Assembly: GCA_963801165.1 (NCBI GenBank) | Contig: CAWDDT010000006.1 | Location: 160,001-224,000, forward strand | DNA length: 64,000 bases | Direction of reading: 5' to 3' | Origin: an uncultured bacterium | Lineage (GTDB): Bacteria > Actinomycetota > Acidimicrobiia > Spongiisociales > UBA5794 | Part shown: positions 1 through 64,000 of the stretch, piece after piece | How positions within the stretch are numbered: the stretch's first letter is position 1 | How the letters are laid out: every line of letters starts with the position of its first letter | Made by a program: the position numbers and the translations under genes | The notes under the pieces: generated by a model | Database searches by the model: none | Told to the model about the DNA's origin: nothing | What the model saw: only the letters and a program-made list of their open reading frames with translations

Positions 1-2
1 AT

Positions 3-431
3 CGGGCCGAGGAAGATGCGATGCGGCTTCTCGTGCGCGTCGTGTCGTCGGTAGCGAAAGGGCGCGGGCAACGCTGTCTCATCCAGACCGCCCAGCCGGA
101 CCATCGTGTTCTGACCGCGCTCCGCCACGGGCATCCGCTCGAGGGTCTGCGCTCCCTCATCACAGAGCGCGAGCGTGACCACCTTCCGCCCGCAGCCGAG
201 CTGATGGCTATCGAGGTTGGGGGTGATGCCACCGGCCGCGCGGGTGAGCTGATGGTCCTGCGCGGCGACGGTGTCCAAATCCACGGTCCGGAATTGGGCG
301 GGGGGCGCACCCGGTGGTTCCTCCAGGGAGACTCGCTGCAGCGCTGCAGGGTGCAGCTGCGCACCATCGTTCAGCAGTGGCGGGACGCCGGGTTGAAGGT
401 TCGCGTCGATGCCGATCCGATCGACCTGTGA
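3..431 (+). CDS. priA: Primosomal protein N' C-terminal part (5'-truncated by window edge)
   Basis: IQTAQPDH...LPP and C-terminal VRVDADPIDL are typical of PriA; position upstream of def-fmt is conserved synteny. Confidence 0.8.
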   Translation, partial: RAEEDAMRLLVRVVSSVAKGRGQRCLIQTAQPDHRVLTALRHGHPLEGLRSLITERERDHLPPAAELMAIEVGGDATGRAGELMVLRGDGVQIHGPELGGGRTRWFLQGDSLQRCRVQLRTIVQQWRDAGLKVRVDADPIDL

Positions 432-495
432 TGCTGGATTAACATCTGCGACGATCGAGCCGCGAGGCTCGCGACTACGAACGAACGACGAGACG

Positions 496-999
496 ATGGC
501 CATCTACCCAATCAGAACCTTCGGAGACCCGGTACTGCGGATGGAGGCAGCGGATGTCACCGACGATCCCCCGGCGCTGGAGCGTCTGGTCGAGGACATG
601 CTCGATACGATGTACCAGGCACCGGGTGTCGGCCTTGCCGCACCGCAGATAGGCATCTCGAAGCGCATCTTCGTCGCAGATATCGGCGAAGGGCCGTTTG
701 TGATGGTGAACCCGGAGATCGTTGAAACCTCGGGGGCATGGACCAACGACGAAGGTTGTCTCTCGGTGCCTGGCTATTACTGGGCAATCAAACGACCGGG
801 CTATGCGAGGGCCCGGGGGTGGGACATCTACGGCAATCCCCTGGAGGTCGAGGGCGACGATCTGATGGGGAGAGTCCTACAACACGAGATCGATCACCTC
901 GGTGGCACGCTTCTGTTGGAACGGCTCTCTCGCCGCGACCGGCGCCAGGCTTTGCGTGACCTCAGGGAGAGATCACTCGGATCGGCAGATGTTCTGTGA
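496..999 (+). CDS. def: Peptide deformylase
   Basis: GVGLAAPQIG, EGCLS and HEIDH motifs; start placed at ATG 496 (MAIYPIRTFGDPVLR). Confidence 0.95.
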   Translation: MAIYPIRTFGDPVLRMEAADVTDDPPALERLVEDMLDTMYQAPGVGLAAPQIGISKRIFVADIGEGPFVMVNPEIVETSGAWTNDEGCLSVPGYYWAIKRPGYARARGWDIYGNPLEVEGDDLMGRVLQHEIDHLGGTLLLERLSRRDRRQALRDLRERSLGSADVL

Positions 1000-1916
1000 T
1001 CCGTGCCGCGTTTCTCGGTACCCCGGCGGCGGCGGTGCCGACGCTGGCCGCGTTGATGGAGGTTGCTGCGGTTGACTTCGTGGTTACCCAACCCGATCGA
1101 CCGAAAGGGCGGGGCCGCGCCCGGGAGGCATCTTCGGTCAAGGTTGCGGCCACGGAATGGGGGCTGCCGACATATCAGCCGCACACGGGCAGCGAGGTTT
1201 TCACACTGTTCGCATCGTCACGGGTCGATGTCGCCGTGGTGGTTGCTTACGGCCGCATTCTGGCACCGGAGGTTCTGGCGTCTGTGGAGCATGGCTTCGT
1301 CAACGTTCACTTCTCCCTGCTGCCCCGGTGGCGAGGCGCCGCTCCGGTCGAGCGAGCCATCCTGGCCGGCGACACGTACAGCGGGATCTCGCTCATGGTG
1401 CTCGACGCGGGGCTCGACACCGGCCCCGTGATCGGTGCGGTGGAGACAGAGATCGGCGAATACGAGACTGCAGGGGAGCTGACCGGCAGGTTGGCGGCGT
1501 TGGGTGCGGACGTGTTGCGCGATCACCTCGAGGACTACATACACGAGAAACTGCTGCCGGCCCGCCAGATGCAGACCGGCGCAGCGGTTGCCCCGCGTCT
1601 GACCACAGCGGAAGCCCGGCTCCACTGGACCCAGGGGCCGCGTGAGATCACCCGTGCGGTCCGTGCCTTCAACCCACGTCCTGGAGCGTGGATGGAGGGG
1701 GAGGGGACGCGGCTGAAGATCTTTGAGGTTGGCCCCACCTCCGCGTCCGTGCCGGCCGGGGAGATTCGCGTTATCGACGGAAGACCGATGCTCGGGGTCG
1801 ACGGCGGTGCGGTCGAGGTGATCGATATCCAGCAGGCCGGCAAGCCGCGTCTGAGCGGACGGGCATGGGCGAACGGGCGCAGAGGCGCCCGCATGCGGTT
1901 GGACGCCGGTGGGTGA
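996..1916 (+). CDS. fmt: Methionyl-tRNA formyltransferase
   Basis: FLGTP, VVTQPDRPKGRG, NVHFSLLPRWRGAAP motifs. Confidence 0.95.
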   Translation: MIRAAFLGTPAAAVPTLAALMEVAAVDFVVTQPDRPKGRGRAREASSVKVAATEWGLPTYQPHTGSEVFTLFASSRVDVAVVVAYGRILAPEVLASVEHGFVNVHFSLLPRWRGAAPVERAILAGDTYSGISLMVLDAGLDTGPVIGAVETEIGEYETAGELTGRLAALGADVLRDHLEDYIHEKLLPARQMQTGAAVAPRLTTAEARLHWTQGPREITRAVRAFNPRPGAWMEGEGTRLKIFEVGPTSASVPAGEIRVIDGRPMLGVDGGAVEVIDIQQAGKPRLSGRAWANGRRGARMRLDAGG

Positions 1917-3138
1917 CCCGGCGAACACCCGGGCGCAGGCAGCGAGGATCCTGCTGCGTGTCAAGGACCACGGCGCATACTCGAATGTGATCCTGCCGGC
2001 AGCGACCAGGGATCTCGCCAGACCAGATCGCGCGTTCGTGTATCGGCTGGTCACCGATGCACTGCGACAGATACGCACGGCCGACGCCGTTGTCGAAGTC
2101 GCGGCGGTCCGGAGCACCGGCGACCTTGATGCCGAGGTCCTCTGCGTCCTGGAGATCGCCGTGGCCGAGCTGCTCGCGGCGGAGCCCGACGCCGTGTACG
2201 CCACCGTGAACGAGTCGGTCGAGGCGGTCAAGCAGCTGGGCAACCCGCGGGCGGCCGGTCTGGTCAACGCGGTGCTGCGCAGTGTGGCCCGCGACGGTGT
2301 GCCGGCATTTCCTGCAGACAAGGCGCGTGAGCTGTCGGTGCCCGAGTGGGTACTGGGAACGCTGACCGCCGACCACGGTCGGCAAACGGCACGGCTACTC
2401 CTCGCAGGCTTGCGTGAGGGGTCACCACCGATTGGGATCAGGGTACGGCCGGGGTGCGATGCCCCGGTGGGCGCTGCTCCGGTACCGGATGTGGCGGGTG
2501 CTTACACGCTGCGGGAGCTACCCGAGTCGCTCGACGGCCTCGTTGTCTCCGACGCTGCCTCAACCGCCGTCGTTCGCGCTTTGCGACCAACCAACGGAGA
2601 GCGGATTCTCGACATGGCTGCCGCCCCGGGGGGCAAAACGAGCGCGCTCTGGGACGACGCCGGGAAGGGGACGACGTTGGTCGCAATGGATGCCCATACC
2701 CGGCGTCTTCGTAGCGCCCGGCTGCGGATGGCGGAAATGGGGGTGGGAGCCGCCTGGGTGTTGGGAAGCGGTATCGCTGCCCCGTTTGGTGACGAGAGCT
2801 TCGACGCAGTGCTGGTCGACGCCCCATGTACGGGGCTGGGGACCCTGCGCCGGAGGCCGGAGATAGCGATGCGGCTCGCCGTCAAGCGGATGGAGGCCCT
2901 GGCTGACCGTCAGCGCGAGATGCTCGCCGAAGCCTGGCGAATCACAAGACCTGGTGGCCGAATTGTCTACTCGGTGTGCACTCTCTTTGCTGCCGAAACC
3001 GTCGATGTGGTCGCTGCGTACCCTGCCGCCCCGCCTCCCGGTCTGCCCGGTGCGGTGTGGGGCGCCGGTTTGCTCATGGCGCCACATCTCACCGGCACCG
3101 ACGGGATGTTCGTCTCGCTCATTCAACGGACGGGATAA
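1909..3138 (+). CDS. rsmB: RsmB/Sun 16S rRNA m5C methyltransferase with N-terminal NusB-like domain
   Basis: DMAAAPGGKT, DAPCTG and YSVCT motifs; follows fmt. Confidence 0.9.
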   Translation: MGDPANTRAQAARILLRVKDHGAYSNVILPAATRDLARPDRAFVYRLVTDALRQIRTADAVVEVAAVRSTGDLDAEVLCVLEIAVAELLAAEPDAVYATVNESVEAVKQLGNPRAAGLVNAVLRSVARDGVPAFPADKARELSVPEWVLGTLTADHGRQTARLLLAGLREGSPPIGIRVRPGCDAPVGAAPVPDVAGAYTLRELPESLDGLVVSDAASTAVVRALRPTNGERILDMAAAPGGKTSALWDDAGKGTTLVAMDAHTRRLRSARLRMAEMGVGAAWVLGSGIAAPFGDESFDAVLVDAPCTGLGTLRRRPEIAMRLAVKRMEALADRQREMLAEAWRITRPGGRIVYSVCTLFAAETVDVVAAYPAAPPPGLPGAVWGAGLLMAPHLTGTDGMFVSLIQRTG

Positions 3139-3931
3139 CCACGTCGTCGAGATCGTCATCGGCTACCGGCCAACTCATGTCCAGCCCTTCGAGGGCAGCC
3201 ACGATGGTCTCGGCGACCACGATGTTGCGATACCACTTTCGGTCTGCCGGTACCACGTACCACGGAGCGCGCTCTGTGCTGGTTCTGTGGAGGACATCCT
3301 GGTACGCAGCCACATAGCGTGGCCACAGCTTGCGCTGATCCAGATCCGCCTTGTTGAACTTCCAGTTCTTCGTGGGATCGTCGAGGCGGGCCTGGAGCCG
3401 CTCGGCTTGCTCATCCGGTGAGATGTGAAGGAAGAACTTCAAGATCGTCGTGCCCTCATCGGTCAGGAGCTTCTCGAAGTTGTTGATGTGGTCGTAGCGG
3501 CGCTGCCAGCGCTGCTCCGGTACCAGGCCTAGTACACGGACGATGAGCACGTCCTCGTAGTGGCTTCGATTGAAGATGGTCAGGGACCCGGAGGCCGGGG
3601 CGTGTTGATGAACCCGCCACAAATAGTCGTGGCTCAGCTCTTCGGGAGACGGCGTCTTGAAGCTCTGTACGTTGATTCCCTGGGGATTGACGCCGGTGAA
3701 CACCTTGCGGATGGTCCCGTCCTTGCCACCCGTGTCCATGGCCTGAAGCACGATGAGTATCTTGTGACGGTCCTCCGCCCACAGCAGCCGCTGCAACCCG
3801 GCCAGACGCGTGCGCAACTCCGCCAGGTACTTCTGCCCCGCTTGCTTGTTGCCATCGAAGCCCGAGCGATCTGCCGGGTCCCAGGAGGTGAGATCGACCA
3901 CACGACCCGGTGTGACTCGGTATCTATCCAC
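3119..3931 (-). CDS. Polyphosphate kinase 2 family (class III-like polyphosphate:nucleotide phosphotransferase)
   Basis: QAMDTGGKDG Walker A, FNRSHYEDV, WYVVPADRKWYRN; GGAGG RBS before GTG 3931. Confidence 0.9.
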   Translation of the reverse strand: MDRYRVTPGRVVDLTSWDPADRSGFDGNKQAGQKYLAELRTRLAGLQRLLWAEDRHKILIVLQAMDTGGKDGTIRKVFTGVNPQGINVQSFKTPSPEELSHDYLWRVHQHAPASGSLTIFNRSHYEDVLIVRVLGLVPEQRWQRRYDHINNFEKLLTDEGTTILKFFLHISPDEQAERLQARLDDPTKNWKFNKADLDQRKLWPRYVAAYQDVLHRTSTERAPWYVVPADRKWYRNIVVAETIVAALEGLDMSWPVADDDLDDVVIPSVE

Positions 3932-4037
3932 GTGTCCTCCGATTGCGTACCCGTCGGACGTTACCGCAACGGTCGGCACGGCCGAAAGCCGAAACAGTGC
4001 CGCCGGTTGCGCCGCCGACGGGTTTATCCTGCCATCC

Positions 4038-4700
4038 GTGCACACTCTGATCGCTCCTTCGATCCTGGCCGCTGACTTTGCCCGGCTCGGCGATGAGGTA
4101 AATACGGTCGCGCCATACGTCGACCTCCTACACGTCGACGTTATGGACGGTCACTTCGTTCCAAACATCTCGTTGGGGATTCCGGTGATCCATTCGCTGC
4201 GGCGTGTCACGGCTCTCAAATTCGACTGCCACCTGATGATGCACAACGCGGATCGGTATTTCCCCGAGATCAAGGCAGCGGGAGCGGACCTGGTCTCCGT
4301 CCATCTCGAGGTGTACCCGGATCCACGGTCCACAGCCACGGCGGCACGGTCCGAAGGCCTAGAGTTCAGTGTCGCCATCAACCCGCCCACGGAGTTCTCC
4401 GCGCTGGAGCCCTTTCTCGAGATTTGCGACATGATCGTCATCATGTCGGTGCACCCGGGCTTCGGTGGTCAGTCCTTCATCGAGGATTCTCTCCGCAAAA
4501 TGGAGATCGCGAGGAAGTCTATTGAGTCGAAGGGGTTGGCAACCGATATAGAGGTCGACGGAGGCATCGGGGCCGCCAACATCAGGCGTGCTCGCGATGC
4601 GGGAGCGAACGTCTTTGTGGCGGGAAGCTCGGTGTTTGGCAAAGAAGATTCCGTGAAGGCGGTGCAGCGGTTGCGCAGCGAGATCGAGAGTAGCGAATGA
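4038..4700 (+). CDS. rpe: Ribulose-phosphate 3-epimerase
   Basis: IAPSILAADF, HVDVMDGHFVPN, MSVHPGFGGQ, EVDGG motifs; start GTG 4038. Confidence 0.95.
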   Translation: MHTLIAPSILAADFARLGDEVNTVAPYVDLLHVDVMDGHFVPNISLGIPVIHSLRRVTALKFDCHLMMHNADRYFPEIKAAGADLVSVHLEVYPDPRSTATAARSEGLEFSVAINPPTEFSALEPFLEICDMIVIMSVHPGFGGQSFIEDSLRKMEIARKSIESKGLATDIEVDGGIGAANIRRARDAGANVFVAGSSVFGKEDSVKAVQRLRSEIESSE

Positions 4701-5623
4701 AGGACCGAATCCTGGTCGTGGACGACGATCCGGACATTCTCCAGTTCGTCGAGATGAACCTCGACATGGAGGGGTTCGAGACCCACACCGCCGAAGGTGG
4801 ACGGGTTGCCCTCGAGATCGCAAGGGAGCGGCCGCCCGATCTCATCCTGCTCGACGTCATGATGCCGGAGCTCGACGGGCTCACCGTGTTGCGCCGACTC
4901 CGGTCCAGCCCGGCGACGGCGAGCATCCCGGTTGTGTTGCTGACCGCCAAGGCGTTGGCCGAGGACCGGGTGCGCGGGCTCGACCTGGGCGCAGATGACT
5001 ACATCACCAAGCCGTTCGACATCGAAGAGCTGCTGGCCAGGGTCAAAGCTGTGCTGCGTCGGGCTCAGCAGATGCGCGATCTTTCGCCATTGACCGGTCT
5101 GCCCGGCAACTTCCGTATTTCCCGCGAGCTCGAGTCACGCGTATCGGGTGGGACTGAGTTCGCCATCGTCCACGCCGACCTCGACAACTTCAAGTCGTTC
5201 AATGATCACTACGGATTCATGCGAGGCGACTCGGTCATCAAGTACACGGCCAGGGTCCTGCTGGATGCCGCAGAGGCGAGTGGCGATCCCGAGGTGTTTG
5301 TCGGTCACGTCGGTGGTGACGACTTCGTCGCGGTCATCGACCCTACGTTTGTCGAAGAGTTCTGCAAGGTCGTGGTGACAACGTTCGATCACGGAATTCT
5401 CGACTTCTACGACACGGCCGATGCCCTTCAGGGATACATCGAGGTATCCGACCGCAAGGGGGAGCGGCACGCTTTCCCGATCTCCTCGATCTCGATGGGC
5501 GTCGCCACAAACACCAAACGCCCGGTGAAGTCAGAATGGGAAGCCTCGGCGATTGCTTCGGAGATGAAGGAATACGCCAAACGGCAGCCGGGCTCGTCCT
5601 ACCAGATCGACCGCCGCGCCTGA
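4697..5623 (+). CDS. Response regulator, REC domain plus GGDEF-like domain (GGDDF variant)
   Basis: VVDDD...LLDVMMP...KPF receiver; PLTGLPGN, DLDNFKSFNDHYG, GHVGGDDF. Confidence 0.85.
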   Translation: MKDRILVVDDDPDILQFVEMNLDMEGFETHTAEGGRVALEIARERPPDLILLDVMMPELDGLTVLRRLRSSPATASIPVVLLTAKALAEDRVRGLDLGADDYITKPFDIEELLARVKAVLRRAQQMRDLSPLTGLPGNFRISRELESRVSGGTEFAIVHADLDNFKSFNDHYGFMRGDSVIKYTARVLLDAAEASGDPEVFVGHVGGDDFVAVIDPTFVEEFCKVVVTTFDHGILDFYDTADALQGYIEVSDRKGERHAFPISSISMGVATNTKRPVKSEWEASAIASEMKEYAKRQPGSSYQIDRRA

Positions 5624-5828
5624 GTTTCGATCGGTGGATTAGGCAGGAGCGATCGCTCGATCACGCCTTGGAATCCGACGCGTAGCTGCGTCGTCGACTC
5701 CACTCAAACTGTCGATGCGGCCATCGCGCGGTCTGTAACGGGGGATCGAACCTGACCGGGCGCCGGCCATTTCCATCGATGGGAATCGGAAGCTCCCACC
5801 CCGCGTTAAACTCCGTATACAAGAAATA

Positions 5829-5948
5829 GCCCCCTTCAGGGCAGGGTGAAATTCCCGACCGGCGGTGAAAGCCCGCGACCCCCAATTTGGGGTGGACCCG
5901 GTGGAACTCCGGAGCCGACGGTGAGAGTCCGGATGGGAGAAGGAGGGC
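5829..5948 (+). ncRNA. FMN riboswitch (RFN element)
   Basis: AGGGCAGGGTGAAATTCCCGACCGGCGGT...AGCCCGCGA...GGACCCGGTGGAACTCCGGAGCCGACGGTGAGAGTCCGGATGGGAGAAG consensus, directly upstream of the rib operon. Confidence 0.95.
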
Positions 5949-5950
5949 GT

Positions 5951-7072
5951 GTGTCGAGACGCGCATTGTCCGACAACCGAGCCCGGGCCGCAGGTCCGGG
6001 AGATGCTGCGACCGTCGCGGACGGTGCGCCTGACGCGCTATTCATGCAACGCGCCGTCGATCTTGCCCGACCCGAGCAGCCACACCCCAACCCGCGCGTT
6101 GGTGCCGTGATCGTAGACAGCACCGGTCAACTCATCGCCGAAGGAGCTCACGTCCGCGCCGGGGAGCCCCACGCCGAAGCGATTGCCCTGGCCCGGGCAG
6201 GGGTGCGCGCCGCCGGGTCCACCGTGTACGTGACCCTGGAGCCGTGCTCGCACTACGGCCGCACCCCACCGTGTACTTCCGCTCTCGTTGCCGCCGGGGT
6301 ACGGCGGGTTGTTGTCGGTTCCGTTGACCCCGACCGACGGGTGCGGGGGAGCGGAGTTGACGAGCTGCGGTCCGCCGGGATCGATGTGGCGACTGGGGTG
6401 CTTGCCGATGAGGTCGAGGCGATGGATCCCGGCTATTTCCATCACAGGAGAACCGGCCGTCCCCTGGTCACGCTGAAGCTGGCCATCACTCTCGACGGCC
6501 AACTGGCCGCCGCCGACGGGACGTCGCAGTGGATCACCGGCGAAGCAGCCAGGCACGACGCACATCGGTTACGCGCTGATTCGGATGTCATCATCGTCGG
6601 AGCGGGAACGGTACACGCCGACAATCCCCGGCTCGATGTCAGGCTCGACGGCTACCGCGGGCGCCACCCCCGCCCGGTGGTCGTCGCCGGGACTCGACCC
6701 CTTCCCACCGGCGCGACCGTGCTGACGCACGATCCGCTCGTGTACTCACCGCGGCCGGTGGCAATCGCGGTCGAGCACGTCGTGCAAGACCGCGATGGCA
6801 AAGTGGATATCGGCGCCATGATCGAGGATCTGGGTAACCGGGGCTACGTAACCGCGCTGGTCGAGGGTGGGGCGCAGCTGGCCGATGCCATGGTTCGCGG
6901 CGGCCACGTCGACCGCATCGTCTTCTATATAGCTGCCAAGCTCGGTCTAGGTGTCGGGCTGCCGGCATTCCCCGGGGTCTTCGCCACAGTCACCGACGCA
7001 CTCCCGCTGGTCGTCGATTCCGTGCGACAGGTAGGCGACGACCTGCGTATCGAGACAAAGGTAGGCCGCTGA
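5951..7072 (+). CDS. ribD: Bifunctional riboflavin deaminase/reductase
   Basis: PNPRVGAV, HAE, TLEPCSHYGRTPPC, VEGG; start uncertain (GTG 5951 or ATG 6044). Confidence 0.92.
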   Translation: MSRRALSDNRARAAGPGDAATVADGAPDALFMQRAVDLARPEQPHPNPRVGAVIVDSTGQLIAEGAHVRAGEPHAEAIALARAGVRAAGSTVYVTLEPCSHYGRTPPCTSALVAAGVRRVVVGSVDPDRRVRGSGVDELRSAGIDVATGVLADEVEAMDPGYFHHRRTGRPLVTLKLAITLDGQLAAADGTSQWITGEAARHDAHRLRADSDVIIVGAGTVHADNPRLDVRLDGYRGRHPRPVVVAGTRPLPTGATVLTHDPLVYSPRPVAIAVEHVVQDRDGKVDIGAMIEDLGNRGYVTALVEGGAQLADAMVRGGHVDRIVFYIAAKLGLGVGLPAFPGVFATVTDALPLVVDSVRQVGDDLRIETKVGR

Positions 7073-7662
7073 TGTTCACAGGCATTGTGGAGGCTATGGG
7101 CGAGGTCCAAGCAGTCGAGGAGACCGAAACGGGGCGTCGTCTCGAAATCGTCGAGCCGCACGTGTTGGCCGACATCGCCATCGGCGACTCGGTCGCAGTC
7201 AACGGTGTCTGTCTCACAGCCGTCCGGGCGGGCGCAGGGTCGATGACGGTTGAGGTCGTCCAGGAGTCTCTGGATCGCACCAGTCTCGGCAGCGTCGCTC
7301 CCGGGACCCGGGTCAACATCGAACGACCCATGCCGGCATCCGGTCGGTTCGATGGTCACATTGTCCAGGGCCACGTCGACGGGGTCGGAGAAGTGGTGGT
7401 GATCGAGCCCGAGGGGGAGGCGCGCCGGGTGCGCGTTGCGGTGCCCGATGAGTTGGCCAGGTACATAGTCGAGAAAGGCTCGATAACCGTAGATGGGGTC
7501 AGCCTGACCGTGACAGCCGTCGGGCCGGACGCATGGTTCGAGATCGTTCTCATCCCCCACACTCTCGAGGTGACGGTGCTGGGGGGTCGACGGCTCGGGG
7601 ATCTAGTGAACCTCGAAGTCGACGTTCTTGCGAAATACGTGGAAAGGCTGATGGTTAAGTGA
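7072..7662 (+). CDS. ribE: Riboflavin synthase (alpha chain)
   Basis: MFTGIVE N-terminus, [21 protein letters not shown]. Confidence 0.95.
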
Positions 7663-8873
7663 ATACGGCAAGCGTTGCTGAGGCTTTGGAGGCGATGGCC
7701 GCGGGTGATTTCGTCCTCGTGGTCGATGACGAGGATCGGGAGAACGAGGGAGACCTGATCATCGCTGCGGAGAAAGTCACCCCGGAGAAGGTTGCGTTCA
7801 TGGTCCGCCACACCAGCGGACTGATCTGTCTGCCGACCATCGGGGAGCGGCTCGACGAGCTCGGGCTGCCGCTGATGGTTCTCGAGAACACCGACTCCCA
7901 CAAGACGGCATTCACGGTCTCGGTCGATGCGGTCGGCCGCACCACAACCGGAATCTCAGCCGCGGACCGGGCTGCCACCATCGGAGCAGTCGTCGATCCT
8001 GCTACCGGTCCCCGTGATCTGGCAAGGCCGGGTCACATATTCCCGCTCCGCTATCGCGAAGGCGGGGTCCTCATCCGGCCCGGCCACACCGAGGCGGCGG
8101 TCGATCTGGCCAGGCTTGCGGGCCTGTTCCCGGCAGGTGTGTTGTGCGAGGTGGTCAGGGACGACGGCGCGATGGCGCGGGGTGGGGACCTGGTCCGCTT
8201 CTCCGAAGAACACGATATCCCTTTGATCACGATCGAAGACCTCATCAAGTACCGCTGGCGCAACGAGGCGCTCGTCACCCGTCAGGTCGAGACGACACTT
8301 CCCACGGCTCACGGCACCTTCCGGGCGTACGGCTACCAGTCCGAAGTCGACGGCTCCGAGTTGGTGGCTCTCGTCCTGGGCGAAGTCGCCGGTGCCGAGT
8401 CGGTCCTGACACGGGTGCACTCGCGTTGCCTCACCGGGGATGTCTTTGGAAGCAGACGTTGCGACTGTGGGCCACAACTCGACGCCGCCATGGCCCGCAT
8501 CGCCAGGGAGGGCGCTGGAGTCATCACCTACAACGAGTCCCATGAGGGCCGTGGCATCGGGCTGCTGGCCAAGCTGCGCGCATACCGGTTGCAGGACGAA
8601 GGGCGGGATACCGTCGACGCCAACCTCGAGCTCGGGCTGCCGGTAGACGCGCGCCACTTCGCCGTGGAGGCGCAGATCCTCAACGATCTCAAGGTCTCGA
8701 GTGTGCGCTTGCTGACCAACAACCCGCTCAAGATCGATTCGTTGCGCGAATTCGGGGTCGAGGTTGTCGACCGTGAGCCGCTGGTGGCCGGCGTCAATGG
8801 AGACAACAAGGAGTACATGACGGCGAAGGTCGACCGGCTGGGCCACCTGGTCGGGCACCAGGAGCTCGAGTGA
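7659..8873 (+). CDS. ribBA: Bifunctional DHBP synthase / GTP cyclohydrolase II
   Basis: [27 protein letters not shown]; C-terminal [26 protein letters not shown]. Confidence 0.95.
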
Positions 8874-9343
8874 TGAGCGAGGGAATGCCGTTGCGCATCC
8901 ACGACGGGCATGGGATCCGCGTTGCCGTAGCCAGAGCGCGCTACAACGACCACATCACATCAGGTCTCCTTGCGGGTGCCGAGGAGTATCTCCAGGCAGC
9001 GGGTGCGGAATACGACGTGTACGAGGTGCCGGGCGCATTCGAGCTGCCGCTGCTCTGCGCCGAGCTCGCCGATGGGGAATACGACGCGGTCATCGCCCTG
9101 GGGGCGGTGATCAACGGCGAGACAGACCACTACGAACACGTGGCCGGGCGCGCATCAGAGGGTTTGATGCGAGTGGCGTTGCAGAGCCGCAAGCCCGTTA
9201 TGTTTGGTGTGCTGACCGTCCAAGCGGAGGCGCACGCGATCGCACGGAGCCAACCTGGCCCTGGCAACAAGGGCGCCGAAGCGGCAGCGGCGGCCATTGA
9301 GACAGTGCTTGTGATACGAAACATCCCGGTCCGTCAGCTCTAG
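8870..9343 (+). CDS. ribH: 6,7-dimethyl-8-ribityllumazine synthase
   Basis: [37 protein letters not shown]. Confidence 0.93.
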
Positions 9344-9368
9344 ACGACGTCGGGTAGGCCCGGCCGTA

Positions 9369-9396
9369 TTGACTGCGCCGGTCGCCCACGTATAAT
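9369..9396 (+). promoter_or_regulatory. Sigma70-type promoter of infC-rpmI-rplT
   Basis: TTGACT (9369-9374), 16-bp spacer, TATAAT (9391-9396). Confidence 0.75.
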
Positions 9397-9454
9397 CCTG
9401 CCCAGCCGGGCCCCGAGGTCGGCTGTCCCTGCTCGTCGAGGGACGACAACCGAC

Positions 9455-9546
9455 GCAAGCGGAGGCGCCTGCTTCCCACCCGGCCACGATTTGACGTGAG
9501 CCTGAGGTAGACCCGAGGCAGCACCGTTTGTGCTGCCTTTGTTTGT
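9455..9546 (+). promoter_or_regulatory. L20-leader-like attenuator with intrinsic terminator
   Basis: AAGCGGAGGCGCCTGCTTCCCACC resembles the Firmicutes L20 leader; hairpin GAGGCAGCAC-cgttt-GTGCTGCCTT plus T-rich tail at 9515-9545; CTGCTTC can alternatively pair with GAGGCAG. Confidence 0.6.
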
Positions 9547-9616
9547 GTCGGCACTAGCAACGATCAACAACCAGAACGACAAACAACCAGAACGATGAAC
9601 AACAGGAGGTTTCCCC

Positions 9617-10375
9617 ATCGCCAACGAACCTAGGGTGAACGAGCGTATTCGGGCCAAGGAGGTTCGGCTCGTTGACAGCAATGGCGGTCAGGTCGGAATC
9701 AAGGCCATTGAAGAAGCCCGGTGGCTGGCCGACCAGCTCGGTCTCGATCTGGTCGAGGTTGCCCCGGATGCCCGACCCCCGGTGGTCCGTCTCATGGACT
9801 ACGGCAAGTTCAAGTATGAGGCTTCGGTAAAGGCACGCGAAGCCCGTAAGAACCAGAGCAAGACGGTAATCAAGGAAGTCCAGTTCCGACCCAAAATCGC
9901 TTCGTCCGACTTTGACGTGAAGCGGAAGCGGGTGGAGAAGTTCCTGCGAAGCGGCGACAAAGTGAAGGTCGTGATGCGCTTCCGGGGACGGGAGGTCACA
10001 CACCCCGAGTTGGGGCGCGACATCCTGCGGAGGCTCGAGGACGCCGTCGAGGACTTCGGGCTGGTTGAGGCGAACCCCAGGCTTGATGGCCGCCAGATGA
10101 CGATGGTGTTGGCGCCAATACGGAGACAGCGATCCGGTGATGGAGGGTCGCGGTCGCACCCAGCGGCGGAGACGGACGACACCGAAATGACCGATGTGAC
10201 CGACTACACCGATGTGGCGGATGTCACCGATATCGCCGAAGTGGCGGATGTCACCGAAGTGGACGATGTCACTGACGTCACCGATGTGGACGATGTCACC
10301 GATGTGGACGATGTCACCGATGTGGACGATGTCGCCGATGTGGACGATGGCGAAACCGAGCCCGAAGAGGAGTAG
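9617..10375 (+). CDS. infC: Translation initiation factor IF-3 with acidic C-terminal repeat tail; probable ATC start
   Basis: NERIRAKEVRLVD, LDLVEVAP, MDYGKFKYE, GDKVKV-FRGRE; AGGAGGT at 9604-9610 lies 6 nt before in-frame ATC 9617. Confidence 0.93.
   Translation: MANEPRVNERIRAKEVRLVDSNGGQVGIKAIEEARWLADQLGLDLVEVAPDARPPVVRLMDYGKFKYEASVKAREARKNQSKTVIKEVQFRPKIASSDFDVKRKRVEKFLRSGDKVKVVMRFRGREVTHPELGRDILRRLEDAVEDFGLVEANPRLDGRQMTMVLAPIRRQRSGDGGSRSHPAAETDDTEMTDVTDYTDVADVTDIAEVADVTEVDDVTDVTDVDDVTDVDDVTDVDDVADVDDGETEPEEE
10175..10350 (+). repeat. 9/18-bp in-frame tandem repeat encoding (V-T-D-V-D-D)n
   Basis: GTCACCGATGTGGACGAT three times exactly (10277-10330), plus degenerate flanking copies. Confidence 0.9.
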
Positions 10376-10381
10376 GAACAA

Positions 10382-10576
10382 GTGCCCAAGCAGAAAACTC
10401 ACAGAGGCGCCGCCAAGCGCTACAAAGTGACCGGTACCGGCAAGATCCGGCACCAGAAGGCCTGGCGCGGGCACAACCGACACACCAAGTCGGCGACCCG
10501 GTGGCGCCGTCTTGATGGTGAGGACACGTTGACCGGCAAGGACGCCAAGCGCGCCGCCCGGCTTCTCGGTCGCTAG
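10382..10576 (+). CDS. rpmI: 50S ribosomal protein L35
   Basis: [21 protein letters not shown]. Confidence 0.95.
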
Positions 10577-10590
10577 GAGGTCACCAGACA

Positions 10591-10947
10591 ATGGCAAGAG
10601 TGAAACGCGCGGTGAACGCGCACAAGAAGCGCCGCAAACTCATGGATAAGGCCTCGGGCTACACGGGGGCACGGAGCCGCCGTTATCGCACCGCGCGAGA
10701 GCAGACCCTGAACTCGGGGCAATATGCCTACCGTGATCGTAGGGCGCGCAAGGGTGAGTTCCGCCGGCTGTGGATTCAGCGGATCAACGCCGCCGCCAGA
10801 CAGAACGGCACTACCTACTCGCAGTTGATCGCCGGATTGAAGGCCGCCGAGGTCGAGGTGGATCGCAAGATGCTCGCCGACATGGCGGTCAACGATCCCG
10901 AATCATTCACCCAGCTGGTAGAACTGTCCCAGGCCGTGAACGCGTAG
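10591..10947 (+). CDS. rplT: 50S ribosomal protein L20
   Basis: MARVKRAV...YAYRDRR...[14 protein letters not shown]. Confidence 0.97.
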
Positions 10948-10970
10948 AGACTCTCCCGGGGGAAGCGAAC

Positions 10971-11720
10971 ATGATCACATCGGTGCGCAATAGCCGTGTC
11001 GCTGAAGCGCGCAAGCTCAATCGGCGGCGTGAGAGAAGGGCCACCGGGAAGACAACAATCGATGGCCCCTTGCTATTGCGGGAGGCCATCGCGGCCGACA
11101 TTGCGATCAGCGAGGTGTTCGCACTGGCCGACGACGAGGAAACGGTCGGTTTGGCGGAATCGGCGGGCGTCGAATTGCTCGCGGTCACACCGGATGTCTT
11201 GCGGTCTCTGGCATCGAGTGTCAACCCGCGCGGGCCGGTGGCCGTCATCGCGATACCGCCGCCGCGGGCCATTACGGCAACCGACGCCGTGTTGTTGTGG
11301 GAGGTCCGGGACCCGGGGAACGCCGGCACGATCATCCGGTCCGCAGCCTCGTTCGGATTCCAGGTCCTCGCCAGCCGAGACACCGTCGATTTGTGGTCGC
11401 CGAAGGTGGTCCGGGCGGGCGTCGGTGGTCATTTTCGCACGCCTTTGATCGAGGACGTCACGGGCATCGAGGAACTCGACAGAGTCGGTCTGGTACCGCT
11501 GGCCATGACCACCCGCGGCGTTGCCATTGGAAAGGTCGACATTTCCGACCCGACGCCCGTTGCCTTTGTTCTCGGAAACGAGGCTCATGGATTGCCCGCC
11601 GAGATCAGTGATCGTGTGACCAACGTCACGTTGCCGATGCCAGGTGGTACCGAGAGCCTGAACGCTGGAGTGGCCGCAAGCATTGCCATGTACTTGCGCA
11701 TGTCGCGCCGGCCCCAGTAG
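10971..11720 (+). CDS. TrmH/SpoU family RNA 2'-O-methyltransferase
   Basis: DPGNAGTIIRSA, GNEAHGL, ESLNAGVAAS; usual position between rplT and pheS. Confidence 0.9.
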   Translation: MITSVRNSRVAEARKLNRRRERRATGKTTIDGPLLLREAIAADIAISEVFALADDEETVGLAESAGVELLAVTPDVLRSLASSVNPRGPVAVIAIPPPRAITATDAVLLWEVRDPGNAGTIIRSAASFGFQVLASRDTVDLWSPKVVRAGVGGHFRTPLIEDVTGIEELDRVGLVPLAMTTRGVAIGKVDISDPTPVAFVLGNEAHGLPAEISDRVTNVTLPMPGGTESLNAGVAASIAMYLRMSRRPQ

Positions 11721-11846
11721 CGGGTGAGACTAGGCCCCAGCAGCAGCGGGGTAACAAGGCCCCAGCAGCGAGTAGCAAATAGGGGCCCGAGCCTCTGGCT
11801 GCGGATGCAGACGAACGCTATCGCCGTTCCCGGGTTTCGCTCATCC

Positions 11847-11875
11847 TTGCATTGTTCCCGGCCAGCCGATACCGT
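11847..11875 (+). promoter_or_regulatory. Candidate promoter for the pheST leader
   Basis: TTGCAT (11847-11852), 17-bp spacer, TACCGT (11870-11875). Confidence 0.5.
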
Positions 11876-11883
11876 TGGCGTTG

Positions 11884-11952
11884 GTGACATCCATCGCACG
11901 ACGTCGTTTCGCCTTTACCGGGCCCGGGGCCCGGGCAAGAGGCGCGTCGTGA
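11884..11952 (+). CDS. Putative pheST leader peptide MTSIARRRFAFTGPGARARGAS (22 aa)
   Basis: GTG...TGA small ORF with Phe codons TTC (11908) and TTT (11914), overlapping the antiterminator strand. Confidence 0.6.
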   Translation: MTSIARRRFAFTGPGARARGAS

Positions 11953-11978
11953 CCTGACCATCAGTATCGACCTGCATT

Positions 11979-12008
11979 GCCCGGGCCAGCCCCCGGGCTT
12001 TTCTTTTG
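11979..12008 (+). terminator. Intrinsic terminator (attenuator) upstream of pheS
   Basis: GCCCGGG-ccagcc-CCCGGGC followed by TTTTCTTTTG. Confidence 0.75.
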
Positions 12009-12039
12009 TCCGAGCAGCAACGAAGCAGGACCCACACCC

Positions 12040-13116
12040 ATGACGAGTAATCTGACCGACCCTATGGACTTGAAGAGATCACTGGAAGAGCTCGAGCACA
12101 CAACTTTGAGCGCACTGGCCGCGGCCGGGACGATGGACGCCCTAGCCGGGGTCGAGGCCGCCGCCGTCGGCCGGGAGTCGCCGATCGCCGCTGCTCGGCG
12201 CAATCTGGGGAAGATGCAACCAGAGGAGCGCCGCGATGCGGGTCGCCTCATCAACGAGGTCGCCAAGAAGCTCGAAGCTGCGATCGAAGAACGACGCGAT
12301 GCGCTCGTTGCCGAGGAGCGCCGCAAAGCCATCGCCGCCGAGGCGATCGACGTCACCATCGACTACATGTCGCTTCCCAAGGGACGGCTCCACGTTGTCC
12401 AACAAGTGATCGACGAGGTCTGCGACATCTTCGTCGGTCTTGGCTATCACATCGCGGAAGGCCCTGAGGCCGAGCTCGCCTGGTACAACTTCGACGCCCT
12501 GAACACGCCACCGGATCATCCGGGAAGGTTGGAATCGGACACTATGTATCTCGACTACGGCGAGCCCGAGGATGAGATGCTGATGCGTGCCCACACGTCG
12601 CCGATCCAGGCACGACACATGGAGCGCCACCAGCCGCCGGTGTACATCGTTGCCCCGGGGCGCGCCTACCGCAATGACACCATCGATGCTTCGCATCTAC
12701 CGGTGTTCCATCAGATCGAAGGGCTCGCGGTGGACGAGTCCATCACGTTCTCCGATCTCAAAGGCACGCTCGCTGAGTTCGCCCGACAGTTCTTCGGCCC
12801 GACGACGCTGGTACGGATGCGGCCCCACTACTTCCCCTTCACGGAGCCTTCGGCAGAGCTGGACGTGTCGTGCTTCAACTGTGACGGCGGGGAGGCTTCG
12901 TGCCGAGTGTGCAAAGGCGTCGGCTGGCTCGAGATGCTCGGTTGCGGGATGGTTGATCCCAACGTGTTCACGGCGGTCGGCTACGACCCCGACAAGGTGA
13001 GCGGTTTTGCGTTCGGTATTGGAGTCGAGCGGCTGGCCATGGTCCGGCACGACATCGATTCCATCAGACACTTCGTGGACAACGACGTCCGCTTCCTCAA
13101 CCAATTCCCCGGATAG
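12040..13116 (+). CDS. pheS: Phenylalanyl-tRNA synthetase alpha subunit
   Basis: NFDALN, RAHTSPIQ, HLPVFHQIEG, YFPFTEPSAE, GFAFGIGVERL; start ATG 12040 or 12064. Confidence 0.97.
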   Translation: MTSNLTDPMDLKRSLEELEHTTLSALAAAGTMDALAGVEAAAVGRESPIAAARRNLGKMQPEERRDAGRLINEVAKKLEAAIEERRDALVAEERRKAIAAEAIDVTIDYMSLPKGRLHVVQQVIDEVCDIFVGLGYHIAEGPEAELAWYNFDALNTPPDHPGRLESDTMYLDYGEPEDEMLMRAHTSPIQARHMERHQPPVYIVAPGRAYRNDTIDASHLPVFHQIEGLAVDESITFSDLKGTLAEFARQFFGPTTLVRMRPHYFPFTEPSAELDVSCFNCDGGEASCRVCKGVGWLEMLGCGMVDPNVFTAVGYDPDKVSGFAFGIGVERLAMVRHDIDSIRHFVDNDVRFLNQFPG

Positions 13117-13119
13117 AAA

Positions 13120-15510
13120 ATGCGAGTATCACTGAACTGGCTAAAAGAATACGTAGACCTCCCCACCGAGGATCCGGAACGGCTGGCGCGGGCGTTCGAC
13201 ATGCTCGGGCACGCCGTGGAGTCGATCGAGGAATACACCGTTGGGTGGACGGACGTACTCATCGGCAAGGTGCTGAGAATCGAGAGCCACCCCAACGCCG
13301 ACACGGTTCGCGTCACCCACGTAGATCTCGGTGATGGCCAGGAGCACCAGATAATCTGTGGCGCCTGGAACTTCGAGGCGGGCGCCGTGGTGCCCGTGGC
13401 CGTGCCGGGAGCGGTGCTCCCGGGCGATTTTGCAATCGGGACGAGGACCATCCGCGGAGTGGAGTCACACGGGATGATCTGCTCGGAGCGCGAGCTCGGG
13501 TTGGGAGATCTCCACGAGGGAATCATGGTCCTCGATCCGGGCGCCCCGATCGGCGAGCCCTTCGCATCGATCCTCGAGTTGCCCGACGTCGTGTTCGACC
13601 TGGAGATCACAAACAACCGCCCGGACGTGATGGGGATGGTCGGCGTCGCCCGTGAGCTGGCGGCATGGTTCAGCACTGACTACCGGTATCCCGACGTGGA
13701 CCTGGATACCGTCCCCGGTGAACCGCGGCTCGATATCGCCATCACGGCCACCGACGGCTGCAACAGGTTCGTCGCCAGGGAGATGCGCGACGTCGCGCTC
13801 GCACCCTCACCCCTGTGGATGAGGGAACGGCTGCGCAAGGCCGGGGTCCGGGCCATCTCCAACATCGTCGACGTTTCCAACTACGTGATGTTGGAGCTGG
13901 GTCACCCGCTCCACACGTTCGACGCCGACTCCATTGTTGGTGATCGTCTCGAAGTCCGCTGGGCGCACCCGGGTGAGACCCTCGAGACCCTGGACGGCGT
14001 TGCCCGCAGCCTGGACGGTCGGGACCTCGTCATTGTCGATGATGACGGCCCGACGTCGCTGGCCGCGGTGATGGGCGGGGCCCGGTCGGAAGTCGTTGCG
14101 ACGACCGATCGGGTCATCATGGAAGCGGCTTCGTGGGACCCCGCGACCGTCATGTACACGTCGCGGCGTCACGACCTGCGCTCCGAGGCTTCGGCCCGCT
14201 TCGAGCGTGGCGTCGATCCCAACCTGGCGCCGGATGCCAACGCCAGGGCGTGCCGGGTACTCCGGGAGATCTCGGGAGGCTCGATCCTCGAAACCGTCAT
14301 CGACGTCAACCCGAACCCGCGGGATCCGTGGACTGTGCAGGTCGCCAAACGGAACGTGACCCGTATCCTCGGCGACGAGTTCGACCTCGAAAGGTCGGCA
14401 TCGCTGCTGCGCCGCCTGGGTCTCGAAGTCACGGAGGGGGAGACGTTGCTCGTGCGGATCCCCACCTACCGGCGCGACCTCACCAGGCCCGCTGATCTCG
14501 TTGAGGAGATAGCCCGGCTGGCGGACTACGACACGTTCCCGGCGACTCTGCCCAAAGGGCCCGCGGGGGGCCTCCTTCCGAACCAGCAGAGAACACGGCT
14601 CGCCCACAACATCCTCCGTGGCGTCGGCCTCGTTCAGGCCATCAACCTCCCGTTTGTGTCGGAAGTCGAGCTCGCCGTCTTCAGCGACGAGGCGTCCGGC
14701 GATGCGGTGCCGGACGTGGTCAGCGTGCGCAACCCGCTCCGGGACGATCAGTCACGGCTGCGCCAGAGTCTGCTCCCAGGGCTATTGCGCAACCTCCGGG
14801 AGAACCGGAATCGCGGCCTCGATGGCGTCGCGCTGTTCGAGACCGGCCGTGTGTTCTATGCCCGACCCTGGGAAGACGATGCGAGGGTCCCGGAGCAACC
14901 CGTGCGTCTGGCAGCCGCGCTGAGCGGGCCCCTGGGGCGGACGAGCCTGGGGCAGCGGGGAGAGCTCACAGATGCGGCAACGGCTCTGGCCGTGGTCGAT
15001 TTGCTCGGCGATGGACTCGGGGTCGAGATCACGCGCCGGCAGGCGCGACGGGCGGGCTTCCATCCCACCCGTACGGCCGAGCTCTCGATGGACGGTCGCA
15101 CGATCGGCTATGCGGGCGAGTTGCACCCGGATGTCGCCGAGCAGTTCGAGCTGAACGGGCGCGTCGCAGTTCTGGAGCTAGATCTGGCTCCCGTGGTTGC
15201 GCCCCGCCCCAGCATGCAGATGCAGCCCGTGTCGACCTATCCCCATGTCGAGTTCGACCTGTCTTTCGAGGTTGCCCTCGACGCGCCCGCGGCCAGCCTG
15301 GTCGCGGCGACGACGGAGACCTCCGACCTTGTCGAAACCGCAGCGATCTTTGACGACTACCGCAACGAGCGAGGGGACAGAGCCGTGGCGATCAGCTACC
15401 GCTTGCGAGCCAACGACCGCACTCTCGGCGCCGATGAGATTGCGGAGGTCAGGCAGAAGATGATCGAAGGTGCGGCAGCCCTGGGCGCCAAGCTGCGCGG
15501 CGGGGCGTGA
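13120..15510 (+). CDS. pheT: Phenylalanyl-tRNA synthetase beta subunit
   Basis: MRVSLNWLKEY, IICGAWN, GMICSERELG, ITNNRPD, RFERGVDP, DLVEEIARL. Confidence 0.97.
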   Translation: MRVSLNWLKEYVDLPTEDPERLARAFDMLGHAVESIEEYTVGWTDVLIGKVLRIESHPNADTVRVTHVDLGDGQEHQIICGAWNFEAGAVVPVAVPGAVLPGDFAIGTRTIRGVESHGMICSERELGLGDLHEGIMVLDPGAPIGEPFASILELPDVVFDLEITNNRPDVMGMVGVARELAAWFSTDYRYPDVDLDTVPGEPRLDIAITATDGCNRFVAREMRDVALAPSPLWMRERLRKAGVRAISNIVDVSNYVMLELGHPLHTFDADSIVGDRLEVRWAHPGETLETLDGVARSLDGRDLVIVDDDGPTSLAAVMGGARSEVVATTDRVIMEAASWDPATVMYTSRRHDLRSEASARFERGVDPNLAPDANARACRVLREISGGSILETVIDVNPNPRDPWTVQVAKRNVTRILGDEFDLERSASLLRRLGLEVTEGETLLVRIPTYRRDLTRPADLVEEIARLADYDTFPATLPKGPAGGLLPNQQRTRLAHNILRGVGLVQAINLPFVSEVELAVFSDEASGDAVPDVVSVRNPLRDDQSRLRQSLLPGLLRNLRENRNRGLDGVALFETGRVFYARPWEDDARVPEQPVRLAAALSGPLGRTSLGQRGELTDAATALAVVDLLGDGLGVEITRRQARRAGFHPTRTAELSMDGRTIGYAGELHPDVAEQFELNGRVAVLELDLAPVVAPRPSMQMQPVSTYPHVEFDLSFEVALDAPAASLVAATTETSDLVETAAIFDDYRNERGDRAVAISYRLRANDRTLGADEIAEVRQKMIEGAAALGAKLRGGA

Positions 15511-15524
15511 GAACTGGAGCAGGA

Positions 15525-16433
15525 ATGGCAGATTTCTTGATGGTTACCGATATCGGTGGGGAGGGCCTCACCGAGACGTTGCGGCTGGCGGCTGAATCAA
15601 AGAAGAACCTGAGCGAGTATGCCGGGAGGCTGTCCGGCCGGAAGGTCGGGTTGTTCTTCGAGAAACCGTCTACGAGGACACGGGTCTCGTGCGAGGTGGC
15701 CACGGTCGAGCTGGGGGCACACCCGGTGGTCCTCAAGGCGGACGAGGTCGGCCTCGGAAAGCGGGAGGCAGTCGAGGATGTCGCCCGGACATTGGATCGG
15801 TATCTCGACGTCCTCGCCTTTCGTGTGTTCGACCACGGCAACCTGGTCAAGATGGCGCCGCTCACGACGGCACCGATCGTGAACCTCCTGTCGGATCGCT
15901 CGCACCCATGCCAGGCGCTCGCAGATCTACAGACAATCGCCGAGCACCGCGCACTGGCGGGAGCCAAAGTGGCGTACATCGGGGACGGCAACAACGTCTG
16001 CCACAGTCTCATGCTGGCCGGGGCCATGACCGGGGTCGATGTCCGTGTAGCGGGCCCTGCCGGTTATCAGCCCGCAGCGGACGTCGTGTCGCAGGCGTCT
16101 GAGATAGCCGCTGGGACCGGCGGCAGAATCACGGTGACGACCGATGCGACGGCCGCTATCGCCGGGGCGGACGTCGTGTACACCGACGTATGGACATCCA
16201 TGGGTCAGGAGGCGGAAGCTGCGGAACGTCACGAGATGCTGATGCCGTTCCAGGTGACGCGCGAGCTGTTCGAGAGTGCGGCGGACGACGCCATCTTCAT
16301 GCATTGCCTGCCGGCGCACCGCGGCGAGGAGGCGACAGACGACGTGCTCGAGCACAAGCGGTCACGGATCTTCGACCAGGCCGAGAACCGAATGCATTCG
16401 TTCCGCGGGCTATTGCTCTATCTACAGGCTTGA
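15525..16433 (+). CDS. argF: Ornithine carbamoyltransferase
   Basis: FEKPSTRT, HPCQALAD, DVWTSMG, HCLPAHRGEE, DQAENR. Confidence 0.92.
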   Translation: MADFLMVTDIGGEGLTETLRLAAESKKNLSEYAGRLSGRKVGLFFEKPSTRTRVSCEVATVELGAHPVVLKADEVGLGKREAVEDVARTLDRYLDVLAFRVFDHGNLVKMAPLTTAPIVNLLSDRSHPCQALADLQTIAEHRALAGAKVAYIGDGNNVCHSLMLAGAMTGVDVRVAGPAGYQPAADVVSQASEIAAGTGGRITVTTDATAAIAGADVVYTDVWTSMGQEAEAAERHEMLMPFQVTRELFESAADDAIFMHCLPAHRGEEATDDVLEHKRSRIFDQAENRMHSFRGLLLYLQA

Positions 16434-16984
16434 GGAACACCCCGCTCGAGAGGTTGCTCGCAGGCGACGTCTTCGCGGTTGCCGAAGGTCTGATCGGGTG
16501 GACGCTGCGCTCGAACGTAGATGGCGCCACGACGGCGGTGACCATCACCGAGACCGAGGCATATGCGGGCAGCGACGATCCGGCGAGCCACGCCTATCGA
16601 GGGAGAACGAGACGCAACGCCTCCATGTTCGGGCGAGCGGGGCTCCTCTACGTCTACCGGTCGTACGGCATCCACTGGTGCATGAACGTTGTGGTTGGCG
16701 AGGCCGGGCTCGGCCATGCAGTGCTGCTGCGCGGTGGTGAGATCACCGAGGGCGTCGCTGTTGCCGTCGCCCGACGCGGGCGTCACGACCATCTCACGGA
16801 TGGGCCGGGCAAGCTCTGTCAGGCGCTCGGGGTGACCGGCAGTCACGATGGCAGCGATCTACGATCGGGGCCGCTCCTCCTCGAGCCCGGACCGGGAGTC
16901 GGGGGTCGACGCATCGAGACGACACCACGTATCGGGATATCGAAGGCCAGGGAACACCGCTGGCGCTTCGTCCTTGTGGGCTAA
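16430..16984 (+). CDS. mpg: 3-methyladenine DNA glycosylase (MPG/Aag family)
   Basis: ETEAY, YVYRSYGIHWCMN, GPGKLCQAL, PRIGIS; TTG start overlaps the argF stop. Confidence 0.9.
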   Translation: MRNTPLERLLAGDVFAVAEGLIGWTLRSNVDGATTAVTITETEAYAGSDDPASHAYRGRTRRNASMFGRAGLLYVYRSYGIHWCMNVVVGEAGLGHAVLLRGGEITEGVAVAVARRGRHDHLTDGPGKLCQALGVTGSHDGSDLRSGPLLLEPGPGVGGRRIETTPRIGISKAREHRWRFVLVG

Positions 16985-16996
16985 CCTCCCCAGACG

Positions 16997-18190
16997 ATGA
17001 CCCCTGAAGAACAACTGGCATACCTGACCGCCGGCGTCGATACCGTCCTTCCCGAAGGCGAGCTGCTGCAGAGACTGCAGCTGGGTCGCCCGCTCCGGGC
17101 CAAGCTCGGAGTGGACCCCACGGCACCAGACGTAACGCTGGGGTGGGCGGTTGTTTTCGAGCGTCTCCGTCGGTTCCAGGAGTGTGGCCACACCGCAGTC
17201 CTGATCATCGGCGATTTCACCGCACAGGTGGGCGATCCGAGCGGCAAGAGCGAGACGCGACGCCGTCTCGGAGCCGGCGAGGTCGGGGGGTACGTGTCGG
17301 GGGTGATCGAAACGATCAGGGAGCTACTGCTTCCCGACAACCTCGAGATCCGACACAATTCGGAATGGCTGGGCGAGATGGACATGCACGACGTCCTCGA
17401 CCTCACGTCGCAGTTCACGGTGTCCCGCATCATGGACCGTGATGACTTCTCAAAGCGCTGGGATGCCCACGACGCGATCTCGATGATCGAATTCATGTAC
17501 CCGCTGCTGCAAGGCATGGACTCCGTCGCCGTTCACGCTGACATCGAGCTAGGAGGTAGCGACCAGCTCTTCAACAACCTGGTGGGACGAGACCTGCAGG
17601 AGCGGAAGGGCCAGGTCGGGCAGATGGTGATGACCGTGCCATTGCTAGTCGGGACCGACGGGGTGAAGAAGATGTCACAGTCGCTCGGCAACTACATCTC
17701 GGTCAAGGACGAGCCTGCAGAGATGTTCGGCAAGACGATGAGCATCCCTGATGAGGCGATGGGGCAGTGGTTCGAATTGGCTGCATACCGTCCGGCCGCC
17801 GAAGTCGTGGAGATCATGGAGGAGTTACGCACCGGTCGCCGCCACCCGGGAGAGACGAAGCGCGAGCTGGCCCGGTCGATCGTCGGCCGCTACTGGGGCA
17901 AGGAGGCAGCCGATGAGGCGGAGGGCGCATTCGACCTGCTCTTCAAACAGCACAGTGTGCCGGCCCAAGTGCCCGAGCATCCGGTCGGCAACGACGATCC
18001 GGTATGGCTTCCGGGGCTGCTCAACGCTGCCGGGCTGGTGTCCTCAAACGGAGAGGGACGGCGCATGCTCAAACAACTCGCCGTCCGAATCGACGGCAAC
18101 CCGGTCGCCGAGGAGAGCGTGGCGCGAGCGACGCTGGTCGGGGCGGTTCTTCAGGTGGGGAAGCGCCGGTTCGTGAGGTTGGTCGGATGA
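16997..18190 (+). CDS. tyrS: Tyrosyl-tRNA synthetase
   Basis: GVDPTAP, GDFTAQVGDPSG, YPLLQGMD, GGSDQ, KMSQS, C-terminal S4 domain QVGKRRF. Confidence 0.95.
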   Translation: MTPEEQLAYLTAGVDTVLPEGELLQRLQLGRPLRAKLGVDPTAPDVTLGWAVVFERLRRFQECGHTAVLIIGDFTAQVGDPSGKSETRRRLGAGEVGGYVSGVIETIRELLLPDNLEIRHNSEWLGEMDMHDVLDLTSQFTVSRIMDRDDFSKRWDAHDAISMIEFMYPLLQGMDSVAVHADIELGGSDQLFNNLVGRDLQERKGQVGQMVMTVPLLVGTDGVKKMSQSLGNYISVKDEPAEMFGKTMSIPDEAMGQWFELAAYRPAAEVVEIMEELRTGRRHPGETKRELARSIVGRYWGKEAADEAEGAFDLLFKQHSVPAQVPEHPVGNDDPVWLPGLLNAAGLVSSNGEGRRMLKQLAVRIDGNPVAEESVARATLVGAVLQVGKRRFVRLVG

Positions 18191-18363
18191 TGCAGCGGCT
18201 TCGTAACACCGTGGCCGACATGCTCGTTGGAGTGGTGGTCATCCTTATCGCGTTTTGGCTCTTGCGCGGGGTCTTCCGGATGGTGATATGGGCAGCCAGT
18301 CTGGTTCTCATCATTCTCGTGGTCGCTCTGGTGTTGCGGATAGCCGCCAAGATCCGGGGATGA
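18187..18363 (+). CDS. Small membrane protein (two hydrophobic segments)
   Basis: 58-aa hydrophobic ORF coupled to the tyrS stop (ATGA overlap). Confidence 0.65.
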   Translation: MMQRLRNTVADMLVGVVVILIAFWLLRGVFRMVIWAASLVLIILVVALVLRIAAKIRG

Positions 18364-18417
18364 CAGTGGCCCGCCCCCGGGTGGGAGCGGGCCACGGGTT
18401 GATTCAACTATCCGGGC

Positions 18418-20715
18418 TCAGGCTACGTCGCCGAATCCAAAACGCTTCCGGCCGCGTTCGACTCCCAGGCAAAGACCTCCGAGCCCGAGGAACATCATGC
18501 CGATCATGGCGATGCTACCGAGGTTCATACCCGTCACCGGCATGATCGCGATGATGCCGAAGTCGGCGTCGAGGAAGCTCTCGTCATCGAGGACGGTGAC
18601 CGTGTAGGTCCCGACGGTTGTCAGACCGTAGTTGTCTGGCAGCGTGGACTTGAGCACCTCGACGACGTACGTGCCGGCATCGAGACCCGAGAACAAGTAG
18701 CGTCCGTTGGCGTTGGTGACCTGGGTGAGCACCTCATTGGTCGCCTGGTTGGTCAGCCTGACGGTGACCCCGGCAACCGGATCCTCAGTGGAGTCCTGGA
18801 CCTTGTCCCCGTTGACGTCGTACCAGACGTAGTCGCCAATTGTCGAGGACGCTTGCACGATTGCGATCGAGGTGACGACAGCGTCGTCCCAGTCGTCGCC
18901 CTGCCCGTCACCGGGCACCGAGTCGGAGTCCTGCTCGTTCGCGGCGGTCACCTCGGCGACATTGGTGAAGACGCCGATGTCGTCAACGGTGACAACGAAA
19001 TCCATCGAAACGGAGTCCCCGACGGCGAGATTGCCGATGGTCCATACGCCGGTTGCAGAGTTGTAGGCGCCGCCCCCGTTGTCGGAGACATAGGTGAGAC
19101 CGGCAGGAAGGGTATCGGTCACCTCGACCCCGGTGGCATCATCCGGACCCTGGTTGACAACGCTGATCGTGAACGTCGTCTCGTCACCAACCTGCACCGC
19201 AGCCGGAGCGACATCCTTAGTCAACTCCAGATCAATGATCGCAGGGGGCTCCTCGGTTGCGACAACAACGGCGTCATCCCAGTCGTCGCCCTGCCCGTCA
19301 CCGGGCACCGAGTCAGAGTCCTGCTCGTTCGCCGCGGTCACCTCAGCAACATTGGTGAAGCTGCCAACCTGGTCAACCGTCACCACAAAGCCGAGCTGCA
19401 CCGAAGCACCAACGGCAAGATCACCAATGGTCCACACCCCGGTCGTCGAGTCATAGGCGCCGGCGCCATTATCAGAGACATAGGTGAGACCGGCAGGAAG
19501 CGTATCGGTCACCTCGACCCCGGTGGCATCATCCGGACCCTGGTTGACAACGCTGATCGTGAACGTCGTCTCGTCACCAACCTGCACCGCAGCCGGAGCG
19601 ACATCCTTAGTCAACTCCAGATCAATGATCGCAGGGGGCTCCTCGGTTGCGACAACAACGGCGTCATCCCAGTCGTCGCCCTGCCCGTCACCGGGCACCG
19701 AGTCAGAGTCCTGCTCGTTCGCCGCGGTCACCTCAGCAACATTGGTGAAGCTGCCAACCTGGTCAACCGTCACCACAAAGCCGAGCTGCACCGAAGCACC
19801 AACGGCAAGATCACCAATGGTCCACACCCCGGTCGTCGAGTCATAGGCGCCGGCGCCATTATCAGAGACATAGGTGAGACCGGCAGGAAGCGTATCGGTC
19901 ACCTCGACCCCGGTGGCATCATCCGGACCCTGGTTGACAACGCTGATCGTGAACGTCGTCTCGTCACCAACCTGCACCGCAGCCGGAGCGACATCCTTAG
20001 TCAACTCCAGATCAATGATCGGGGAGTCGGCGGTGATCCCGATGTTGTCGATCAGCCCTGAGCCGTTCAGGTCTACGACCATTCTGGCCACGCCCGAGAT
20101 TCCCGGCTCGACGACAGTGAAAGCGTTGTCCCCATTGTTCGGGATGGACAGCGTGGTCAGGAGTGCGTCTGCACTGTCGTAGAAGGATACGAACGCGACT
20201 TGGCCGGGATCCACATCGGCCGCGCTGAAGCGGTCAACGGTAACGACCCCGGGCCCCCAGGCGGAGAAGTCGAAGGAGAAGAGCGTGTTCGGGTTGCCGG
20301 CGTCGTCGGGATCGGAGGCATCTCCATCTTCGGTGATGATCAATCCTTGACCGAGCGAGGGCGCAAAGAGATCCGCATCCTGACCAGTGCACAATGTTGG
20401 GTCAAACCCAGGGTCGTTGAACGGCCCCGGCTGCCCGCCACACGTGGCATCGAAGATCATTGCCGAGTTCCCGGAGAGGTCCGGGTTGGTCCCGAACACC
20501 GACACGGTACCCAGGTTGGCTCCGCTCATCCCATGTCCGACCGACAGCGTCGACACGGTGTCGCCGGCGCTGAATCCGGCTTGAAAATCAATTACCGATG
20601 ATTGCTCGACTGCATCCGCCTGCGGGATACCTACGGTTCCCAGCAGAGCGGTGAGGAGCAACGTCAGCAGTATGGCCGCGGTTGCGCGGTTGCCACGTTT
20701 CGTCGCGTACGACAT
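18418..20715 (-). CDS. Secreted/cell-wall-anchored surface protein: signal peptide, 3 DUF11-like Ig repeats, SdrD/Cna-B-like domain, LPxTG-like (MPVTG) sorting signal
   Basis: N-terminal signal peptide; repeats DLELTK...VVNQGPDDATGVEVTDTLPAGL; IGDYVWYDVNGD...DFG; MPVTG followed by TM helix and basic tail. Confidence 0.85.
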   Translation of the reverse strand: MSYATKRGNRATAAILLTLLLTALLGTVGIPQADAVEQSSVIDFQAGFSAGDTVSTLSVGHGMSGANLGTVSVFGTNPDLSGNSAMIFDATCGGQPGPFNDPGFDPTLCTGQDADLFAPSLGQGLIITEDGDASDPDDAGNPNTLFSFDFSAWGPGVVTVDRFSAADVDPGQVAFVSFYDSADALLTTLSIPNNGDNAFTVVEPGISGVARMVVDLNGSGLIDNIGITADSPIIDLELTKDVAPAAVQVGDETTFTISVVNQGPDDATGVEVTDTLPAGLTYVSDNGAGAYDSTTGVWTIGDLAVGASVQLGFVVTVDQVGSFTNVAEVTAANEQDSDSVPGDGQGDDWDDAVVVATEEPPAIIDLELTKDVAPAAVQVGDETTFTISVVNQGPDDATGVEVTDTLPAGLTYVSDNGAGAYDSTTGVWTIGDLAVGASVQLGFVVTVDQVGSFTNVAEVTAANEQDSDSVPGDGQGDDWDDAVVVATEEPPAIIDLELTKDVAPAAVQVGDETTFTISVVNQGPDDATGVEVTDTLPAGLTYVSDNGGGAYNSATGVWTIGNLAVGDSVSMDFVVTVDDIGVFTNVAEVTAANEQDSDSVPGDGQGDDWDDAVVTSIAIVQASSTIGDYVWYDVNGDKVQDSTEDPVAGVTVRLTNQATNEVLTQVTNANGRYLFSGLDAGTYVVEVLKSTLPDNYGLTTVGTYTVTVLDDESFLDADFGIIAIMPVTGMNLGSIAMIGMMFLGLGGLCLGVERGRKRFGFGDVA
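18851..20020. repeat. Three tandem 390-bp units; 19112-20020 is perfectly periodic
   Basis: ATCAATGATC recurs at 19231, 19621 and 20011; 19241-19630 reads identical to 19631-20020. Confidence 0.95.
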
Positions 20716-21010
20716 CTCCAGCACGCCTTCCCTTGTTCGCCCAATACGCTGTCTTTCGGGGCCCACCCGTATTGACAGCCATTCCTATCCCCCCCCACTT
20801 AAAGTGGTGGAATCACTGCTTAGCGTATCGGAGATTTCTCCGCCCGATTGCTCTAGCTAGACCAGTGTACAGAATTGCGAGGATGGTTTGACTGATAGTG
20901 GACCAAAGAAGGGGTGGCGACGGCCCAGGACATGATTTGCATTCGTCCCGCAGTTGTGATTGGATACCGCCCGCACAGGTCGCCGACCCATGGCGGGACG
21001 GCGACCGATT

Positions 21011-21039
21011 TTGCCTGGCCGCTCTGGTCAGGCTAAGAT
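21011..21039 (+). promoter_or_regulatory. Candidate rrn promoter
   Basis: TTGCCT (21011-21016), 17-bp spacer, TAAGAT (21034-21039). Confidence 0.6.
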
Positions 21040-21077
21040 ACGAGGCCCCCCAAGTGCATGTGCGCGCGGGGATCCGG

Positions 21078-21103
21078 GCTCCTTGACAACTAAACAGCGT
21101 GTC
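21078..21103 (+). promoter_or_regulatory. BoxA-like element / 16S processing-stem 5' arm
   Basis: GCTCCTTGACAACTAAACAGCGTGTC; its 3' 14 nt are complementary to GACACGCTGTTTAG at 23038-23051 in the ITS. Confidence 0.7.
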
Positions 21104-21310
21104 AAAAGCCAGCATGCGCTTGGCTTGCTTCAGTCGCTTCGGCGACGGGAGTAGGGCAAGCGATGCAAATAACAATGTCATGCCACCATGGGGACCCCCG
21201 TCCTCGGCATGACATCCTTTGATGTTTGACTCCACAAGGCTTCTCATCTGGACCGGCTTCGGCCGGGACAGGTAGTCGAGAACCAAATGGAAGTTAGGCA
21301 AATCAAACTT

Positions 21311-22838
<1,528 letters not shown>

Positions 22839-23196
22839 AAGGAGCGCTTGAGAGGTCTTTCACGAAGACCTCGACGCTACTTGATGGATATGCTGGTTAC
22901 TCGGCCTATCTCGTCTGTTCACAGATTGCAGACGGTGCGCATCCCACAAGGATGCAATTGGCGGATTTCGCAAGAAATGCGCCGCGGTGCCCGCAAGGGC
23001 ACGCACGTACTGGTCTGTGGACCAGACGAATGGATCGGACACGCTGTTTAGTCGTGAAGGCGCCCGGTGTTCTGCACCGGGTTTGAGTTTCCCCACGGAA
23101 ACTCATCCCTTTGCGCAAACCCAACCTCAACTCGAGGTAGGGGACGCGCCGGATTTCCGAAAGGAAACCCGAACGTGCCGGCTTAGCCGGCACACA

Positions 23197-23224
23197 CGCT
23201 CTTTGAGAACTGCATAGCGAGCAC
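23197..23224 (+). promoter_or_regulatory. ITS BoxA / 23S processing-stem 5' arm
   Basis: CGCTCTTTGAGAACTGCATAGCGAGCAC is largely complementary to GTGCTCGCTATGGAGTGCTCAAAGAGCG (27867-27894). Confidence 0.75.
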
Positions 23225-24384
23225 AAAAGTCAAAGTATTCTATACAATCCAAGCTACAAAGGGTTGACGGTGGATGCCTTGGCGTCAGGAGCCGAAGAAG
23301 GACGTGGCAGGCTGCGAAAAGCCTCGATGAGCTGTCAAGCGAGCATTGAATCGGGGATGTCCGAATTGGGAAACCAGGCTGGGGTCATGCCCAGTCACTC
23401 TGGTCTGAACACATAGGGCCAGCAGAGGCAACCAGGGGAATTGAAACATCTCAGTACCCTGAGGAAAGGAAAGCAACAGCGACTCCCTCAGTAGCGGCGA
23501 GCGAAGCGGGAGCAGCCCAAACCGATATGGCGTGATAGCCCGGCGGCGTTGCCGTATCGGTGTTGTGGGACCTTCTGGCCGGCATGCCGGTGCCGGCAAA
23601 GAGTTACAAATCCTGGAGATAGTCGAAGCTGTCTGGAAAGCAGCGCCATAGGGGGTAACAGCCCCGTAGACGAAATCTCTCAGGACTCTTTGAAGTGTTC
23701 CCAAGTAGCACGGGGCCCGTGAAATCCCGTGTGAATCTGCGAGGACCACCTCGTAAGGCTAAGTACTTCCTGACGACCGATAGCGGACTAGTACCGTGAG
23801 GGAAAGGTGAAAAGCACCCCGGTGAGGGGAGTGAAATAGTACCTGAAACCGTCAACTTACAAGCAGTGGGAGGCTTCCATTTATGGGGGCTGACCGCCTG
23901 CCTTTTGAAGAATGAGCCGACGAGTTATCGATACGTGGCAAGGTTAAGCCGTGAGGTGTAGCCGCAGCGAAAGCGAGTCTGAATAGGGCGTCTAGTCGCG
24001 TGTCATAGACCCGAAGCCGAGTGATCTATCCATGGGCAGGGTGAAGCGAGGGTAAGACCTCGTGGAGGCCCGAACCCACCTAGGTTGAAAACTGGGGGGA
24101 TGACCTGTGGATAGGGGTGAAAGGCCAAGCAAACTCGGCGATAGCTGGTTCTCCCCGAAATAGCTTTAGGGCTAGCGTTGCATGTTCCACATTGGGGGTA
24201 GAGCACTGATTGGGTAAGGGGGCCAACAAGCTTACTGACCCCAGTCAAACTCCGAATCTCAATGTGCCAAGTGCAGCAGTCAGACCTTGGGGGATAAGCC
24301 TCATGGTCGAAAGGGAAACAGCCCAGACCGCCAGCTAAGGTTCCAAAGTCAGTACTAAGTGGGGAACGATGTGGAGTCGCCCAA

Positions 24385-24433
<49 letters not shown>

Positions 24434-25361
24434 CAGCTCACTGGTCGAGTGATTCCGCGCGGATGATGTAACGGAGCTCAAGTACTGCACCGAAGCTGCG
24501 GGATTCTGTCTTAACCCAGGCGTGATGCCTAGCGCATACACGTCCAGGGGGCAGGATCGGTAGGGGAGCGTCGAATGGCCAGCGAAGCGGCGGCGGAAGC
24601 CAGTCGTGGAGGCCATTCGAGTGAGAATGTCGGCATGAGTAGCGAATGAAGAGTGAGAATCTCTTCCGCCGGATGTCCAAGGGTTCCTGGGGAAGGCTCG
24701 TCCGCCCAGGGTTAGTCGGGACCTAAGGCGAGGCCGTAAGGCGTAGTCGATGGATAACGGGTTGATATTCCCGTACCGCTATACGCGCGCCCAGGCCGAA
24801 TCCAACTTGCTAAGGAAAGCCCTTCGGGGCCTACCGACCCAGTTGGTATTAGGCCAGCGATGGAGTGACGCAGGAGGGTAAGTGGACCCGGGCGTTGGTT
24901 GACCCGGGGCAAGTATGTAGGGCGAGGCCCAGGTAAATCCGGTCCTCATGAAGCCTGAGATACGATACCGAGCCGAACGAGGCGAAGCCACCGATCCCAT
25001 GCTGCCAAGAAAAGCTTCTAGCGAGCTCGTATGGCGCCCGTACCCCAAACCAACACAGGTGGACAGGTAGAGAATACTAAGGCGAGCGAGATAACTTTGG
25101 TTAAGGAATTCGGCAAAATAGATCCGTAACTTCGGGAGAAGGATCGCCCCGGTAGGGTGAAGGCCTTTACGGCCGGAGCCCGAGGGGGTTGCAGAAACCA
25201 GGCCCTAACGACTGTTTACTAAAAACACAGGAGCGTGCTAAGTCGCAAGACGCTGTATACGCTCTGACGCCTGCCCGGTGCTGGAAGGTTAAGGGGATCG
25301 GTTAGCTTCGGCGAAGCTGTGAACCTAAGCCCCAGTAAACGGCGGCCGTAACTATAACGGT

Positions 25362-26121
25362 TATTACCTAAATGGCCGTGGGTAAACCTTGCTATATGCT
25401 GGAACATCCGAGTATCCGACGGTACTCATTCGTGTCACATGCTGTTCATAGGCTCGTGACATGGTGAGTGACAATCCGTTCGGTGCGGACAATCAGCAGG
25501 AAACCAATCTCAGTGCACTCGATCCATCGTGGGTCGTCGGGTTCGTAGATGGCGAAGGATGCTTTTCAGTGTCCATCCACCACAACGAACATGCCCGACC
25601 GACCGGCGGCTGGCATGTCCAGCCGACCTTCCAGGTGTCACAACACCGGGATCACAGAGACATCCTCGAAGATCTTGTTCGATTCTTCGGATGCGGCAAA
25701 GTCCGCTCCAAAGGTAACAACAGTCAGGTGGATGTCTTCGTAGTGCACAGCTCGAGGCAACTGGTCGAGCGGGTAATCCCGTTCTTCGAGCTTCACGAGC
25801 TAAGAGTAAAGCGAGATGACTTTGAGTCATTCGCCTTCATCACGAGGGCGATTCGGGCGAAAAGTCATCACCGCCCGGATATCTTCACGGAAGTGGTGCA
25901 GCGTGCCTACTCGATGAATGCGAGAGGCAAGCAACGCAAACGACCGATGGACGAGATCCTGGGATCCTCAGAGACTACACGCGAGGTACCGCTAGATGGA
26001 TAGCGGGAAAGATATAGTCCGATCCCCATGGCGACATGGGGAGCCAGGCAGAAATGATCTGGCCACGTTCCGTGCGCACCACCGTCCGCGCACCGACATC
26101 CGGAACGTAGTAACAAGCATG
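25362..26121 (+). mobile_element. Group I intron at 23S position 1923 (760 nt, IB-like)
   Basis: 5' exon ends in U with U.G wobble to GCCGT (25375-25379); intron ends in G; core elements P ATATGCTGGAA (25394), Q AATCAGCAGG (25491), R TCAGAGACTAC (about 25968), S AAGATATAGTCC (26009); GNRA-capped P9. Confidence 0.92.
25461..26003 (+). CDS. LAGLIDADG homing endonuclease (single motif), intron L1923
   Basis: WVVGFVDGEGCF motif, FQVSQ, FFGCG, VIPFF, LRVKR; intact 180 aa. Confidence 0.92.
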   Translation: MVSDNPFGADNQQETNLSALDPSWVVGFVDGEGCFSVSIHHNEHARPTGGWHVQPTFQVSQHRDHRDILEDLVRFFGCGKVRSKGNNSQVDVFVVHSSRQLVERVIPFFELHELRVKRDDFESFAFITRAIRAKSHHRPDIFTEVVQRAYSMNARGKQRKRPMDEILGSSETTREVPLDG

Positions 26122-26901
<780 letters not shown>

Positions 26902-27207
26902 AAGTTCCGACCTGCACGAATGGCGTAACGATTTGGGCACTGTCTCAACCAAAGACTCGGCGAAATTGCAATGTGAGTAAAGATGCTCACTACCCGCGAC
27001 AGGACGGAAAGACCCCGGGACCTTTACTGCAGGTTGACATTGGGGTTTGTCATGTGATGTGTAGGATAGGTGGGAGGCTTTGAAGCGGCGGCGCTAGCTG
27101 TCGTGGAGCCAACCTTGAAATACCACCCTTCGCATGATAGGCCTCTAACCTCGATCCGTTATCCGGATCAGGGACAGTGTCTGCCGGGCAGTTTCACTGG
27201 GGTGGTG

Positions 27208-27249
<42 letters not shown>

Positions 27250-27478
27250 CTGGTCGGCAATCAGGCGGCGAGTGCAAGCGCACAAGGGAGCTTGACTGCG
27301 ACACCTACGAGTGAAGCAGGTACGAAAGTAGGGGCTAGTGATCCCTCGGCTGCATGTGGATGTGCCGAGGCCAACGGATAAAAGGTACCCCGGGGATAAC
27401 AGGCTCATACCGCCCAAGAGTCCATATCGACGGCGGTGTTTGGCACCTCGATGTCGGCTCGTCTCATCCTGGGGCTGA

Positions 27479-27515
<37 letters not shown>

Positions 27516-27534
27516 AGGCACGCGAGCTGGGTTT

Positions 27535-27566
<32 letters not shown>

Positions 27567-27903
27567 TCGCGGGCGCAGGAGATTTGAGGAGAGTTGTCCC
27601 TAGTACGAGAGGACCGGGATGAACGTACCTCTGGTGTGCCAGTTGTTCTGCCAAGAGCACGGCTGGTTTGCTACGTACGGAACGGATAAGCGCTGAAGGC
27701 ATCTAAGCGCGAAGCCGCCTCCAAGATGAGATCTCCCACCGGATCAAACCGGGTAAGGCCCCTGGTCAGAACACCAGGTTGATAGGCCGGAAGTGGAAGT
27801 GCAGTGATGCATGGAGCTGACCGGTACTAATAGGCCGAGGGCTTGAATTTGAATACCGCGACGATTGTGCTCGCTATGGAGTGCTCAAAGAGCGCTCAAA
27901 AGG

Positions 27904-28021
<118 letters not shown>

Positions 28022-28029
28022 ATAAACTA

Positions 28030-28067
28030 GAGTGAGGCCGCCCACATGTGGGCGGCCTCACTCATTT
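28030..28067 (+). terminator. rrn terminator hairpin
   Basis: Perfect 34-bp palindrome GAGTGAGGCCGCCCACATGTGGGCGGCCTCACTC followed by ATTT. Confidence 0.75.
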
Positions 28068-28081
28068 CCGGGAGATGCGCT

Positions 28082-28951
28082 GTGAGCGGTGCGCGAGATC
28101 GAAAACCGAGAAAGCAAACACCGCGGAGCGGAAGCGCCGCCGGCAAGAAGCCATACCGTGGGGCGTCCAAACGCGCCGAGACAGGCGACAAGAGCCGCAC
28201 CGGGAAGCGGGTAGGCACCGGGCGCTCGGGCCGTAAGTACGATTCGACAGACGGCAAGGCTGCGACACGCACAAACGAACCGGCGGCGAAGAAGAAGCTG
28301 CCGGCTTCCGCCTCGGGGCTGCCCCGTCACGTCGTCGAAGCCCTGCAACGAGTCACGCCACCCGCACGGCAGAATGCGGCGTTGGTCACATTGGCGGCGG
28401 CCGCCGAGGCGTTCACAGAGGGGCAGTACCACCTCGCGGCGCGCAAGGCCACAGAGGCCAAGGAGCTCTCGTCCCGGGACGCGACCATCCGTGAGGTGTT
28501 GGCCCTCGCCTCTTACCGAATTGGTGACTGGCAGACGGCTCTACGCGAGCTGCGCACCTATCGGCGGCTCAGCGGCGAGACCACGCACATGCCGGTAGAG
28601 ATGGACGTTTTGCGGGCTATGGGTCGCGGCGACGACGTTGCCGGGGTCTGGGATGAGTTTCACAAGCACGGTGGAAGCCCGGCGGCAACGAAGGAAGCGC
28701 GTGTCGTGTACGCCTCCTATCTCATCGACCAGGACGACCTCGGTGCCGCAGCCGATGTGATCGGAAAGGCAAGGGTTATTGATGATCCTTGGCCTGAGGA
28801 CATGCGACTCTGGTACGTCGAGGCAAGGCTTGCGGCCCTTCGCGGCAACCACAGACGCGCCCAGGAGCTGGCCGACGCCATCCTGCTCGAGGATCCATCC
28901 TTTCCCGGTCTCGATGAGCTGGATCGGCTCATCAACAGCGCTCGATCCTGA
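28082..28951 (+). CDS. Tetratricopeptide-repeat-like protein with basic disordered N-terminus
   Basis: IREVLALASYRIGDWQTALRELRTYRRLSG and MRLWY helical repeats; this type of gene commonly follows actinobacterial rrn operons. Confidence 0.75.
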   Translation: MSGARDRKPRKQTPRSGSAAGKKPYRGASKRAETGDKSRTGKRVGTGRSGRKYDSTDGKAATRTNEPAAKKKLPASASGLPRHVVEALQRVTPPARQNAALVTLAAAAEAFTEGQYHLAARKATEAKELSSRDATIREVLALASYRIGDWQTALRELRTYRRLSGETTHMPVEMDVLRAMGRGDDVAGVWDEFHKHGGSPAATKEARVVYASYLIDQDDLGAAADVIGKARVIDDPWPEDMRLWYVEARLAALRGNHRRAQELADAILLEDPSFPGLDELDRLINSARS

Positions 28952-29025
28952 GGCCCACCCCACTTCTTGTCACCGCCGTTCGATACGTTCGACTCATCCC
29001 GGCACTTCCCTGAAAGGAACGTGCA

Positions 29026-29400
29026 ATGAACATGAATCTCGTAGTCGTCGCCGGCAAGCTCGCCGCTCCTCCGGAACTGCGCGAGTTCGAATCGGGCTCC
29101 CGGATGCTGCGCTCGCTCGTTACGGTACGAAGCGACGCACCCCGCCGCCGTGTCGACGTACTCCCGATCACACTGTGGGACCCCGAAGCAGATCACGAGC
29201 TGATCGACGCTCCGGTCGGGAAGGGTGTATGGGTGGTCGGCTCCGTCCAGCGCCGTTTCTGGAGCGCCACCGAGGGACGCCGCAGTCGTTTGGAGATCGT
29301 GGCTCACCACATGGAACTGCGAAACGACGAGACCGTAGCGACGGCAGGTGACAGCGAGCCTCTCGTTGCTGCGGCCGGTGGTGAACGCCGCGTCGAGTAG
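29026..29400 (+). CDS. Short single-stranded DNA-binding (OB-fold) protein, secondary SSB paralogue without an acidic tip
   Basis: MNLVVVAGKLAAPPELREF...VWVVGSVQRRFW...RSRLEIVA. Confidence 0.75.
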   Translation: MNMNLVVVAGKLAAPPELREFESGSRMLRSLVTVRSDAPRRRVDVLPITLWDPEADHELIDAPVGKGVWVVGSVQRRFWSATEGRRSRLEIVAHHMELRNDETVATAGDSEPLVAAAGGERRVE

Positions 29401-29410
29401 GGTGCCTCGA

Positions 29411-30940
29411 ATGCGAAGAGTGTCTGTTGCCTCAGCGTCGCGCGTCGCCACAGATGCCGGTGCGGCCGTGGCCGACATCGGTGGTAACGCCGTCGATGCG
29501 GCCATCGGTGCTGCGATCTGCTCGATGGTCACCGAGCCCGGAATCATCGCCCCGGGGGCCGGTGGCTTCATCACCATCTGGCCCGACGGCTCCGACCCGG
29601 TCGTCATCGACTGCTACGCCGAGATGCCGGGGCGCGGGCTCCCACTCGACCGATTTGGCAGAGGCGGGCGGGAGGTGGAGCTCACCTACGGCGGTAGGAC
29701 CACGACCATTGTCGGCTACGGGTCGGTCGCCACGCCGGGTGCGTTCAAAGGGCTCCGGCTTGCCTGGGAACGCTACGGCGAGGCGCCGTGGCCGGAGCTG
29801 CTGGCACCGGCCATCAGCGCGGTGGATGCGGGCTTCCCTTTGTCTGCTCCTGCGGCCGAGTACCTGGGGCATTCCCACGAGCTCGTCTTCGGTTGGGACC
29901 CGCCGAGCTACGAGGTGGTGCACCATGACAACGGGCGACACCTCTCGGTGGGCGACACCGTGCATATACCGCATCTCGCGGACACTCTTCACACTCTGGC
30001 CACCGACGGGATCGAACCGCTGTATGGCGGTGCGTTGGCCGAGCAGATCGTGGCCGCCTCGGACGCACACGAAGGCATACTGACTGTGCGCGATCTCGCC
30101 GAATACGAGGCGGTTGTGCGCACGCCGATAATCGTCGAAGTCGACGACTGGACCATCGCCACCAACGCGGCGCCGGCGATCGGCGGTGCGACCATGGCCG
30201 CCATCCTCCTGCTCATGGGCGTAAACGGTTTCTCGGCGTGGGACGCCGAGAACGTAGCACGGTTGGTCGTGGTTCAGGATGCGGTACGCGAGTTTCGCCG
30301 CGCCCGTCTTGACGAGATCCACGACCGTGGATCCGAGGTGGCCCGACTCCTGGAGCTGGCCCGAATGGGCGACCTGAAGCAGATGCTCGAGTCCGGTTCG
30401 ACCTGTCATACCTCGACCGTCGACTCCGATGGCCTGGGCTGCGCCATCACGGTTTCCGCGGGCTACGGGTCGGGGGCGATGGTGCCCGGCACGGGTATGT
30501 GGCTCAACAACTCACTTGGTGAGGTCGAGCTACACAGCGGCGGATTCCATGCGCTCGCGCCCGGCACCCGTCTTGTCTCGAATATGGCTCCCACCGTCGC
30601 CCGATCCCGTCACGGTTCCATTCTCGCCATCGGCTCACCAGGCGCCTCCCGGATAACCACAGCGACGAGCAGCGTCCTGGTCAATTTCATCCATCTCGGC
30701 ATGTCGCTCACCGACTCGATCCTCCACCCCCGGCTCCATGTCGAGATGTTCAACGACTCGCCAACGGTCGCCCACGAGCCGGGGATCGACGTCTCCGAGG
30801 TGACGGGGTTCGAACTCCGCCGTTTCCCCGACATATCGATGTACTTTGGTGGAGTGCAGGCTGCGCTATGGGACCCGATCGCCGGGTTCTTCGAGATGGC
30901 TGATCCCCGCAGAGCCGGTGCCGTAGCCCAGGGAGGCTGA
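29411..30940 (+). CDS. ggt: Gamma-glutamyltransferase family protein
   Basis: GGNAVDAA, VATPG, STCHTSTVD (Ntn Thr), LNNSLG, SNMAPT, GSPGASRI, DPRR. Confidence 0.88.
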   Translation: MRRVSVASASRVATDAGAAVADIGGNAVDAAIGAAICSMVTEPGIIAPGAGGFITIWPDGSDPVVIDCYAEMPGRGLPLDRFGRGGREVELTYGGRTTTIVGYGSVATPGAFKGLRLAWERYGEAPWPELLAPAISAVDAGFPLSAPAAEYLGHSHELVFGWDPPSYEVVHHDNGRHLSVGDTVHIPHLADTLHTLATDGIEPLYGGALAEQIVAASDAHEGILTVRDLAEYEAVVRTPIIVEVDDWTIATNAAPAIGGATMAAILLLMGVNGFSAWDAENVARLVVVQDAVREFRRARLDEIHDRGSEVARLLELARMGDLKQMLESGSTCHTSTVDSDGLGCAITVSAGYGSGAMVPGTGMWLNNSLGEVELHSGGFHALAPGTRLVSNMAPTVARSRHGSILAIGSPGASRITTATSSVLVNFIHLGMSLTDSILHPRLHVEMFNDSPTVAHEPGIDVSEVTGFELRRFPDISMYFGGVQAALWDPIAGFFEMADPRRAGAVAQGG

Positions 30941-30946
30941 GCGACA

Positions 30947-31501
30947 ATGAACATCGACCCCGCCGATCTCATCAGAGTGGTCGCGGATCCGCTCCGGATG
31001 AGCATCCTGGGGCGGGCAGCCGAGGGGCGCGTCTCTCTCACTGAGCTTGCCGAGAGCTTCGACGTTCCCAAGAAGAAGGTCGTCCAGGCTCTCGGGAGCC
31101 TACGAGCAGCCGGTCTCATCGACGAGCAGTTGCGCCTCGTTGTTGAGGTTCTGCGTTCGGTTGCCGCCGAGCTTCCGACTCCACCCGAGGCCGCCGAGGC
31201 GATCACCCGAGGGCCGTGGAACGAGGCGGAACGCGATGTCCTGCGCCGTTTCTTCAGCGGCACGCGTCTCGTTGAGGTACCCACCAATAGATCAAAGCGG
31301 CATCTCATCCTGGAACGGCTGGCTCAAGAGTTCGAGCCCGGGCTCCGCTACGAAGAGAGCGCAGTCAGCTTCCGTCTCCAGCTGTTCCACCCCGACTACG
31401 CGGCGCTGCGTCGCTACCTCGTCGACGAGGGCTTCCTGACTAGGGCTGATGGCGTCTACTGGCGGACCGGGGGTAGGTACCCCGCCGGCGAGAGCCAATG
31501 A
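30947..31501 (+). CDS. ArsR-like HTH plus DUF2087-like protein
   Basis: ADPLRMSILG; FEPGLRYEE...HPDYAALRRYLVDEGFLTR..G.YWR. Confidence 0.8.
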   Translation: MNIDPADLIRVVADPLRMSILGRAAEGRVSLTELAESFDVPKKKVVQALGSLRAAGLIDEQLRLVVEVLRSVAAELPTPPEAAEAITRGPWNEAERDVLRRFFSGTRLVEVPTNRSKRHLILERLAQEFEPGLRYEESAVSFRLQLFHPDYAALRRYLVDEGFLTRADGVYWRTGGRYPAGESQ

Positions 31502-32037
31502 GCGGATTGCCGATCGAAGCGGGCCCCGCCGTCTTGCGTGAGTGGCGCAGCACGGACCTGGATGCCCTTGTCTCGGAGGCGAACAACCGCGCCGTCTGGC
31601 GCAACCTGACCGACGACTTCCCTCATCCCTACTTCCGGACCGACGGCGAGTGGTGGATATCAGCGTGTCGCGAGCAGCGGCCGCCCCGGGATCTCGTGAT
31701 CAGCGTCGGCGATGATCTGGCAGGTGTGTGCGGGATGACGCTTGGCGAAGGGGTGACCGAACACGTGGGTCTGGTGGGCTACTGGATTGGCGAGCGTCAC
31801 TGGGGGAGGGGCGTGGCGACCGCGGCCCTCAATGCGTTTCTCGACTACGCCTGGGACACGTTCCCGGTGACGCGCCTCGAGGCACGGGTGTTTGCTTGGA
31901 ACCCCGCAAGCGTTCGGGTCCTCGAGAAGAATGGCTTCTCACTCGAGGGCGTACGCCGGAACGCGATCCGTAAGGACGGGGAAACCGTTGACGAGCTCGT
32001 CTTCGGCCTCTTGCGATCGGAAGCGTCAAAACCATGA
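31498..32037 (+). CDS. GNAT (RimJ/RimL-type) N-acetyltransferase
   Basis: FPHPY, VGYWIGERHWGRGVAT, NPASVRVLEKNGF. Confidence 0.9.
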   Translation: MSGLPIEAGPAVLREWRSTDLDALVSEANNRAVWRNLTDDFPHPYFRTDGEWWISACREQRPPRDLVISVGDDLAGVCGMTLGEGVTEHVGLVGYWIGERHWGRGVATAALNAFLDYAWDTFPVTRLEARVFAWNPASVRVLEKNGFSLEGVRRNAIRKDGETVDELVFGLLRSEASKP

Positions 32038-32822
32038 CCAGCAGGGACTACAGGTTCACCCGCCGACCACGCTGGATCGCAGGGCACATCATCGCTCTCG
32101 TCGCCATCATCGTGTTCGTCAACATGGGTCTGTGGCAGATCCGGCGGCTCCACGAGAAGCAGGCGTTCAATAAAATCGTGACGAGCCGCACTACGCAGAC
32201 AGCCCAATCCATCGATGACCTCCTCGCCGAGTATGGACAGGACCAGGACGCCCTCGAGCTACGGTCGGTCGTCGCCAAGGGCGTGTACAACGTCGCCGAC
32301 GAGGTCATTCTGCGCTCGCGCTCGTACAACGGCCTTTCGGGGCACCATGTCCTGACCCCGCTCGAGCTCGGTGACGGACGGGCGATAATCGTCGATCGAG
32401 GATGGGTACCTATCGATCTCGACTCTCCGGGGCGGACTGAGTTCCTACCACCGGACGGCCCCGTTGAAGTGCGCGGGGTACTTCGCAAGACCGAGGTCCG
32501 GGGGAGCTTTGGGCCTGTAGATCCCGCCGAGGGGTTGCTGAGCCAGATCTCCCGGGTCGATATAGCCAGGCTCGACCAACAGACCGAGAGCGAGCTCGTG
32601 CCGGTGTACATAGAGCTTACGGCACAGGAGCCCCCGCAATCGGGTGAGCTACCCGTCATCGTCCCGCTACCGCAGCCATCCGAGGGACCCCACCGCGGGT
32701 ATGCCGTCCAATGGTTCCTATTCACGGGCGTCGTGGTGGTGGGCTACCCGATACTGCTGCGACGAACCGCCGAGACCGAGGCCGAAGCATCGGGCCATAC
32801 CGGCGCGGAGCCGTCCGGGTAG
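32034..32822 (+). CDS. SURF1 family membrane protein
   Basis: MGLWQIRR, HVLTPL, VDRGWVP, H.GYAVQWF. Confidence 0.9.
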   Translation: MTSRDYRFTRRPRWIAGHIIALVAIIVFVNMGLWQIRRLHEKQAFNKIVTSRTTQTAQSIDDLLAEYGQDQDALELRSVVAKGVYNVADEVILRSRSYNGLSGHHVLTPLELGDGRAIIVDRGWVPIDLDSPGRTEFLPPDGPVEVRGVLRKTEVRGSFGPVDPAEGLLSQISRVDIARLDQQTESELVPVYIELTAQEPPQSGELPVIVPLPQPSEGPHRGYAVQWFLFTGVVVVGYPILLRRTAETEAEASGHTGAEPSG

Positions 32823-32865
32823 CTGGTCGCGCAGAACCACGGTCCGCGTCGAGGTGGTCGCAGTC

Positions 32866-33423
32866 CTAGCTCTGCGACTCTTTCCACGCCTTCTTGCGCA
32901 CCTTCAGGTCGGCCAGATCATCAAGCGACTCGACATCGGCGATCGAGGGCCACGTCGGCGCGTACTCCTCCCAACCGTCCGGGCGCACGTCGAACCGGCG
33001 GGCGAGCACGCCGACGTAGATGCGCGCCTTGTACTCACCGAATCCGGGAATCGCAAGCAGGCGGCCCATGAGCTCTCCGGCGTCGCCCGCACCATCCCAC
33101 AGAGACGGCACGGCGCCGCCGTAGAGGTCGCTGATGTGCTCGCATACACCCTGCACCCGTTTCGCCATTGCACCCGGGAAGCGGTGCAGCGCCGGCTTCT
33201 CCTTGAAGAGACCTTCGAGCTTTTCCGGATCCATGGCCGCCAGCGCCGCCGCGTCCAGGGGCTCACCGAGCCTCTCCCGGAGTACAAGCGGACTGGAGAA
33301 CGCCTTCTCGGTGGTGACCTGCTGATGAAGAACGAGCCCGATCAGGAAGGCAAGCGGGTCTGTTGCGATGAGGGCATTGGCCTCCGGATCGGTGGTGAGG
33401 AACAGTTCCCGGGGTGTCTTCAT
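32866..33423 (-). CDS. HhH-GPD-type putative base-excision repair protein
   Basis: DPLAFLIGLVLHQQV..EKAF, PALHRFPGAMA, IPGFGEYKARI, SIADV. Confidence 0.8.
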   Translation of the reverse strand: MKTPRELFLTTDPEANALIATDPLAFLIGLVLHQQVTTEKAFSSPLVLRERLGEPLDAAALAAMDPEKLEGLFKEKPALHRFPGAMAKRVQGVCEHISDLYGGAVPSLWDGAGDAGELMGRLLAIPGFGEYKARIYVGVLARRFDVRPDGWEEYAPTWPSIADVESLDDLADLKVRKKAWKESQS

Positions 33424-33475
33424 GAGGTCTCCCATCTTCTCCGCCCTATGCTGCGCATTCTGGGAAGGAGCGTAG

Positions 33476-34192
33476 ATGACCGAGAAGATCTACTCGACGG
33501 ATGCCTATGCGCGCACGATGGACGCCGTCGTCATCAGGAACGACCGTGACGACAACAGGGTCCTGCTCGATCGAACCGTCTTTTATCCCGGCGGGGGTGG
33601 ACAGCCTCATGACCTGGGCTCTCTGTCGATCGGTGACGACAAACTGGCCGTCGTCCGGGTCACCGCTGACAGCGACGGTGTCTGGCACTGGCTCGAGGGG
33701 AGTCTTCCCGCCGCCGGAACTGCACTGCGGGGGGAACTCGATTGGGAGCGGCGCTACCGCCTGATGCGGACCCACACAGCCATGCATGCGATGTGCGGCG
33801 TGATCTGGCGACGCTATGAGGTACCGGTGACGGGAGGAAACATGGATGTGGGGGAGGGGCGCCTCGACTTCGAACTGCATGACTGGGACCCCGCCCACAG
33901 GCCGGAGGTGGAGGCGGAGCTCAACGCCGAGTTGGCGTCACGCCTCCCTGTTGAGGTTTCCTTCCTTCCCCGGGAGGACGCCGATCAGGATCCCAGCCTG
34001 ATTCGCACCAAGGTCAGCCTGCTACCACCCGATCTGCGTGAGGTGAGGGTCATCGACATCGTCGGGCTGGATCGGCAAGCCGACGGTGGCACCCACGTCG
34101 GCTCCACGGGTGAAGTCGGTTCGATCACGCTGGCAACCGTCAAGTCAAAAGGGCGCGGTTTCCGACGGTTCCGCTTCACCGTCAACGCATAG
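33476..34192 (+). CDS. Alanyl-tRNA editing protein (AlaX family)
   Basis: LDRTVFYPGGGGQPHDLG, MRTHTAMH, ADGGTHV. Confidence 0.9.
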   Translation: MTEKIYSTDAYARTMDAVVIRNDRDDNRVLLDRTVFYPGGGGQPHDLGSLSIGDDKLAVVRVTADSDGVWHWLEGSLPAAGTALRGELDWERRYRLMRTHTAMHAMCGVIWRRYEVPVTGGNMDVGEGRLDFELHDWDPAHRPEVEAELNAELASRLPVEVSFLPREDADQDPSLIRTKVSLLPPDLREVRVIDIVGLDRQADGGTHVGSTGEVGSITLATVKSKGRGFRRFRFTVNA

Positions 34193-34231
34193 TCGGGGCC
34201 GGATCGAGTGAGCCGCTAGCCTGTCGTCACT

Positions 34232-34591
34232 GTGACGAAACCAACCAGGACCGGTCGTTGCGAGTGGTGCGGATTGGAATTCACCCTGCCCGGGGGACCG
34301 GGCCGACCGTCCCGTTACTGTCGCCGGTCCCACCGCCAACGAGCGTACGAGGCCCGGCGGCTTGCCGGAGAGAGGGGCATCCGTCCCGATGAGGTGCTGC
34401 TGGCGCGCCGGACATGGGAGGCCCTGCGCGACGCTCTGTACCGGCTCGAGGCAGCGTCCGAGGACGTTGCTATGGACCTCATGGCGGGGAGACCAACCAA
34501 GACCGAGTACGTCGCAGCCCTGGCGCACCTGACCGCTGCCGTGGGAGATCTCCAGGAGATCGCAGTTGAGCCGATCGCGGTGAGGGACTGA
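34232..34591 (+). CDS. Hypothetical protein with N-terminal putative Zn-binding motif
   Basis: CEWCG...GRPSRYCRRSHRQRAYE. Confidence 0.7.
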   Translation: MTKPTRTGRCEWCGLEFTLPGGPGRPSRYCRRSHRQRAYEARRLAGERGIRPDEVLLARRTWEALRDALYRLEAASEDVAMDLMAGRPTKTEYVAALAHLTAAVGDLQEIAVEPIAVRD

Positions 34592-34604
34592 CCCGACCGC
34601 GACG

Positions 34605-35000
34605 CTACGGCGCGATCCACTCGGCGAACCCGGCCCGAACCTCGCCGCCCTCTGGAGGGCGCATGCGCAGATCCACCGCCGTCCAGACCGTCTTCGAGAA
34701 GGGGTAGAAGAAGATGGGGAACAGCACGGCAGTGCCCGTGACAATGGCGGTGAGTGGCACCACGGGCAGCTCAGGGAACGTAGCGATGAGCCCGACCAGG
34801 CCGACGATGAACACGACGATGATGCTCAAGACGGTGTTGACGCCAAGAGCCCCGGTGAGGTGACCCTCGACACGCTCGAATTTGAGATCGCAGCGGGGAC
34901 AATGCTCCACCATTGCGAACCAGCGGCGAAACAAGTGACCCTGGCCGCAGACGGGACACCGCCTGGTGAATCCCCGCAACAAGAGTCGAGTCAGGATCAA
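34605..35000 (-). CDS. DUF983-like membrane protein with two CxxC motifs
   Basis: RCPVCGQGHLF...CPRC, two TM helices, PFSKTVWTAVD. Confidence 0.8.
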   Translation of the reverse strand: MILTRLLLRGFTRRCPVCGQGHLFRRWFAMVEHCPRCDLKFERVEGHLTGALGVNTVLSIIVVFIVGLVGLIATFPELPVVPLTAIVTGTAVLFPIFFYPFSKTVWTAVDLRMRPPEGGEVRAGFAEWIAP

Positions 35001-35004
35001 CTGG

Positions 35005-35916
35005 CTACTTGGTGAACTTGCCGTCTCTGAGGCGCTCGGCTTCCATCAGCTCGAGCTCGCGGGCGCCTGAGATGGCCACGACAGGATCGGGGGCGAAATC
35101 CAGATCTGTGTTTCGGTTCCTGTACGGCACCGAGTTGAGGATAACTTTCATGGAGTTCAGCCGGGCGAGATGCTTGTTCTCGGAACGGATGATGGTCCAC
35201 GGAGCCACAACGGTGGAGGTTCGCTTCAGCATGTTGTACTTCATCTCGGTGTACTCGTCCCACTTGTCCTGAGCCTGCATATCGACCTCGGACAGTTTCC
35301 ACTGGCGTAGTGGGTCGGATGTGCGTCGCTGGAACCGGTGCTCCTGTTCCGCCTTGGTGACACTGAAGTACAGCTTGACGAGATTGGTGTTCTGACGAAC
35401 CAGGTCCTTTTCGAAGCCGACAACACCTCTGAGAAAGGTCTTGTATTCCTCCTCCGTACAGAAGCCGAGCACTGGTTCCACCATGGCCCGGTTGTACCAC
35501 GACCGATCGAAGAGGACGATCTCCCCACCGGTGGGGAAGTGGCCGACGTAGCGTTGGAAGTACCACTGGTTGCGCTGTTCTACAGTCGGTTTACCAAGTG
35601 CTACCACGCGGTAATGCTTTTCGTTCATGTAGCGGGTAACCCGGCGAATCGTCCCGCCCTTGCCGGCTGCGTCGCGCCCTTCGAAGAGAACGATCATCCT
35701 GATGTTCTCTTCCTCCAGGTAGTCCTGGAGCTTGAGCAGCTCCACTTGGAAGGGACGGAGTTGTCGGTCGAGGTTGTGTTGCCGCTCGGCCTTCTCGGCT
35801 TTGTCGAGTCGTCGCTTGAGGTCCGCCACCTGAGCCCGCAACCTCTCCACCTCGGACAATTCATCGAGGTCGGGGGCAGGAACGGGACGGAAGGGCTTTT
35901 GCTCAGGTGTAGTCAT
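35005..35916 (-). CDS. ppk2: Polyphosphate kinase 2 (class I-like)
   Basis: FEGRDAAGKGG, WYFQRY, FDRSWYNRA, DPLRQWKLS. Confidence 0.92.
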   Translation of the reverse strand: MTTPEQKPFRPVPAPDLDELSEVERLRAQVADLKRRLDKAEKAERQHNLDRQLRPFQVELLKLQDYLEEENIRMIVLFEGRDAAGKGGTIRRVTRYMNEKHYRVVALGKPTVEQRNQWYFQRYVGHFPTGGEIVLFDRSWYNRAMVEPVLGFCTEEEYKTFLRGVVGFEKDLVRQNTNLVKLYFSVTKAEQEHRFQRRTSDPLRQWKLSEVDMQAQDKWDEYTEMKYNMLKRTSTVVAPWTIIRSENKHLARLNSMKVILNSVPYRNRNTDLDFAPDPVVAISGARELELMEAERLRDGKFTK

Positions 35917-36066
35917 CAACACACTCGCCAACGGTCGAAGACCGGCAGGATACAACCGAACCACCGACCATTCAATGCCTGTCACTTTTGGCTCCGCTCC
36001 CTAATCCGTCACAGTGACGCTTTAGCTGATGAGTGAACCGGCAATAGGGAAGGAGGAGTTTTGCCG

Positions 36067-36468
36067 CTATTGGTAGAAGAGGTCGTCGACCGACGCCGTC
36101 CACCGCGACAGCGCAAGACCCAGCATGAAACCGATCGCTCGCAGACAGAGCGTCGCCAACGCCAGGGTGAGGAAGAAGTTCCAAGGCACCGGGGTTCCTG
36201 CGGCGAAGACCATCCCACAGACCGACGAGATCAAGGTGGCCAGCCAGCGATGCATGACGTCTGCCCGGTGCGTCTCGGCCCGGTGCAGCTCGGCCTCACG
36301 TTTGGCTTCGCTCAGTGTCCGGGTTGTTGCCAGCGGCGGGTTGACAACGTGTACGGCGGTCGTCGCCGCCGGCACGTCGGTGTTCAGTACCCAGCGAAAC
36401 GGTGCAGCAGACCGAATGACGTAGCCGTTGGCCCGTAATCCCTCGGTATCGCGTCTCCACTCGAGCAT
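36067..36468 (-). CDS. Hypothetical membrane protein
   Basis: 133-aa ORF with two C-terminal hydrophobic segments; TATTCT -10 box 6 nt before ATG. Confidence 0.6.
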   Translation of the reverse strand: MLEWRRDTEGLRANGYVIRSAAPFRWVLNTDVPAATTAVHVVNPPLATTRTLSEAKREAELHRAETHRADVMHRWLATLISSVCGMVFAAGTPVPWNFFLTLALATLCLRAIGFMLGLALSRWTASVDDLFYQ

Positions 36469-36544
36469 TCATCCAGAATACCGAGGAAATGCCAGAACTG
36501 GGGGGCTTCGAGCACCGCTTCATTCAACCCGTTGTTGTGTTGAG

Positions 36545-36572
36545 AGTGCCCATAATCCACGTTATGTATAGT
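36545..36572. other. XerC/XerD dif-like chromosome dimer resolution site
   Basis: AGTGCCCATAA-TCCACG-TTATGTATAGT: 11-6-11 architecture resembling E. coli GGTGCGCATAA-TGTATA-TTATGTTAAAT; AT-rich and intergenic. Confidence 0.8.
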
Positions 36573-36585
36573 TCAAGGGGTGGTT

Positions 36586-36787
36586 GAGGGTACGGTGACA
36601 TACGCCTCTCCCCTGCCGATCGGGAGGCGTTCACCGCTCGGTACTCTGCCAAGCCCTTCGTCAACTACGGAGCGAGCATCGCCGAACACGTCGAGGTTCC
36701 CGATACGTTGCTTGCTGATCCGGAGCAGTTGGGAGCGTATCTGGCAATGACCCGGGCGTATTGACGCTCCCACCCAAGAAGACGTAG
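36586..36787 (+). pseudogene. Frameshifted, 5'-truncated remnant of a small protein (resembles TfoX-like family)
   Basis: IRLSPADREAFTARYSAKPFVNYGASIAEHVEVPDTLLADPEQLGAYLAMTRAY* with continuation TLPPKKT* in another frame; no start codon; family assignment from memory. Confidence 0.5.
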
Positions 36788-36805
36788 CGCCCCACGGTCG
36801 CCCCT

Positions 36806-36866
36806 TGAGCGCAAGAGACATACCCCGTGAGCTCAAGAGACATACCCCGTGAGCGCAAGAGACATA
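36806..36866. repeat. 22-bp tandem direct repeat, about 2.8 copies
   Basis: TGAGCGCAAGAGACATACCCCG / TGAGCTCAAGAGACATACCCCG / TGAGCGCAAGAGACATA. Confidence 0.9.
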
Positions 36867-36910
36867 AGGTGCGGAGACGAAGTTACGCAGGTTGCGACCG
36901 AGGAGTGCGC

Positions 36911-37330
36911 ATGTTCCATTTCTTCCGCATCTGGATCCTGGTCGTCGGGGTCGCACTGGCAATCGCCGGAACCCTGTTGGTGCTCCTGGCCGGAACACCG
37001 GCGAGCGGGTGGATGAATCGTCTCCTCGATGCCCCGTTCTGGGAAGACGGACCAGACGAGACCACAAAGAGCTTCCAAGCCTGGGCCTACAGCGTGACAT
37101 TTGCCACCATGGCCGGTTGGGGGACGTTGCTCGCGTTCATCGCAGCAAATCCCTTCGCCGCCCGGCAATCATGGGCTTGGTGGGCGATCACGACCAGCTT
37201 GGCCATCTGGTATCCGCTCGACACCGGACGCTCGTTGTATCACCGGGTCTACATCAACGCCATCCTCAACACCGGCCTGCTGGTTGTGCTCGCCGTCCCC
37301 CTCGCTTTCACCTACGGCGGCTTTTCCTAG
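36911..37330 (+). CDS. Hypothetical membrane protein (about 4 TM)
   Basis: AGGAG RBS before ATG 36911; hydrophobic; WYPLDTGRS. Confidence 0.7.
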   Translation: MFHFFRIWILVVGVALAIAGTLLVLLAGTPASGWMNRLLDAPFWEDGPDETTKSFQAWAYSVTFATMAGWGTLLAFIAANPFAARQSWAWWAITTSLAIWYPLDTGRSLYHRVYINAILNTGLLVVLAVPLAFTYGGFS

Positions 37331-37442
37331 GAGGCGTCCAGCCAGCAACGCGACGAGTCGCGTCGGTTCGGGCGTTGCCAGGGAGATTCCGCGCATCGCC
37401 GCGAAGTGACGGCGACTCGGCCGGGGTCTACGCTGTCTTGCA

Positions 37443-38111
37443 ATGTGCTTCTCGCCGGAGGTTGACCTCATCGGCGGTGCTGCGATCGCGGCCATTGGCA
37501 TCGACACACTGCGCCATGTTGAACACAGGAGCGAACGCCCCCTTGCGATCCTCCCTATTGTGTTCGGCCTCCATCAGGTAACCGAGTCCTTTGTGTGGTG
37601 GGGTCTTGATGGACACGTGGCCTCCAATGTGGGTGATGCTGCGGCCTGGCTATATCTGGTAGTGGCGTTTGGCTTGCTCCCCTGGTTTGTCCCCTGGACG
37701 ATCCGTCGCCTGGAGCCAGACCACCGCAAGCGTGCGTACGTCTCTGCTCTTGTCGCGGCGGGCGTATTGGTGAGCATCTACTTGATCATCCCCGTCATCA
37801 ATGGACCGATTCGAGTGGTGGACGGCGGCTTCTATCTCGCATACTCCGTGTCACTCACCTTCGGCGGGGCCGCCACCGCGATCTACGTCGCAACTACTTG
37901 TGGACCTCTCCTCATTTCGTCAGACCGCTATCTGGTTCGGTACGGGATGGCCAATCTCGGTGCTGTCGCGGTCTTGTCCATTCTGATGGTGTCGGGGGTC
38001 ATCTCGCTCTGGTGCGTGTGGGCGGCGATAACCAGCATCGCAATCGCCGTGCATCTCCGACGTACCGACAAACACCGCGGGCGTTTCCCTCTGGTGTTGC
38101 GGCCGCTGTAA
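37443..38111 (+). CDS. Multi-pass membrane protein (MCFS... family, DUF6629-like)
   Basis: MCFSPEVD, HQVTESFVW, SLWCVWAA. Confidence 0.75.
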   Translation: MCFSPEVDLIGGAAIAAIGIDTLRHVEHRSERPLAILPIVFGLHQVTESFVWWGLDGHVASNVGDAAAWLYLVVAFGLLPWFVPWTIRRLEPDHRKRAYVSALVAAGVLVSIYLIIPVINGPIRVVDGGFYLAYSVSLTFGGAATAIYVATTCGPLLISSDRYLVRYGMANLGAVAVLSILMVSGVISLWCVWAAITSIAIAVHLRRTDKHRGRFPLVLRPL

Positions 38112-38378
38112 GCAAGCGTCTAGCAGGCCGCAGGCTTCCATCGAGTGATTCACCGTCCCCGGCAACGGCGGGACCCGGGCGGCCCATTGGTAACGCCACC
38201 CGAGCCGGCCCGCGCCGTGGTTTGCTCCACCGCACGATGGCGCCCCGCATCCCCACGATATGGCCTGAACGGCTCTAGTCGTCCGATCCAGATCGCCGGA
38301 TCATCGCGCCAGAAGGAGGTCAACCTGTCCACGACAGGTTCGGTCACATCTTCAAGCAGGGGCGAAAGGGAAATCGAC

Positions 38379-39056
38379 ATGACCAGACCGAAACGTCGCA
38401 AGCAAGCGACACTTACCGCGTTGGTTGGCAGCGTGATTGCGCTCCAGATACTGGGCCGTACCTCCGGGTCAACCCGGGCCGAGCGGCGCTCCACAATGCC
38501 GGGCGACTGCATAGTGCCACGCCCCAACCTATCGACTACACACGCCACCACGATCGCGGCGCCACCCGAGTGTGTATGGCCCTGGCTGATCCAGATGGGA
38601 TGGCACCAGGGCGGCTTCTACACATCGCCGCTGATCGATCGAGTTCTCTTCCCGGTGAATGCCCCTTCCGTCGACTACGTCATCCCGGAGCTGCAGACTC
38701 GCGAGGTGGGCGACTTCATCCCGGACGGACCGCCGGAAGCAGAGTGCGGCTATACGATCGCGGGGCTCGAGTACGAGCGGTCCCTAGTTCTTCACTCACA
38801 ATCGCACCTTCCGCTCGCCTGGAGACAACGTCTCGGAGCCCGACTCGACTGGACGTGGGACTTCCAGCTGGCGCCGGTGGATGCCGGCACACGCTTGATC
38901 TTCCGTGCCCGCGGAGTCACGGGCCCGTGGTGGGTCTGGGCTCTGTACCAGCTGGTGGTTGTGCCTGCCGACTACATCATGGCGACGCAGATGATGCGAG
39001 GGGTGGCACGGCGTGCCGAGAGGCTCGCCGCTAATTCGCCGATGGCGGTGCCCTAG
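38379..39056 (+). CDS. SRPBCC-like protein
   Basis: MPGD.IVP...TTHATTIAAPPECVWPWLIQMG...GGFY; TRLIFR; start approximate. Confidence 0.75.
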   Translation: MTRPKRRKQATLTALVGSVIALQILGRTSGSTRAERRSTMPGDCIVPRPNLSTTHATTIAAPPECVWPWLIQMGWHQGGFYTSPLIDRVLFPVNAPSVDYVIPELQTREVGDFIPDGPPEAECGYTIAGLEYERSLVLHSQSHLPLAWRQRLGARLDWTWDFQLAPVDAGTRLIFRARGVTGPWWVWALYQLVVVPADYIMATQMMRGVARRAERLAANSPMAVP

Positions 39057-39097
39057 CTGATCGACCGACTCTTTCTGATGGCAGCGGCTGTTGGCCC

Positions 39098-40855
39098 CTA
39101 GTCGGCGGCGAGATTGTCCGCGGCGAGATTGTCGGCGAGATCGGTCAGCTCCAGCCAACGTGTCTCTGCCTCATCGACGGCATCGGTCGCGGCTGCGAGT
39201 GCCTGGGAGAGCTCTACAACGCGAGCAACATCCCATGCCTCTTCGGTCAGCCTGCTCGAGAGCCGATCTCGTTCGGCTTCGAGCTTGGGGATATCACGTG
39301 TCAACCGGTCGAGCTCACGTTGATCGTTGTATGTCAGTCGACGGGCTTTCCTTGTCGGCCGGGTGGTCGTGGCGACGGTCGGTTGAACGGTCTTGGCCGC
39401 GGCAAGCATGCTGTCTCGATACGCGATCCATCCGCCCGGATGGTGGCGCACCGAGCCGTCAGGGTCGATCGAGAAGATGTCGGTGCAAGTCCGCTCCAGG
39501 AAGTAGCGGTCGTGACTGGCGACCACAAGGGCCCCGTCCCATGCATCGAGATACTCCTCGAGCACACTGAGCGTGTCGATATCCAGATCATTGGTTGGCT
39601 CATCGAGCAGCAGCAGGTTTGGTGCTTCCATGAGGCTCAACAACAACTCGAGCCTGCGCCGCTCCCCTCCCGACAGATCGCCTACTTCGGCTTGTTGCTG
39701 GTCACGGCTGAACAAGAATCGCTCGAGCAATTGGGCCCCTGAGACTCGGACGCCGCTCTTCAGGAACACTCCCTCGAGATGCTGGCGAACTGCGTCGTGA
39801 AGCCGCATCGTGGGAGGGATCGGTCGCGGGTCCTGGCCGTACCAGCCAACCTGGACGGTGGTTCCTGTTGACACCTTCCCTTCATCTGGTTCGAGCCGGC
39901 CCGCAACCAGGCTCAACAGAGTCGTCTTTCCCGCACCGTTGGGCCCGACCACACCAATACGGGCATCGGAGTGCAACTTGTACTCGACGTGCCGGACCAC
40001 CCATTGGTCGCCGTAGCTTTTGCCGACGTTGTGCAGGTCGACGACCTTCGACCCGAGACGCCTGGTCGGCAGATCGATGGTCAGGTCCTTGCGGGTGTCG
40101 TTTCTCTGCTCAGCCATCAGGTCGTGTGCCCTATCGATGCGGGCTCGCGATTTCGTGGTCCGTGCTTTCGGCGACCGACGCAGCCAGGCGAGTTCGGTCT
40201 TGATCCGTCGTTGCAGCCGGTGAGCCGCCGCCGTTTGCTGGGCATCACGAGTGGCAACCGCTTCGAGATAGCCCTGATATGTCCCCTGGTGGGAGTACAG
40301 CGACTGATCATGAACCTCGAGGACACGATTAGCGACCCTGTCGAGGAGAAATCTATCGTGCGTTACGAGGAGAACCGCCTCTCTCCTACCTCGCAGGTGG
40401 TCCTCCAGCCAATCGATGGAGTCGACATCCAGATGGTTGGTTGGCTCATCGAGTATCAGTAGATCGCACTCGGTTGCCAGGGCGACCGCCAACGCAAGTC
40501 GCTTCCGCTGGCCACCCGAGAGAGATGAACAAAGAGCCCCGGTGTCGGCCAATCCCAGGCGATGTGCCAGGGAAATGACTGGTCGGTCTGAACCGAGTAC
40601 ACCGGCGATCGTGTCGCTGCTGTCGAATTGGGGGTCCTGATCGAGGCGAGCGATCCGCAGGTCGCGAGCGCGGACGACGCCTCCTGAGTCGGGTTGGATG
40701 TCTCCGGCGATGAGCGCAAGCAGCGTCGACTTCCCCGACCCGTTCCGCCCGATGATGCCGATTCGTTCGCCCGCGCTGATACCTACCGAGATGTTTGACA
40801 AGACAGGATTCTCAGGGAACGCCTTCGAAACGTTCTCCAGGCTGAGCAAGTGCAT
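39098..40855 (-). CDS. ABC-F family ATP-binding protein (Uup-like)
   Basis: Two ABC cassettes (GRNGSGKST/LSGGQ/DEPTNHLD; GPNGAGKTT/LSGGE/DEPTNDLD), PKARTTKS linker, coiled-coil C-terminus, no TM segments. Confidence 0.92.
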   Translation of the reverse strand: MHLLSLENVSKAFPENPVLSNISVGISAGERIGIIGRNGSGKSTLLALIAGDIQPDSGGVVRARDLRIARLDQDPQFDSSDTIAGVLGSDRPVISLAHRLGLADTGALCSSLSGGQRKRLALAVALATECDLLILDEPTNHLDVDSIDWLEDHLRGRREAVLLVTHDRFLLDRVANRVLEVHDQSLYSHQGTYQGYLEAVATRDAQQTAAAHRLQRRIKTELAWLRRSPKARTTKSRARIDRAHDLMAEQRNDTRKDLTIDLPTRRLGSKVVDLHNVGKSYGDQWVVRHVEYKLHSDARIGVVGPNGAGKTTLLSLVAGRLEPDEGKVSTGTTVQVGWYGQDPRPIPPTMRLHDAVRQHLEGVFLKSGVRVSGAQLLERFLFSRDQQQAEVGDLSGGERRRLELLLSLMEAPNLLLLDEPTNDLDIDTLSVLEEYLDAWDGALVVASHDRYFLERTCTDIFSIDPDGSVRHHPGGWIAYRDSMLAAAKTVQPTVATTTRPTRKARRLTYNDQRELDRLTRDIPKLEAERDRLSSRLTEEAWDVARVVELSQALAAATDAVDEAETRWLELTDLADNLAADNLAAD

Positions 40856-41228
40856 GGTCGCAGGCTAAGCGATGTGGCACCGTCGGGGGCGATATCGCGA
40901 CAGGCCGACGTCCCGGGCGCCCGACCCATATCCCGGTTGAGAAAGGGTGCACCTGAAGCAGATTCCCAGGCTATTGCCGGCCGCTACCCCATCGTCCTCG
41001 TCACCCCCGATCCAGGCTCCTCGTTGCATTCGCAGGCGCTGGGCCGCGTACCAACCGATGACGTCCTGAGCCTGTCCAGCCTGCCCGGGCCTTTCGGGCA
41101 TGTTTGAAGGGACTCGAAGGCTCGCTGCGGGGACATCCGACCCTAGCTACGCGTTCTGCTCTGACAGCAATATCGCCCACGGGCGTTTTCAGACTACGAC
41201 TTTTCAGACTACGACGAGGAGGGTCTAC

Positions 41229-42608
41229 ATGAGTTCGGTGTTGCTGTCCCGATGGCAGTTCGGCATCACCACGATCTACCACTTCCTGTTCGTCCCCTTG
41301 ACGATCGGGTTGGCGTTCCTGTTAGCGGTGATGCAGACGATCTATTACCGGACAGGCAATCCTCAATACAGGAGGATGACGAAGTTCTGGGGCAGACTGT
41401 TCCTCATCAACTTCGCGCTGGGTGTCGTGACAGGCATTGTCCAGGAGTTCCAATTCGGGATGAACTGGTCCACGTACTCGCGCTTCGTGGGCGACATCTT
41501 TGGCGCTCCGCTCGCGATCGAGGGACTGCTCGCCTTCTTCCTCGAGTCGGTGTTCATCGGTCTGTGGGTCTTCGGATGGGATCGGCTCAGCCCGAAGGTC
41601 CATCTCTTCTCTATCTGGATGGTGGCGCTGGGGACGAGCATCTCGGCGTTTTGGATCCTCGCTGCCGGGTCTTTCATGCAGAACCCGGTCGGGTACACCC
41701 TCAACTCCGTGACGGGTCGCGCCGAGCTCGACAACTTTGGTGCGGTGTTGACCAATGTGTCGCTGTGGGCGCACTTCCCGCACACTCTTTCTGCCTCTCT
41801 GGCCACGTCTGCGGCACTGTTGGTTGCGGTATCGGCGTGGCATCTGTTGCGCAACCGCGACGAGGATTTCTTCGTTGCTTCTGCCCGTTTCGGTATGACG
41901 TTCCTGCTCATCGGGGCACTCGCTGTCGCCTTCACAGGTCACAGCATGGGCCAGGTCATGACGGACGTCCAGCCGATGAAGATGGCATCGGCGGAAGCAC
42001 TCTGGGAGACGGAACAACCTGCGGGCTTCTCGCTATTTGCCGTCGGAGACATTCAGAATGGTCGCAACCGCATCAACATCCAGGTTCCCAAGTTGCTGAG
42101 CCTGTTTTCTGCCAACAATTTCTCAGCCGAAGTGAAGGGTATCAACCCACTCCAGGCTGAAATGGAGGCGAAGTATGGCCCGGGCAACTACATCCCCAAT
42201 GTGGGCCTGATCTACTGGACGTTCCGCATCATGGTCGGAGCGGGTTTCGCCATGATCGGCCTCGCTCTCTATGGGCTCTATTTGATCCGCAAGAAGAAAC
42301 TGATGAAGGTCGCCTGGTATCACAAGGTCGCCTTGTGGGCTCTGGCGCTTCCCTTCATTGCCAATGCCACAGGTTGGGTGATGACCGAAATGGGCAGACA
42401 GCCGTTTGTGGTGTACGGCCTGCTCAAGACCGACGACGCCGCCAGCGTCGCGGTCAGCTCGGGTGAGGTATTGACGACGCTAATCGGCTTCACCGTGCTC
42501 TACGGCGTACTCGCATTCGCCGACTTCTACCTGATGGCAAAGTATGCCAAGGCCGGTCCTGACCCCGACATGGATGAGGCTCAAATCGCAGCCTCCATGG
42601 CCTACTGA
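41229..42608 (+). CDS. cydA: Cytochrome bd ubiquinol oxidase subunit I
   Basis: SRWQF...HFLFVP, GIVQEFQFG, AFFLES, QPMKMASAE, EMGRQP. Confidence 0.96.
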   Translation: MSSVLLSRWQFGITTIYHFLFVPLTIGLAFLLAVMQTIYYRTGNPQYRRMTKFWGRLFLINFALGVVTGIVQEFQFGMNWSTYSRFVGDIFGAPLAIEGLLAFFLESVFIGLWVFGWDRLSPKVHLFSIWMVALGTSISAFWILAAGSFMQNPVGYTLNSVTGRAELDNFGAVLTNVSLWAHFPHTLSASLATSAALLVAVSAWHLLRNRDEDFFVASARFGMTFLLIGALAVAFTGHSMGQVMTDVQPMKMASAEALWETEQPAGFSLFAVGDIQNGRNRINIQVPKLLSLFSANNFSAEVKGINPLQAEMEAKYGPGNYIPNVGLIYWTFRIMVGAGFAMIGLALYGLYLIRKKKLMKVAWYHKVALWALALPFIANATGWVMTEMGRQPFVVYGLLKTDDAASVAVSSGEVLTTLIGFTVLYGVLAFADFYLMAKYAKAGPDPDMDEAQIAASMAY

Positions 42609-42621
42609 GGAGGCGACGACT

Positions 42622-43647
42622 ATGGATATTTGGAACCTGAACACACTCTGGTTCGCTCTGATCGCCGTGCTCTGGGTGGGCTACTTCTTCCTCGAGGGCT
42701 TCGACTTCGGGGTGGGGATGCTGCTCCCATTCGTGTCAGACGATGATCTGGATCGCCGTGTTGTCATCAACACGATCGGCCCGGTCTGGGATGGAAACGA
42801 GGTATGGCTACTGGTTGCCGGGGGCGCCACATTCGCCGCATTCCCGGAGTGGTACGCCACGCTGTTCAGCGGCTTCTACCTGCCGCTGTTCTTGATCCTG
42901 GTTGCTCTGATCATCCGCGGGGTCGCCTTCGAGTTCAGAGGGAAGGAAGACAGCGCCCGCTGGCGGGCGACGTGGGATTGGGCAATCGTCATCGGCAGCT
43001 TCCTGCCTGCATTGCTGTGGGGCGTTGCATTTGCCAACATCTTGCGGGGTGTGCCGATCGAGATGGTGAACGGGTACCACGAGTACACGGGCGGTTTCTG
43101 GAACCTCCTCAACCCATATGCGCTTGTCGGCGGCCTGGCCTCCCTATCGCTATTCCTCCTCCATGGGGCATTGTTCCTGTCGTTGAAGACCGAAGGAACA
43201 GTCAAGGACCGTGTCGATGCGTTGCTACGGCTTCTCGCCTGGCCTGCGGTCGGGCTGGTGCTCGCCTTCATGGTCTGGACCTATATCGATCTCGGCGAAG
43301 GCCTGATCCCTGGTCTGCTCCCGCTGCTTGCCGTCGTAGGGCTTGTTGCCATCCCGTACCTGGCGCTTGGCAAGAAGAACGGATGGGCGTTCATTGCTAC
43401 CGGTGCGGCAATAGCCCTCATTGTGGCGACTCTGTTCATCATCCTTTACCCGAACGTGCTCCCTTCGAGCGTCGATGCGGCTGCCAGTCTCGACGTGTAC
43501 AACGCAGCCTCCACGAACCTGACACTGAAGGTAATGACTGTCGTCGCGGTGATCTTCACGCCGGTGGTCCTGGTGTACCAGAGCTGGACCTACTGGGTGT
43601 TCCGCAAGCGCATCGGACGCGAGACCCTCAGCCCGGCCAGCCATTGA
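42622..43647 (+). CDS. cydB: Cytochrome bd ubiquinol oxidase subunit II
   Basis: LEGFDFGVG, GPVWDGNEVWL, RGVAFEFR, YQSWTYWVFR. Confidence 0.96.
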   Translation: MDIWNLNTLWFALIAVLWVGYFFLEGFDFGVGMLLPFVSDDDLDRRVVINTIGPVWDGNEVWLLVAGGATFAAFPEWYATLFSGFYLPLFLILVALIIRGVAFEFRGKEDSARWRATWDWAIVIGSFLPALLWGVAFANILRGVPIEMVNGYHEYTGGFWNLLNPYALVGGLASLSLFLLHGALFLSLKTEGTVKDRVDALLRLLAWPAVGLVLAFMVWTYIDLGEGLIPGLLPLLAVVGLVAIPYLALGKKNGWAFIATGAAIALIVATLFIILYPNVLPSSVDAAASLDVYNAASTNLTLKVMTVVAVIFTPVVLVYQSWTYWVFRKRIGRETLSPASH

Positions 43648-43651
43648 ACCC

Positions 43652-43691
43652 TACCGGCGGTGCACCCGGGTCTCCCGGTGCACCGCCGGTA
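43652..43691 (+). terminator. Strong hairpin between cydB and cydD
   Basis: TACCGGCGGTGCACC-N10-GGTGCACCGCCGGTA, 15-bp perfect stem, no U-tract. Confidence 0.6.
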
Positions 43692-43717
43692 CGCATTCTT
43701 GCTGCTGAAATAGCCCC

Positions 43718-45352
43718 GTGACCACACGAGCCGTTGACATCCGTCTCATGGAGCGCGGGCGGGGCGCCCTGCCCATGCTCGTCGCCACCGTTGCCAGTGG
43801 CGTGGCGACTGCCCTGCTGGTCCTCGGTCAGGCGGTCATCCTCGCATCCATCATCAACCGTGTGTTCCTGGGCAAGGAGACACTCACCGACGTCAGCGGG
43901 AACCTCCTGCAACTGGCACTTCTGTTCGTTGCCAGGGCTCTCACCGTCTGGATACGCCAGGTGTTCGCGGCAAGGGCGGCGGTTGCAGTCAAGCGCAGCC
44001 TGCGGCGTGACCTGATCGCTGCCGTGTTGCGCCGCGGCACGAGGGCCGGCGACGCCGGCGGCGAACTGGTCGTTCAGGTAGTCCAGGGGGTCGATGCACT
44101 CGACCCCTATTTCGCCCGCTACCTCCCCGAATTGATCCTGGGGGCGATCGTGCCGCTTGTCGGCGTCATCTGGGTGGCAACCATCGACCGCCTCTCCGCG
44201 GGGATCCTGCTCGTGACGGTCCCTCTCATCCCGGTGTTCATGATCTTGATCGGCAGCATCGCCGACGAGCAAACAGCGAAGCGCTGGAGACGACTGCAGT
44301 CACTGGCCGGGGCGTTCCAGACGATGGTCCGGGGAATGACAGTCCTTCGAGTTTTTGGACGCACCCGCGATTGGCTCGAGCGTCTACAGGAGAGCTCCGA
44401 GGACCTTCGCCGCGAGACGATGGCGACACTCCGAATCGCCTTCCTGTCCGCACTCGTACTCGAGCTGATCGCCACAATCAGTACGGCCCTGGTGGCAGTA
44501 GCCGTCGGCATCCGTGTCGTTTATGGGCAGATCGATTTCCAACCGGCCTTTACCGTCCTCATTATCGCGCCGGAGATCTATCTACCGCTGCGGCGGGTCG
44601 GCGCTGAGTTTCACGCAGCCATGGAGGGTGTGAAGGCATCGGGATCGGCATTCGACCTCATCGCGCAAGAACAGGAGCCGACGGGCGCCATTCCGGCACC
44701 CGATGCCGCGACGTCGACCATCACCCTCGATCGGGTGTCCGCCGTCTCCGGCGGACGCACTCTTCTGGCAGATCTTTCGCTACAAATCGAGCCGGGCGAA
44801 TTCGTAGCACTCGTCGGGGAATCCGGAGCCGGCAAAACCACACTGCTCCGTTTGCTCATGGGGTTTGCCGCACCAGCTGGAGGCCGCATCTCGGTCGGTG
44901 GCATCGACCTCTCCGAGGTTGAGCTGCGCGGATGGTGGGATCAAATCTCATACTTACCACAGGAACCATTCTTCAGATCGGGGAGCATCCGGGACAACGT
45001 CCAGCTGGCAGATCCGCATGCTTCGGATGCGCGCCTCTGGCACGCACTCGATGTCTGCGGGCTTGCAGATTTCGTCAAGTCCCTTCCCCAGGGGCTCGAC
45101 ACCGGCGTGGGTGAGGGAGCAAAGCTGCTCAGCGCCGGGCAACGTCGCCGGCTCGCCCTTGCTCGTGCATTCGTTCGTCGGTCTCCCATCGTTCTGCTCG
45201 ACGAGCCCACCGCGAATGTGGACGCGACCACTCGAGCGGTGCTCGGTAGCGCGATCAAGAAACTGAACGAAAGCGGGACCGTAATCGCCGTGTTGCACGA
45301 TCGCGAGATGGCGGACCTCGCCGACCGGTGTATCGAGGTGACCCCGGAATGA
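43718..45352 (+). CDS. cydD: Thiol reductant/heme ABC exporter subunit CydD
   Basis: YFARYLP, TMATLRIAFLS, APEIYLPLR...FHA, GESGAGKT, LSAGQ. Confidence 0.92.
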   Translation: MTTRAVDIRLMERGRGALPMLVATVASGVATALLVLGQAVILASIINRVFLGKETLTDVSGNLLQLALLFVARALTVWIRQVFAARAAVAVKRSLRRDLIAAVLRRGTRAGDAGGELVVQVVQGVDALDPYFARYLPELILGAIVPLVGVIWVATIDRLSAGILLVTVPLIPVFMILIGSIADEQTAKRWRRLQSLAGAFQTMVRGMTVLRVFGRTRDWLERLQESSEDLRRETMATLRIAFLSALVLELIATISTALVAVAVGIRVVYGQIDFQPAFTVLIIAPEIYLPLRRVGAEFHAAMEGVKASGSAFDLIAQEQEPTGAIPAPDAATSTITLDRVSAVSGGRTLLADLSLQIEPGEFVALVGESGAGKTTLLRLLMGFAAPAGGRISVGGIDLSEVELRGWWDQISYLPQEPFFRSGSIRDNVQLADPHASDARLWHALDVCGLADFVKSLPQGLDTGVGEGAKLLSAGQRRRLALARAFVRRSPIVLLDEPTANVDATTRAVLGSAIKKLNESGTVIAVLHDREMADLADRCIEVTPE

Positions 45353-47010
45353 GGAGAATCCATCTCCTCATCGGCAAGCGCTCCGGGCAGCTCGCGTTTG
45401 CCGTGCTCATGGGCGTTGGCACAATCGCCTCGAGCATCGGCCTGCTCACCACATCCGCCTACCTCATTTCGCGGGCGGCTCTGCTTCCGCCCATCGTTGA
45501 TCTCTCTACCGCTATCGTCGGCGTTCGTTTCTTTGGCATCAGCCGGGGCGTCTTCCGCTACGGGGAGCGACTCGTCTCTCATGACCTGAGCCTCCGCGTC
45601 TCCGGCCGGCTCCGGATCCGTATGGCCGGAGCGCTTGCCCGTCTCTTGCCGGCCGGTCTCGAGAGCACACATACCGGCGATCTGCTGCAGCGGATCATCA
45701 GCGATGCAGACGCCTGGCAGCATGTCATCACCCGGGTGGTGATTCCCCCGATGATCTCGACGCTGGTGATCGCAGGAGTGTTCGGGTTCGCCTCGCTACT
45801 TCTGCCGGAGGCGGGGCTCGTATTGCTAGCCGCTCTCCTGGTAGCGGGCCTTGTCCTGCCGTGGCTGGCCGGGCGGCTCGGGCGGTGGAGCGAAAGCGAG
45901 GTCGGAGACGACCGCCGTCGATTGGCGGAGGCCACCGTCGAAGTCATCGACGGAGCACCCGAGATCGTCGCATATGGCCGGGAAGACCTGTTTCTCGACG
46001 AGATGGCGGAGATCGAAGATCGTCTGGAACAGAAAGCCATTCGCACGGCATGGGTCGCCGGTCTCACTGATGCGCTGTTGTTGCTCATCATCGGGTGCGC
46101 CGAGGTGGGAATGCTCATCGTGTCCATTCCCGCCGTCACCGACGGGCGTCTCGGTGGTGTGCAGCTTGCGGTGGTGGCGATGCTTGGCCTCGTCTCGTTC
46201 GAGGCGGTTCAGGAATTGCCCCGGGCGTACCTGAGTCTTGGCGCCAGTGTGGAGGCTATCGCCCGCGTCGACGCCGTCTTGGAAGCGACGGCGCCGGTAG
46301 CGGATACGGTGAGCCCGGAGCCCATGCCGGAACGGCCCGCATTGTCTTTGCGTGGGATCCACCTGCAATATGCGTCCCGCCCTGCCGCCACGCTGGGTGA
46401 ATTGGATCTTGATCTCCCGTTCGGCAGTCGCACCGCACTGATAGGTGAGAGCGGAGCAGGCAAGACCTCGGTTGCCCACCTACTCCTCCGCTTTCGGGAT
46501 CCCGACTCAGGTCAGTACCTCGTCGATGGTCTCGCCGCCTCACGAATCGATCCCGACGAACTACGCAAGCGCGTTGGCCTGGTCGATGATCGGGCCTTCA
46601 TCTTTGCCACCTCAGTGCGAGAGAACTTGCTGGTCGCCGATCCGCACGCCGGGACGGAGCGACTGGAGGAAGCCTGCGGGCTGGCAGGTCTCACTGGTTG
46701 GGTGCAGCAACTCCCGGACGGCATCGATAGCCTGATCGCCGAATCGACCATCTCCGGCGGCGAACGCCGGAGACTGGCGATCGCCAGGGCCCTGCTTGCC
46801 GATTTTGCGGTCCTCATTCTCGATGAGCCCACCGCAGGGCTCGATCAGGCCACCGCAGGAGCCGTAATGGCTGACATCCTGGCTGCCACTGTCGGGAAGA
46901 CGGTGTTGCTGATCACCCATCGTGAGGAAGGGATCGAGGCGATGGATACCGTGGCGACACTCAGCTCTGGTCGTATCTCGCTTCCGCCAGACGACACGGT
47001 CGCTACGTGA
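45349..47010 (+). CDS. cydC: Thiol reductant/heme ABC exporter subunit CydC
   Basis: SAYLISRAA, VRFFGISR..FRYGERLVSHD, GESGAGKT, ISGGERRR. Confidence 0.92.
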   Translation: MRRIHLLIGKRSGQLAFAVLMGVGTIASSIGLLTTSAYLISRAALLPPIVDLSTAIVGVRFFGISRGVFRYGERLVSHDLSLRVSGRLRIRMAGALARLLPAGLESTHTGDLLQRIISDADAWQHVITRVVIPPMISTLVIAGVFGFASLLLPEAGLVLLAALLVAGLVLPWLAGRLGRWSESEVGDDRRRLAEATVEVIDGAPEIVAYGREDLFLDEMAEIEDRLEQKAIRTAWVAGLTDALLLLIIGCAEVGMLIVSIPAVTDGRLGGVQLAVVAMLGLVSFEAVQELPRAYLSLGASVEAIARVDAVLEATAPVADTVSPEPMPERPALSLRGIHLQYASRPAATLGELDLDLPFGSRTALIGESGAGKTSVAHLLLRFRDPDSGQYLVDGLAASRIDPDELRKRVGLVDDRAFIFATSVRENLLVADPHAGTERLEEACGLAGLTGWVQQLPDGIDSLIAESTISGGERRRLAIARALLADFAVLILDEPTAGLDQATAGAVMADILAATVGKTVLLITHREEGIEAMDTVATLSSGRISLPPDDTVAT

Positions 47011-47193
47011 GCCTCGCGGGTGTGACGTGTGGTCGCGGACATCGGCGTTAGCGTCGGCGGGCCCGATACCGCGACCGGCCGACGGCTTCCCCGTTCGGCC
47101 GAGTCAGACAGTAGGGCTTTGCTCAGCTAGCCTCGACTCCGGCTTCGCTCGCTCCATGTGCAAGCTGTTGATGGCGCCGGCAAGGGAGACAAT

Positions 47194-49635
47194 GTGCGAT
47201 TCGGGCATTTTGACGATTCGGCCAGAGAATACGTAATTGAACGGCCGGACACCCCTCTCCCCTGGTTCAACTATCTCGGAACCGACACCTACTTCGGCCT
47301 GATCTCCAACACCGCCGGCGGCTACTCGTTCTACAAGGACGCCAGGCTGCGCCGGATCTCCCGATATCGCTACAACAACGTGCCTTTCGATTTTGGTGGG
47401 AGGTACATGTACGTCAGGGACAACGATTCCGGTGAGTTCTGGTCCCCGAGCTGGCAACCGGTTCGAATCCCGGTTGACGACTACTCCTGTAGGCATGGGA
47501 TGGGCTACACCATCATCGGGTCGGCACGTTCGGGGATCCGAGCCGACACCCGATATTTCGTGCCACCCGGCGAGAACCTCGAGATCTGGGATCTGACCGT
47601 AGTCAACCAGAGACAGACGACCGCCGGGCTGGCCCTGTTTGGAGCGATCGAGTTTGCCCTTTGGGATGCCCAGGACGACATGACCAACTTCCAGCGGAAC
47701 TTCAACACCGGTGAAGTAGAGGTTGAGGGTTCCGTCATCTATCACAAGACCGAGTACCGGGAGCGGCGGGATCACTTCGCATACTTCGCATGCTCGGAGG
47801 CAACCGCCGGCTTCGACACCCAACGTGAGGCCTTCCTCGGCCCTTACCGGGGCTGGGATGATCCGGCGGCGGTTGGTTCCGGAGCGGCAACAAACAGCAT
47901 TGCCCACGGCTGGTCGCCTATCGGCGCTCACCAGGTGACAATCTCGCTAAAGCCCGGGGAGTCGAAGCGAGTCATCTTCCTCCTCGGCTACGCGGAGAAC
48001 CCCCCGGAGGATAAGTTCGACCCGGCAGGCTCAACGGTCATCAACAAACGCCGGGTGACACCGGTGATCGATGAGTACTCGAGCGGAGATCGGGTCGACG
48101 CGGCGTTCAGCGCGCTGGCACAGGAGTGGGACAGGTTGCTGGGGCTATTCCAGGTGGAGACCCCCGACGCGGCCACCAACCGGATGGTCAACATCTGGAA
48201 CGCCTATCAGAACATGGTCACGTTCAACCTTTCCCGGTCGGCATCCTTCTATGAGTCCGGTGTTGGTCGGGGCCTCGGTTTCCGGGACTCGAACCAGGAT
48301 CTCCTCGGTTTTGTCCACATGGCCCCGGCCCGGGCCCGTCAGCGGGTCCTCGATCTCGCCGCAACCCAGCTCGCCGACGGCGGTGCGTTCCACCAATATC
48401 AGCCGTTGACCAAACGAGGAAATGACGCGGTTGGCTCCAACTTCAACGACGATCCGCTCTGGCTCGTCCTGGCTGTGGTGGCCTACGTGAGGGAAACCGG
48501 GGACGAGTCGATCCTCGGTGAGCCGGTCGTCTACGAGAACACGCCGGGGACGGAACAGCCCCTCCTCGATCATCTGGTTCGTTCCCTCGAATTCACCCTC
48601 ACCCGCCTCGGGCCCAACGGGCTGCCCTTGATCGGGCGAGCGGACTGGAACGATTGCCTCAATTTGAACTGTTTCTCCGACGAGCCCGGCGAATCGTTCC
48701 AGACGACAACCAGCAGGGACGGCAAGACGGCCGAGTCGGTGATGATCGCCGGTCTGTTCTGCGCCGCGGCAGCAGACATGGTCGATCTGGCGCGGCACAT
48801 TGGCCGGCTCGATCTCGCCGGGGTCTATGCGGCGGCGCGCACCGCAATGCTCGAGACCATCGAAGGACCGGGCTGGGACGGCGAATGGTTCGTGCGGGCT
48901 TACGACGACTTCGGACGTAAGGTCGGGTCGGCAGAATGCGACGAGGGCAAGATATTCATCGAGTCACAGGGGTGGTCGATCCTCGGCGGCGCCGGGCTGA
49001 GCAATGGGATGGCACAAAAGGCGCTCGATGCGGTGGCGAGGCACCTGGCGACGGACCATGGAATCGTCCTCAATCAACCCGCGTACACCTCCTACCACCT
49101 CGAACTCGGAGAGATCACCACTTACCCGCCCGGGTACAAGGAGAACGCCAGCATCTTCTGCCACTCCAACCCGTGGATCATGGTTGCCGAGACAAGAGTC
49201 GGCAACGGTGACCGTGCCTTTGACTACTACCGGCGAATCTGCCCTGCCGTGCGCGAGGAGATCAGCGAAGTGCACCGGGCAGAGCCGTATGTCTATGCGC
49301 AGACAATCGCGGGAAGAGATGCCCCCACCCATGGTGAGGCGAAGAACTCGTGGCTCACAGGAACCGCAGCCTGGAACTACGTAGCCATCACCCAGGCGAT
49401 CCTGGGCATCCGCCCTGGGTTCGACGGTCTCGAGATACAGCCCGTGCTGCCGACATCCTGGCCCGGTTATACGGCAACCCGGGTCTTTCGTGGCGTCACC
49501 TACGAGATCAGCGTTTCCCGTAGCGCCCCGGGCGGAGCGAACTCGCTCACCGTTGCTGGCCGGGCGGTAGAGAGCATCACGATCCCGATGCCTGGTCCCG
49601 GCGTTGAACGTGTGACCGTCGCCGTGGGGCTCTGA
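47194..49635 (+). CDS. GH94 glycoside phosphorylase (cellobiose phosphorylase-like)
   Basis: RFGHFDDSAREYVI, PWFNY, GLGFRDSNQD, RADWNDCLN, KENASIFCH, SWLTGTA. Confidence 0.92.
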   Translation: MRFGHFDDSAREYVIERPDTPLPWFNYLGTDTYFGLISNTAGGYSFYKDARLRRISRYRYNNVPFDFGGRYMYVRDNDSGEFWSPSWQPVRIPVDDYSCRHGMGYTIIGSARSGIRADTRYFVPPGENLEIWDLTVVNQRQTTAGLALFGAIEFALWDAQDDMTNFQRNFNTGEVEVEGSVIYHKTEYRERRDHFAYFACSEATAGFDTQREAFLGPYRGWDDPAAVGSGAATNSIAHGWSPIGAHQVTISLKPGESKRVIFLLGYAENPPEDKFDPAGSTVINKRRVTPVIDEYSSGDRVDAAFSALAQEWDRLLGLFQVETPDAATNRMVNIWNAYQNMVTFNLSRSASFYESGVGRGLGFRDSNQDLLGFVHMAPARARQRVLDLAATQLADGGAFHQYQPLTKRGNDAVGSNFNDDPLWLVLAVVAYVRETGDESILGEPVVYENTPGTEQPLLDHLVRSLEFTLTRLGPNGLPLIGRADWNDCLNLNCFSDEPGESFQTTTSRDGKTAESVMIAGLFCAAAADMVDLARHIGRLDLAGVYAAARTAMLETIEGPGWDGEWFVRAYDDFGRKVGSAECDEGKIFIESQGWSILGGAGLSNGMAQKALDAVARHLATDHGIVLNQPAYTSYHLELGEITTYPPGYKENASIFCHSNPWIMVAETRVGNGDRAFDYYRRICPAVREEISEVHRAEPYVYAQTIAGRDAPTHGEAKNSWLTGTAAWNYVAITQAILGIRPGFDGLEIQPVLPTSWPGYTATRVFRGVTYEISVSRSAPGGANSLTVAGRAVESITIPMPGPGVERVTVAVGL

Positions 49636-49659
49636 GCCAACCTGGAGGACGCCGGTCGC

Positions 49660-50769
49660 TCAGACCGGGGCGCCGGCAAGTTCGAGAAGGCGCTGAAATA
49701 GGTCCCGGACCTCCGCGTCGGCGAAATCGCCCGCTGCACTGCCGATGGTGAACTCGGACTTGGTGACGCCGGGTACTCCGGTCTCCTCCAACCAGCCGAG
49801 CAGCTCGACATCCGCCTCCTCGATGAGCTGTCGGTGTGCCGCACGCAGCCGCTCCCTGTCGCCCTCGATGAAGACGTGCATCATATTCGTATGCGGCGGA
49901 TTGGGAGTCACCGAGATACCGGGTAGCGAGCTGAGGATTGCGGCGATGGCAACGGCTCTGTCGTGGTACTCCCGCATTCGGTCCAGATGCTTGTCGAGCC
50001 CCAGATCCGCCGAAATTGCCAGTGGATACATGTGCGCGAGATTGCCCCCGTGCCGGCGAAGCCAAACCCTGGCATTGTCGATGAGGTCCTGTGGCCCGGC
50101 GAGGGCCGCACCGTCGATACCCCCGAGGATCTTGTAGAACGACACGTAGACCGAGTCGAAGAGACCGGCGATATCGGCATACGTCCTGCCGTAGAACGGC
50201 TGCGACTCCCAGAGCCGCGCACCATCCATGTGGGCGACCACGGACCGATCGTGAGCCCAGGACGTCATGGCGACCAGGTCATCCCAGGGGGGCAGCCATC
50301 CGCCGATCTCGCGCTGTGGCAATTCGAAGAGTATTGCCGCTACCGGCTCGGGCATCGCTTCGAGATCGTCGAGAGTGAACAGGCGATCACTGCGGCCGAG
50401 CAGCGTTGCCGACAGTCCGTGTATGCGTCTGTAGGCGTCTTGCTCGTGTAGCTGCAGATGGCAGGTGGGGTGAAATGCCACCTGAGATAGGCCGGCACGG
50501 TCGCACCAGATGCGCAAGGCGATCTGTTGGGCCATCGTGCCGCTCGGCATCAGGACTGCAGCCTCCTTGCCGAGCAGGTCGCTCACACGCCGCTCCAACC
50601 GGGCCACGACCTCGCCGGCACCGTACATGTCTTGTTCGATGTCCGGGTCGGTTGCTTCCGCAAGGTGTGTCAGGATCTCGCGGGCGCTGCGGCGTGGATG
50701 GTGGGTCAGACGGCGCGACCCCTTCGGCTCTCGCTCGTCCGGCGGGGCGCTCCGATCGTCTGTCTTCAT
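49660..50769 (-). CDS. Low-specificity threonine aldolase / beta-eliminating lyase family (PLP)
   Basis: MPSGTMAQQ, HMDGARLWE, SVYVSFYK; start approximate. Confidence 0.85.
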   Translation of the reverse strand: MKTDDRSAPPDEREPKGSRRLTHHPRRSAREILTHLAEATDPDIEQDMYGAGEVVARLERRVSDLLGKEAAVLMPSGTMAQQIALRIWCDRAGLSQVAFHPTCHLQLHEQDAYRRIHGLSATLLGRSDRLFTLDDLEAMPEPVAAILFELPQREIGGWLPPWDDLVAMTSWAHDRSVVAHMDGARLWESQPFYGRTYADIAGLFDSVYVSFYKILGGIDGAALAGPQDLIDNARVWLRRHGGNLAHMYPLAISADLGLDKHLDRMREYHDRAVAIAAILSSLPGISVTPNPPHTNMMHVFIEGDRERLRAAHRQLIEEADVELLGWLEETGVPGVTKSEFTIGSAAGDFADAEVRDLFQRLLELAGAPV

Positions 50770-50864
50770 GTCGGGCTCCATCTGATGCTGAGCGCACCGT
50801 ACACCGGGCGACCACATCGGCGGTGCGTTGACAAGTGGACGCCCGATCCATCCCTCGACCCCAC

Positions 50865-50906
50865 CACGACTATCCGGGCACGACTTTCCGGGCACGATTA
50901 TCCGGG
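50865..50906. repeat. 14-bp tandem repeat, 3 copies, in a divergent intergenic region
   Basis: CACGACTATCCGGG / CACGACTTTCCGGG / CACGATTATCCGGG. Confidence 0.85.
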
Positions 50907-51100
50907 GAGACACCGAATACCTCGTTCCAAGACGCGCAAACGAGCAGGCAACAGCGGCCGAGTCGGGCCTTAGAACGAGCAAGGATGAGAAGCGGCGCCA
51001 GCCGTGCGCGTTGCTGCAAAGGGATACCATCACTCTCAGCGCAAGAGAATCTCCGACGAGAGTTCAAGATGCGAGCACCGCCATCGACGGGAGAGCACAG

Positions 51101-52120
51101 ATGAAGGCTGTTGTGTACGACGGTCCCAGGGAATTCACGGTCAGAGAAGTGACCGACCCCGAGCCCGCTCCCGGTGAGGTCGTACTCCAGGAGCGGATCA
51201 CCGGTGTCTGCGGTACCGACCTGCATATTCACGACGGCGGGTTCTTCAGCGCATACCCATTGATCCCCGGCCATGAGATCGTGGGAGAAATCGTGGCTGT
51301 TGGCGATGACGTAGACCTTGCGTTGCTCGGCCGGGTGGTGGCCGCCGACAACACCGACCTTTGCGGCCACTGCTACCACTGTCAGCGTGATGAGCCGCTG
51401 TTCTGCAAGAACTTCCGATCGTTGGGCGTGAACGCTCCCGGTGGCTTCGCCGAGTCCGTATTGGTCCACGCGGCAAAGTGCTTTCCCGTCGATGATCTGG
51501 CCCCCGAAGTCGCGGTGATGACCGAACCGACTGCCTGCGCCGTGCACGGTATGGATGTGCTGGCCATGCGCCCGGGCTCGGATGTCCTTGTATTCGGTGC
51601 TGGTCCAACGGGTCTGGTGCTCGCCCAACTCATCGTCCACGGTGGGGCGGCGCGGGTCGTGGTCGCGGCGCCTACCCCGTTCAAACTGGATCTCGCTCGC
51701 AGCTATGGCATCGACGAAACGGTCCAGGTCGACCGGGCCAATCCCGACCAGGCGATCGACTCGCTCCGGGACCTCGCCCCGGAAGGCTTCGATGTCGTTG
51801 TCGATGCCACCGGTGCCGCGGCGATCGTGGAACGCTGCCTTCCCTTGACCAAGACCGGGGGTACGTTCATGACCTACGGCATGGCCGACGAGGAGGCTCA
51901 GGTGCCCTTCAGACCCTACGAGATCTTCCGGCGAGAGCTCACCATCAAGGGATCGTTCGCCCAAACGCACTGCTTCGATAGGGCGATTGCCTATCTCCGC
52001 AGCGGGCGGGTTCGCACAGAGGGAATCGTCACGCACACTTTCCCGCTCGACCGCTATGGGGACGCGCTCGAGGCGCTTCGAAGCCGCTCCGATTGCCTGA
52101 AGGCGGTCATTGTCCCGTAG
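51101..52120 (+). CDS. Zinc-dependent alcohol/polyol dehydrogenase (MDR)
   Basis: GVCGTD, PGHE, CGHCYHC...C, GAGPTG. Confidence 0.9.
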   Translation: MKAVVYDGPREFTVREVTDPEPAPGEVVLQERITGVCGTDLHIHDGGFFSAYPLIPGHEIVGEIVAVGDDVDLALLGRVVAADNTDLCGHCYHCQRDEPLFCKNFRSLGVNAPGGFAESVLVHAAKCFPVDDLAPEVAVMTEPTACAVHGMDVLAMRPGSDVLVFGAGPTGLVLAQLIVHGGAARVVVAAPTPFKLDLARSYGIDETVQVDRANPDQAIDSLRDLAPEGFDVVVDATGAAAIVERCLPLTKTGGTFMTYGMADEEAQVPFRPYEIFRRELTIKGSFAQTHCFDRAIAYLRSGRVRTEGIVTHTFPLDRYGDALEALRSRSDCLKAVIVP

Positions 52121-52256
52121 CGACCACGCCCCGGTATCCGCCTTCGTCAATCAGTTTTGACCTACGGTCGCCAGGTGATCGCACCAACCGGGAGACCCGG
52201 CGGGTGCGATAATCGGGAACGCTCAGCGATCAATCTGCGTCGAGAAAGGACGCCCG

Positions 52257-52601
52257 ATGCTCATCGACATTGGCGAGAAGGTTCACATTATCGAGCGGAG
52301 GCTCTTCGAGTCCGACGTCCGTCGACATTTCGTTGGAGTGGTCGAGCGGGTCGATGCCGCGACGATGAGGGTGAGGGGCTACGTGTTCACGCATGACTCC
52401 TCCTCTTCTCAGTACGTTCGGAGTCAGGACCAGCGCATCCGTATCTTCCCGTTGATCTCGAGCGGCTTCATCGTCAACGTGGTCGCCCCTTCGACCGAGA
52501 TCGACGACGTTCGCTACGTGATCACTGAGATGGGCCGCCTGGTAGTTACCGACGGTGCTGGTTTCAGCCTCGACATCAACGAATTCGGTCGGATGCGCTG
52601 A
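52257..52601 (+). CDS. Hypothetical protein
   Basis: AAGGA RBS; 114-aa ORF with GEKVHIIERRLFESDVRRHFVG...LDINEFG. Confidence 0.7.
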   Translation: MLIDIGEKVHIIERRLFESDVRRHFVGVVERVDAATMRVRGYVFTHDSSSSQYVRSQDQRIRIFPLISSGFIVNVVAPSTEIDDVRYVITEMGRLVVTDGAGFSLDINEFGRMR

Positions 52602-52788
52602 CGATCGCCCGGAGCCGGCCGACGCCGGCACCGGCACCGCATGCCTGAGCCCCCAGAGGCGCGGTTGCGTGTGCGGCCGCAGCGCTCACGTTCGCTCCTT
52701 CTCGATCGAAAGAGCTCGGTCGAGCCCGCCGGGAATCACGAGGATCCACGCGGTGCTCGAGCCTTAGCACGCTCGCTACGATGGAGTC

Positions 52789-53169
52789 ATGGTGCTTCCC
52801 CGCTGGCTGGCCCGTTTCAATCGGCGGGTGACCAATCGTGTGCTCGGTCGTATTCCGAGCCGCTGGTCTCCACTTGTTCTTCTACACCACGTGGGGCGCA
52901 CCAGCGGCAAGCAATACTCGACGCCGCTTGCCGCATTCCGCACCGACTTCGGCTTCGTGTTCGCCCTAACGTACGGACCTGGCGCCGACTGGGTGCAGAA
53001 CGTTCTCGGTGCCGACAGCTTCGCAATAGACGCCCGTGGCGTCCGGCACGAACTCGCCGGCGCCCGTTTCATCCCACGCACGGAGGCATCCAGGTATCTG
53101 CCTACTCCGGTCCGCGTTGCACTGAGGCTTCTGCGCGTTGAGTGGTTCCTGGCTGCCGAGCGTACCTAG
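52789..53169 (+). CDS. Nitroreductase-family deazaflavin (F420)-dependent oxidoreductase-like protein
   Basis: ARFNRRVTN, HVGRTSGKQYSTP, LTYG..ADWVQNV. Confidence 0.8.
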   Translation: MVLPRWLARFNRRVTNRVLGRIPSRWSPLVLLHHVGRTSGKQYSTPLAAFRTDFGFVFALTYGPGADWVQNVLGADSFAIDARGVRHELAGARFIPRTEASRYLPTPVRVALRLLRVEWFLAAERT

Positions 53170-53424
53170 ATCCGGGCCGATCGTCGTCCCGACCCACCGT
53201 GAGGCGCGTCATGTGCAAGTTGGTCAACCGGGGACCGAGAGCGTGCACCGCGCGACGCAGGAGTGACTTTCGTCGATGAAGAGGGCCGTCGGTGGAGAGG
53301 GTAATTTCTGCGAAGCCCCCGGTGACTGCCGCCGGGGCCTGCCGGTGGGCCTTTGCAGGAGAGGCTGTTGAGGACCCCTCCCGTTGCCCCACTGCGCCGG
53401 CAGAGGAGGTACTAGGCTTCGGTC

Positions 53425-53679
53425 ATGGCAATGCATGGTCGCCCGCGGGGCGGCATCGACTCAGGCAATCGGACGGGTAACCCCCTCCGCCCGCTCCGAA
53501 TGGCCATGCTCCAGCACGGATTCGTGGACCAGCACACCCGGGCCGGGTTCAAACCCGACGAAGCCGACCCGTTGAGCTACGGCATCGTGAAGATTCGTGG
53601 TCGTTCCTTCCCCACCGCAGCGGCAATCACCCTTGCGATCATCCTGCTGGTGATCCTCCTCGCCTTTGTGGTCTTCTGA
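53425..53679 (+). CDS. Small hypothetical membrane-anchored protein
   Basis: C-terminal strongly hydrophobic helix; start uncertain. Confidence 0.4.
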   Translation: MAMHGRPRGGIDSGNRTGNPLRPLRMAMLQHGFVDQHTRAGFKPDEADPLSYGIVKIRGRSFPTAAAITLAIILLVILLAFVVF

Positions 53680-53686
53680 CATCGGT

Positions 53687-54820
53687 GTGACGCCGAGAGA
53701 GATTGCCTCTCGTTCTTCTCTGCATCGATGGGCCGTGTTGTGCGCAGTGGTGGGTCTCCTCCTCACAGGGTGTAGCGGGCCCGGTGCGGACAGGACCGAA
53801 CCATTGACTTCAATCTCCACGGCTTCCGCTGCGCCCACCACGACAGTCGCCGATCGGCCCACCACCACGATTACCGAAACCACGGTGACGACCGAGCCCA
53901 CAACGACAACCGCGACGACCAAACCTACGACCACGGTACCGGTGGTCCGACCCGGCGTTCCTCCCCGCGGCACAGTCACAGAAGGCTCGCTCGTCACGGA
54001 GGGCTCGGGTGAGCGCACGTACCGGTTATACGTCCCGTCCGGCGTGACGTCCAAGGACCAGGTGCCATTGCTCCTTGCCCTCCACGGGGGAACGGGCTCG
54101 GGCGCACAGTTCGAGACGAACTCTGCCTTCGACACACTCGCAGAGGCAAACAACTTCATCGTTGCCTATCCCGACGGCACCCCGATCGGCACCGGGAGCG
54201 GGCGCGTCTGGAATGGTGGTGACTGTTGCGGGCGCGCTCAGGACAGTCGGGACAACGTCGATGATGTCGGCTTCATCGCACAGCTCATACATGCCATCGA
54301 AGCGGAGTATCCGGTGGATCCCGCCCGCGTCTATGCGACCGGCCACTCCAATGGTGCCATTCTGTCGTACCGCCTTGCGTGTGAGCTCGCGGACACGATT
54401 ACGGCAGTCGCGTTCCAGGCGGGGACTATTGAGATAGGCGAGTGCAGGCCCAGCCGGCCCATCTCGGTTCTAGCTATTCACGGTACGGCCGACACCAACA
54501 TCCCCATCGAGGGCGGCTTTGGCGACGGTTTCTCCCGCACGGACTTCACCTCTCCGCAGGAGAGCATTGCCACCATGGCGGAACTCGATGGTTGCGGCCC
54601 CATGGTGGAAACCGTCGACCCCGGCAACCCGGCTGTGACACACCGGCTCTGGAACGAATGCCGGGGAGGTGTGACGGTCGAGATGACCATCGTCACCGGG
54701 GCGAACCACGCCTGGATGGGGCACGCCGCCACCAGGCTTCAGGAGGCCCTGGTCGGGACCCCGTATCCTGGCTATGACTCCAGCCTCGCGGTGTGGACGT
54801 TCCTCGCCGCCAACGGCTGA
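53687..54820 (+). CDS. Lipoprotein esterase, PHB-depolymerase/LpqC-like alpha/beta hydrolase
   Basis: Lipobox LTGC, Thr-rich linker, LALHGG, WNGGDCCG, DDVGFI, GHSNG, HGTAD, HAW. Confidence 0.85.
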   Translation: MTPREIASRSSLHRWAVLCAVVGLLLTGCSGPGADRTEPLTSISTASAAPTTTVADRPTTTITETTVTTEPTTTTATTKPTTTVPVVRPGVPPRGTVTEGSLVTEGSGERTYRLYVPSGVTSKDQVPLLLALHGGTGSGAQFETNSAFDTLAEANNFIVAYPDGTPIGTGSGRVWNGGDCCGRAQDSRDNVDDVGFIAQLIHAIEAEYPVDPARVYATGHSNGAILSYRLACELADTITAVAFQAGTIEIGECRPSRPISVLAIHGTADTNIPIEGGFGDGFSRTDFTSPQESIATMAELDGCGPMVETVDPGNPAVTHRLWNECRGGVTVEMTIVTGANHAWMGHAATRLQEALVGTPYPGYDSSLAVWTFLAANG

Positions 54821-54887
54821 GAGCGCGGTTCGGCCACCACTGAGACGCCACTGCGCGGCGGGGTGCGCGGTTGTGCCGCTCGCCCGG

Positions 54888-57236
54888 TCACAGTTCGCCG
54901 CTTCGCTGCAGAGTCAGCAAGGCCAGCCACCCCGGCAGGATCGGGAGCCAGAACGTGACGAATCGGAACAGGAACACCGCAGCAAATGCCTCGGACCCGC
55001 CCACACCAACGGCGGTGTATCCGGCGATGAGCGCCGCCTCCGTCGCCCCTACCCCTCCCGGAGTGGGCGCCGCGGTTGCCACCGCGGCTCCCGCGAGGTA
55101 GACGACGGTGGCGGTGACAATGGGGAGATCCACACCAAGCGCCTTCAGCGAGGCGATCATCGCAATCGTGTAACTGATGGTCACCATTGCCGACCCCGCA
55201 AACAGAGCAGCCAGCTTGCTGGGCTTCTTCGCTACGGTGGCGACCGTGCGCCACGCCGACTTGATCGCTGGGATGAGATTGCGGGTCAGCAGCTTGCGAC
55301 CGGCAGGAAGAGCCATGAGGGCGCCGGACGCCAGAATCAACACAGCGACGACTACAGCCGCCGTTGGCCCGGACGGGAGGGGCAAACCAACGCCGCCTGA
55401 GGTACCCGCGATCAGCCCGGCCGTGGTCAGCAATGAGGCGTGTATCACAAAGCCGGCGAGGGTATTGAGCCCGATCGCCGAAACGGCAACCGGGCCCGGA
55501 ATGGCCCGCCGCTGCAGGAAGCGGACGTTTGTCGCCATGCCCCCCACCTTGGCCGGTGTGACCCGGTTGGCGAACGACGAAGCCACCTGCGCCGCCACCA
55601 CCCTGCCGAGCGGCAGTGGCATAGGCACCGCGCCGACGATCCCGACGCTGGCGCCGACATACGTAAGCGCCGAAGCGACACACGCCACCGCCGTCCAGCC
55701 GAGGTTCGCATGTACCAGGTCTCCGATGAATCCGCTCGCTTCGGAGAATTGAGGGACGAGCGCGTACGCCGCCAGACCGAGGCTGGCTAACACGAAGACG
55801 GTGCGCCGGTTGATCCGCTCCATCTTCACGAATCTCACGTCTTCCGCACCGATCGCCTCCGCAACAGCGCTGCGTAGCTTCTCGAAGTCCTTCGATTTGC
55901 CGATCTGCGTCCGTGTCGCCGTGCTGAGACCCAGAGGCTGGATCCAGGGCAGCGCCTCGGCCATGTGCTCAGGACCAAGGACCTCGAGCGCCGCGGCGAT
56001 CGCCGGCTCTGCCCCGACCGCGGCAGCTGTCGACGACAGCAGTTCCGCCACATCGCGTGATCTGAGCTCGTGGGATGCGGCCATTTCGGCGAATCCGAAA
56101 TCGATCAGCCACGCCGTGCCATCGTCTGCGGCAAACACGTTCGCCAGGCGCAGATCGCGGTGAGCGATGCCCGCTCTGTCGAGTTCCGCAACCAGTCTCC
56201 ACAGGTCACGCAGGGTCGATTGGGTGATGGCGCCCAACGGCAACTCGTCGAGAGAACGACCGGCTATGCGCTCGTAGGCCAGCAATACTCCATCCGTTCC
56301 GATCTCCGCCACCGTGACGAGTCGGGGCGTGCGAATGCCGCGAGCTCGTGCGGCCAGAGACAGGAGCGCTTCATGCTCGACGGCGCGTTCCAGTGACGCA
56401 AAAGGCCGTCTGTCACCGGTCCGTCGGAGCCTGAGCCATCGATATAGACGAAAGAGCAGATCTGCAGAGCGGTGGTCGCCGCCGAGCGTCTTGACGAACA
56501 GCTCGGTGCCGTCGGTCGTCGTGACAAACCACGGAACCGAGCCTCGGGCGTCTACCGATGCACGCTCGATCTGAGCCGCCTTGACACCGCTGGCGCGAAG
56601 CGTCTCCTCTATCTGTGACGGCGAAGGCGTGCGGTCGCGTGTCTTGAAAACGAGAGCTGCCGCAGCACCCGCGGTCATACCGACACCGATGTCGAGCGGC
56701 AAGCTGATCACGGCGAGACTGCCGCCCAGGAACGACAATGCCAACCCGCCCGCGAGGACTCCGACTACCCACGGACGGAAACGCCTCGAGATCCACGGGC
56801 TCGCCAGGGTGAACACCGCCACGAGCGACGACAATCCGGCGTTTCCGAGGCTTGTCTCTTGCCCTTCGCCGTGGACCGCGTCCACAAGGGCATTGGAAGT
56901 GGCCAGAGTGATCACGAGCTCGACTGCCAGAACCGACAATGCAATCCCGGCAAGCGCCGCCGTGTTCACGAGGACGACACGTCGGAACTGTCTTCTGACC
57001 ACGAGGCCGATGTTGGTCGCCGCGATCGACGCCAGGATGGCGCCGCCGATGCCGATTTCGATCGTGTTGGGCAACCATTCGGGCCAGGACGCCTGGAGCG
57101 TGGCGATGTCCTCACGCAGACCCAGGAGGGCACTCTCGAACACGACGAGAAGGCCGACTCCCAGGACACACAAGACAAGCCCCGCGAGCAACCGCAGGGC
57201 GTAGACCGGCGAGCGAACCAAGCGGGCCTTCTCCAA
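54888..57236 (-). CDS. Integral membrane protein: N-terminal TM region, kinase-like domain and lysylphosphatidylglycerol-synthase/flippase-like domain
   Basis: HRDLRLAN...LIDFG; FANRVTPAKVGG, PTPGGVGATEAAL, FRFVTFWLP; TTG start after GGGAG. Confidence 0.82.
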   Translation of the reverse strand: MEKARLVRSPVYALRLLAGLVLCVLGVGLLVVFESALLGLREDIATLQASWPEWLPNTIEIGIGGAILASIAATNIGLVVRRQFRRVVLVNTAALAGIALSVLAVELVITLATSNALVDAVHGEGQETSLGNAGLSSLVAVFTLASPWISRRFRPWVVGVLAGGLALSFLGGSLAVISLPLDIGVGMTAGAAAALVFKTRDRTPSPSQIEETLRASGVKAAQIERASVDARGSVPWFVTTTDGTELFVKTLGGDHRSADLLFRLYRWLRLRRTGDRRPFASLERAVEHEALLSLAARARGIRTPRLVTVAEIGTDGVLLAYERIAGRSLDELPLGAITQSTLRDLWRLVAELDRAGIAHRDLRLANVFAADDGTAWLIDFGFAEMAASHELRSRDVAELLSSTAAAVGAEPAIAAALEVLGPEHMAEALPWIQPLGLSTATRTQIGKSKDFEKLRSAVAEAIGAEDVRFVKMERINRRTVFVLASLGLAAYALVPQFSEASGFIGDLVHANLGWTAVACVASALTYVGASVGIVGAVPMPLPLGRVVAAQVASSFANRVTPAKVGGMATNVRFLQRRAIPGPVAVSAIGLNTLAGFVIHASLLTTAGLIAGTSGGVGLPLPSGPTAAVVVAVLILASGALMALPAGRKLLTRNLIPAIKSAWRTVATVAKKPSKLAALFAGSAMVTISYTIAMIASLKALGVDLPIVTATVVYLAGAAVATAAPTPGGVGATEAALIAGYTAVGVGGSEAFAAVFLFRFVTFWLPILPGWLALLTLQRSGEL

Positions 57237-57303
57237 CTCCCTCCCTCTCCCGGCCAGAGAACGCACGGAGCGCTCGAACCGACCTGCGGGTATCCTACGC
57301 GCG

Positions 57304-57960
57304 ATGATGCGCGAATGGCCGCAGAAGCGGTCGCTCATTCTGCTTGTGGTTGCCGCAGCATTGCTCGTCGTCGGCGTTGCCAGGCTCCTGGCAACGGTGC
57401 CGCCAGCCGGGTGGGAGCTCTCGCTCTTTCGCGAGATCAACGGCGGTGGTGACCTGCCGAAACCGCTGTGGTGGCCCGTGATGCAGTTCGGTAGCCTCAC
57501 GGGCGCCCTCGTCCTCGCATCTGCTCTTGCAATCGGCTGGAGTTGGTCGGTCGGCGGGCGGGTCGCTATCGCCACCGGTTCGGCTTGGGCCGCGGCGCAG
57601 CTGCTCAAGTCAACTGTGGGCCGTGGCCGTCCGGCTTCTCTGGGCATCGACATCGTCGCTCGGAGCACAGAGACGTCCGGTACGGGATTCCCGTCCGGCC
57701 ACGCCGCGGTGGCGTTTGGCGCGGCGGTCGTGGTCGTGGCCTATCTATCCGGGTGGTGGCGCCTAGCCCCGGTTGCCGTGGCGATCCTCGTTGCTCTCGC
57801 ACGCGTCTACGTAGGTGTGCATCTCCCGCTGGATGTGGTCGGTGGTGCCGCCGTTGGTGTCACACTCGGATCGATCGTGCTTAGCGTGCTCCCCGCGGGC
57901 GCAGATCGACCAGAACCCTGGTGGGCGGGGCGGCGACGCGCCGCTCGTGCCGCCGCCTGA
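57304..57960 (+). CDS. PAP2 family membrane phosphatase
   Basis: K..VGRGRP, FPSGHAA, ARVYVGVHLPLDV. Confidence 0.9.
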   Translation: MMREWPQKRSLILLVVAAALLVVGVARLLATVPPAGWELSLFREINGGGDLPKPLWWPVMQFGSLTGALVLASALAIGWSWSVGGRVAIATGSAWAAAQLLKSTVGRGRPASLGIDIVARSTETSGTGFPSGHAAVAFGAAVVVVAYLSGWWRLAPVAVAILVALARVYVGVHLPLDVVGGAAVGVTLGSIVLSVLPAGADRPEPWWAGRRRAARAAA

Positions 57961-58006
57961 GCAGCACGCCCCCAGCCGGCCGCTACGATGCTTTCTGGAG
58001 GACCAA

Positions 58007-58468
58007 GTGGCCAATGTCCTGGTGGTCTACGCGACGCGAAACGGATCCACCGGCGAGGTGGCGGCCGCCCTTGCCGCCACGCTGCAACAATGTGGCCACA
58101 CGGTCGTCATCGCATCCGCCGGCCGATTCCGTGATCCTGTCGACCAATTCGATCTCGTCGTTCTCGGTGGAGCGCTCTATTCCGGGCGGTGGCATCAGGG
58201 GGCACAACGCTTTCTCCGCAGACACCGCCGCGAGCTCGCCGGGTGTGCAGTGGCGGTGTTCGGGATGGGCCCCCGTCGAGACGACACCGAGGCGTGGCAG
58301 ACGTCGCGGACGCAGCTGGATCGCGCTCTCGCCAAACGACCCTGGCTCCATCCGACCGCAGTCACGGTATTCGGAGGTGTCGACCCGCCCAAGAAGAAGG
58401 AGCGCCGGGACATACGCGATTGGCCTGCGATCGCCCAATGGGCGCGGACGCTGAGCGACACCGCCTGA
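58007..58468 (+). CDS. Flavodoxin-domain protein (HemG-like)
   Basis: LVVYATRNGSTGEVA, VLGGALY, DIRDW; GGAGG RBS. Confidence 0.82.
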   Translation: MANVLVVYATRNGSTGEVAAALAATLQQCGHTVVIASAGRFRDPVDQFDLVVLGGALYSGRWHQGAQRFLRRHRRELAGCAVAVFGMGPRRDDTEAWQTSRTQLDRALAKRPWLHPTAVTVFGGVDPPKKKERRDIRDWPAIAQWARTLSDTA

Positions 58469-58631
58469 AGTACCGACCCGGCGAGCCGGTACGGGCAACC
58501 TCACATCTCGCGCGTCCGTCATTGGCCGCATGCTCTTCCCGAAATGCGGACAGCTGGTGTCCGGAATGGCCCCTACCTTGTCCGCATCGGAGGGAGAAAC
58601 GACCAGTGGATAGTTTAGCGAGGAGCGCCAA

Positions 58632-58997
58632 GTGAAGATCAACCAGCAGATCGCCGTCTTCGATGCCGCGGACATTGCCGAGGAGAGTGCGTTTTGGGCG
58701 GGAGTGTTCGACGGCAGGGTCGACGCCGAGGACGACTGGCACACCGTCTACGACGCCTCGGGAGCACATCGTCTGGACGTCCAACTGGCACCAAACCACA
58801 TCCCACCCGATTGGCCGGACGGCACGCCACAGCAGATCCATCTGGATCTCTACGTCGCTGACTTTCCCAGTGCCCACGAGGAGGTCATAGCGCTTGGTGC
58901 CCGGGTCTTGAAGGCGGCCGACGACACAGCGGCCGGATCCGGATTCCAGGTATACGCAGATCCGGCCGGTCACCCGTTCTGTCTCTGCTGGGGCTGA
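58632..58997 (+). CDS. VOC/glyoxalase family protein
   Basis: PPDWPDG..QQIHLDL, YADPAGHPFC. Confidence 0.88.
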   Translation: MKINQQIAVFDAADIAEESAFWAGVFDGRVDAEDDWHTVYDASGAHRLDVQLAPNHIPPDWPDGTPQQIHLDLYVADFPSAHEEVIALGARVLKAADDTAAGSGFQVYADPAGHPFCLCWG

Positions 58998-59812
58998 CGA
59001 GGCGCGGAGACACTCCGGAGGGCATCGGCTCCCTGATCGGGCGGGAACTGAATCCCGAAACGATCCCGCAGCAGCGCCTCGACTTCGTCCGCACCCAACT
59101 GACGTTCGTTCCGGACACCGGCGACGGTGGTGATGAGCCGGTCGCCCGAAAGGGTGATCCGACCTTCCCCGGTAAGGAGGCTGCAGATAGTTTGCGATGT
59201 GAAGTGGCTGTCGGGCGACGTCTGCTGCCATTCGTTCCTATCGGCGAAGTCCGCAAGAGGCCTCGGCACCGTGGTGAACGAGTATTGGGCCTGCCACCCG
59301 TCCCCCCGATCTTCCTGGTAGATCCAGCGCGGCCCGTCACGCACCAGCCTCACCATCCGGTCCCGGTCCGCTTGCTCGCGGTCCTCGGCAATTGGGATGG
59401 GCATCGTGAACGCATCCCCGAACCCGACGTCGACCAGCAATGGCCCGGCGACATCCTCAGCATATGCGATCAATGCCATGTGGTCGAACTCGGCTCCGTA
59501 GGCGCCGTCGGCGTGTGCCACGCGGGCCGAGACGAAGTGGACGCGGTAGCCGAACGTAGCCAGAAGTGAAGCAAATGCCGAGTTGAGCTCATAGCAGTAG
59601 CCACCACGTTTCCGGTAGACGACCTTGTCGATAATCGACTCGAGGTCGAGGACGATCGGCACACCGCGGTGGATATCGAGATTCTCAAACGGAACCCGGA
59701 GCATATGGGAGAACTGCAGTACGGCAAGCGATGCCGCGTCGGGCCGATCCGGGCGACGCGCCCCGATGCGGCTCAGATATGCATCCGTGTGTTGTTCATT
59801 CGGCATCGACAT
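58970..59812 (-). CDS. Arylamine N-acetyltransferase
   Basis: VPFENL, RGGYCYELN, H, VDVGFG (Cys-His-Asp triad), SPDSHF. Confidence 0.9.
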   Translation of the reverse strand: MSMPNEQHTDAYLSRIGARRPDRPDAASLAVLQFSHMLRVPFENLDIHRGVPIVLDLESIIDKVVYRKRGGYCYELNSAFASLLATFGYRVHFVSARVAHADGAYGAEFDHMALIAYAEDVAGPLLVDVGFGDAFTMPIPIAEDREQADRDRMVRLVRDGPRWIYQEDRGDGWQAQYSFTTVPRPLADFADRNEWQQTSPDSHFTSQTICSLLTGEGRITLSGDRLITTVAGVRNERQLGADEVEALLRDRFGIQFPPDQGADALRSVSAPRQPQQRQNG

Positions 59813-59868
59813 CGCGGCGAGCGTACACGTTCAAGTGCACTCGAGGTCAAGCCAATCCGATGCGGTCA

Positions 59869-61446
59869 TCACAGGTCGGTCTCATCGACGATCAGCCACA
59901 GGTCCCCGGGTGCCAGCCGCAGCACGAACAACGAGGCGACCGAACGCGACTCGCTGTGTAGTTCCCCGCCGTCTGCGTCGTAAGTGGTCTCATCGACCGT
60001 TCCGCGAGCCTCGAATCCCAGATCCGTCCCCTGACCACCCACGGGGATGACAATACGGAGATGAAGCGAGTCGAAGTGGTAATGCGCAACGACCCACTCC
60101 CCCGTCGCCACCGACTGCGTCATGCGCTGCAGCATGTCATCCAGACGGGCGCCGAAGTCCGCGCTCAAGAGCAGCTCCCCCTGGTGACGCTGCATCGCCT
60201 CCGCTTCGATCTCGAGGTCCTTCGCCAGTGTGATCGCAAGATCCTGCGGGGTCCCAATGTCGCTGTTCAGCGCGCTCACTTCGGGATCAACGCTCACCGC
60301 GGGAAGGGTCGCCGGGTCGACGTTCACCGCGATCGTGGCCGTTCCGCTCGTGCCGCTCGCCTGTGCCGGTTGCCGGGCCGGTGCCCCGAAGGCGACGATC
60401 AGGAGCGCTATAACAGCGACCAGCGCTCCCGCAAGCGCACCGCGCCAGAATGTCCGGCTCCGGCTTACCGCGACACCGCCGGCGGTGACCAGCCTGCCGA
60501 CGAGCTCCCCGAGCGGGGATCTCTCCTGCCCGCCTTCAGGAAGCCACCGATCGAGCAGCCAGCGCAACGGGCTCACCACTGCGAGCCCGGCCAACAATCC
60601 GACCTTGGCCCCGAACTCCGTGCCCTGGGGCGCGACCAGCAGCGTGACCGCAACACCGATTATCACCGCATGGATGATTCTCGCCGCCCGCCCTTCGGGA
60701 ATCGTCTTGGGATCGGTGATCATGAAGAAGACAAAGAACAGCAGCTCGGGAGACGTCAGCACCACCCACCAGAATGACGGGCCGCAAACCGGCCCCACCG
60801 ACCAGCGCGCAGTGAAACAGTGGCCCGACCCCGCCAGCAGCCCGAGCCCGGCCGCGAGAACCAGCCAGAACGTGACCGGGACTTGCACCAGCCTCAGCCG
60901 GGCGAGAGTGATCAGGCCACCGCTGAGGATGATCAAATAGATGACGACCATCCAACCTCCCAGCGGCGCCCACCAGAAGTCGAGCGGCTCGACCCGGCTG
61001 CTCCCGAGCAGCACGAAGACGAGCACCAGTGCGATGTTCGACGGATTGAAGATGTGGGTGCCGCGGAACTGAACCACGTACTTGGTCAACAAGGCGAACG
61101 CGACAACCAGGGCATACACGTACCAGCCACGAAACGACCAGTAGTCCGCGTTCCCGGTGCCGACGACACGGAGGATCAGTGCGATGCCGGTGGCGGTGTT
61201 GAGACCGCTGGCCGGCCACACGAGCTTCCCGGTGTGGCGAAATGCCCATACGCCTTCGATAACGAGGGCCGTGATCAGGGAAGCGAGTATCTGCGGAATC
61301 GAGACGCGGAATCCCAACGTGGCGATGCCGATGATGAGCACCGACATGACGACCGCCGAGACACTGAGGCGCGGGTCTTTCCATCGGGGCAAGACAACCG
61401 GATATTGCCTGGTACCGATACGCATAGTCCGGGAAGGTGCCGTCAT
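59869..61446 (-). CDS. RnfD/NqrB-like (UnbU-like) polytopic membrane protein with extra C-terminal soluble domain
   Basis: KDPRL, TKY...HIFNPSN, FFMITDPKT motifs. Confidence 0.72.
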   Translation of the reverse strand: MTAPSRTMRIGTRQYPVVLPRWKDPRLSVSAVVMSVLIIGIATLGFRVSIPQILASLITALVIEGVWAFRHTGKLVWPASGLNTATGIALILRVVGTGNADYWSFRGWYVYALVVAFALLTKYVVQFRGTHIFNPSNIALVLVFVLLGSSRVEPLDFWWAPLGGWMVVIYLIILSGGLITLARLRLVQVPVTFWLVLAAGLGLLAGSGHCFTARWSVGPVCGPSFWWVVLTSPELLFFVFFMITDPKTIPEGRAARIIHAVIIGVAVTLLVAPQGTEFGAKVGLLAGLAVVSPLRWLLDRWLPEGGQERSPLGELVGRLVTAGGVAVSRSRTFWRGALAGALVAVIALLIVAFGAPARQPAQASGTSGTATIAVNVDPATLPAVSVDPEVSALNSDIGTPQDLAITLAKDLEIEAEAMQRHQGELLLSADFGARLDDMLQRMTQSVATGEWVVAHYHFDSLHLRIVIPVGGQGTDLGFEARGTVDETTYDADGGELHSESRSVASLFVLRLAPGDLWLIVDETDL

Positions 61447-61496
61447 GAGGGGCACGGTAGCGCGCGTTCAACCGGTCCTTGTGGGACACTGGGGGG

Positions 61497-63188
61497 ATGG
61501 AGGAGGCAGCTGCGCCGGCCGGCACTCGAAAGACGACAGGACGGGGTTGGTGGCTGGGTGCGGGTGCGCTAAGCGGCGCCGTCCTCACCGTGACACTGGC
61601 CCTGGTCGCGACCGCGATTTTCGTCCCGGCTCCGGCAGTCGCCGGTCCCGCACCGCACTTTGTCGAGGAGGCGCAAGCAGCCGGCCTCGTCCACACCTAC
61701 GACGGTGACTTCATCTTCTTCGTCGGCGGCGGTGTGGCCGTCTTCGACTGTAACAACGATGGCAAACCCGACGCGTACTTCGCAGGCGGCTCCAATCCCG
61801 CTGCCCTCTTCCGCAACGACAGCCCGGTGGGCGGTGACCTCCACTTCGAGCCGGTCCCCCAGTCCAGCACGGACCTGACGCGAGTAACCGGGGCGTATCC
61901 CATCGACATCGACTCCGATGGATTCGTCGACCTGGCGGTGCTACGGGTCGGGGAGAACGTGATCCTGCGTGGCACCGGCAATTGCCAGTTCGAAAGAGCC
62001 AACGAATCTTGGGGAATCGATGGTGGCGACGCCTGGACGGCGGCCTTCAGCGCTACCTGGGAGGGTGATGAGACTCTTCCGACGCTGGCCTTCGGCAACT
62101 ACCTCGAGCTCGACGACCAGGATAAGTCGACAGGCGTCTGTTCCGACCACGCCTTCATCCGACCCGACGGAGCCACCGCCTACGGCAGCCCGATTGCCCT
62201 GTCGCCGGGTTTCTGCTCGTTGTCGATCCTGTTCAGTGACTGGGACCGAACGGGGTCTGCCGACCTGAGGATGACCAATGACCGTCACTACTACCGCGAC
62301 GGTGAGGATCAACTGTGGCGTGTGGTGCCGGGCGAGACACCCCGCCCGTACACCCACGATGAGGGCTGGCAGCAGATGCGGATCTGGGGCATGGGCATCG
62401 CCAGCCAGGATCTCACCGGCGACGGGCGTCCCGAGGTGTTCCTCACCAGCCAGGGCGACAACAAGCTGCAGACCCTGAGCACGGGTGCAGACACCCCGAC
62501 CTACGACGACATGGCACTCGAGGTCGGGGCTACCGCCACCCGGCCCTTCACGGGCGACGTAACCCTCCCCTCCACCGCCTGGCATGCGGAATTCCAGGAC
62601 GTGAACAACGACGGGTTCATGGACCTCTACGTGTCGAAGGGAAACGTCGAGGCGACGCCGGGGTATGCGGCGGCAGATCCCAACGACCTGCTGTTGGGAG
62701 ATCCGGGCGGATCGTTTCACGAGGTCGCACAGACGGCCGGCATCGTGAATTTCGCCCGGACCCGGGGCGCCGCCCTCGCAGACTTCAATCTCGATGGGCT
62801 TCTTGATCTGGTGGAGGTCAACCGCCGCCAGAACGTCACACTCTGGCGGAACGTCGGATCGGACATGGCCGACTCCCCGATGGGCGACTGGGTCGCGATC
62901 CAACTCCGACAATCGGGGGCGAACCGTGACGGTGTCGGCTCGTGGATCGAGGTCGACGCCGCCGGCAGGGTCGTCCAGCGGGAGGTGACGATCGGCGGCG
63001 GCCACGCCAGCGGCGAGCTTGGCTGGATTCATTTCGGGCTCGGCAACGCGGACACCGCTCGAATTCGGGTGCAGTGGCCGGATGGCGAGAAAGGGCCATG
63101 GCTGACGGTGACCGCCAACCAGTTTGCCGTAATCGATCGCGACGCCACGGCCCCGCAGATCTGGGAGCCGGGCACCGTCGCTCCCTGA
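61497..63188 (+). CDS. Secreted CRTAC1/ASPIC-UnbV family FG-GAP repeat protein
   Basis: Signal peptide; repeated DxNxDG motifs (DCNNDGKPD, DIDSDGFVD, DVNNDGFMD, DFNLDGLLD); C-terminal HFGLG...IRVQWPDG. Confidence 0.85.
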   Translation: MEEAAAPAGTRKTTGRGWWLGAGALSGAVLTVTLALVATAIFVPAPAVAGPAPHFVEEAQAAGLVHTYDGDFIFFVGGGVAVFDCNNDGKPDAYFAGGSNPAALFRNDSPVGGDLHFEPVPQSSTDLTRVTGAYPIDIDSDGFVDLAVLRVGENVILRGTGNCQFERANESWGIDGGDAWTAAFSATWEGDETLPTLAFGNYLELDDQDKSTGVCSDHAFIRPDGATAYGSPIALSPGFCSLSILFSDWDRTGSADLRMTNDRHYYRDGEDQLWRVVPGETPRPYTHDEGWQQMRIWGMGIASQDLTGDGRPEVFLTSQGDNKLQTLSTGADTPTYDDMALEVGATATRPFTGDVTLPSTAWHAEFQDVNNDGFMDLYVSKGNVEATPGYAAADPNDLLLGDPGGSFHEVAQTAGIVNFARTRGAALADFNLDGLLDLVEVNRRQNVTLWRNVGSDMADSPMGDWVAIQLRQSGANRDGVGSWIEVDAAGRVVQREVTIGGGHASGELGWIHFGLGNADTARIRVQWPDGEKGPWLTVTANQFAVIDRDATAPQIWEPGTVAP

Positions 63189-63194
63189 GGCCCG

Positions 63195-64000
63195 CTACGA
63201 ACCGGGATGTACTACGGCCTTGATGAGACCCCGTCGATAGCGACTCGCATCGGCAAACGCCGCCGCCGCCCCGTCCAACCCCACGTCATCGGTGACGAGG
63301 GATGCGACGTCGACATGTCCTCCGGCGACGAGAGCAATCGCACGCGGGTAGGTGTGCTTCATCCGACGACACAGAGCGATCGTCAGGCCACGCCGCCGAA
63401 CCGCCGAATGGTTGAACACGAGCCGGTCATCGGCCGAGATACCAACCACCACCAGCCGGCCCCCATTGCGGAGGACACCGACGGCTTGGGCGAGCGCATC
63501 CTCGCTCGACCAGGCACATTCGAACGCTACGTCGACCCCGCGTCCCCCTGTGGCATCCATGATCGCCGCAACCGGATCCTGATCATCCACGTTCACCACG
63601 CGGGCGCCGTAGCGGCCGGCTGCGTCCAGACGCCATGAATAGCGGTCGGTGCTGAAGCAGAGATGCGCACCGGAGAGAGCTGCCACCTGCAGACAGCACA
63701 GACCGATGGTACCGGCGCCGACGATGGCGACAGTGTCACCAGGCCTCAGGTGCGCCAGGCTCACGGCATGGATCGCGATCCCGAGTGGTTCCAGCAACGC
63801 CGCCGCAGCGTCGTCGATGCCATTGGGCACCGGGAAGCAGCATGCTGCCGGCGTCGTCAGGTACTCACAAAGCGCTCCGTCGATCGGGTAGAGCCCGGCG
63901 AAATCCAAATCGGTGCACAGGTTCGGGTGACCGCGGTGGCACAGTTCGCACCGGCCGCAAGGGCGGGCCGGGTCGACTGCAACCCGGGTACCGACTGCCA
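63195..64000 (-). CDS. Zinc-dependent dehydrogenase (sorbitol/threonine DH-like), 5' end outside window
   Basis: CGRCELC..GHPNLC, LLEPLGIA, GAGTIG. Confidence 0.85.
   Translation of the reverse strand, partial: AVGTRVAVDPARPCGRCELCHRGHPNLCTDLDFAGLYPIDGALCEYLTTPAACCFPVPNGIDDAAAALLEPLGIAIHAVSLAHLRPGDTVAIVGAGTIGLCCLQVAALSGAHLCFSTDRYSWRLDAAGRYGARVVNVDDQDPVAAIMDATGGRGVDVAFECAWSSEDALAQAVGVLRNGGRLVVVGISADDRLVFNHSAVRRRGLTIALCRRMKHTYPRAIALVAGGHVDVASLVTDDVGLDGAAAAFADASRYRRGLIKAVVHPGS

Follow-up and report, generated by a model that had tools for sequence, protein, structure and literature searches.

The genes pheS and pheT, which code for the alpha and beta subunits of phenylalanine–tRNA ligase, lie in the window (the whole 64,000-nucleotide stretch of DNA analyzed here) downstream of a series of infC, rpmI, rplT and methyltransferase genes. 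They are followed by argF, whose start overlaps the pheT stop codon (15507–15510), and then, on the same strand and across short gaps, by a DNA glycosylase gene (mpg) and tyrS, the latter with a -10-like box of its own 9 nt before its ATG. Ahead of pheS is a candidate attenuator element spanning about 125 nt, whose parts and immediate surroundings are the following:

11847–11852, plus strand: -35-like hexamer TTGCAT, separated by a 17-nt spacer from the -10 box
11870–11875, plus strand: -10 box TACCGT, of the actinobacterial TANNNT type, 8 nt before the GTG at 11884
11884–11952, plus strand: putative leader ORF with a GTG start, 22 sense codons, a TGA stop (11950–11952) and no Shine–Dalgarno sequence; kept in 26 of the 26 sequences that carry the element
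11897–11903, plus strand: 5′ strand (CACGACG) of the outer helix P1, within the ORF, pairing with 11945–11951
11908–11910, plus strand: first aromatic codon, TTC (Phe) in the window; its first T is invariant
11914–11916, plus strand: invariant TTT (Phe), the proposed control codon; TTT in 26 of 26
11918–11924, plus strand: 5′ arm CCGGGCC (segment 1) of the ORF-internal hairpin P2, forming 7 bp with GGCCCGG at 11928–11934
11928–11938, plus strand: segment 2, GGCCCGGGCAA, comprising the 3′ arm of P2 (11928–11934) and the 5′ strand of the antiterminator
11945–11951, plus strand: 3′ strand (CGTCGTG) of P1, overlapping the leader stop codon and pairing with 11897–11903
11977–11987, plus strand: segment 3, TTGCCCGGGCC, the 3′ strand of the antiterminator, overlapping the 5′ arm of the terminator
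11979–11998, plus strand: predicted terminator stem-loop with 7 GC pairs and a 6-nt loop (arms 11979–11985 and 11992–11998; -15.5 kcal/mol)
11999–12007, plus strand: U-tract TTTTCTTTT, directly after the terminator stem and ending 32 nt before pheS
12027–12030, plus strand: Shine–Dalgarno-like AGGA ahead of the pheS start
12040–13116, plus strand: pheS, phenylalanine–tRNA ligase alpha subunit, the first gene of the presumed regulated unit (TIGR00468, 313.5 bits against a cut-off of 237)
13120–15510, plus strand: pheT, the beta subunit (TIGR00472, 670.6 bits)

A preliminary description of this DNA had proposed a phenylalanine-sensing leader-peptide attenuator here, and each of the elements that it listed was confirmed at its position. 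The promoter TTGCAT-N17-TACCGT with a GTG 8 nt later is found exactly where it had been placed; it escapes an E. coli-type promoter scan because TACCGT matches TATAAT at only three of six positions. The 22-codon ORF from GTG 11884 is likewise present, with the predicted peptide MTSIARRRFAFTGPGARARGAS and with Phe codons TTC at 11908 and TTT at 11914. The proposed antiterminator, GGCCCGGGCAA (11928–11938) against TTGCCCGGGCC (11977–11987), is 100% complementary over its 11 nt and forms an uninterrupted helix without a bulge, and the U-tailed terminator ranks top among the terminator-like sites of a 7-kb scan, which yielded five such sites against 3.9 ± 1.9 in shuffles. The description had further assigned a protector role to the pairing CACGACG (11897–11903)/CGTCGTG (11945–11951), our P1. 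The helix is indeed there, but the main anti-antiterminator is P2 (11918–11934), which had been overlooked: this hairpin of 7 bp and -15.2 kcal/mol is independently predicted by RNAalifold, and its 5′ arm begins 1–2 nt after the TTT codon.

Two competing folds can be drawn from these segments, a terminated (OFF) and an antiterminated (ON) one, which in the window are nearly isoenergetic (-50.9 kcal/mol for ON versus -50.3 kcal/mol for OFF). Taken singly, the sequence from the window is only moderately unusual, with a fold z-score of -2.15 and four of 200 shuffles folding equally well or better; the palindrome CCCGGG opens up numerous other pairings in the region (11 inverted pairs). The case for a structure beyond chance rests on the comparison with relatives. 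In the window’s minimum-energy fold the TTT codon pairs with an A-rich stretch, a pairing we dropped as it is not conserved in those relatives. A scan of positions 11000–12600 against Rfam at E up to 10 returned no T-box and no described leader family, its two matches, one to a luteovirus element and one to an lncRNA region of the fly, being at chance level.

The comparison set comprised the window and the best 80 of 361 confirmed pheS relatives, all of them Acidimicrobiia-type MAG contigs. The attenuator element is present in 26 of these 81 sequences, and one branch of the pheS tree, with local support of 100, separates all carriers from all non-carriers; a single state change on that tree explains its presence and absence. 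Within this leader clade the identity of pheS to that of the window falls as low as 64%. The carriers split into group 1, with 19 sequences, and group 2, with seven. A covariance model trained solely on group-1 sequences recovers all seven group-2 loci (E 2e-5 to 0.07), has no full-length match at E < 1 in the other 55 loci and finds no second copy in the window. Every one of the 26 has the hairpin within the ORF, the terminator hairpin and a competing pairing in which the 5′ side of the terminator is sequestered. The terminator hairpin has 7–11 bp and stands 21–28 nt past the leader stop in every case, and the 9 nt after its stem contain at least five Ts in 18 of the sequences and three or four in the other eight. 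Sixteen alignment columns are invariant across the clade: two in the start codon, one in the first aromatic codon, the three of TTT, and ten in the P2 and terminator stems.

Downstream of the terminator, a Shine–Dalgarno-like motif precedes an in-frame pheS start in 24 of the 26 sequences, and the comparison suggests that the pheS starts of the leader clade and of its sister clade are of two kinds, Shine–Dalgarno-led and nearly leaderless. In the window a -10-like box, TAATCT (12048–12053), also lies downstream of the terminator, 10 nt before an in-frame ATG at 12064; it could act as a promoter that bypasses the attenuator.

On the upstream side, a TANNNT box stands 6–9 nt ahead of the leader ATG or GTG in all 26 sequences, although it is realized as 11 different hexamers, and a TTG 17 nt before this box is found in 19 of 19 group-1 sequences versus none of the seven in group 2. 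The start codon itself is ATG in 14 and GTG in 12, with T2 and G3 invariant. The short gap between box and start leaves no space for a Shine–Dalgarno sequence in any member of the clade. From this geometry we presume a leaderless start: transcription in the window would begin at, or within 1–2 bases of, the GTG at 11884, and the 22-codon ORF would therefore be read from a leaderless mRNA. The ORF is 21–24 codons long throughout the clade; the distance from its start to TTT is 8, 9, 10 or 11 codons, in frame every time, and its stop codon is retained 12–14 codons past TTT.

What all 26 leaders have in common is a (Phe/Tyr)-x-Phe motif whose second aromatic codon is TTT. The conservation of Phe codons expected from the preliminary description thus applies to one of the two: TTT recurs in 26 of 26 sequences, whereas the first “Phe” is Phe in 18 and Tyr (TAC or TAT) in eight, so that just one Phe codon is universal. 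The leaders contain one to three Phe codons each, with no run of them. TTT is otherwise the minority choice, accounting for 54 of 348 Phe codons (15.5%) in 21 long ORFs of the window and for 42 of 343 (12.2%) in pheS of 25 loci; in the leader it lies outside every conserved helix. The openness of the frame, on the other hand, says little: in such GC-rich DNA an open ORF is unremarkable and the count of stop codons in the other frames of the 26 sequences was uninformative, the +2 frame being stop-free in 21 of 26 and the +1 stops being TGAs within the start context. Three of the leader peptides, compared with Pfam and NCBIfam at E up to 10, had no match. We infer that the ORF is translated, and its specificity for Phe is suggested by the one invariant rare Phe codon in combination with the gene context.

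The preliminary description had pointed to conserved stems with compensatory changes as a check, and the relatives retain all three pairings: terminator, P2 and antiterminator. Across the sets of stems 79.3–90% of positions pair, as against at most 52% in shifted registers. The OFF-state stems are 85.8% paired in group 1 (n = 19; at most 49.4% when shifted), with eight pairs changed on both sides, and 87.4% paired in group 2 (n = 7; at most 42.5% when shifted). Among the individual helices, P2 is 91% paired in group 1, and P1 is 72% paired in group 1 with four pairs changed on both sides and 82% paired in group 2 with three such pairs. The ON-state stems of group 1 reach 79.3% versus at most 52% when shifted, with 7–9 of 10 antiterminator positions paired in 19 of 19 sequences. 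The covariation of this antiterminator is no better than in shuffles because its core, CCGGGCG, hardly varies, and some alternative pairing is automatic given the palindrome CCCGGG; the flank lying outside the terminator stem does covary, appearing as CAA/TTG, CGAA/TTCG, CGAG/CTCG and CGAT/ATCG. Group 2 is wired differently: there the 5′ arm of the ORF hairpin, together with its loop, serves as the antiterminator strand, and the 3′ arm enters a second helix. These two ON-state helices are 86.6% paired against at most 41.2% in shifted registers, with five pairs changed on both sides, a value reached by none of 500 shuffles.

The interpretation offered by the preliminary description is hence supported by the spacing of TANNNT box and start, by the invariant TTT and by the three pairings kept across all 26 sequences. 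Of the refuting conditions named there, loss of the Phe codons and loss of the stems were both checked in the relatives and neither was borne out; on the third, a transcription start elsewhere, the conserved distance between -10 box and start codon is the one feature that bears. With moderate confidence, we propose that the element is a ribosome-mediated (leader-peptide) transcription attenuator built on a leaderless leader ORF and controlling pheST. Judged from the sequences, its signal would be the supply of Phe-tRNA(Phe), and it probably raises pheST expression when charged phenylalanine tRNA is scarce. In the proposed OFF state, P1 (11897–11903/11945–11951) and P2 (11918–11924/11928–11934) would hold segment 2, the terminator (11979–11998 and its U-tract) would form, and transcription would end at this hairpin, 32 nt before pheS. 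In the ON state, segment 2 (11928–11938) would instead pair with 11977–11987 and block formation of the terminator, allowing RNA polymerase to continue into pheS, pheT and the overlapping argF. A ribosome stalled with TTT, or with the aromatic codon two before it, in its A site would already have opened P1 and would also cover the 5′ arm of P2, leaving segment 2 free and the switch ON; once the ribosome has moved past the aromatic codons, P2 could re-form behind it and restore the OFF state. Untranslated RNA, such as that produced by read-through from the infC–rplT–methyltransferase genes, would likewise fold OFF. This scheme retains one half of the geometry put forward earlier, namely that a stall at Phe frees the antiterminator, and amends the other: a masking of the antiterminator strand by a ribosome at the stop codon appears less probable than its re-capture by P2 behind the ribosome after full translation.

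An equilibrium model in which a ribosome masks part of the RNA agrees with this scheme in part. For free RNA the modeled terminator probability is at least 0.95 in 21 of the 26 sequences. Its mean reaches its minimum (0.43) when the invariant Phe codon occupies the A site, a position at which the probability falls below 0.5 in 14 of 26, and it is never below 0.5 with the A site four or more codons beyond; the pattern is unchanged under a wider ribosome mask. At the Phe codon the terminator nevertheless prevails in 12 of 26 sequences, most of group 2 among them. The dip is distinct in group 1 but faint in group 2, where under a wide footprint a stall at TTT would cover part of the antiterminator strand itself. 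A kinetic proxy, scoring whether the 5′ arm of the terminator is paired before its 3′ arm is made, discriminated poorly, with values of 0.5–0.86 at all ribosome positions.

It is conceivable that the switch is coupled to translation without any amino-acid specificity, serving as an attenuator or insulator whose hairpin ends transcripts arriving from the infC–rpmI–rplT–methyltransferase genes; the leaderless ORF would then gauge the overall supply of ribosomes or stress on translation, and a delay of any kind within the first dozen or so codons would cause read-through. The low number of Phe codons per leader and the terminated fold taken by free RNA in most of the clade would suit such a device, as would the position of the promoter, which in most relatives is within a few bases of the methyltransferase stop with no separate terminator between them. 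Moreover, the mask model favors the antiterminator over a broad range of ribosome positions, about codon 2 through codon 12, in the window, L004, L016 and L057; in L001, L002, L008 and L034, however, the model confines the antiterminator window to the (F)-x-F-T codons. A non-specific device also leaves unexplained the retention of a minority codon in every leader and the always-aromatic codon two before it, and the element accompanies pheS even next to a different upstream neighbor (L005, L007). We consider this account unlikely. A sole role as terminator of the upstream operon was rejected, because the element follows pheS despite a different upstream gene and has a conserved promoter of its own. 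The thr and ilv leaders of enterobacteria are multivalent attenuators, and a leader sensing Arg, Tyr and Phe would match a pheS-pheT-argF(-mpg-tyrS) unit, a possibility in keeping with the placement of argF on the pheT stop codon and of the glycosylase gene and tyrS closely behind it. Twenty of the leader loci reach beyond pheT, and in 13 of these an argF N-terminus comes directly after it (E < 1e-3), versus three weak matches (E 0.001–0.018) among the 55 other loci. Of the 176 residues that separate Met from the aromatic motif, 58 (33%) are Arg, versus 7.4% in the window genes, with CGA over-used and CGG avoided among its codons, and Tyr occupies the first aromatic position in eight leaders. 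Against this, Arg still accounts for 17% of residues after the motif, and its enrichment may be structural, since the nucleotides of the Arg codons also form the GC-rich P1 strand (CGACG); tyrS, as noted, has a -10-like box; and since the tree shows one origin for the leader and one for the argF adjacency, their co-occurrence counts as a single event. We regard such multivalent sensing as decidedly unlikely, and as rather unlikely the scenario in which a sensor of Arg, Tyr/Phe and Phe jointly sets the pheS-pheT-argF(-mpg-tyrS) unit, this unit having arisen together with the leader when an ancestral, nearly leaderless pheS promoter (TAACCT box) became buried in a new N-terminal extension of PheS.

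Very unlikely, by our reckoning, is a switch made of RNA only, in which a protein such as PheRS, or uncharged tRNA-Phe, binds the P1–P2 domain and the ORF is incidental. It is true that conservation of the peptide beyond the motif is in good part accounted for by the stems, since P2 and the antiterminator strand encode TGPxARA, that the open frame is statistically unremarkable, and that UUU followed by A resembles the specifier of a T-box. Yet no T-box or other described family emerged from Rfam, and the unbulged antiterminator helix offers no site for a tRNA 3′ end. Nor would such a switch account for the invariant TG of the start codon, 6–9 nt past the -10 box and preceded by A or G alone, for length changes before TTT that come in whole codons only, or for the stop codon retained at a near-constant distance beyond TTT.

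Ribosome-mediated attenuation, the reading that we favor, has several well-known counterparts. In the trpL attenuator of E. coli, with its 1:2, 2:3 and 3:4 pairings, untranslated RNA terminates. The present element resembles it in having four segments, mutually exclusive pairings and proposed control codons just before segment 1. Unlike in trpL, segment 2 of group 1 would be re-captured by segment 1 behind the ribosome rather than covered by a ribosome at the stop, the group-1 leader stop codon lying 16 nt beyond segment 2; the group-2 arrangement described above, with its two ON-state helices, departs from trpL as well. T-box riboswitches precede pheS in Firmicutes, where their output is the choice between terminator and antiterminator. 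Regulated gene and output are therefore shared with our element, which differs in having no Stem I, no T-box sequence and no tRNA-acceptor bulge, and in containing a conserved ORF. Closest in operon and logic is pheM-pheST of E. coli, a gamma-proteobacterium, where a short leader ORF with Phe codons is followed by a Rho-independent terminator and a competing antiterminator. The pheM peptide has a run of five Phe in 14 residues and is Shine–Dalgarno-led, whereas the leaders of the window type are presumably leaderless, have one or two Phe codons one residue apart and possess an extra outer helix closed by the leader’s own stop codon. No sequence relationship between the two is detectable, neither Rfam nor NCBIfam giving a match.

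In an earlier publication, the pheST operon is named as a classical attenuator in gamma-proteobacteria, trpS and leuS leaders are also covered, and the Actinobacteria available at that time are stated to show no conserved RNA structure for their phenylalanine operons (PMC1262725). From the same phylum as the window, the accessible portion of a study on Streptomyces describes leaderless leader peptides before the synthetase genes leuS (LeuL2), trpS (TrpL2), alaS (AlaL) and thrS (ThrL), with transcription starts mapped at the start codon, 12–22 codons, hairpins with or without a U-tract, and few cognate codons, TrpL2 having one Trp and ThrL two Thr (PMC8079986). These leaders share with ours the short ORF, presumed to be leaderless in our case, the few cognate codons and the hairpins; they differ in amino acid and in class, ours being from Acidimicrobiia, and, as far as that portion goes, they are known from transcription-start data, whereas ours is known from comparison (26 genomes and covariation). 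A Phe or pheST case is not reported among the actinobacterial leaders in the accessible parts of the two sources (PMC8079986, PMC1262725), and our literature search found no description of a leader-peptide attenuator before pheST in Acidimicrobiia, nor of any attenuator in that class.

With this element, the control of a synthetase operon by leader-peptide attenuation would reach into Acidimicrobiia, a mostly uncultured class of Actinomycetota, and annotation would gain a small ORF and a putative cis-regulatory RNA overlooked by pipelines. It is an unusually clean comparative case, with 26 genomes and two wirings of one switch, in which a single invariant rare codon is the sole conserved unpaired sequence besides the start codon. 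It should therefore be a good test bed for questions such as the minimum number of control codons and the timing of attenuation with ribosome loading on a leaderless 5′ end. As leaderless leaders before other synthetase genes are known in Streptomyces, the pheST leader joins a known type: the design of the proposed attenuator is familiar, and what is new is its presence before pheST in an Acidimicrobiia lineage.

Upstream of pheST in the window lies what is probably a leader-peptide attenuator on a leaderless transcript, as predicted from sequence and folding models. The attenuation reading had been put forward in a preliminary description and is supported by our analysis; the promoter, ORF, Phe codons, both complementarities and terminator that it named are all present, at the following positions:

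11847-11852, + strand: -35-like TTGCAT, followed by a 17-nt spacer
11870-11875, + strand: -10 box TACCGT, 8 nt before the GTG
11884 (GTG) to 11950-11952 (TGA), + strand: leader ORF of 22 codons, as read from the sequence
11908 (TTC) and 11914 (TTT), + strand: Phe codons of the leader ORF, likewise read from the sequence
11897-11903 with 11945-11951, + strand: strands of the outer helix P1, a 7-nt complement
11918-11924 with 11928-11934, + strand: P2, a hairpin within the ORF (7 bp, -15.2 kcal/mol)
11928-11938 with 11977-11987, + strand: antiterminator strands, a perfect 11-nt complement
11979-11998, + strand: terminator hairpin (7 bp, all GC), then TTTTCTTTT

P2, the 3' arm of which is the antiterminator strand, was absent from that description. 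Taken alone, the window sequence is only mildly unusual: the leader fold has a z-score of -2.15, and the 11979-11998 hairpin ranks first among the terminator-like sites of a 7-kb scan, in which such sites show no excess over shuffles. A promoter scan using the E. coli-type consensus does not list the leader promoter. Palindromic CCCGGG cores make 11 inverted pairings possible in the leader region, and the whole-leader folds come to -50.9 (antiterminated) versus -50.3 kcal/mol (terminated).

A PheS protein scan with one genome per species confirmed 361 relatives, of which the best 80 were kept (57-84% identity; titles nearly all Acidimicrobiia or Actinomycetota MAGs). A pattern requiring a TANNNT box, a start in frame and the aromatic motif picks out the element in 26 of the 81 sequences searched, namely the window and 25 loci from the best 80 of 361. 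In a FastTree phylogeny of PheS the 26 carriers, and no other sequences, fall on one side of a branch whose local support is 100; hence, a single change of state is enough to explain their distribution. A covariance model trained on the 19 sequences of group 1 recovers all seven left-out carriers, which form group 2 (E 2e-5 to 0.07). In the remaining 55 loci it has no full-length hit below E = 1, and in the 64-kb window it picks up no copy beyond this one.

In every carrier an ATG (14) or GTG (12) lies 6-9 nt past the TANNNT box, the gap being 7 nt in 15 of the 26 (the start of locus L002 was counted as GTG, not as the ATG 3 nt downstream). Eleven different -10 hexamers occur, with T, A and the final T constant, and the -35 TTG at 17-nt spacing is kept in group 1 but not in group 2. 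The ORFs have 21 (one sequence), 22 (19), 23 (three) or 24 (three) sense codons and a peptide consensus of M-x(3-5)-R-R-x-(F/Y)-x-F-(T/I/P); the start-to-TTT distance takes four values, 8-11 codons and whole codons throughout, and the stop follows 12-14 codons past TTT. Invariance across the carriers is limited to 16 alignment columns: the start-codon TG, the initial T of the first aromatic codon, the TTT, and ten G/C positions in the two hairpins, P2 and the terminator. Aligning pheS upstream regions of relatives, as the preliminary description had proposed, yields TTT in 26/26 with the stems kept. Its expectation of conserved Phe codons holds for this second codon; at the first aromatic position 18 carriers have Phe and eight have Tyr. 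Among Phe codons, TTT has a share of 54/348 across 21 long window ORFs and of 42/343 across the pheS genes of the 25 loci; the invariance of such a minority codon in the leaders is therefore the result of selection, not of codon usage.

The proposed stems are likewise retained, with pairing far above that of slid registers. A hairpin of 7-11 bp stands 21-28 nt past the leader stop in all 26 carriers, and the 9 nt after it hold at least five T in 18 and three or four in eight. In one subclade (L015, L017, L018 and L026) the leader hairpin is longer (8-10 bp, loop of 9-12 nt) and only 3-4 of the following 9 nt are T; such hairpins may terminate weakly, or rely on something besides a U-tract. In group 1, the terminated fold (P1, P2 and terminator) is 85.8% paired versus at most 49.4% with partners slid, with eight pairs changed on both sides and 0/500 shuffles attaining the observed value; RNAalifold, run independently, also arrives at P2 and the terminator, but P1 is absent from its prediction. 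The group 1 antiterminator is 79.3% paired versus at most 52%, and its covariation is no higher than in shuffles because its core hardly varies. The flank outside the terminator stem does covary (CAA/TTG in the window; CGAA/TTCG, CGAG/CTCG and CGAT/ATCG in relatives), and is the informative part. Group 2 is wired differently: here the ORF hairpin supplies the antiterminator strand through its 5' arm and loop, which are 90% paired with the terminator 5' flank and arm, and its 3' arm is 81.6% paired with the spacer. Jointly, these two helices are 86.6% paired (at most 41.2% in slid registers); both partners have changed in five pairs, and 0/500 shuffles are as high.

We propose that a ribosome stalled at the aromatic codons, with P1 already melted, would occupy the base of P2, thereby freeing the antiterminator strand and letting the polymerase continue through pheST into argF, which overlaps pheT. 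Behind a ribosome passing these codons, P2 would re-form and the terminator would follow; untranslated RNA, including read-through from upstream genes, would terminate as well. From the one invariant rare Phe codon and the identity of the regulated genes, we infer phenylalanine supply to be the signal. An SD-like motif precedes an in-frame pheS start, downstream of the terminator, in 24/26 carriers, as expected of a gene within a longer transcript.

Stepping a ribosome-sized mask through the 26 sequences codon by codon, we calculated how probable the terminator stem is at equilibrium. In free RNA this probability is at least 0.95 in 21/26. If the mask extends 8 nt beyond the first base of the A-site codon, the lowest mean probability, 0.43, occurs with the A site at the invariant Phe codon, where 14/26 fall below 0.5; none does from four codons past it. 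If the mask extends 13 nt, the mean there is 0.60, 13/26 fall below 0.5, and none does from two codons on. The low-probability window is restricted to the F-x-F-T codons in L001, L002, L008 and L034, and in most group 2 sequences the terminator prevails at every ribosome position. The modeling lends the attenuation geometry only moderate support, since an equilibrium treatment ignores co-transcriptional order.

The genes around the element, in a window of 62.9% G+C, are:

Upstream of the element, + strand: ribH, infC, rplT, then a SpoU/TrmH-type methyltransferase gene (ends 11720)
12040-13116, + strand: pheS, the first gene after the element
12048-12053, + strand: TAATCT box inside the pheS 5' end, before the ATG at 12064
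13120-15510, + strand: pheT
15507-16433, + strand: argF, its start overlapping the pheT stop
Between argF and tyrS, + strand: 3-methyladenine glycosylase gene
16997-18190, + strand: tyrS
9369-9396 and 9515-9539 (7-kb scan): promoter match and hairpin between ribH and infC

The genes from pheS to tyrS are tightly packed on one strand (13120-18190). Of the 20 leader-bearing loci that reach past pheT, 13 have an argF N-terminus directly after it (E < 1e-3), versus only three weak matches in the 55 others, the flanks analyzed stopping ~100 nt beyond pheT; thus, argF adjacency tracks the leader clade. The sister clade lacks the leader; 48/55 of its loci (L020-L080 range) have a TAACCT-like box 9-12 nt ahead of the pheS ATG, and the box is also visible by eye in L060, L062 and L063. 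As this leaves no room for a Shine-Dalgarno sequence, pheS looks nearly leaderless there. In 18/26 carriers the box is retained inside the PheS N-terminal extension, with exactly 10 nt between it and an in-frame ATG, and the TAATCT at 12048-12053 could be a second promoter bypassing the attenuator. Within 16982-16999, TAACCT also stands 9 nt before the tyrS ATG (16997), overlapping the glycosylase gene stop. With four TAACCT on both strands of the window versus ~15 expected from base composition, the same box-to-ATG arrangement marks both aromatic aminoacyl-tRNA synthetase genes.

Further features were seen nearby. A 16-nt unit (GGCCCCAG-type) is repeated directly, with three copies in 11710-11773 (spacings 23 and 25 nt), the first overlapping the methyltransferase stop codon; the repeat looks like a small local duplication of that gene's 3' end, and most relatives lack such a spacer, their leader promoter immediately following the methyltransferase stop. 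The strongest E. coli-type promoter match of the 7-kb scan, and the only strong one (TTGACT-16-TATAAT, 11/12), lies between ribH and infC, with a 10-bp terminator-like hairpin ~120 nt past it, upstream of infC; this region (9369-9539) might hold a further leader or attenuator. Convergent with tyrS, a 782-aa ORF (18418-20766, - strand) with DUF11 repeats and an isopeptide-forming fimbrial-type domain probably encodes a surface protein.

Other readings account for parts of these data. A translation-coupled attenuator without amino-acid specificity would fit the broad early mask-model window of some sequences, but we consider it unlikely as it leaves the invariant TTT unaccounted for. That the leader is multivalent for Arg, Tyr and Phe is suggested by the Arg content ahead of the motif (33% of residues versus 7.4% in genes), by Tyr at the first aromatic position in 8/26, and by argF and tyrS downstream; however, the Arg codons fall on the P1 strand and tyrS has a promoter-like box of its own, making this quite improbable. 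A switch operating through RNA alone would explain neither the start codon, nor the whole-codon length changes, nor the conserved stop, and seems very improbable. The Phe-responsive attenuator is thus our preferred reading.

Neither the element nor its peptides match Rfam, Pfam or NCBIfam. Searches of full-text literature yielded no pheST leader for Actinobacteria and no attenuators for Acidimicrobiia; subscription-journal work (e.g., on Corynebacterium attenuation sites) lies outside that coverage and could hold a prior description. PMC1262725 describes classical attenuation upstream of Streptomyces trpS and leuS and gives pheST as an attenuator case in gamma-proteobacteria, with no conserved RNA structure at the actinobacterial phenylalanine operons then available; passages of PMC4833913 hold nothing further on pheS. 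In Streptomyces lividans, leaderless leader peptides have been mapped before leuS, trpS, alaS and thrS, some synthetase leaders having one or two cognate codons and some lacking a U-tract (PMC8079986). The S. lividans leaders and the element described here are alike in placing a short leader peptide before a synthetase gene on a leaderless transcript, mapped in the former and predicted in the latter.
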